Shown: positions 1 through 27,869 of the stretch, piece after piece | Layout: every line of letters begins with the position of its first letter | Numbering within the stretch: position 1 is the first letter of the stretch | Origin: a virus | Lineage: Duplodnaviria > Caudoviricetes | Reading direction: 5' to 3' (one strand) | Length of the DNA: 27,869 bases | Virus record (IMG/VR): IMGVR_UViG_3300028588_000076 | Location: 1-27,869 of that record | Made by a program: the position numbers and the translations under genes | Notes under the pieces: model-generated | The model's database searches: none | What the model saw: only the letters and a program-made list of their open reading frames with translations | What the model was told of the DNA's origin: nothing

Positions 1-1149
1 TGAACCGCCGACCGAACCACGACCCGGGCCGACAATGATCCCGTTCGTCTTGGCCCACATGACCAAGTCTTCGACCAGCAAGAAGTAGCCGGCGAAGCCC
101 ATCTTTTTCAGCACTGACAATTCATACTTCAGACGCGCCTGATAGACCGGGATATCCTCGGGGCTGGGCATATAGCCGAGCATGGGTTGCGAGAAGCGGC
201 GCTTCCAGCCCTCGATACACTTGCGACCCAACGCCTGAAACTCGTCGGTCGCCATGACCGGGAGTGAGACTGGCATTTTCTTGAAGTCGTAATTGCAGGC
301 GGCGGCGACCTTCTCGACGTTCTCGAGACCGGCTTTCCATCGACCACCGAGCGGGATGCCCCACTTTTGCTGGCGCTGGTGCGCAGCACTGACACGCTTG
401 GCCAACTCATTCGGCGCCTTGAAGCCAAAGCTCTTGACCTGCTGGCGCGGTCGCCATGACGTAGCGATTTTCTGCTGTGTCGTGATGACGTTCAGCACTT
501 CCAGACTGTCGGCGTCTTCATCTTCCCGGTACATGAACGGGTAGGTTGCCAGCGTTTGAATGCCGCCATCTGCCGAGACCTTGAGCGCGCGCGTGTTCAG
601 GGTGTCAAACAGCGGCGTGTCGATCGGCGGAAGTTCGATATAGAAGTCATCGCGAAACTGGTCGCGCAAGTTGAGAACGATCTCCTCATACATTGGATGC
701 GAGAAGACGTTGTAGAAGTCGCCGGTCGTGACGATGCAACCCTCCAACTCCTTGATCTCGTCCCAGCCAACGCGGCTGTGATAGTAGAAGTATTCGCGGC
801 TGTTTGCCTTCGACAGCAGCTTCATCAGCGAGTGAATGCCGGCGTCATCTTTGACGTAGACCTTCAGCATGACCAGCGGGTTAGGCTTGATCGGGTCGCC
901 CGACGCCTTCTTTGGTGCGCGGTACAGTGGATCGTCGACCACCCGAATGCGACAGCCGATGATGGGCTTGATACCCGCCTTCTTCGCTTTGGCACAGAAG
1001 TCTACCAAGTTGTGAACGGACATGTCGTCGACCAGTGCCACGGATTCATAGCCGTGCTTGACCGCCTCCGTGATGATGTGATCTACCTGAAGTAGCGATT
1101 GCCCGATACTGAAGTCCGAGCGAACCGAGAGTGCATGCTTGAGGTTCAT
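1..1149 (-). CDS. dnaE: DNA polymerase III alpha subunit, N-terminal part (runs off the left edge)
   Basis: Not in the ORF track; read by hand at both ends. ATG at 1149 gives MNLKHALSVRSDFSIGQSLL (PHP-domain start). The same frame ends at the edge in ...YFLLVEDLVMWAKTNGIIVGPGRGSVGGS, the DnaE GPGRGS motif. ATGA overlap with the upstream stop. Confidence 0.95.
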   Translation of the reverse strand, partial: MNLKHALSVRSDFSIGQSLLQVDHIITEAVKHGYESVALVDDMSVHNLVDFCAKAKKAGIKPIIGCRIRVVDDPLYRAPKKASGDPIKPNPLVMLKVYVKDDAGIHSLMKLLSKANSREYFYYHSRVGWDEIKELEGCIVTTGDFYNVFSHPMYEEIVLNLRDQFRDDFYIELPPIDTPLFDTLNTRALKVSADGGIQTLATYPFMYREDEDADSLEVLNVITTQQKIATSWRPRQQVKSFGFKAPNELAKRVSAAHQRQQKWGIPLGGRWKAGLENVEKVAAACNYDFKKMPVSLPVMATDEFQALGRKCIEGWKRRFSQPMLGYMPSPEDIPVYQARLKYELSVLKKMGFAGYFLLVEDLVMWAKTNGIIVGPGRGSVGGS

Positions 1150-1436
1150 CCGAACACCTTGCCCAACGCGAAGCCGATCAAGACTGCCGCAACCAGCGCC
1201 ACGGTGACGATGTAGCGCCCCGTATTGGTATTGTCACGATCCTGCTTGATATCTGCGTGTATTTCGTCGCGCAACATCGCCATCATTTTGTCCACGCGCA
1301 GCATCAGCTTTCTATCAGCCTCGGTGACAACGTGATTGATTGCGATTGCCTGCCCGGTCGTGAAGCCGGCGCCCTTGAGCTTATCGACTGCCGATTGAAC
1401 CCTTGGCGGATCGCCGTAATCGTATCCATCTGCCAT
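1146..1436 (-). CDS. Small coiled-coil protein with C-terminal transmembrane helix (DUF1640/CCDC90-like)
   Basis: Start moved to MADGY (purine-rich AAAGGGAAA upstream). KLKGAGFTTGQAIAI resembles the DUF1640 L..aGF...QA.A motif; hydrophobic tail IVTVALVAAVLIGFALG. Confidence 0.65.
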   Translation of the reverse strand: MADGYDYGDPPRVQSAVDKLKGAGFTTGQAIAINHVVTEADRKLMLRVDKMMAMLRDEIHADIKQDRDNTNTGRYIVTVALVAAVLIGFALGKVFG

Positions 1437-1455
1437 GATTTCCCTTTCGTTGTGA

Positions 1456-2148
1456 TTATTCATTGTCGCAATACAGTGCAGGATTGATGACGAAGGCGCC
1501 CGAGCTATCCGGTACGGCAATCTTAAAGCTGTATAGCAGTGCGCATGCCAGCGCAACGTGACTCGCCGCGGTCGTATCGCCCCACTTCAACTCCGACACC
1601 AACTGCATCTTGAACTGCGCTTTGGTAAAACCGCCACGCATGAGCATGTCACATGCAACACGCAAATATTTTGGCCCACTCTCAGCGAACGGGTTGCCCT
1701 GTACCGGTAACAGGCTGCGCATATCGTCAACCTTACCGTTCTTGCACAGTACGATCGCCTGTTCACGCGCTTTGAGGTTTTTTGTTCCAAGCATGTCGAT
1801 TGTCGCCTGGTCTTCGGGTGAAATGCTATGCACCGTCTTGACCATTGGCGTAGTGCGCTCAAGCGGCTGCACAATCGCCGGCGCTTGCGACACAGGGACC
1901 GTCGATGGCTCAACTGGTTTCTTTTTGCCCGGTGGGCTTAAGCGGTGCGCTACGCGTGCGCGTGCCGCTTTGTGACGCGCCAGCAAGTCAGTCACATCGA
2001 CAAGCTGGCGAATTTCTTGCAGCGTTTTGACCGATTCTTCGCCGCAACCGGCGTAAGCGGGGCATGCTTGGCACACCACCGAGTCCGCTCCGTACACACT
2101 GGCGCTTGCAAAGCAGCCTGGAGCTTGTTGTTCGGCTGTCGCTGTCAT
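1456..2148 (-). CDS. Hypothetical protein: N-terminal 4-Cys cluster, possible C-terminal winged helix
   Basis: 230-aa ORF with ATGA coupling to the upstream gene; CFAS...CQACPAYAGC; Pro-rich linker. Confidence 0.75.
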   Translation of the reverse strand: MTATAEQQAPGCFASASVYGADSVVCQACPAYAGCGEESVKTLQEIRQLVDVTDLLARHKAARARVAHRLSPPGKKKPVEPSTVPVSQAPAIVQPLERTTPMVKTVHSISPEDQATIDMLGTKNLKAREQAIVLCKNGKVDDMRSLLPVQGNPFAESGPKYLRVACDMLMRGGFTKAQFKMQLVSELKWGDTTAASHVALACALLYSFKIAVPDSSGAFVINPALYCDNE

Positions 2149-2900
2149 CTTGCGTAAATCTCCTCGATTCTCTCTACCACGCGTTCCAACTCTGCTTCGG
2201 CAAGCACAAGCTGACCTTTTGGCACATCTGTGACCAGCCCAACGAACTTTTTCACCGCTGACACTGACACACCGTCGCGCAGCCCCTTGGGGCGCTTTCC
2301 TGCGGCGAGGGCGCGATCTGCATACGCTTCCTGCGCTGCCAGTTCACGCAACAGTTCAGGTGGTGGGTTACGCAACCATTCAACCATGAGTAGCGCCAAT
2401 GGTGACAAGTCAGCGGTGACTTGGTTCCACACCTGTTGAAACTCAACGATTTCCTCGGGAGTGCGCATTTCCGAGGCGATCGATTCTTCAAACGACGAAT
2501 AATCCTCGTCACGCGAGGTCAAGTCACCGAAGTTCATCGGCTGCAGACCGTATGCCATTTCTGGCAGTTCCGCTTGACCCAACCCGCGCCGGCGCGCATT
2601 TTCCTCTTTGCGCTGCACGATCTCGGCGCGCTGGTCGGTATTGAGGTTTTTGACACCGGTCATGATGCCAATCTCACGGCGAAATTCAGAGAATGCCGCC
2701 TGGGTATAGTACGTTGAAAACTTGAAACCACTGTCCGGGTTATAGCTTTGCGCAGCGGTCAGAAATGCCACGCTGGCGATCTGAAACATGTCGTCGTAGT
2801 TCAGACCGCAGCCGGTCTTTGACGCCCACTGCAAACCACGCCTGGCTTGCAAGTGGACGAGGCCGACATTGTCTTCAAACTTGACTGCCGGCTGAGACAT
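2145..2900 (-). CDS. Divergent sigma-70-family (region 2) transcription factor
   Basis: NVGLVHLQARR...GLNYDDMFQIASVAFLTAAQSYNPDSGFKFSTY matches the sigma-70 region 2 pattern NLRLV...DL.QEG..GL..A...FDP..G.KFSTY. Start taken as MSQPA, 1 nt after the cobS-like stop. Confidence 0.8.
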   Translation of the reverse strand: MSQPAVKFEDNVGLVHLQARRGLQWASKTGCGLNYDDMFQIASVAFLTAAQSYNPDSGFKFSTYYTQAAFSEFRREIGIMTGVKNLNTDQRAEIVQRKEENARRRGLGQAELPEMAYGLQPMNFGDLTSRDEDYSSFEESIASEMRTPEEIVEFQQVWNQVTADLSPLALLMVEWLRNPPPELLRELAAQEAYADRALAAGKRPKGLRDGVSVSAVKKFVGLVTDVPKGQLVLAEAELERVVERIEEIYAR

Positions 2901-2901
2901 G

Positions 2902-4113
2902 TTACACCGCCCCGAAGATACGCTGCGCCAGACCGTCTGCCACTTCGCGGTCAACCTTGCACAGCTTGCTGATGAAGGAGCGGTTCAGCCCATGACGGAA
3001 CGAACCACGCAGTACGCCGATGCGGCTTGCGTAAATCAGGGTACGCGGCGACACGGTGTCGCTCATACGACCGGCAGCGAACGCTTCGCGAATCTGCGTG
3101 GCGAAGTCGATCATCTTGTCAGCGTCTGGCTCGTTCATGGCGCAAGTGTTCTGCAAAATCTTGCTTTCAGCTTTCTTGTCCATGTATTGCTTGTTGATGA
3201 CCATGCCGAAGCGGTCATAGTTCGCGCTGTTCTGAATCAGGGTGCCTTGATATAACCCGGTCTCGTCGCCCGAACCGTTCGTGTTGCCAGTTGCGGCCAT
3301 ACGGAAGTTGGGATGCGGTTTGATGACCCGCAGTTCAGCCGGCGCCTCTTTGATGACCAGCGGCTTACCTTCCAACACCGCCTGGTACACCGCCAGCACG
3401 CTTGGCATTGCGAAGTCGTATTCGTCAGCCACATACACCCAGCCGTTGATCATTGCCATCGGGAGCGGGCCGAGTTCGAACACGGTCTCGCCACCCTTGA
3501 CGGTCCACTGCCCGACGATGTGGCTTTCTTCGGTGTTCACGGTATGCTGCACACGCTGCATTGGCCGGTTGGTACGGGCGCAGACTTGCTCCCACAGTTC
3601 GGACTTGCCCGAACCTTTGTGGCCCCAAATGTAGCAGGGAATGTTCTTCTCGACGGCCAGGATCACGTCCTTGAGTTCGTCGATGTTGTAGACGTAGTTG
3701 TTCGACACTGCCGGCACCATGTCTTGCTGGTCGTGCTTGGTCATGACACTGATCGGAATCGGGTCGCCGCGCTTGTTCATCGCAGCTTTGATTGAGCCAA
3801 AATCGAACACTTCGTGCAGCGGTCGCGGGACCAGTTGGCCCTTCGGGATCAGGGCCGAAATGCTGGCGCCTTCTTCCTTCGTCACCGCTGCCGAGGCAGT
3901 CATTTCCATGACCGCTTCTTCCTTGACGGCGGCTTGTTCTTCGCGCTTTTTCTTTTCCAGCAGATCGATCGCCGCTTGCGACATCACTGGCTCGCCTGGG
4001 TAGAGCGAGCGGTATTGATCGAGGGTGATACCGGCGTGCGCTTCTGCCAGGTGACGCTGAATGACATGGGTCTGAGCGCCGCAAATCTTGCAGCTAATTT
4101 TTTGATTGCTCAT
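2902..4113 (-). CDS. CobS/MoxR-like AAA+ ATPase with N-terminal C2H2 (Ros/MucR-like) zinc finger
   Basis: Walker A GHKGSGKS, Walker B YVADEYD, HPNFRMAATGNTNG, ANYDRF, SPRTL; N-terminal CKICG...RHLAEAH...QYR. Confidence 0.92.
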   Translation of the reverse strand: MSNQKISCKICGAQTHVIQRHLAEAHAGITLDQYRSLYPGEPVMSQAAIDLLEKKKREEQAAVKEEAVMEMTASAAVTKEEGASISALIPKGQLVPRPLHEVFDFGSIKAAMNKRGDPIPISVMTKHDQQDMVPAVSNNYVYNIDELKDVILAVEKNIPCYIWGHKGSGKSELWEQVCARTNRPMQRVQHTVNTEESHIVGQWTVKGGETVFELGPLPMAMINGWVYVADEYDFAMPSVLAVYQAVLEGKPLVIKEAPAELRVIKPHPNFRMAATGNTNGSGDETGLYQGTLIQNSANYDRFGMVINKQYMDKKAESKILQNTCAMNEPDADKMIDFATQIREAFAAGRMSDTVSPRTLIYASRIGVLRGSFRHGLNRSFISKLCKVDREVADGLAQRIFGAV

Positions 4114-4179
4114 TGAGCTTTTTCTCCGATGCGACCGACTTCCGGTCAGGTTGATATTGCGCTTCGTGTGACAGACATC

Positions 4180-4223
4180 ATGATAAGCGGGTCGGTCAGG
4201 AACCGCAAGTCAGTGATGACTGA
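4180..4223 (-). promoter_or_regulatory. Promoter TTGCGG-17-TATCAT with TCCTGACCG spacer box; operator palindrome (4206-4223) over the -35
   Basis: -35 at 4203-4208, -10 at 4180-4185; CAAGTCA-gtga-TGACTGA. Confidence 0.75.
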
Positions 4224-4249
4224 TCTTATGCGGTTCCGTCACGGTTGCC

Positions 4250-6184
4250 TTACTTAATGAGTACGGCGCGCAACTCCTTCATGACAACGGTTGGCAATTC
4301 GCTGACGTTGTGCAGCACAAGCGACTTCGGATAATACTGACGCACCGCGTCCGACTCGATCCCGATCCCCAGCACATTGACGCCCGCCTTCATGATCGCC
4401 TTGACGGTTTTCTTCAAGTGCTTCGACAGTTCTGCCGACGAACCAGCAGCGTGCGGAGCGCCATCAGACAAGACCATCATGATCTTGCCGGCTTCACGAC
4501 GCGCCATCAGACGACGCGCGGCGATCTCGATGCACTCGCCGTCGACGTTATTGCGCAAGTCGCTGCAATGCGGAAGCCAGGCAAAGCGCTGCTTGATGTT
4601 GGGCAGCAAGCGCTCGTCGAAGCCTTTCAAGATTGGCATATACAGCGATTCATTGCGGCTATAGCTGCGCCCAATCTTGGCAATCTCGCTTTCGTAATGC
4701 GCCCGGTCGTCATATGCGGCGCGACCAGTCGTGAAACAGATCACTTCGCAAGGGATGCCGATACGCTCGAGAACCGACGCCAGGGCATATGCGGCGCGAC
4801 TGGCGGTCGTCACCTTGGTGCCGCTCATCGAACCGCTCATATCCACCACCAGTTCAACGGCGACGTCTTTGTTGGTCACTTCGTGCTTTTTGCGAAACAC
4901 CCGCGGATCACCCACCGCCAAGCGGCTCAGGTTGGCAGGGTTAAGACGACCGCTGCGGTGACCGGATACCCACTGCGACAGCGACCGGGCCGAGATCGCA
5001 CGCTCCAGGTCTTTTTGCAGCGGGCCAACCATGTGATCCACATCGTCGACCATATTGCGCATGTAGTCGTCCCTGTAGCCTGTACCGACGACAAGCGGCT
5101 CGATCACATCAAAGTCCTTGGTGTAGATCAGATACTCGGCATCACTGGCGGCATCAGCGGCGCTGTTGGTAATGACCGATGACACGCAATCGTCGAAGTC
5201 GACTGCCATGTTTTTGTCGATGTCGTTCCAGGTCATGGCGCTTGACGAAGCGATATCTTCTTCATTGCCTTCTGGTGCGGCGCGCTCGCCCGGTTCAGCA
5301 TCGCCGGGCGTGTCGTCACCTTTTTCGTCACCTATGGTCATGTCGCCCGAAGGGTCGGCAGATGGGTCGCCGGCACCGCTGCCAGGGTCGCTTGGGTCGC
5401 CGCTCGGATCAGACGGATCACCGCTCGGGTCAGATGGATCAGAAGGGTCAGAGGGATCGCTCGGGCCAGCGCCGCTTGGCGTCTTCAATGGTGGTGGCGA
5501 AGCAGAAGGGTCCGCTGGGTCGCTCGGGTCAGATGGATCGCTCGGCAGCGCTGACAAGCGTTTCTTGATCGTCGACGCCAACTTCAGACAGTCGTCCGTC
5601 GTAACAAGCGCTTCGATCTGAGGAACCAGGTCCTTGATCTTGTCATACTGCTCTTGCACGTGCGCCATCTTGTCTTTCATGAAGTCGCGGTAGACATGCT
5701 GACCTGCCATCCCGCGCAGCAGCGGCACCATGAGCAAACCAACAGCCTTTTCGTTATCACCTTGTGCCAGCGCCTCTTCCAGTTTTGGCATGGTGTACTT
5801 CTCGAGGAAGAATTTGCCGACCCGGTTCAGGTTATCGGCCGACCCTTCGAAGCGCTTGGACATTTCACGCTCGATGCGCGAGTCTTCCAGCAGGTTGAGC
5901 ATGTTACCGGTGCCTTCACGCATCGCTTTTGGCATGGCGTTGAAGTCGGTGAACAGAATGTGCGCCACTTCGTGATCCAGAAAACCCTGGACCGCGTCGA
6001 TCAGTTCGTCAGTGCCGTTGTCAGGGATGAACGGCAGGTTGACCAGAAATGGCACACCCTTCTCGTTCGCTTTGACATACGCTTTGATGCCGCGTTGCGT
6101 CACTTGAATACTTTTGCCGGCAAGCATCTGCGTGATCTTGACGATCGCCTCACGCATGATATGGACTCGGTCGTTCATCGCCAT
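4250..6184 (-). CDS. CobT-like vWA protein (N-terminal HExxH domain, DPS-repeat linker, C-terminal vWA)
   Basis: DHEVAH; MIDAS VVDMSGSM, N.DGE, VLSDGAP, GIGI; lies directly upstream of the CobS-like ATPase. Confidence 0.92.
   Translation of the reverse strand: MAMNDRVHIMREAIVKITQMLAGKSIQVTQRGIKAYVKANEKGVPFLVNLPFIPDNGTDELIDAVQGFLDHEVAHILFTDFNAMPKAMREGTGNMLNLLEDSRIEREMSKRFEGSADNLNRVGKFFLEKYTMPKLEEALAQGDNEKAVGLLMVPLLRGMAGQHVYRDFMKDKMAHVQEQYDKIKDLVPQIEALVTTDDCLKLASTIKKRLSALPSDPSDPSDPADPSASPPPLKTPSGAGPSDPSDPSDPSDPSGDPSDPSGDPSDPGSGAGDPSADPSGDMTIGDEKGDDTPGDAEPGERAAPEGNEEDIASSSAMTWNDIDKNMAVDFDDCVSSVITNSAADAASDAEYLIYTKDFDVIEPLVVGTGYRDDYMRNMVDDVDHMVGPLQKDLERAISARSLSQWVSGHRSGRLNPANLSRLAVGDPRVFRKKHEVTNKDVAVELVVDMSGSMSGTKVTTASRAAYALASVLERIGIPCEVICFTTGRAAYDDRAHYESEIAKIGRSYSRNESLYMPILKGFDERLLPNIKQRFAWLPHCSDLRNNVDGECIEIAARRLMARREAGKIMMVLSDGAPHAAGSSAELSKHLKKTVKAIMKAGVNVLGIGIESDAVRQYYPKSLVLHNVSELPTVVMKELRAVLIK
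5340..5545 (-). repeat. Imperfect 9/12-bp coding tandem repeats encoding (DPS)n/(GDPS)n
   Basis: PSDPSDPSDPADPSA and GPSDPSDPSDPSDPSGDPSDPSGDPSDPG; CGCTCGGGTCAGATGGATC occurs twice (about 5422 and 5521). Confidence 0.9.
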
Positions 6185-6201
6185 GTGGTTTTCCCTTATG
6201 T

Positions 6202-6254
6202 TAAGTAATTTCTGACTGACGATATACTATAAACAGAGCGGTCAGGACGCACAA
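6202..6254 (-). promoter_or_regulatory. Promoter TTGTGC-17-TATAGT with TCCTGACCG box; operator (6202-6219) at or just after the predicted start site
   Basis: -35 at 6249-6254, -10 at 6226-6231; TAAGTAA-tttc-TGACTGA. Confidence 0.75.
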
Positions 6255-6276
6255 GATGGCATTCGATTGCGCCATA

Positions 6277-6302
6277 GAAAAAGGCGGGACATTGCCCGCC
6301 TT
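6277..6302 (-). terminator. Intrinsic terminator
   Basis: AAGGCGGG-acattg-CCCGCCTT stem followed by a T-run on the minus strand, 20 nt after the 6323 stop. Confidence 0.75.
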
Positions 6303-6322
6303 CAAAACAAGTCAGCCGTGGA

Positions 6323-6538
6323 TCACAAACGCATCGCTGCGCTTTTCTCTCCGCTGGTGTTGATCAGAATCATCGAACCGAGTTGCGCATGGCTTACCAG
6401 TTCGATCATTGTGCTGCCCAGGTCCAAGAATGATTGCGTGGCAGAACGCTCTTTCAAGTCAATGTATCCGTCAAGGTCGAGGCTGACCAGTTGATTTTGT
6501 GGGAAAATTGGGGTTGCTGCCAGTGCCGCTGCGGTCAT
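6323..6538 (-). CDS. Small hypothetical protein (71 aa), monocistronic, divergent from the repressor
   Basis: AAGGAG RBS before ATG 6538, TATAAT at about 6589-6594, own terminator. Confidence 0.7.
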   Translation of the reverse strand: MTAAALAATPIFPQNQLVSLDLDGYIDLKERSATQSFLDLGSTMIELVSHAQLGSMILINTSGEKSAAMRL

Positions 6539-6718
6539 GTGACTTGCTCCTTGGGATTGTTTTGTTATGTTAGACACCTAACATAGCCATTATAGTTCAA
6601 GCGTTTCGTAAATTGACTGTGATCAATTTAATTTAATCATCATTTCTCTGCATAAACCCTATTGACAAATTTCGACTGCCGTCCCAAGTAAATATGCAGC
6701 CGTAGCATGCGCATGCAC

Positions 6719-6759
6719 TATAATTGATTCGTTACCAATATTAAATCACTAGCGACTTA
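6719..6759 (+). promoter_or_regulatory. Repressor promoter region: TATAAT (6719-6724) and operator copy (6742-6759)
   Basis: TAAATCA-ctag-CGACTTA lies between the -10 box and the AAGGAG RBS; no clear -35. Confidence 0.6.
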
Positions 6760-6782
6760 TTGTTGCCAAAAAGGAGTTTCAA

Positions 6783-7235
6783 ATGTCCGCCCTGCAAGAT
6801 CGTACCACTGTCACCGCCACTCGTTCGCGCCGTCGCTCGTCCGTTACTGTTGCTGAGTACCTGACCGAACAGATTCGCCTGTCTGGCAAGACTCAGCACG
6901 AAATCGCACAGGAAGCGGGCTTCAACAAACCGAACATCATTTCGATGTTCAAGAAGGGCGAAACCAAACTTCCACTGAGCAAGGTTGGCCCAATGGCACG
7001 CGCGCTCGGTGTTGATCCTGTTGTTCTGTTTCGCATGGTCATGAACGAGTACGAGCCACAAACCTGGCAAGCCATCGAAGAAACCGTTCTCGGTCAGCCT
7101 GTACTGACACAAAACGAGATCGACATCATCGAAGTGATCCGCACCGGCAAGGTGAGCGATCCCAAGATTCGCACGCGCGAAGACGAGATTCGTATCCTCG
7201 ATGCGATCGCACCAATGAAATCTGATAACCTGTAA
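6783..7235 (+). CDS. XRE/Cro-CI family HTH repressor
   Basis: SGKTQHEIAQEAGFNKPNIISMFKKGETKLPLSKVGPMARALGVDP HTH; AAGGAG RBS; only convincing plus-strand gene; followed by a terminator. Confidence 0.9.
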   Translation: MSALQDRTTVTATRSRRRSSVTVAEYLTEQIRLSGKTQHEIAQEAGFNKPNIISMFKKGETKLPLSKVGPMARALGVDPVVLFRMVMNEYEPQTWQAIEETVLGQPVLTQNEIDIIEVIRTGKVSDPKIRTREDEIRILDAIAPMKSDNL

Positions 7236-7257
7236 CCCGCTTTCGTTCTGAGCCTTT

Positions 7258-7281
7258 AGCGCCCTTCGGGGCGTTTTTTTT
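7258..7281 (+). terminator. Intrinsic terminator of the repressor gene
   Basis: AGCGCCC-TTCG-GGGCGTT followed by a T-run. Confidence 0.9.
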
Positions 7282-7389
7282 CGCCCTTGCGTTAACCAAC
7301 GGCATTATAGGTGAGAGTGGTTTGCACACAATGACTGTTGGAAGGTAGCAACGCAAATAAAGCGCTTGACAGAACCCGCTAGAAGATCG

Positions 7390-7427
7390 CCATTCAGGGC
7401 GGTTGGTATGTCGCCCTGAATGGTTTT
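7390..7427. terminator. 12-bp perfect hairpin; T-tail on the + strand, may also stop the convergent ligase operon
   Basis: CCATTCAGGGCG (7390-7401) / CGCCCTGAATGG (7412-7423), then TTTT. Confidence 0.65.
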
Positions 7428-7434
7428 CTGGCCC

Positions 7435-7611
7435 TTAGCGGGTATCAGACAGCTTGGCGGTGATCATGGTCAAGAACTTGGTCATGGTGAACAGCGGCAC
7501 CTCATTGCCGGCGTTGTCGACGATCTTGATGATGGTATGCCTGCCTTGCGTGACCACGTGCTCAGTCCATGGAAAGGTCGCTTTCGCTGCCTGGTATTCC
7601 GCATTAGTCAC
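7435..7611 (-). CDS. Small hypothetical protein
   Basis: Probable GTG start at 7611 (MTNAEYQAAK...) with GAGGG upstream, overlapping the previous stop. Confidence 0.6.
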   Translation of the reverse strand: MTNAEYQAAKATFPWTEHVVTQGRHTIIKIVDNAGNEVPLFTMTKFLTMITAKLSDTR

Positions 7612-7798
7612 AATTGCCACCCTCGCTGACATCGAACGTATCTGGCGGCAGGCCATCGATCCAGACCCACGCTTGCACGTAAGCGCCGTTATCGTCACCG
7701 AACGATACTGCGGCGTCACCGTCAAACTCAATGTCGCCGTCTTTGTGACGCGTGTCAGCGGCGCGCTCGCGATACCATTGATGAATGTCGGTACTCAT
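7604..7798 (-). CDS. Small acidic hypothetical protein
   Basis: ATGA-coupled to the ligase stop; ...GAYVQAWVWI. Confidence 0.7.
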   Translation of the reverse strand: MSTDIHQWYRERAADTRHKDGDIEFDGDAAVSFGDDNGAYVQAWVWIDGLPPDTFDVSEGGNCD

Positions 7799-9225
7799 GC
7801 CGCCACCTTGACTGCATCAGCGAGCAGCTTTTGACCGAGCTTGGCAGCTTCTTGAATCGCGAACACGCGCTCGAGGGTGTCGGCGTCGGTCTTGTCGATG
7901 CGGTACGTGTCTTGCGAAAAGCGTGGCAAGAACAGCGAATGCAGCGGGTTTGACTGACTCGGCGTCATGACCATGTTCGCCGTCACCGGCATGATCTTGC
8001 CAAGCCACGCTTGCGGATCTTTTTCCAGGGCGGCGCGCATGGCTTCGTTTTTGACCGCGACATTGACCGCGATACCGCCGCAACTGGTAGCGCAAGCCAG
8101 ACGACCGGGCCGACCCTCGTTCTTGGTATTGTCCTCACCCGGCAGAATCTTGACGATTTGCAGATCGGCTTCAAATTCCAGCTTGAGCTTGATCTGCTCT
8201 TTGCTGGTGCCGTCTTTCCAGATGGCGCTTTTGCGCTTGACGATCGTGCCTTCTTTACCGACCAGCATCAGTTCGCCGGCGTGCGCATACGCTTCTGCCG
8301 TGTTTTTGACGATGCGGGTCGGGATGACCGTGATAAAGCTGCCAGTGCCGGCTTTGACCTGACTGATCAGACTTGCCAGACGCGCACGATATGGCACATC
8401 GTACTTGCCCTTGCTGACCACGGCGTTGCGTGGAATCTGGTCCCATACCATCAGCACCGGGTAATCGCCGTTTTCGAAGTCGCCGCCCTTAAGTACGCTG
8501 GTGAGAATGCCGTTGCCAGTTTCGCGCGACAGTACGCCAACAGTGCCGTCGCCGCGCTCACGCATGACCAGCAATTCGCCGTGCGTTTGTGTACCAGGCA
8601 GCAGCAGGTTCGCAATCGACGCCGCCAGTGCGTTGAACTTGTCCATCGGGAACATCGAACCGGCGCGCGAGTACATGAACACTTCGCCGGTTTCTTCATG
8701 GTCGATGTTGGCATACATGCCGTCCGCTTTTTCCTGGCTGATACCACCCTCGATATCGAGCCAGTCGGTCATCTTGCTGTCTTTGGGCAGGCTGCAGCGC
8801 ATGTACGGGAAGTCAGGCAGCAGCTTGGGCCAGACCTTGTTGACGGTTTCCTCGGAAAAACCCGCACGCATGTCCTTGAGGATGATGCGCTTGAACAGTT
8901 GACCTGACTTTGCTGTCAATTTGCCGAAGACTTGCGTGATTGCCGCTTGAGCGGCAGCGCCAGTAAGGGTTCGATTGGCCAGGCCGTCAATCACAGCCCA
9001 TGCGTCACCCGTTTCATTAAACGTTACGCCATCATTGTCGAGGTGACTTGGCGGTAGCACGCGCACGCCATAGCTGATCAGCGGGTTGTACGTTGCTTCC
9101 AGCACGGCGCGCAGCAGGTTGGCACCAGCGTGCTCCTTCAGCAGTGCGATCTTGTCGTTCTTGCCTGGCAGGGCGGCAACTTGTTCGATCAGGTCGAACA
9201 CATCATCCGTCGTTGTAATGTTCAT
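7795..9225 (-). CDS. ATP-dependent DNA ligase (T4 gp30-like)
   Basis: Motif I QEKADG, motif III HGELL, IIIa VWD, IV EGTIVK, V KLK, VI SLFLPRF...R.DK; AAGGA RBS. Confidence 0.95.
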   Translation of the reverse strand: MNITTTDDVFDLIEQVAALPGKNDKIALLKEHAGANLLRAVLEATYNPLISYGVRVLPPSHLDNDGVTFNETGDAWAVIDGLANRTLTGAAAQAAITQVFGKLTAKSGQLFKRIILKDMRAGFSEETVNKVWPKLLPDFPYMRCSLPKDSKMTDWLDIEGGISQEKADGMYANIDHEETGEVFMYSRAGSMFPMDKFNALAASIANLLLPGTQTHGELLVMRERGDGTVGVLSRETGNGILTSVLKGGDFENGDYPVLMVWDQIPRNAVVSKGKYDVPYRARLASLISQVKAGTGSFITVIPTRIVKNTAEAYAHAGELMLVGKEGTIVKRKSAIWKDGTSKEQIKLKLEFEADLQIVKILPGEDNTKNEGRPGRLACATSCGGIAVNVAVKNEAMRAALEKDPQAWLGKIMPVTANMVMTPSQSNPLHSLFLPRFSQDTYRIDKTDADTLERVFAIQEAAKLGQKLLADAVKVAA

Positions 9226-9234
9226 GATTGATCC

Positions 9235-9441
9235 TTAGCGGCCGTTAGCCTTGAGCGCTTCGTGACGCTCGGTCATGAGCTTGAGTGCCAGTTCGCGGTT
9301 TTCCGCGGCAGTCTTGGTCCCGCTTGGCATGATGTAGTTGAAACTCTCGATCACGCTGGCCGAAATGCTGCCAGTCATGTCCGAGCGCATCGTGTCGGTC
9401 CAGATCGTCACTTTCATTTCGTTGATTTTCTTGCTTGCCAT
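9235..9441 (-). CDS. Small hypothetical protein
   Basis: 68-aa ORF filling the gap between two genes with 9-nt spacers. Confidence 0.7.
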   Translation of the reverse strand: MASKKINEMKVTIWTDTMRSDMTGSISASVIESFNYIMPSGTKTAAENRELALKLMTERHEALKANGR

Positions 9442-9450
9442 GCTGTTCTT

Positions 9451-10173
9451 TCAGGTTGAGGTTTTAAGGGCCGCCAGACGACGGGCGTACTGCAATGGGG
9501 TTTCCCCCGGATTCATGGGCGGTCGCGTCGTAGCGGCCGTTTTGGGCGGTTCTGGCGGTATCGGGAGCGGCAGCGCTTTGATCATACGGTCAAGCGGCAT
9601 GTCACCGGGCGATGGGCCGGCGTTGGCCAGCGTTGTGATGCTCAGGTCACCCTTCTTGGCTGTACCGAGCGGTTTGGCTTCAAGGTCGACCGGTCCGTGG
9701 TGCGGCAGGGTTACGGTTGTCACTGGTGCGGGGTCTTTCAACGCCATGTTGAGCGCGTCAGCGAACGTTCCACCGTCGACCACGACCGGTTTCGCAGGCG
9801 CGACTTTTGGCGGGTTCGTGTACAGCGCCGGGTCGGTGTGGTTCGTGATTTGTACACCGAAGTCACCAGCGACCGACATCGGCAAGTATGGTTTATTGGC
9901 CGGACGCGGAAAGTAAAACAGGGCGCTGCCGGCGATCGTTTCTTGCTCACGCATGCCGTGCGCGATGCATGCGCCAGTGTCGACCGCGCGCTGACACTGT
10001 GCGGTGCGCTCATTGCTGCGACCGGCGCTGATGTCACTTAAGCGACTGAGACATGCCGCATAGGCAGGGCCACGCTCGACGATCGGGCAATGGCGCAGAT
10101 AGTAAGCGTTATCTACCTGACCCGACGCGGCGGTCGGATGATGCTTGTCATGAATGATTGGTTCGTTTTTCAT
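9451..10173 (-). CDS. Hypothetical protein: 4-Cys N-terminal domain, Pro-rich C-terminal half
   Basis: AAGGAG RBS; CP...AC...C...C; ends PGETPLQYARR. Confidence 0.8.
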   Translation of the reverse strand: MKNEPIIHDKHHPTAASGQVDNAYYLRHCPIVERGPAYAACLSRLSDISAGRSNERTAQCQRAVDTGACIAHGMREQETIAGSALFYFPRPANKPYLPMSVAGDFGVQITNHTDPALYTNPPKVAPAKPVVVDGGTFADALNMALKDPAPVTTVTLPHHGPVDLEAKPLGTAKKGDLSITTLANAGPSPGDMPLDRMIKALPLPIPPEPPKTAATTRPPMNPGETPLQYARRLAALKTST

Positions 10174-10182
10174 TTCTTCTCC

Positions 10183-10368
10183 TTAAAATGCGCCCCATGT
10201 AGGCGGTTGCGCTTCTACCTCTTTGGCAAATTCTTCCAGGTAAATTTGCTCTTGCTTTTCATAACGCACGTAATTGATGGCGCATCGAATGTTCCACAGC
10301 ATGCCCTTGCGCAAAGCTGCCTGGGTTTGAAGTGGCAGTCTGTCGATCATTTCTTCCGCTTCAGTCAT
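10183..10368 (-). CDS. Small hypothetical protein ending WGAF
   Basis: ATG 10368 overlaps the upstream TGA (TGATG). Confidence 0.7.
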   Translation of the reverse strand: MTEAEEMIDRLPLQTQAALRKGMLWNIRCAINYVRYEKQEQIYLEEFAKEVEAQPPTWGAF

Positions 10369-10835
10369 CACCACGCTCCCCAATTGGCATCGCGTTCAGA
10401 TGGCTCATCCGGGCGCTCATCGACGATGCCTCTGTTATCTTGGTCAGACTGCCCAGTCAAGGCAAAATATGACAAAACCGCTGTCGCCTGCTTGCCCGGA
10501 TAATGCTCGTTGACGATGTCGATCAATTCTTGCCTATTGACCGTTCTGCCGTTGGCGTTAAGCAGGCGCATGTCGCTTGGCGGGGTGACATCTTCATACT
10601 TGCCACCGCCGCGCACGCGCCGCTTCTCGCTCAAAATTTTCATGCACTCTTTGGTGCAAGACTGATGCGTCGAATACATTGGCGTAAAGTTGCCACCGCC
10701 GACCTTCGATGTAATCGGGCCGTGACGTTTGATCAAGACAGCGGCGCCGCCTTCTTCATTGATCTGCACGGTTTCATAGAACTTGCTGCCGCTGGTGTGT
10801 TCCAGATACGACGAAAAAATGTAATAGTTGCTCAT
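10368..10835 (-). CDS. WGR-domain-like protein ending WGAW
   Basis: YLEHTSGSKFYETVQI...VLIKRHGPI...G...EKRR..G.Y follows the WGR pattern (KFY, with WGR replaced by HGP). Start MSNYY with GAAGG RBS. Confidence 0.65.
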   Translation of the reverse strand: MSNYYIFSSYLEHTSGSKFYETVQINEEGGAAVLIKRHGPITSKVGGGNFTPMYSTHQSCTKECMKILSEKRRVRGGGKYEDVTPPSDMRLLNANGRTVNRQELIDIVNEHYPGKQATAVLSYFALTGQSDQDNRGIVDERPDEPSERDANWGAW

Positions 10836-10879
10836 GCTGGCCTTCGCGCACTTCGCGCGGTTGATTCTTCGATAGGTCA

Positions 10880-10923
10880 ATGATACGGGTCACGGTCAGG
10901 ACCGACAAGTCATCACTGACTGA
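10880..10923 (-). promoter_or_regulatory. Promoter TTGTCG-17-TATCAT with TCCTGACCG box; operator (10906-10923) over the -35
   Basis: -35 at 10903-10908, -10 at 10880-10885; CAAGTCA-tcac-TGACTGA. Confidence 0.75.
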
Positions 10924-10932
10924 AACGACCGG

Positions 10933-12027
10933 TTAGCGCTTCTTTAGCCGCAGTCGCGTTGCGGTGGCCGGTGTCAAGTTGGTCGCGCTGTAGAACGCCT
11001 CGCGCACCACCTGGGCCGGCACTTCATTCGGGTCTTTGCCTTCAGGCAGAATGGCGATACGCACCTTGAACCCCACGGACAGCAGCAGCAACCCCGCCTT
11101 GATTGCGTCGTCGATCGCCTTGTCTTCACCGTCCCACATGAAGGTTACTGTCTTTAAGCCGCGCTTCTTCAGTGCCAGCAATTTGGCCAACTGCCCGTTC
11201 TCGTCGCCGTGGGACAAGTGCTTGCCGAACGTACCCACCGCCACGACATCGCGCAGTGTCATATCTTCATCGAGCGCGATCTTGATGGCAGCAACGTCGA
11301 ACACGCCTTCGCCCAAGACGATCTGTTCGGCGCCCCAGGCATTGTGACCGTTGTACAGGTGCGTACCGGTACTGGCGAACCCGGGTGGGAACAGGTATTT
11401 CTTGTCGGCGGCGCCGGTGGTGTCACGACCCTGAAACGACACAAGCTCGCCTTCAAGATCAAACACAGGAATCAAGACCCGCCTGTCATAGCTTTGCACG
11501 CGCGTCTTGCCGTCTTCCACGTAAGAGAACTTGCCTTCATGGCAGTAACGCAGTTCGAAGTATGCGGCAATATTGGCAGTGATCCCGCGCGCATCCAGGT
11601 ATTTCAGGTTGCGCCCGTTGTGCGGTAGCGCGATCGACTTTGGAAACTTAAGCTCGCCAGTGACGGTTGTTGCCACCTCTTTCTTGCGCGGCGGTCGCCA
11701 CCCCTGCTCTCGAGCCACCTGTTTGATGTGCTCGATGGTGTCCCGGTGCGGCGTGCCTAAATGGGAAGCAATGAACTTCCACTTGTTGAATTTAACCTCA
11801 CAATCGCCGTCGAAGCAGTTGCCAAGACCACTTTCGGCGTTCAGGTAGACCTTCCACTTGCTACTGCCGCAGCAAGGGCACTCCTGAACGTTCAATTGCA
11901 TGCCTCGGCTACCACGATTGAGCTTGTACTCGATACCTTCGCGATCGAGCCAGGCTTCCATGTCGATCAGGTCCAGCGCCTCTTGCAAGTCATTGTTCTC
12001 GGCGCGGTAGCTGACATGTGCGCTCAT
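10933..12027 (-). CDS. DNA primase (zinc ribbon + TOPRIM)
   Basis: ECPCCG...GNCFDGDC zinc ribbon; FQGR, KYLFP, EGVFD, WDGED, KDPNE; ATGA overlap at 12024-12027. Confidence 0.93.
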   Translation of the reverse strand: MSAHVSYRAENNDLQEALDLIDMEAWLDREGIEYKLNRGSRGMQLNVQECPCCGSSKWKVYLNAESGLGNCFDGDCEVKFNKWKFIASHLGTPHRDTIEHIKQVAREQGWRPPRKKEVATTVTGELKFPKSIALPHNGRNLKYLDARGITANIAAYFELRYCHEGKFSYVEDGKTRVQSYDRRVLIPVFDLEGELVSFQGRDTTGAADKKYLFPPGFASTGTHLYNGHNAWGAEQIVLGEGVFDVAAIKIALDEDMTLRDVVAVGTFGKHLSHGDENGQLAKLLALKKRGLKTVTFMWDGEDKAIDDAIKAGLLLLSVGFKVRIAILPEGKDPNEVPAQVVREAFYSATNLTPATATRLRLKKR

Positions 12028-12269
12028 CGTGGTTTGCGCCAGTAGGTGCTGTTGATACCGATGCGAATCGACAGCCACAAGATGATGATGCTGTACAGGC
12101 GAATGCCGGGAGAGTCAGGTCGCTCATACCAGCCGAACGCGAACAGGTTGTACTTGCGATCGCCATTCATGAGCGTGTTCGACCACAGTTCGTCAGCCGC
12201 CATGACGACCAGCATCAGCCAGGGAAGCGGCATCCATTGAAACTTGTAGATACGCGTTTTACCCGACAT
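12024..12269 (-). CDS. Small Trp-rich hydrophobic hypothetical protein
   Basis: Overlaps both neighbours; start MSGKTR with GAGG upstream. Confidence 0.6.
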   Translation of the reverse strand: MSGKTRIYKFQWMPLPWLMLVVMAADELWSNTLMNGDRKYNLFAFGWYERPDSPGIRLYSIIILWLSIRIGINSTYWRKPR

Positions 12270-12516
12270 ATGCCGCCTCGACCTTGTCGTTACGCACATG
12301 CAGATTGATACGATCGCAACGGCAGTCTGCCGTGACTGGGCGAGGCGTACCGTCCAGGGTCACGGTGCGACTTTTTACAGCGCGCGCCTTGAGGTAAGTT
12401 TGCGCTTGCGTTACCGTCATACCGATCAAGAATTTCTTGTCGATGATGTAAGCGGCACGCCTGGAACGAACCTGCTGAATTTCAGCATGCGCTTCTTGGC
12501 TAGTTTTCATCGTCAT
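12259..12516 (-). CDS. Potato inhibitor I / I78-like serine protease inhibitor-fold protein
   Basis: LIGMTVTQA...PVTADCRCDRINLHVRNDKVEAAYVG resembles L.G....A...VT.D.R.DR+.+.V...V......G; ATGA-coupled. Confidence 0.75.
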   Translation of the reverse strand: MTMKTSQEAHAEIQQVRSRRAAYIIDKKFLIGMTVTQAQTYLKARAVKSRTVTLDGTPRPVTADCRCDRINLHVRNDKVEAAYVG

Positions 12517-12833
12517 TCCCCGGTAAAGAGAATGCGCAGCGCACGCGTGATGCGGTTGCCGCGCTTGAGTTCAGCCAGTTCTGCATGAACGTTTTCCAAT
12601 TGCGTCAGGTAGTATTTCGCTTCACTTTCCCAGCCGGCGCGCTCTTTGCGTGCGGTAATGAGCAGTTCTGCAAGGTTGGTTGCATCCTTCATGTGCGAAT
12701 CAATCAGCCCTTGCGCCTCTGCGCGCAGTACAACTTCTTTCTGACCGGCGATCATTTCGCCGTCCACATTCGTCAGAGGCTCGACAAACAGCACGCCGGT
12801 CAGTGTTGGTGGCAAATACCCTACAGTTTTCAT
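12513..12833 (-). CDS. Hypothetical coiled-coil protein
   Basis: AAGGAG RBS; helical, heptad-like C-terminal half. Confidence 0.75.
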   Translation of the reverse strand: MKTVGYLPPTLTGVLFVEPLTNVDGEMIAGQKEVVLRAEAQGLIDSHMKDATNLAELLITARKERAGWESEAKYYLTQLENVHAELAELKRGNRITRALRILFTGE

Positions 12834-12842
12834 TGCTGCTCC

Positions 12843-14303
12843 TTATTCGACGCGCATGATGCCCGAAATGAATTTCATCTTGGACAGTTCTTGCTTGATG
12901 AAGATGGTAAAACCGCCTTCTTGGTTACGCGATGCTGCAAAGTACAGGCGCGCTTCGCCGGTTGCGCGTTCTTCGTCAGTCACATTGATCGAAATCATAA
13001 TGTCGACAGTGCGGACCTTATTGAAATCTTCTGCAACGTGTTCGGCTTTAACAACCGCAGACTTGAAGCCCTCCCGGTTCGATTGCGTCGCCGTCAGCAT
13101 TGCGGCATCTTCTTCGTGCGCAATGGCGCGCAGATCCAGGTAAATGCCCTTGCTGTTCTCGATGGCGTCGTTGACCCGGTGGTTTGGCGCCATGATGTCG
13201 GCATAGTCGACGATGATCAGGTCGAACTTGATCGCAGGGCGCAGCGTGCCATTTGGCATGAACTTTGGGCTCTTGTACCGCTGCAAGAGACCGCGCAACT
13301 GGTTCGGCGTCAGGGTGCCCGATGGGTAGTTGTGAATCTTGAGCGCGCCTGCTTTTGGCATGAGCGCTTTGACCTTCGATGCTACCGAGTGCATGCTGTC
13401 CATCAGCTTTTTCACTTCGGTGTCCGACATCGTTGCGTCCATACGCTCCGAGATAATGTCAGCCGACACTTCGCAGGTTGCGTACAGCACATTGTAGCCG
13501 GCGAGACTTGCCGCCTTGGCAAAGTTGATCAGGGCGGTGGTCTTACCCGACTTTGCGCCACCCAGGATGACCGACAGTTCTTTTCGGCCCCAGCCTCGGT
13601 GATACAGCAAGTCGTCAATCTCGCGATGACCGGTGGTAATGCCGGTCGGTGGCAAGATGCCCATCTTTTTGTCATTGCGCTTGTTGGTGCGCTCGTCGAT
13701 CTTGTCGAAGTAGTCGTATTCGTCGCCGTCGGTGTTGATCCCAACCTCGACCGCAGCCTTGATGCGCGCCTCGATCTTGTCGAACTGACGCTTCTCGAGC
13801 AACTCCACGGACTCGAGAATGGTCGCTTGCACCGCTTGATGCCTGGCGAACTCAGCAACCCGCTCGGCAATCGCATCGCCGTCAGACAGGTCCGCTTCGG
13901 CGCCGTAGACGCCCTTGAACGCTTCGACTGCCGCAGGCTTGATGTCTGAGCGAACGATCTTGCTGACGATGTCCTCTTTGAGCATTTCCTTGGCGATGAC
14001 TGCCGTGGGAACGCTGCCATGCTTTTCGTAGTAGCGCATGGCGATATTGACCATCGCCGCCTCGCCGGCATTGTCAAAGTATTCGGGGCGCACCAAGTGA
14101 CCGACCTTGCGCATGAAGTCCAGGTTGCGCACGGCGTGTACTGCCACCTTCGACTGAAACTCGTCGTCAAAGTCATACGTGTCGGTGCCGATTGCCATGG
14201 GCGCACTCGACGCACCATGCGCGGGACCGTGCGCTACGCCGTGCATCACGCCGGCGACCAGCGCCACTACCTCGGCTTCTGCATGTGCCAATGCATCAGT
14301 CAT
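12843..14303 (-). CDS. dnaB: DnaB/SF4 replicative DNA helicase
   Basis: ITTG..EID, Walker A GGAKSGKT, CE, IIVDYAD, TATQSNR, ASRN. Confidence 0.93.
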   Translation of the reverse strand: MTDALAHAEAEVVALVAGVMHGVAHGPAHGASSAPMAIGTDTYDFDDEFQSKVAVHAVRNLDFMRKVGHLVRPEYFDNAGEAAMVNIAMRYYEKHGSVPTAVIAKEMLKEDIVSKIVRSDIKPAAVEAFKGVYGAEADLSDGDAIAERVAEFARHQAVQATILESVELLEKRQFDKIEARIKAAVEVGINTDGDEYDYFDKIDERTNKRNDKKMGILPPTGITTGHREIDDLLYHRGWGRKELSVILGGAKSGKTTALINFAKAASLAGYNVLYATCEVSADIISERMDATMSDTEVKKLMDSMHSVASKVKALMPKAGALKIHNYPSGTLTPNQLRGLLQRYKSPKFMPNGTLRPAIKFDLIIVDYADIMAPNHRVNDAIENSKGIYLDLRAIAHEEDAAMLTATQSNREGFKSAVVKAEHVAEDFNKVRTVDIMISINVTDEERATGEARLYFAASRNQEGGFTIFIKQELSKMKFISGIMRVE

Positions 14304-14740
14304 GCTACGCGCGCCGTCGTGGTGTAGAACTCGCTGATGTCGTGCTTGTAGATCACGCGCTCCACAGGCGTAACTGTCACGAATTCATCGTCGTTAGGCT
14401 GCTTGATCGAAGCGACCAGCATCGTTACGGTGTACGAATCGCTATGCTTGAGCTTGCCTTGATACTGCTGGCCCGACGACACCTTTTCGATGATGACGTT
14501 GGCACCAGAGTGGCACAGGGCGCGCAGAAACGCTTCGTGACCGACGACCGGCTTTCCGCCCGGGCGCTTGATCGGCGCTTGGTCTTTTTGTGGGCGTTTA
14601 GCGCCGTCATTCAGGGTCAGGGTGATGGTGCGACGTGCCGGTGGTGTCTCTTGCGCGGCCAGGCGGCGCGCTTCTTCGATTTGGGCTTGACGCTCGGCGT
14701 CGACGGTCATGCAGCGACCGAGTTCGTTCGGGTGATTCAT
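14300..14740 (-). CDS. Hfq/Sm-like RNA chaperone with N-terminal extension
   Basis: HEAFLRAL...V.I..V.SG...QGKL...DSYTV...VIYKHDIS aligns by eye with Hfq QDPFLNAL...[23 protein letters not shown]...MVYKHAIS; GGAG RBS. Confidence 0.8.
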   Translation of the reverse strand: MNHPNELGRCMTVDAERQAQIEEARRLAAQETPPARRTITLTLNDGAKRPQKDQAPIKRPGGKPVVGHEAFLRALCHSGANVIIEKVSSGQQYQGKLKHSDSYTVTMLVASIKQPNDDEFVTVTPVERVIYKHDISEFYTTTARVA

Positions 14741-14790
14741 TTGTTATTTCTCCAGGGGTGTTAGGTTGCGAACCTCTCGCAGATGAACCG

Positions 14791-14816
14791 ATTATAGCTC
14801 AATCAGTTCTGACTGA
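14791..14816 (-). promoter_or_regulatory. TATAAT (14791-14796) with adjacent degenerate operator (14799-14816), upstream of the Hfq-like/helicase operon
   Basis: TCAATCA-gttc-TGACTGA; no good -35. Confidence 0.55.
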
Positions 14817-15522
14817 ACTGTTCTGCCAAGCACAACTCGATTGCGGCATCGATCGCCGTCGCGGGGAAGATACGAATTGCCGCTTCGATACGCACGGCGT
14901 CATGGTGGTACAGCGCCGCATGCAGGGCGAATTTCGGATGCGCGCGCTTCATGATCGCTTCCGCCAGGTAGGCTTCATACGCCACTTGGTCGGGTGCGCC
15001 GACAAACTGCGCGGCGGTGTAGCGCGGGTTGATCGCCCACTGCACCTTGGCTTGACATTCTTCATGCCAGCGGTTCATCACAAATACGATCAGGTCGTCA
15101 TTGGTCGATACATGCGCCGGGCGTGGTGGTTGACGCCAGCCGTTGTCGATACACCATGCCATCGCTTCGCGGCAGAAAAAGTCGTATCGAATGCCAAGCT
15201 CATCGATGCGCTGGCGTAGTTTCCAGAACGACTTGACTTCCCGCGCCATCATGACGTCTTTACCCTTGAATGCGGCCATGAAGCGCTTTTTGTAGTCGAG
15301 CGCTTCCTTCATGAAGTCACCGTAGGCCCGGTTGTAGTGATGGGCCAGCAAGTAGGTTGCCATGGTTGGGTGTAGTGGCCGATAGTCGAACCACTTTGTT
15401 GCGTACAAGCCGACTTCTTTCTTCAAGAGCTTGGCGTCGATCCGGGCGATCGCAAATGCCTCGCATTCTTGGCGTGTCAATGACGAGCCGAAGAATGTCC
15501 CGTAGATGCCTTCGATGTTCAT
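14803..15522 (-). CDS. Hypothetical protein (possible replication initiator or helicase loader, by position only)
   Basis: 239-aa ORF with GGAG RBS, between the inverted-repeat element and the helicase operon. Confidence 0.8.
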   Translation of the reverse strand: MNIEGIYGTFFGSSLTRQECEAFAIARIDAKLLKKEVGLYATKWFDYRPLHPTMATYLLAHHYNRAYGDFMKEALDYKKRFMAAFKGKDVMMAREVKSFWKLRQRIDELGIRYDFFCREAMAWCIDNGWRQPPRPAHVSTNDDLIVFVMNRWHEECQAKVQWAINPRYTAAQFVGAPDQVAYEAYLAEAIMKRAHPKFALHAALYHHDAVRIEAAIRIFPATAIDAAIELCLAEQFSQN

Positions 15523-15533
15523 GGGTTTCTCCG

Positions 15534-15654
15534 CTTGGGGTGGACTTGGGGAATGCCACCCGTTTCTAAATACTTATTACTTTATGTTGTATGTTTTGAT
15601 TGTAGTTATAAAGACTTATAGAAAGCGTCGGCATTCCCCAAGCTCCACCCCAAG
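15534..15654. repeat. 24/25-bp inverted repeat flanking a 72-bp AT-rich core
   Basis: CTTGGGGTGGACTTGGGGAATGCC (15534-15557) / GGCATTCCCCAAGCTCCACCCCAAG (15630-15654); one 1-nt indel. Confidence 0.92.
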
Positions 15655-15655
15655 T

Positions 15656-15685
15656 AAGAATGGGACCACGATCGGCCCCATTCTT
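15656..15685 (-). terminator. Hairpin downstream of phoH, probable terminator
   Basis: AAGAATGGG...CCCATTCTT stem 8 nt after the stop; short U-tail. Confidence 0.55.
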
Positions 15686-15693
15686 GCCCTTGT

Positions 15694-16452
15694 TTATTCC
15701 AGCAGCGGATTGATTCGCGGATGCGGCGCCTCGAAAGCCTCGACCACTTCTGCCACCAGGCCCGAACGCACGATATCGGTACGGGTGAATTTAATCACCT
15801 TCACCCCGGAGATATGCATCAGCCGGCTGGCGCTCTCGAGCAGACCGGAGTTGCGCACGTCCGCTTGGCTCGCATCGCCGTTGATGACCACGGTCGCGTC
15901 TTCGCCAATGCGCGTCAAGAACAGCTTGAACTGTTCGATGCTGGCGTTTTGCGCTTCGTCCAGGATCACGAAAGCATTCTTGAAGGTCTTGCCGCGCATG
16001 TAGGCGAACGGTTCGCACTTGATCTGACCTTGCTTGATCAGGTATTCGACGAACGACTTGCCCAGGCGTTCTTCCAGCACTTCACGGAACGGGTCGAAGT
16101 AAGGATCGAACTTTTGCTCTTTCTCACCCGGCAGAAAGCCCAGCTTCTCGCCACCAGCTTCAACCGCTGGTCGGGTCAGAATGATGCGCTCGACTTTCTT
16201 GGCCAAGAGCGCTTCAGCAGCGATACAGCCGGCGACGAAGGTCTTACCGGTGCCTGCTGGTCCAAGACCGAACGTGACGCCGCCTTGACGCTGTGCGCTG
16301 GCGTATTTGCGTTGATTGTCGGTGCGTGGTTCGAAGGGGGCGGAGCGAACAGGGCGGGGTGCTGGAAGTGCCTGAGCGAATTGCTGTTCAGGGTGGTTGC
16401 CGCTGCGTTTGGCGTTACGCTGTGCGCTACGGCTGGATTGCTTGCTGGACAT
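15694..16452 (-). CDS. phoH: PhoH-family ATPase
   Basis: GPAGTGKT, LTRPAVEAG..LGFLPG, YMRGKTF, ILDEAQN, LTRIG, GD..Q.D, DIVRS; start MSSKQ with GGAG RBS. Confidence 0.96.
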   Translation of the reverse strand: MSSKQSSRSAQRNAKRSGNHPEQQFAQALPAPRPVRSAPFEPRTDNQRKYASAQRQGGVTFGLGPAGTGKTFVAGCIAAEALLAKKVERIILTRPAVEAGGEKLGFLPGEKEQKFDPYFDPFREVLEERLGKSFVEYLIKQGQIKCEPFAYMRGKTFKNAFVILDEAQNASIEQFKLFLTRIGEDATVVINGDASQADVRNSGLLESASRLMHISGVKVIKFTRTDIVRSGLVAEVVEAFEAPHPRINPLLE

Positions 16453-16483
16453 GAGGACCGCTCCACTGGTTGAAGAAGGCCCC

Positions 16484-16505
16484 ACTATACATCAGTGCTG
16501 ACTTA
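16484..16505 (-). promoter_or_regulatory. TATAGT -10 overlapped by an operator copy (16488-16505), upstream of phoH
   Basis: TACATCA-gtgc-TGACTTA. Confidence 0.6.
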
Positions 16506-16536
16506 CCAAACAATAAGACCAAGCAACTTTTTATGG

Positions 16537-16878
16537 CTACTTGGCCTGTTTGACAAGATACTGCATCACTTCGTCAACCAGCTTGTCATGACGCGCGGCC
16601 AATTCCCGGTACAGCTTGGTAATCGTCAAGCTGTCTTGGGCTAGTTCTTCCAGCCCAATGTCGGTTGCCGCGTTCGCCGGCGCAGTCGGATCAACGTACA
16701 GTGCTGGCAGCGGCGCGCTCTTGACCAAGCTCGCTTGCGGTGGGTTGAATACCGGCGCGGGCAGCGTTGAGCAGCCGGACAGTGCCAGCATCAAGAACGC
16801 GGCGATGCTCATCAGGTACACAAGCCAGGTCGGTGTGCGTGGCGGCTTCGGAGGTTGCGGATCGAGGGTATGGGTCAT
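16537..16878 (-). CDS. o-spanin (Rz1-like lipoprotein), overlapping the i-spanin; start may be 16812
   Basis: Hydrophobic signal and lipobox LALSG-C, Pro-rich segment, C-terminal helix; out-of-frame overlap with the i-spanin 3' end. Confidence 0.8.
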   Translation of the reverse strand: MTHTLDPQPPKPPRTPTWLVYLMSIAAFLMLALSGCSTLPAPVFNPPQASLVKSAPLPALYVDPTAPANAATDIGLEELAQDSLTITKLYRELAARHDKLVDEVMQYLVKQAK

Positions 16879-17143
16879 GACGGATCGGTGTGTTGGTTTT
16901 AATGCGTTCAGCGACCGCCACTTCGATCTTGTCGATGCGGGTAGCATCCGAACGAATGGCGGTCTCCAGGGTGGTGCTAATGACCGCGGATTGGGCAATC
17001 TCTTGCTTGACCTCTTTGACCGCTGCGCGCGCTTGACGAACCTCGCCCGACTTGATCGCCTGGCTCTTGAGCGTCCAGCCGACAAACACGCCAAGAAAGA
17101 TCGCCAGCAGAATTGCCATGGCGCTGCGCATCAGTTCGTTCAT
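16691..17143 (-). CDS. i-spanin (Rz-like)
   Basis: N-terminal TM helix, coiled coil, C-terminal C...GTVRLLNAAR; follows the holin. Confidence 0.82.
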   Translation of the reverse strand: MNELMRSAMAILLAIFLGVFVGWTLKSQAIKSGEVRQARAAVKEVKQEIAQSAVISTTLETAIRSDATRIDKIEVAVAERIKTNTPIRHDPYPRSATSEAATHTDLACVPDEHRRVLDAGTVRLLNAARAGIQPTASELGQERAAASTVR

Positions 17144-17355
17144 TTTGCTTCCAGTGGTTGGGTGGTCATGAAGCGCAGGGCGGCATTGCCGACGACCGCG
17201 ACCAGACCGATCATGCGGTAGACATCATCGGGTACGAACTCGCGCACTTGCGGCAGCACTTGCAGGGCCAGTTCGAACAGCGGCAGGGCGGCGAGCAAGA
17301 TGCCGTTGAACCAGATCGTCTTGCTGCGCCAGGCATTGCGGGCTTTATCGAGCAT
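17140..17355 (-). CDS. Holin (2 TM helices)
   Basis: AWRSKTIWFN...LRFMTTQPL; two hydrophobic helices; AAGGA RBS; lysis-cassette context. Confidence 0.8.
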   Translation of the reverse strand: MLDKARNAWRSKTIWFNGILLAALPLFELALQVLPQVREFVPDDVYRMIGLVAVVGNAALRFMTTQPLEAK

Positions 17356-17357
17356 GA

Positions 17358-17996
17358 TTATTCCTTGATGATTTTCTGAATGCGCTTAAGCATGGTCAAG
17401 CGCGCGATGAAGCCTTCAGCGTCACCTTGGGCCATGGTTTTGCGCCCCAGGTTGACCAGATCACACACGCCGTCGAAGTCATTGGTCAGCGCGTAATCAC
17501 CGACGCCGCGATTCCACCAGTACCAGGCGGCCGACATGCAGGCGCCTTCAGGTGTGCGCAGCCAGGTAGGCATGTCTTCGACCTTCTTACCGAAATGCTT
17601 GGCGCAAGCCAGTTGGTTCGCTTTGAAGGTTAGTTGGATCAAGCCGGCGCCGCGGTAGCGCCAGCCATCGCCCGAATCTTCGCCGTCATTGCCGCCACGC
17701 CAGGCGTAGACATAGTTGGCGATCGCTTCAGGCTTGCGCGCATATTTCTGCGCTTGCTCGGCGGTGAAGCGCTTGGGCCAGACCCGGCGCAGACCATCGG
17801 CGCTGTAGTTCATGTTTTCCGACAGCGCTGTCAGTTCGGCCGACTCTTGCAGCACGGTTGCCAAGAACATCTGACGCTCGATCAGTGCGTCGATGTCAAA
17901 ACGCTTCATGGCAGCGTTTAGGTGCGGCAGAAAGTTCGATGCGACCGCTTTACCGTGTGGCGCGATCGTTTGCAGTTGTTCAAGGGTCAGGTTCAT
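17358..17996 (-). CDS. Endolysin, glycoside hydrolase family 19
   Basis: FLA...QES, ENMNYSA, IANYVY, GN....GDGWRYRGAGLIQLT, SAAWYW; start MNLTL with ATGA overlap. Confidence 0.93.
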   Translation of the reverse strand: MNLTLEQLQTIAPHGKAVASNFLPHLNAAMKRFDIDALIERQMFLATVLQESAELTALSENMNYSADGLRRVWPKRFTAEQAQKYARKPEAIANYVYAWRGGNDGEDSGDGWRYRGAGLIQLTFKANQLACAKHFGKKVEDMPTWLRTPEGACMSAAWYWWNRGVGDYALTNDFDGVCDLVNLGRKTMAQGDAEGFIARLTMLKRIQKIIKE

Positions 17997-18343
17997 TTGG
18001 CCACCATGCTGAACGCTTGCGCGCCAAGATAGATCATGCCGGTGCCGAATACAGCCCACAGCAATTTCATGGTGCTACTGATACCCGATACAGTGCCTTG
18101 AAACTTGACCTGTTCCATCTTCAGGTCAGACACTTCGTTTTCGGTACGATCTTGGCGAACTCCGAGTTGCTTGATCGCTTCGCTGGCAACGAGGTTACGC
18201 TCCTCGAGAACGGACAGTTTGGTCAGTGCGTTGGCCATTTGGCCCATCACACCGCGCATTTCGCGCATTTCTGCGCGCACGTCTTCCATTTGCTGCTCAA
18301 AGATGGCGGGATTCGGCATTTGGTATCCTGGTAGCTGGTGCAT
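17993..18343 (-). CDS. Coiled-coil protein with C-terminal TM helix (holin/antiholin-like accessory); start may be 18319
   Basis: Heptad helix followed by LLWAVFGTGMIYLGAQAF; first gene of the lysis cassette. Confidence 0.75.
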   Translation of the reverse strand: MHQLPGYQMPNPAIFEQQMEDVRAEMREMRGVMGQMANALTKLSVLEERNLVASEAIKQLGVRQDRTENEVSDLKMEQVKFQGTVSGISSTMKLLWAVFGTGMIYLGAQAFSMVAK

Positions 18344-18390
18344 TTCCGTCGATCCTTCGTCGTTCGCTCGCAAAGGGAAATTTGCTGGCG

Positions 18391-18433
18391 ATTTTACTTC
18401 CTTTGGAGAAATTTGTAAATCAGTAGTGACTTA
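18391..18433 (-). promoter_or_regulatory. Near-consensus sigma-70 promoter TTTACA-17-TAAAAT for the lysis cassette; operator (18416-18433) over the -35
   Basis: -35 at 18414-18419, -10 at 18391-18396; TAAATCA-gtag-TGACTTA. Confidence 0.75.
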
Positions 18434-20176
18434 TTGTGACACCGTGCGCAGATATCCTTTTTCATCCAAAACGACCGGCTGACCTTCGGACCCTGCACGT
18501 TCACGCATGATGCCATTGACCATGACCAGCGGCTTGGCTGCTAACCCTGGCTTGACCTCTGTCATGCCGCCGTTCAGCGAGTACAAGAGCTTGAGGATTG
18601 AACGGTATTCATCTTCATCAGAGATATACGAATTTTCAAACAACTGCCATGGATTAGCACTGAGAGAAGCAATTTCACCGGGCGAAAGTAGCCTGCCCCA
18701 CGTGCAACCTAAAAGGGTTTGAGCCACACCCAAACGATTACTGTAAGATACCTGTACACCCTTAACTCCGAGATTATCTAAACTAAGCGGCTGGTCTACC
18801 GCCGTGGCGCTTGAAAGAACCTGTCCGTTTACATAAAGCTGGCACAAACCATTTCGTTGAAATGTTTGAATTGCACAAACAACCATGCCTGGTACAAGAA
18901 TTAAGCCTGTACTTGGTAGGTTAAGAGATGTGTAGTTTGCTTGTCGCCATGTGGCCCGAAGTGCTTTTTGATTTGCGTAAGGTGGGATCATGAGACCACT
19001 ACCTAAACCAATATATTCGCTTCCTCCATTAACAAAAAGACCCCTACCATCTGCATCCCCTGCACCAGTGGTTTCGGTAACTACAAAATAGGTTAAGATC
19101 GTGGCTTGATCTAGCAGGTGCAAATCCTCCGAAGGTTCGGTGGGTGCCATAAATCCCGCATTGGTTCCAGACTGGTTGAATGCGACTCCTTGTGGTGTTC
19201 CCCGAATAAGGGCTTCGACAGGGCCTCCCGCTTTGGGCGCAGGCGTCATGGTCCTGAGATTAACAAGGTTCATAAATCCAGAACCTGCATTCAGAGCCAT
19301 CCTCATCCCGCGCGCGGTGGGATTCCCAGCATCAATTCTTGCATACCCCTGTGGTTGGTATGCGCGAGGCGCAATCTCATATTCCTCGTTGTCAGGCGCT
19401 GGATTGCCAATCAGTGGCTCCGGCGCTTCAAAGAATTGCCAAGGGTTTACGGCCAGAGTGGTGGCTTCTTCGAGCGACAGCACTTTATTAAAGTGATGCT
19501 GCGCGAGAACGACGCAATTCGAATTACGGCTAGGATTCTCGATCTGTTCGGAACCAATGGAGAAATACTCCGTACCTGTCAATGGTGGAACTGGCGATCC
19601 AGTAACGAAGTAACTCTCTACTAGATCGTACAACAGTGCATTATCGGAAAAGACACGCAGACGAACGGTGGTATCAGGCAGGGTTCTACTTGCCGACACA
19701 ACCAAGGTTAGTTTTCGACCATACAACGCACTAAGTCCGATATCAAATGTACGCTGTCCGCGTGTGGATGGACCTACCGCGAAACTCAAATTGAGTATGT
19801 CTGCCGAAGTTCTCTCAAGCACCAAGAGGGCGTTATTCTGTGTCGCAGAAGACCAAGCGCCACCAATGGCGGGTACACTGCCTCCCGGCGCTCCATAAAA
19901 CACAACGTCCATCGCCATTGTGTGATCTACTACAAGAGATTTTGCAGCCTCTACGGCGTCAAAAAACAGAGCCGAATTAACGGCCCTGTTATCGTAACCA
20001 ATGCCGTGTATTGAATCTCGGATTGTTTGATTAGGTCCACGACCAGTTGAAACGCCACCCTGTACAAGCTCAACGGGGCCAGAGCCGGCATTAAAGCTAG
20101 CGATCAGGTTCGGCACCAGAGGGTTACTCAGGTCCAGCTTTGGCTTATGGATGGGTTGAACGGTCATACCAGCCAT
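18431..20176 (-). CDS. Tandem LamG/concanavalin-A-like lectin-domain protein (putative virion adhesin)
   Basis: Two internal repeats, each starting D..NP......NAGSG and ending LS..E...L..NPWQ.FE; QLYVNG strand typical of LamG. Confidence 0.72.
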   Translation of the reverse strand: MAGMTVQPIHKPKLDLSNPLVPNLIASFNAGSGPVELVQGGVSTGRGPNQTIRDSIHGIGYDNRAVNSALFFDAVEAAKSLVVDHTMAMDVVFYGAPGGSVPAIGGAWSSATQNNALLVLERTSADILNLSFAVGPSTRGQRTFDIGLSALYGRKLTLVVSASRTLPDTTVRLRVFSDNALLYDLVESYFVTGSPVPPLTGTEYFSIGSEQIENPSRNSNCVVLAQHHFNKVLSLEEATTLAVNPWQFFEAPEPLIGNPAPDNEEYEIAPRAYQPQGYARIDAGNPTARGMRMALNAGSGFMNLVNLRTMTPAPKAGGPVEALIRGTPQGVAFNQSGTNAGFMAPTEPSEDLHLLDQATILTYFVVTETTGAGDADGRGLFVNGGSEYIGLGSGLMIPPYANQKALRATWRQANYTSLNLPSTGLILVPGMVVCAIQTFQRNGLCQLYVNGQVLSSATAVDQPLSLDNLGVKGVQVSYSNRLGVAQTLLGCTWGRLLSPGEIASLSANPWQLFENSYISDEDEYRSILKLLYSLNGGMTEVKPGLAAKPLVMVNGIMRERAGSEGQPVVLDEKGYLRTVSQ

Positions 20177-20178
20177 GA

Positions 20179-20556
20179 TCAGCCCTTAGCCAGCAACACA
20201 CCCCGGAACGACACCGGGTTGGTGGTGTGTCCAAAGCATACCAAGCGCACGTAGGAGAATTCACGCGGCAGGTTAATTGGTGGTTGAGGCGGTGAGCCGT
20301 TAGCTATCACATTACCGCCGCCGCGCCAGATTTCGCTGATGTTGACGCCATCATTGCGATCAGAACCCTGCCAGATATACTGGCCCTGAACACCTGGTGC
20401 GGATGCGCCATTAGTTACGCTGGCGACAAGCTGACCGCCATTGACGGCGGCAACCGATACCCATGGACCTACCAGTCCTGGTGCTGCCTCTGTACTTCCT
20501 GCGGCTACAGGGGTCGTGGTCAAAATTTCGATAGTGGAACGTACAGGGACAGTCAT
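20179..20556 (-). CDS. Hypothetical beta-rich virion accessory protein
   Basis: ATGA-coupled, GGAG/AAGAG-type purine run upstream; ...SYVRL... Confidence 0.75.
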   Translation of the reverse strand: MTVPVRSTIEILTTTPVAAGSTEAAPGLVGPWVSVAAVNGGQLVASVTNGASAPGVQGQYIWQGSDRNDGVNISEIWRGGGNVIANGSPPQPPINLPREFSYVRLVCFGHTTNPVSFRGVLLAKG

Positions 20557-20987
20557 TGCGGTGGCTCTTTCAGGCTTCCGTCAGGGTTGAATAAAGCGGC
20601 TTCAACTTCCAGCCGACCGACCGTTGAGGTTGTCCAGCCAAGAGCGCAAAGCGCATCAGCCGCCCCCTGGGTGATTACGCCTTGAAGGGCCAGACCTTGA
20701 ATTGCCAGTTGGGCAGAAGGCTTTCCAATTTCAAGACGCCCTTGCTCCAGCAGAGGCCGAACGAATTCGAATTCAATGGCGGTAGCGATGTGACGCAGCA
20801 GTGTAGTGCCGGCAACCATGCCAAGTACGTCGAGAACCGTACCATTGCCGATCTTGGTGTCAGATGGGCGCTTGCAGTCATTTGAAAGAATGGTTGCAAG
20901 CGCGTCCAGATCACGCGCCTCAAGGGCTGGTGCGCAGTCTGGATTTGCATATACCGCTTCACGCAGTTCTTGAGGCGTCATGATCAT
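20553..20987 (-). CDS. Hypothetical protein (tail accessory cluster)
   Basis: ATGA-coupled on both sides. Confidence 0.75.
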   Translation of the reverse strand: MIMTPQELREAVYANPDCAPALEARDLDALATILSNDCKRPSDTKIGNGTVLDVLGMVAGTTLLRHIATAIEFEFVRPLLEQGRLEIGKPSAQLAIQGLALQGVITQGAADALCALGWTTSTVGRLEVEAALFNPDGSLKEPPQ

Positions 20988-21580
20988 GCCTTGACGGTGC
21001 GCATGCCGGCTTGGAAGTTCACCGCGGTAGCCGACACAGCAAAGCCGATACGCTGCACGACGTTGCCGGTAGCGCTCGGCACGGTTGCGCCGCCACGACC
21101 AGCAGTGGTTTGCAGGAACACATCGCCGGCAACCTGACCGGTGACTTGGTCATTGGTGCCTTCGAAGTAGACGGTCGCGGTAGCGCCGTTGGCAACGGCC
21201 ACTTTGACGAAGCCCATTGCGTGCTTGCCTTCAGTGGTCGCATCAGCCTTGCGCACTTTGAAGGTGTCCCAAATGTTGACGAAGTCGCCGGCCGCCAGCG
21301 CTTCGGAGGCAACGTGCGACCAAACGTCGGCACCCAGGCCGGTTGGCAGCATGGTCTCGTCGAGCTTGCCCGAGCCATTGGTCAGAATCGGCTTACCTGC
21401 ATCGCCAGCGCCAGCCGAGACAGCTTTACCGCCGACGATGGTGGCGTCCAGCACGCCCGACGCATTCAGTGCGGGAATCTTATTGGCGTCACCCGCGCCG
21501 GCAGAGGTGGTCAGCGCGGCTTCTTCAGCCAGTGCGCCATTGGATTGTTTCAGAAATTTGGTGCTCGAGGCGGTGCCCAT
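20984..21580 (-). CDS. Virion decoration/cement-like protein (DUF2190-like fold suspected)
   Basis: Two SAGAGDA.K...L..SG.LD repeats, then ASEALAAGDFVNI...ADA...AMGFV...Q.IG.A.SAT; AGGAG RBS. Confidence 0.65.
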   Translation of the reverse strand: MGTASSTKFLKQSNGALAEEAALTTSAGAGDANKIPALNASGVLDATIVGGKAVSAGAGDAGKPILTNGSGKLDETMLPTGLGADVWSHVASEALAAGDFVNIWDTFKVRKADATTEGKHAMGFVKVAVANGATATVYFEGTNDQVTGQVAGDVFLQTTAGRGGATVPSATGNVVQRIGFAVSATAVNFQAGMRTVKA

Positions 21581-21591
21581 CTGTACTGCTC

Positions 21592-22074
21592 CTAAGTGAG
21601 AATGATCGGTTCCCGAATCGTGACGAACAACGACGTGGCAGAGGTCGGGAAGCCCACTACCACGGAAAATGCCGCATCAGGTGCGGTTGGCGGGGTCTGC
21701 GTCAGCAAACCGTTATCTGCCAGATACACCGGCAGGTCGATATTCCAGTTCCATGATGGCTCCATCACTTCAGCGCCACGCACGACCGAGACCGGATTTC
21801 CGGCATCGCCCGCATTGATCGTGATACCTGCAACCCGGTGCAGGTGCGCGATGTCGCTACAGTTCGCATATACGAGCTTTCCCGACGCGCCAAATACGAC
21901 TGCGCGATGACCGCCCAGCGAAGTTTCGGCAATCGCTTCAAAGCCCGCGCCACCGGGAGCGCCTGGCATGCCGTTGACACCTGGCGGACCTTGTGTGCCG
22001 ACCGTGATGACATCGATGCGCCCGGTTTCTTGGACGATGATGTCTTGACGGACGATTTCGACCAGATTACTCAT
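21592..22074 (-). CDS. Virion decoration-like protein with short collagen-like GXY segment
   Basis: GTQGPPGVNGMPGAPG, then A...LGGHRAV...VYL..NG.LTQTPP...VG...SAT. Confidence 0.7.
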   Translation of the reverse strand: MSNLVEIVRQDIIVQETGRIDVITVGTQGPPGVNGMPGAPGGAGFEAIAETSLGGHRAVVFGASGKLVYANCSDIAHLHRVAGITINAGDAGNPVSVVRGAEVMEPSWNWNIDLPVYLADNGLLTQTPPTAPDAAFSVVVGFPTSATSLFVTIREPIILT

Positions 22075-22420
22075 GGCGGGTTTGACCTTTCGTGAAGGTT
22101 ACCGAGCCTGCGAGAATTGGGAAGCTGTCGCCATTGGCGGCGTCAAGAAACAGGTCGTAGCTCGCCTTGGTGAAGGTCATCTGCGCCGTCAATTCATCAG
22201 GGATGAAAAGATCGATGGTGCCATTGACGCCACCGAGGGTAATGCTGTTTTCAGTCGTCGACAGGCTGGCCACGATCTCGCCGTCAGCAGTACGAATCTG
22301 CATGCGCGCGCCGTAGCCAGTCAGGTCATGCGGCTTTTTGAAACGGTTCTTGTAGGTGAAACCCTCACGGAAGGTCGCGCCCTGATAGATTTCGAAGTTG
22401 ACGATGGCTACTTTGGACAT
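22067..22420 (-). CDS. Small beta-sandwich tail/baseplate adaptor-like protein
   Basis: IYQGATF...DLTGYGARMQIR...G.I.L.I....T......YDL; GAGG RBS. Confidence 0.75.
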   Translation of the reverse strand: MSKVAIVNFEIYQGATFREGFTYKNRFKKPHDLTGYGARMQIRTADGEIVASLSTTENSITLGGVNGTIDLFIPDELTAQMTFTKASYDLFLDAANGDSFPILAGSVTFTKGQTRHE

Positions 22421-22444
22421 GACATTCCTCTAAATAATCGGCCG

Positions 22445-22466
22445 ATTATAAGTCAGCGATGACTTA
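22445..22466 (-). promoter_or_regulatory. Perfect operator palindrome (22449-22466) overlapping TATAAT (22445-22450)
   Basis: TAAGTCA-gcga-TGACTTA. Confidence 0.8.
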
Positions 22467-22949
22467 CCTGTAAAGGCGCACGTTATCAGCGCATTCGCCG
22501 CACGCATGCGCATCGCGCAGGGCGATCAGCATCGGATACAGCGCATTGGGTCCGTAACGCCAACCCTCGAGAATGCCCAGCGCTTCAGCAACCGCCTCCG
22601 AGCAGAACTTGCGATCGTTGGCGTGCTGGATGAACCCGATCAGAAAGTGAACATTCCCGATCAGGTCATACTTTTCGCCGTTGTGCTTTTCGAAATACGC
22701 GCGCGCGTACTTTTCCAGATGGGCCGGCAGGTCGATGAAGTCCCACTGGCCCGAGGTGTAATCGATGTCCTTGAAGCGCACACCCTTGTCGGCAAAACTC
22801 GACGATGCGCTGACGCCATCGGAAAATTGCAGTTCGACGTGGCTGTATGGGCCGGACTCCCATTGACGCACGAACCAGTTGTAGACGCCAGCGACACCGG
22901 GGCGGGTGCCGCGGTAAAACGCAACGCGGAAAGTGGCTTTCTTGGACAT
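22464..22949 (-). CDS. Permuted papain-like (YiiX/YaeF, NlpC/P60-related) cysteine hydrolase
   Basis: His motif YSHVEL precedes KYD and the Cys motif FCSE; GGAG RBS. Confidence 0.8.
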   Translation of the reverse strand: MSKKATFRVAFYRGTRPGVAGVYNWFVRQWESGPYSHVELQFSDGVSASSSFADKGVRFKDIDYTSGQWDFIDLPAHLEKYARAYFEKHNGEKYDLIGNVHFLIGFIQHANDRKFCSEAVAEALGILEGWRYGPNALYPMLIALRDAHACGECADNVRLYR

Positions 22950-22960
22950 CGAAATTCTCC

Positions 22961-23605
22961 TTATGGGATGACGACAGCTTGCACTTTGTTCAGGGTGTCC
23001 TGGGCAAGCGCTTGCGCTTCGGCCAGCGACTCGGCTTGTTGAACCAGATACTTGTCCATGCGCAGGCTACCCAACTCTTTCAGGGCGGCGCGCAGACCGT
23101 TTGCCTGTTGCAGAATCAGATCGGCCGCGGCAGTGTTGTTCATGCCGGCATTGGTTGCGAAGCGCGTCACCCATTCGCCAGGGTCGCCCTTGTAAGCGTT
23201 GTTTTTGAATGCCTCGGCGGCAGCTTCGCGCTGTTCGTACTCCATCGAGAAGCGGGTCGAGCGCTCGATACGCGCGGCCACGGCGTCGTCGATCTTGACC
23301 ATGAGTGCTTTTTTCTCGATCAGCACTTGCGCGGCTTGGCGCGCAATGTCTTCATCGATCAAAGCTTGTGGCCAAGGTACTGCGCGCCAGGCTTGATACC
23401 ACTTGCCGCCTTCGCCTTGCTCGATGCCGGCGCGAATCTGCTCGACGTACTGCACCTGCTCAGGCACGACTTCTTGCACGATGTCATAACCCAGCGCATC
23501 CATGTACGCTTCGGTCGGCATTGCGGGAATGTAGGTGTTGGTGACAGCTTGGAGAAGTTCCAGGTAGGTGAAAACTTCACCGGTAAGACGCTTGCGATAT
23601 TCCAT
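22961..23605 (-). CDS. Tail fibre assembly/chaperone-like protein
   Basis: Downstream of fibre genes; EY...E..A.A...AA..IL.QA...R..K helical pattern; AAGGA RBS. Confidence 0.65.
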   Translation of the reverse strand: MEYRKRLTGEVFTYLELLQAVTNTYIPAMPTEAYMDALGYDIVQEVVPEQVQYVEQIRAGIEQGEGGKWYQAWRAVPWPQALIDEDIARQAAQVLIEKKALMVKIDDAVAARIERSTRFSMEYEQREAAAEAFKNNAYKGDPGEWVTRFATNAGMNNTAAADLILQQANGLRAALKELGSLRMDKYLVQQAESLAEAQALAQDTLNKVQAVVIP

Positions 23606-23617
23606 GATTGTTCCTTA

Positions 23618-24406
23618 TTAAATTGCTGCTGCATTGAGAGGGAAGGAACGATTGCCTCCCCACATAACCCGTACTGCACCGCCAATACCAACCTTGATGG
23701 TAATAACTTGTCCGGGAGTGACTGCGATTTTATTACGCCAGCCAAGGCCACCTCCACCAGCGGCGTCACCCATACCTACCATGCCACCACCATATACCCC
23801 TGGCACACCATAACCACCGTTTGTACCATTTGAGCCTGCCTTGCCATAACTGCCTATAGCATTTGCCCCCATACCCGCAGCGCCGCCTCCAGCGGCACCA
23901 CCGGTTCCTACTGTGCCTGATTGCCCCGAGGCTGCACCACCAGATGCACCTTGACCAAATATGCCTACACCACCGCCCCCATATCCGTTCGAGGTCTGAC
24001 TAGGGCCTGCACCTTGACCGTTCCCACCCGTGCCTGCATAGCCTCCGGCACCACCACCACCCCCGCCAATATAATCGTCAGCGTATCCCGCAACAGTCCA
24101 AACGTAACCTAAACCACCTGAACCGCCTACACCACCTCCATCACCAACAAAGCTGCCACCAAATCGTCCTTTACTACCGTACCCTACACAAGTAGCTGCA
24201 TCTTTGAAGTAAGAGGTTCCAGTGCCGGTTAGGGTGTCATTTGCTGCGTGACCATTGCCACCACCAACGGTGACAACAGAGACTTCAAATACCCCCGCTG
24301 GCACGGTCCAGCTAATTGTGCCAGCAGCATTGAAAACCACCTCACCCGGTGGCGCAACTCCGCCACCGGAGAAAGCCAGCATAATGGCCTGAGCAATGAC
24401 ACTCAT
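23618..24406 (-). CDS. Glycine-rich tail-associated protein
   Basis: SWTVPAGV..VSVV.VGGG...GGGGGAGG...GGGGLGW.N.I.VTPGQ...GAVRVMWG. Confidence 0.85.
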   Translation of the reverse strand: MSVIAQAIMLAFSGGGVAPPGEVVFNAAGTISWTVPAGVFEVSVVTVGGGNGHAANDTLTGTGTSYFKDAATCVGYGSKGRFGGSFVGDGGGVGGSGGLGYVWTVAGYADDYIGGGGGGAGGYAGTGGNGQGAGPSQTSNGYGGGGVGIFGQGASGGAASGQSGTVGTGGAAGGGAAGMGANAIGSYGKAGSNGTNGGYGVPGVYGGGMVGMGDAAGGGGLGWRNKIAVTPGQVITIKVGIGGAVRVMWGGNRSFPLNAAAI

Positions 24407-27400
24407 CGCATCACCTTACCGTAAATCACTCCATTTCGTGACCAGAACAATATCCAGTCAGTCCCCGAGGTTTTCAGCGTGTAACCTGCCAAGTTAAAAT
24501 TGGTCGTTGTATCACCCGAGCCATCGCCTTTAACCCAGTTGATCAAAGAGGACCACGTAACTGGATAAGCCGCACCATTGATAAGCTCAAGCATCATGAA
24601 TGCTGAAGAGTATGCACGTGGGTGCGCCGTCAGATTGATTGTTGTAGCTGCGGTTGGGGTAACGACGTTATGTCCAACCCATGACAGATTAATTGTTGCA
24701 TTGAATGGAACGGTAATGACTTCAACGGTACAGAGGCTAATCATCGCTCCTTTAATGCCAAAAGCGGAATTAGTCGCCCACGTAAGAGTACCGTTCATAC
24801 TTCCGCCGCCGGAAGATATACGGGAATTAACTTGGTTTTGCAGCTTCCCGAATGCGGTGAGAATCGTATCAGCCGCCGCAACAGTTCCACTTACAGTGCT
24901 ATACCCCGTAAGTGGGGTGGAAAGCTTTGCGTATCCTTCGTCGTTAGTAAGCTGGCTAACTTTAGTCAGATTGCCGCTGTCCCACACCTGCTTCCACTGA
25001 CCCCATCCATTCTGTCCGTCAGGAGTGTCGTCAGTGCGAACCATCAAGCCTTCAGCGTCAGCCAAGCAAACAATTTGAGTTCGCTGCCCCGATTGATCCA
25101 TCTGCAAACCCACTGCATCAGCGGCCCCGGCAGAGATAGGTGCGCCAACTGCTGCACCAGAAGACCCAGGGACAGGTCCAGCGCCGAAGCCGAAGAAGCG
25201 GTTGCCGGATAAGGTATCAAGGTTGGTTTCTTGACGACGCCCGAGGCTCAAGCTGCCGTACATCACAGCATGTCCAGATGTGCGGTCCATATTGAACATC
25301 TCGCGCATTGCAGCGCTATTGTCCCACCCACGGATGACAAAGTTAGAACTGCCGCCATTATCTGCGGCAATTTGCCAACGCATTACACCCAGTGTCTTGA
25401 AGTTCAGGGAACGGTTAAATGCGCCCTCGCCGTCAATATTGAATTCAGTATCCGATTGAGCAGTATCTTTGACAGTCATATTGGCGGTGAATACGTTCAC
25501 TGCCGCCAAGCTACCGTTAGTGGTTACGTTACGACAAATAGTCGCAACGCCAGTCGTATCAGCAGCGTCTTTACCCGCTTGGTAATACATCGCACCACCG
25601 GAAGACAGAATACGACCGGCGATACCACCAGAACCATCGCGGAAAACAATGCCGCCACCATTGCCCGTTTGGAAGGTACTTGCATTCATCACCTGCGCAG
25701 TACTGCCATTCAGGGCGGCTTTACCATTCAGTGCGGTCGAAACATCAGTACCAGCCACGGATAAGGTATTTGCCGACAATCCTCCAGCCACAACTACGCT
25801 GTGAGCCATGTGGACATTGCCGTTGGTCAGATCAATGCGGAAAGGACGCAGTGCGTTAAAGTTTCCGTATGGAGTGGCCGGGTCGGTCAACAGCATGTAG
25901 AAATGCGAATCATCTTTACGCATAACCACGCCGGGAGTGGCACCCGTAGTGACCAGGCGCAAACCATTAAGACTGGTGGAGATAAATTCGTCCGACAGTA
26001 CACGCCCCAAAGCGTCACGAGCCACAACGGTATTGACCGACGAAACATTCGAACTGACACGCCCATTCACCTTGTCGGCGTCATCAGCCTTCTTAACCCG
26101 CGAAGACCATTTGAAGCCACCATCAATAGCAACCGTGTGGGTGCGGAAGCCCCACAGATACCCTTCACCATCCACAGACATGGCGATAGAGCGTGCAGGG
26201 CTGTCCTGAGCAACCAGTGCCACGGTGTATTGAGGGTTCCCGGTGGTGCCGATAGTTCCGTCAAATACGGCGGTGTACAAGCCTGTAGTTTGCTGACTGG
26301 GGGCCGAACCATTGATGTTGAACGTACCCGGCGACTTGAACTCACCATTCATCGACACCGGGCCGGTGAACGTTGCACCAGTTAGGCTTGCCTTACTCGC
26401 CAACGAGTTGGTCATGGTAGTGGCGAAGTTAGGGTCATTACCCAGTGCAGTAGCCAGTTCATTGAGCGTGTCGAGCGCGGCAGGCGCGGAGCCCATCAGG
26501 GTGTTGATGGCAGTAGCAATCTCAGTCTTGACGTATATGGCAGGGGTCAGTTGCTGGGTCGAAGCACCAGCGGCAGGAGAGGGGCCAGTTGGAGTGCCGG
26601 TGAATACCGGCGAAGCCAGGTTGGCTTTGGCATTGATCTGTGCCTGAGCTTTACCGAACGCAGTCTGGATGGTGTCATTCGTTGCGATAGCTGAATTGGT
26701 CAGGGTTACAGCGGTCAGGCCCGAGCCGCGGACAGCACCCGCGATGTCAATCCACTGTCGATCACCACGAAGAAGTTGCGAAGTCGTACCGCCAGCAGGC
26801 AGGGCAACTGCGGCAATGTCAGGCTTGTTGAGAATCAGCGCCTTACCATCGGTGGCATTCCAGTCAGCATTGACTTGACCAGCGGCCATTTGATCGGCGT
26901 AACCTTGAGCGCGATTCGCCTGGGTCAGCGCCGTACCTGCATGACCTTGCGCAGTGTCGCGCGCAGTTTCAGCGGCGGTTTTCGCAGTCTCAGCGGCGGT
27001 CTTTGCGGTTTCAGCCAAACCCTTCGCGATGTTCGTCGCGGTCAACGCCTGGTCGGCGCCAGTCTTGGATGCGGCCGCTTGACCCGCCGAGGTGCTGGCG
27101 GCTTCGGAATAATACTTTGCGCTGTACAGACCGCCGGCGACAACACCGGTAGCGGTTGCCCAGTTCGATGCCAGGGTTGCGCTTGCAGATGCGTCGTTGG
27201 CGTACTTGCGCGCACCGTACAGACCGCCAGCGCCGGTGAAGGTGTTGGTCAGTGAAGTTGCCCAGTTTTGAGCACTGGTGACGTGACCTGCCGCAGTGGT
27301 GACCGAGTTGCCCGCCGTGGTCGCGCTTGCCGCGGCATTGGCGGCATACTGTTTAGCCGAGAAACCCTGACCGGTGACGACTTCGGTCGTGTCTTTGGTG

Positions 27401-27869
27401 GCCCACAGCTTGGCGTTCGCTTCGCTGGCCGCGGCATCAGTGGCGTACTTGCGCGCACCATAAAGCCCACCGGCACCAGTGAAGGTGTTATTGGTTGCGG
27501 TGGCCCAGTTCTGCGCCAGGGTTGCGCTGGTTGCGGCTGCAGTCGCGCGCGTGTTTGCGGTCGAGGCGCTGGTCGACGCGTCAGTGACCTTTTGATCGAT
27601 CGTGGCGACCGCCGGCGTCAGAGTTTCCGACGCTTCGCGCACGCCTTGATACATCGCCGTGATCTCGGTGTAATACTGCGCGTACTGAGCCAGACCTTCG
27701 GGCGCAACCGCCTGCACCAAGTCTTGAATGCGATACATCGCTTTACTGAAGATCGCGGCAGTACCCACGTCACCTTGCGCGATAACGGGAATTTGATCCG
27801 GGAACGTCATATCGACAGCGAACACGCCACGCGCTGACGCGTTGGTGTTGCCAAGATATTTACCGGTCA
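24403..27869 (-). CDS. Long tail fibre protein (5' end outside the window)
   Basis: The frame stays open past the GTG at 27825 to the edge (TGKYLGNTNASARGV...). Ala-rich shaft with WAT...GGLY.A.KYA repeats; ASPVFTGTPT, APAALDTLNELATALGNDPNFATT and FYMLLT....YGNFNALRPF.I fibre motifs. Confidence 0.92.
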   Translation of the reverse strand, partial: TGKYLGNTNASARGVFAVDMTFPDQIPVIAQGDVGTAAIFSKAMYRIQDLVQAVAPEGLAQYAQYYTEITAMYQGVREASETLTPAVATIDQKVTDASTSASTANTRATAAATSATLAQNWATATNNTFTGAGGLYGARKYATDAAASEANAKLWATKDTTEVVTGQGFSAKQYAANAAASATTAGNSVTTAAGHVTSAQNWATSLTNTFTGAGGLYGARKYANDASASATLASNWATATGVVAGGLYSAKYYSEAASTSAGQAAASKTGADQALTATNIAKGLAETAKTAAETAKTAAETARDTAQGHAGTALTQANRAQGYADQMAAGQVNADWNATDGKALILNKPDIAAVALPAGGTTSQLLRGDRQWIDIAGAVRGSGLTAVTLTNSAIATNDTIQTAFGKAQAQINAKANLASPVFTGTPTGPSPAAGASTQQLTPAIYVKTEIATAINTLMGSAPAALDTLNELATALGNDPNFATTMTNSLASKASLTGATFTGPVSMNGEFKSPGTFNINGSAPSQQTTGLYTAVFDGTIGTTGNPQYTVALVAQDSPARSIAMSVDGEGYLWGFRTHTVAIDGGFKWSSRVKKADDADKVNGRVSSNVSSVNTVVARDALGRVLSDEFISTSLNGLRLVTTGATPGVVMRKDDSHFYMLLTDPATPYGNFNALRPFRIDLTNGNVHMAHSVVVAGGLSANTLSVAGTDVSTALNGKAALNGSTAQVMNASTFQTGNGGGIVFRDGSGGIAGRILSSGGAMYYQAGKDAADTTGVATICRNVTTNGSLAAVNVFTANMTVKDTAQSDTEFNIDGEGAFNRSLNFKTLGVMRWQIAADNGGSSNFVIRGWDNSAAMREMFNMDRTSGHAVMYGSLSLGRRQETNLDTLSGNRFFGFGAGPVPGSSGAAVGAPISAGAADAVGLQMDQSGQRTQIVCLADAEGLMVRTDDTPDGQNGWGQWKQVWDSGNLTKVSQLTNDEGYAKLSTPLTGYSTVSGTVAAADTILTAFGKLQNQVNSRISSGGGSMNGTLTWATNSAFGIKGAMISLCTVEVITVPFNATINLSWVGHNVVTPTAATTINLTAHPRAYSSAFMMLELINGAAYPVTWSSLINWVKGDGSGDTTTNFNLAGYTLKTSGTDWILFWSRNGVIYGKVMR
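27110..27516 (-). repeat. Coding repeats in the fibre shaft
   Basis: AQNWAT..TNTFTGAGGLYGARKYA at 27199-27273 and 27442-27516 (243 bp apart), plus two looser WAT...SAK.Y copies. Confidence 0.85.

Follow-up and report, generated by a model that had tools for sequence, protein, structure and literature searches.

A gene termed hfqL, located at 14300..14740 on the minus strand of a 27.9-kb virus fragment (hereafter the window, 27,869 nucleotides in full), encodes a real, strongly diverged relative of Hfq, the textbook small-RNA chaperone of bacteria. The 146-amino-acid protein has the Hfq/Sm fold and belongs to the Hfq branch and not to Sm/Lsm, as judged by ORF translation, Pfam, a family profile, an AF2 model and structure alignment. 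It is a member of an old, phage-specific family, a widespread and unstudied Hfq variant that resides inside a phage replication module. We tentatively propose, from sequence comparisons, that hfqL would be a non-essential accessory ring that acts in starting phage DNA replication, with a predicted role in docking to the helicase and not in annealing small RNAs.

The relevant genes are arranged on the minus strand in the order phoH, phrog_2500, hfqL, dnaB, three small ORFs and primase. The hfqL ORF (14740..14300) has a GGAG sequence 9 nt ahead of its ATG. Its TGA stop overlaps the ATG of the DnaB-like replicative helicase gene (12843..14303, minus strand) at 14300-14303, precisely the ATGA overlap that had been reported by the first-pass annotation. 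The DNA primase gene (10933..12078, minus strand) is located 3′ of the helicase in the same gene run. The helicase shares 37-54% identity with its counterparts in Acinetobacter, Aeromonas, and enterobacterial phage-plasmids (927 plasmid records) and in phages nickie, RHEph10, and SSU5. An 85-aa ORF in the helicase-primase interval (12259-12516, minus strand) gives a weak match to the potato inhibitor I family (E 0.006). Elsewhere in the window, positions 2902-6184 (minus strand) encode an AAA ATPase of the CobS type, which has a ROS/MucR-like segment at its N terminus (E 3e-4), together with a VWA partner resembling CobT.

The AF2 model of hfqL has a mean pLDDT of 84, and residues 71-140 score 92-98. 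The model contains a helix (H67-78) and a five-stranded bent beta-sheet, which together constitute an Sm/Hfq fold. This core of alpha1 plus five strands spans residues 65-141 (14318..14548, minus strand). When the model was compared with known structures using VIA-align, the top matches were the Hfq proteins of Synechocystis (Z 10.8), Caulobacter (Z 10.6), and S. aureus (1KQ1; Z 10.5, rmsd 1.0 Å over 60 residues). Spliceosomal Sm chains tie with Hfq near Z 10, and Hfq and Sm proteins fill the top ranks (Z 9-10.8). A family profile made from 47 sequences distinguishes between the two branches: Its search of the PDB yielded 36 matches at E values up to 1, of which 35 are Hfq and none is Sm/Lsm, and the best match is again S. 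aureus Hfq 1KQ1 (E 2e-8). The earlier identification of an Hfq-like protein is therefore well founded. The lone hfqL sequence scores 21.2 bits (E 2e-4) on PF17209, below the cut-off of 27, whereas the match of the family profile to S. aureus Hfq is clear. On TIGR02383 it scores 15.1 bits, far below the equivalog cut-off of 61.7, and some relatives reach E 1e-10 on the same model. Searches of phages and plasmids with the single hfqL sequence gave no match, and a search of the PDB gave one chance match. Single-sequence searching was thus insufficient, and relatives were found through profiles and synteny.

Purifying selection acts on the core in each of the eight sequence pairs compared (for the window copy against locus L007, dN is 0.14 and dS is 0.78). 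Purifying selection is much weaker in the N-terminal part of the protein. This part includes a helix at residues 10-30 (14651..14713, minus strand; AF2 and alignment) that carries an R..Q motif in 28 of 46 relatives, after which comes a basic, flexible linker.

Alignment with E. coli Hfq (taken from NC_000913.3; core identity 29%) places H68 of hfqL at Q8, C76-H77-S78-G79 at R16-R17-E18-R19, E85 at Y25, G90 at G29, Q91 at I30, G95 at G34, D101 at D40, Y103 at F42, and Y131-K-H-D-I-S136 at the Sm2 residues Y55-K-H-A-I-S60. In E. coli numbering, the rim arginines R16, R17, and R19, a trait of Gram-negative Hfq, are replaced by C, H, and G, and the distal A-rich site formed by Y25, L26, I30, L32, Q52, and T61 reads E, K, Q, Y, R, and E. 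The proximal U pocket keeps Y42, K56, and H57, with histidine in place of Q8 and serine at position 41. All substitutions and retained residues (the Sm2 motif, G29, G34, D40, and the aromatic residue at 42) that the first-pass annotation had listed are real, and only the change at position 41, which is K in 43 of 59 relatives, had been missed. The register of strand beta1 is fixed by the hydrophobic pattern at positions 22 and 24, and HMMER yields the same register. A shifted register that restores Y25 or the rim arginines, which had been raised as a way in which the alignment might fail, is therefore ruled out. The protein is also longer than E. coli Hfq at two places. There are 67 residues ahead of H68, so that the N-terminal extension exceeds that of E. 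coli Hfq by 60 residues, slightly fewer than the ∼65 first estimated. The beta3-beta4 (L4) loop, defined by alignment and the AF2 model (residues 108-127; 14360..14419, minus strand), has 20 residues compared to five, and the 15 extra residues have a net charge of −3.

The residues that survive across the family were counted in 59 rows at under 85% identity, after four unrecognisable or degenerate rows (three Morganellaceae and one Stenotrophomonas) were dropped. Roles were assigned to positions according to PMC10628458 and PMC5379935. Invariant or nearly so are H8 (58 rows), G34 (57), D40 (59), T43 (56), and K56 (59). Within the proximal pocket, K41 is present in 43 rows, an aromatic residue at position 42 in 54, and H57 in 52; aromatic 42, K56, and H57 occur together in 49/59, and a D-K-[YF] sequence is found in 41/59. 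Q8 is replaced in every row, and 10 rows lack aromatic 42 or H57. The surfaces used by bacterial Hfq for other contacts have fared worse. No arginine remains at the rim in 52/59 rows, Y25 persists in four and I30 in two, which supports the earlier view that the protein is not a plain Hfq substitute. Positions 25 and 30 are highly variable (about 3.2 bits each), so that the distal face is eroded, not redesigned, and the suggestion that remodelled faces form new surfaces does not hold. Similarly, the acidic insertion of about 15 residues that had been described exists in this copy alone. Across the family the L4 loop spans 5 to 24 residues and its net charge is 0 or −1 in 36/59 rows, and a conserved acidic loop was rejected on this evidence.

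A surface on alpha1 is newly conserved, with G7, H8, E9, A10, K13, and A14 each found in 45-58 of 59 rows. Part of this conservation derives from the search pattern, although the same alpha1 type also dominates among loci found through phrog_2500. The 15 residues ahead of H8 carry a net charge of +3 or more in 48/59 rows, and several strand residues are typical of the phage proteins (T43 in 56/59, V53 in 53/59, F55 in 55/59, and F62 in 53/59). Five rows have lost the base-stacking aromatic residue at position 42 yet retain D40 and K56, with the gene still preceding dnaB, which suggests that these two invariant residues may be structural. Likewise, three Morganellaceae versions lack both K56 and H57 and remain ahead of dnaB. 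In Morganella, Xenorhabdus, and Stenotrophomonas elements, the hfqL position is occupied by Sm-like ORFs that are highly degenerate and have no KH motif (L155:4173-4409, L156:4241-4471, L157:4194-4472, and L005:3802-4011).

A profile search recovered 184 hfqL representatives at 50% identity. Of 63 loci found with hfqL, 62 are complete, and the order phrog_2500-hfqL-dnaB is present in all 62. As a control for search bias, loci were also fetched through phrog_2500. Of 322 viral loci obtained in this way, the best 80 were taken; 79 of these are complete, and hfqL is present in 79/79. The tie to the helicase gene is therefore far stronger than the one overlap on which it had first been proposed. 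Prokaryote assemblies provided 21 phrog_2500 loci, 19 of them complete, in which hfqL is clear in eight, weak or degenerate in four (a Halomonas version passes the Pfam Hfq cut-off and a Xenorhabdus version matches at 1e-4), and absent from seven. The gene is missing from SSU5, RHEph10, a Chitinibacter element, and SSU5-like relatives. Members of the family are found in nickie/SSU5/Acinetobacter-type phages and phage-plasmids, several lineages of which have lost hfqL, and the gene does not accompany every such helicase, as a loader of the G39P type would be expected to. Hosts with hfqL ahead of dnaB range from alpha- to gammaproteobacterial, and 153 Acinetobacter plasmids match the family.

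In a phylogenetic tree, the 59 phage proteins form one supported branch (99/98) apart from the host proteins, in an alignment of 72 columns with only six host Hfq rows and long branches. The four rows left out of the counts, from Morganellaceae and Stenotrophomonas, grouped with the host side. Recent capture from a host hfq gene is not favored, given the separate phage branch seen with these six rows and 72 columns. Canonical host Hfq is present in 5/5 host genomes tested, and the Hfq cores of the hosts examined barely differ from one another. Proteins labeled "Hfq-like domain" also occur in other phages but are unrelated or distant.

The spacing between hfqL and dnaB is at most 5 nt in 51/62 rows, and 22 have an ATGA-type overlap. 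At the phrog_2500 end there is a promoter-like palindromic AGTCA-N4-TGA box followed by TATAAT (14791..14814, minus strand), with eight copies of the box in the window compared to 0.77 expected. The box and a TATAAT or TATACT hexamer occur at this end in 42/58 rows, and the window's own copy has, by eye, one extra spacer base. The helicase transcript therefore probably begins with hfqL, which would head a helicase operon. Sites of the form AGTCA-N4-TGACT are found in the window at 2408-2421, 4208-4221, 6204-6217, 10908-10921, 14802-14814, 16491-16503, 18419-18431, 22451-22464, and 26862-26875. They mostly precede genes, often beside a TATAAT-like hexamer. The box is a probable operator or phage promoter element, and its conservation extends from Acinetobacter to Magnetospirillum elements. 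A protein encoded at 2145-2954 (minus strand) matches sigma-70 region 2 (Pfam E 3e-6) and might read the repeated box. At the corresponding position, SSU5-type loci carry an AAACAA..TTGTTT palindrome. A sigma-70 promoter scan did not pick up the AGTCA-TATAAT box, no Rfam match was obtained anywhere in the window, and the hfqL leader RNAs share no U-rich or structural element except a short hairpin in close relatives.

Upstream of these genes, the interval between phoH and phrog_2500 contains an origin-like element (15533..15655) identified by composition and repeats. It includes the 60-mer with the highest AT content in the window (21.7% GC compared to 55.8% overall), which is flanked by 24-nt inverted arms, and four of the window's five CTTGGGG heptamers. 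Origins are usually built as an AT-rich core surrounded by iterons, and the element is a candidate lytic origin of this phage lineage. The same layout is found by a strict rule in 32/63 relatives, including the Acinetobacter type, and is absent from the SSU5 type and from one clade of short hfqL proteins. Because iteron-like arms around an AT-rich core lie directly upstream, the phrog_2500 protein (14803..15522, minus strand) is a candidate origin-binding initiator by virtue of its position. A phrog_2500 profile found no PDB match at E 5, and the Atlas gave no usable match. The resulting order, origin-like element, phrog_2500, hfqL, and helicase, would put hfqL in the place expected of a loader if phage SPP1 is taken as the model. 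In an Acinetobacter phage-plasmid, a plasmid RepB gene takes the place of phoH just upstream of the origin-like element (L001:1625-2473). The window has a second AT-rich stretch at 6560-6780 (27-33% GC) amid short ORFs.

The helicase itself carries a short amphipathic helix motif at residues 8-22 (14238..14282, minus strand; consensus AE.SVA.MIG.S[FY].G), located on a variable linker ahead of the first domain, which alignment identifies as a candidate docking peptide. All 125 matches to this motif are in DnaB ORFs, and a docking tag common to other phage proteins was therefore rejected. Synonymous codons vary within the motif, indicating that it is conserved at the protein level, and for the same reason a constraint acting on the RNA was rejected for the start of dnaB. 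As scored by regular expression, the motif accompanies the GHEA[FY] type of hfqL alpha1 in 45/47 rows compared to 3/24 others. By eye these values become 47/47 and 0/24, since the two misses carry the motif and the three extra matches are false. The motif is never seen without hfqL. Rows that have lost it show hfqL altered at 32-45% of conserved sites, compared with a median of 5% elsewhere, and less change in phrog_2500 (21-24%) and primase (15-17%); 8/72 conserved phrog_2500 sites change in these rows. On a DnaB tree built mostly without the motif segment, the motif state needs three changes, including two forced losses, and hfqL absence needs at least three. Four nested motif-loss rows are one clade according to the hfqL tree and shared phrog_2500 changes. 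The co-occurrence would thus reflect one gain and one or two losses, which makes it a lead and not proof. Because hfqL and the helicase N terminus are adjacent DNA, linkage alone could explain the pattern, and the motif could instead dock on phrog_2500, primase, or DnaB itself. Overlong helicase genes, probably intein-bearing, occur at L045:4349-7162 (about 900 aa) and at L139 near 3597-5604.

The reading that we regard as a serious possibility, if short of probable, is that hfqL docks on the helicase. We infer that hfqL would self-assemble into a ring, as other Hfq proteins do, and would be co-produced with DnaB from its own promoter via translational coupling. Its alpha1 surface (H8-E9-A10, K13-A14, and E16 in E. 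coli numbering) would grip the helicase N-terminal helix, helping to bring the helicase to, or keep it at, the neighboring origin to which the phrog_2500 protein would bind, and the proximal pocket and basic N-terminal linker would provide a second contact by holding single-stranded U-rich (or T-rich) nucleic acid. Consistent with docking are the fixed gene order with its short gap, the SPP1-like placement of an origin-like element, a DnaB-specific motif that tracks the alpha1 type, the excess of hfqL change where the motif is lost, and retention of the gene before dnaB where aromatic 42 or K56 and H57 are gone. The main point against docking is repeated gene loss (7/19 complete prokaryote loci), given that the SPP1 loader is essential; moreover, the co-occurrence involves few events, and the origin and initiator are predicted from sequence layout. 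A stricter version, in which an Hfq ring is the helicase loader that grips the DnaB N-terminal helix and the melted strands while phrog_2500 sits on the CTTGGGG arms, seems to us rather unlikely. The set of proximal residues kept in 49/59 rows is equally explained if hfqL only binds RNA, with its pocket capping the U-rich 3′ ends of phage transcripts and the basic linker helping. Such a protein might stabilize or autoregulate early messages such as hfqL-dnaB, and its position would reflect co-expression or feedback. This explanation is possible, if somewhat doubtful. It draws support from the D-K-[YF] residues (D-K-Y as in S. aureus Hfq), from the basic residues ahead of H8, from the place of hfqL as first gene behind a conserved promoter box, and from T4 GoF, a phage protein of LSm fold whose D25Y mutant alters the helicase mRNA level, although wild-type GoF had little effect, as far as described in PMC12152347. 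It is weakened by S41 in this copy, by the universal replacement of Q8, by the 10 rows lacking aromatic 42 or H57, and by leader RNAs with no common U-rich or structural element; it leaves the helicase motif unexplained, and its chief difficulty is that the gene is retained where the pocket is destroyed. Docking and RNA binding are not mutually exclusive.

The remaining explanations direct hfqL at the small-RNA machinery. A sponge that captures the U tails of host small RNAs without annealing them, silencing host Hfq-dependent regulation early in infection, would suit a protein that keeps the proximal pocket and has lost the rim and distal face, which PMC10628458 describes as annealing surfaces, and would find canonical Hfq in each host genome tested. 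We consider it improbable because it does not account for fixation before dnaB across alpha- to gammaproteobacterial hosts or for retention in lineages with a destroyed pocket. Even less expected is that hfqL poisons host Hfq, entering its hexamers as a subunit that takes away their rim and distal sites. The conserved K56, H57, I59, and beta4/beta5 pattern is compatible with mixed rings, but host cores are near-identical and the phage strands keep their own residues (T43, V53, F55, and F62). These residues and the separate branch fit self-assembly better than host matching, and poisoning would need no tie to dnaB. Of the three roles suggested in the first-pass annotation, this one is the worst fit and is unlikely, whereas the helicase adaptor has gained indirect support from comparative sequence data. 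Least probable is a functional replacement of Hfq, acting on small RNAs of phage or host, with the basic N-terminal linker standing in for the rim arginines. The linker itself, the four relatives with Y25, and the high TIGR02383 scores of some members are in its favor, but the distal face is eroded and the window protein falls well short of the equivalog cut-off; a literature search yielded no precedent for replacement of the rim by a basic N-terminal tail.

No study of the hfqL family was found in the literature, although the supplement of PMC7969092 may include it with the core genes of phage-plasmids. Databases already contain the family and label some of its members Hfq, and the mechanism put forward here is a prediction. 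If the readings favored here are true, hfqL would be either the first case of an Sm ring acting at a replisome or a minimal RNA binder with one face left, and both can be tested in cultured members, namely phage nickie and the Acinetobacter and Aeromonas phage-plasmids. A loader of this type, if real, would represent a new class of replication-initiation factor in nickie-like phages and Acinetobacter-type phage-plasmids, with a parallel in archaeal plasmids. The origin-like element and candidate initiator would give a first handle on the start of lytic replication in this phage-plasmid lineage.

Compared with bacterial Hfq (PF17209, TIGR02383; S. aureus 1KQ1, B. subtilis 3AHU, and E. coli), hfqL shares G34, D40, aromatic 42, and [YF]KH.I, and S. 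aureus Hfq likewise lacks rim arginines. It differs in the change of Q8 to H, the eroded distal face, the long L4 loop, the 60-residue extension, and the phage replication context. A plasmid Hfq, unlike hfqL, depends on its distal face, according to PMC5348863. Orthologs of the same family, WP_000614153.1 (Acinetobacter phage-plasmid), WP_181715926.1 (Aeromonas phage-plasmid), and YP_009620715.1 (phage nickie, gp117), which correspond to phrog_19781 and phrog_5258, occupy the same place before dnaB. The Acinetobacter and Aeromonas proteins are automatically annotated "RNA chaperone Hfq" in RefSeq. The Acinetobacter-type ortholog, unlike the window protein, lacks aromatic 42 and the helicase motif. 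In SPP1, G39P is not known to have the Sm fold, and the genes for G38P, G39P, and G40P are adjacent. Like G39P, hfqL would have a loading-related job and sits between an origin-associated gene and the helicase gene, and unlike G39P it would be non-essential. PMC5615212 describes G38P as the origin binder, G39P as an essential loader, and G40P as the helicase. The T4 GoF/MotB.1/Frd.2 proteins, termed the first phage LSm-like family, are non-essential and tied to helicase mRNA; unlike hfqL, their genes do not lie beside the helicase gene, as far as described, and the account reports no confident homo-oligomer (PMC12152347). Cyanobacterial Hfq (PDB 3HFO), a tied top structural match of hfqL (Z 10.8), offers a precedent for docking, since its partner is the ATPase PilB and, according to PMC8092324, an RNA substrate has not been identified for it; PilB is a pilus motor, and hfqL in contrast keeps the [YF]KH motif. 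A second precedent comes from thermococcal and methanococcal plasmids, in which an Hfq-like gene adjoins and is co-transcribed with a helicase gene and a role in replication has been proposed. As described in PMC3543421, these archaeal genes differ from hfqL in that they lie downstream of the helicase gene and are mostly fused to a zinc finger.
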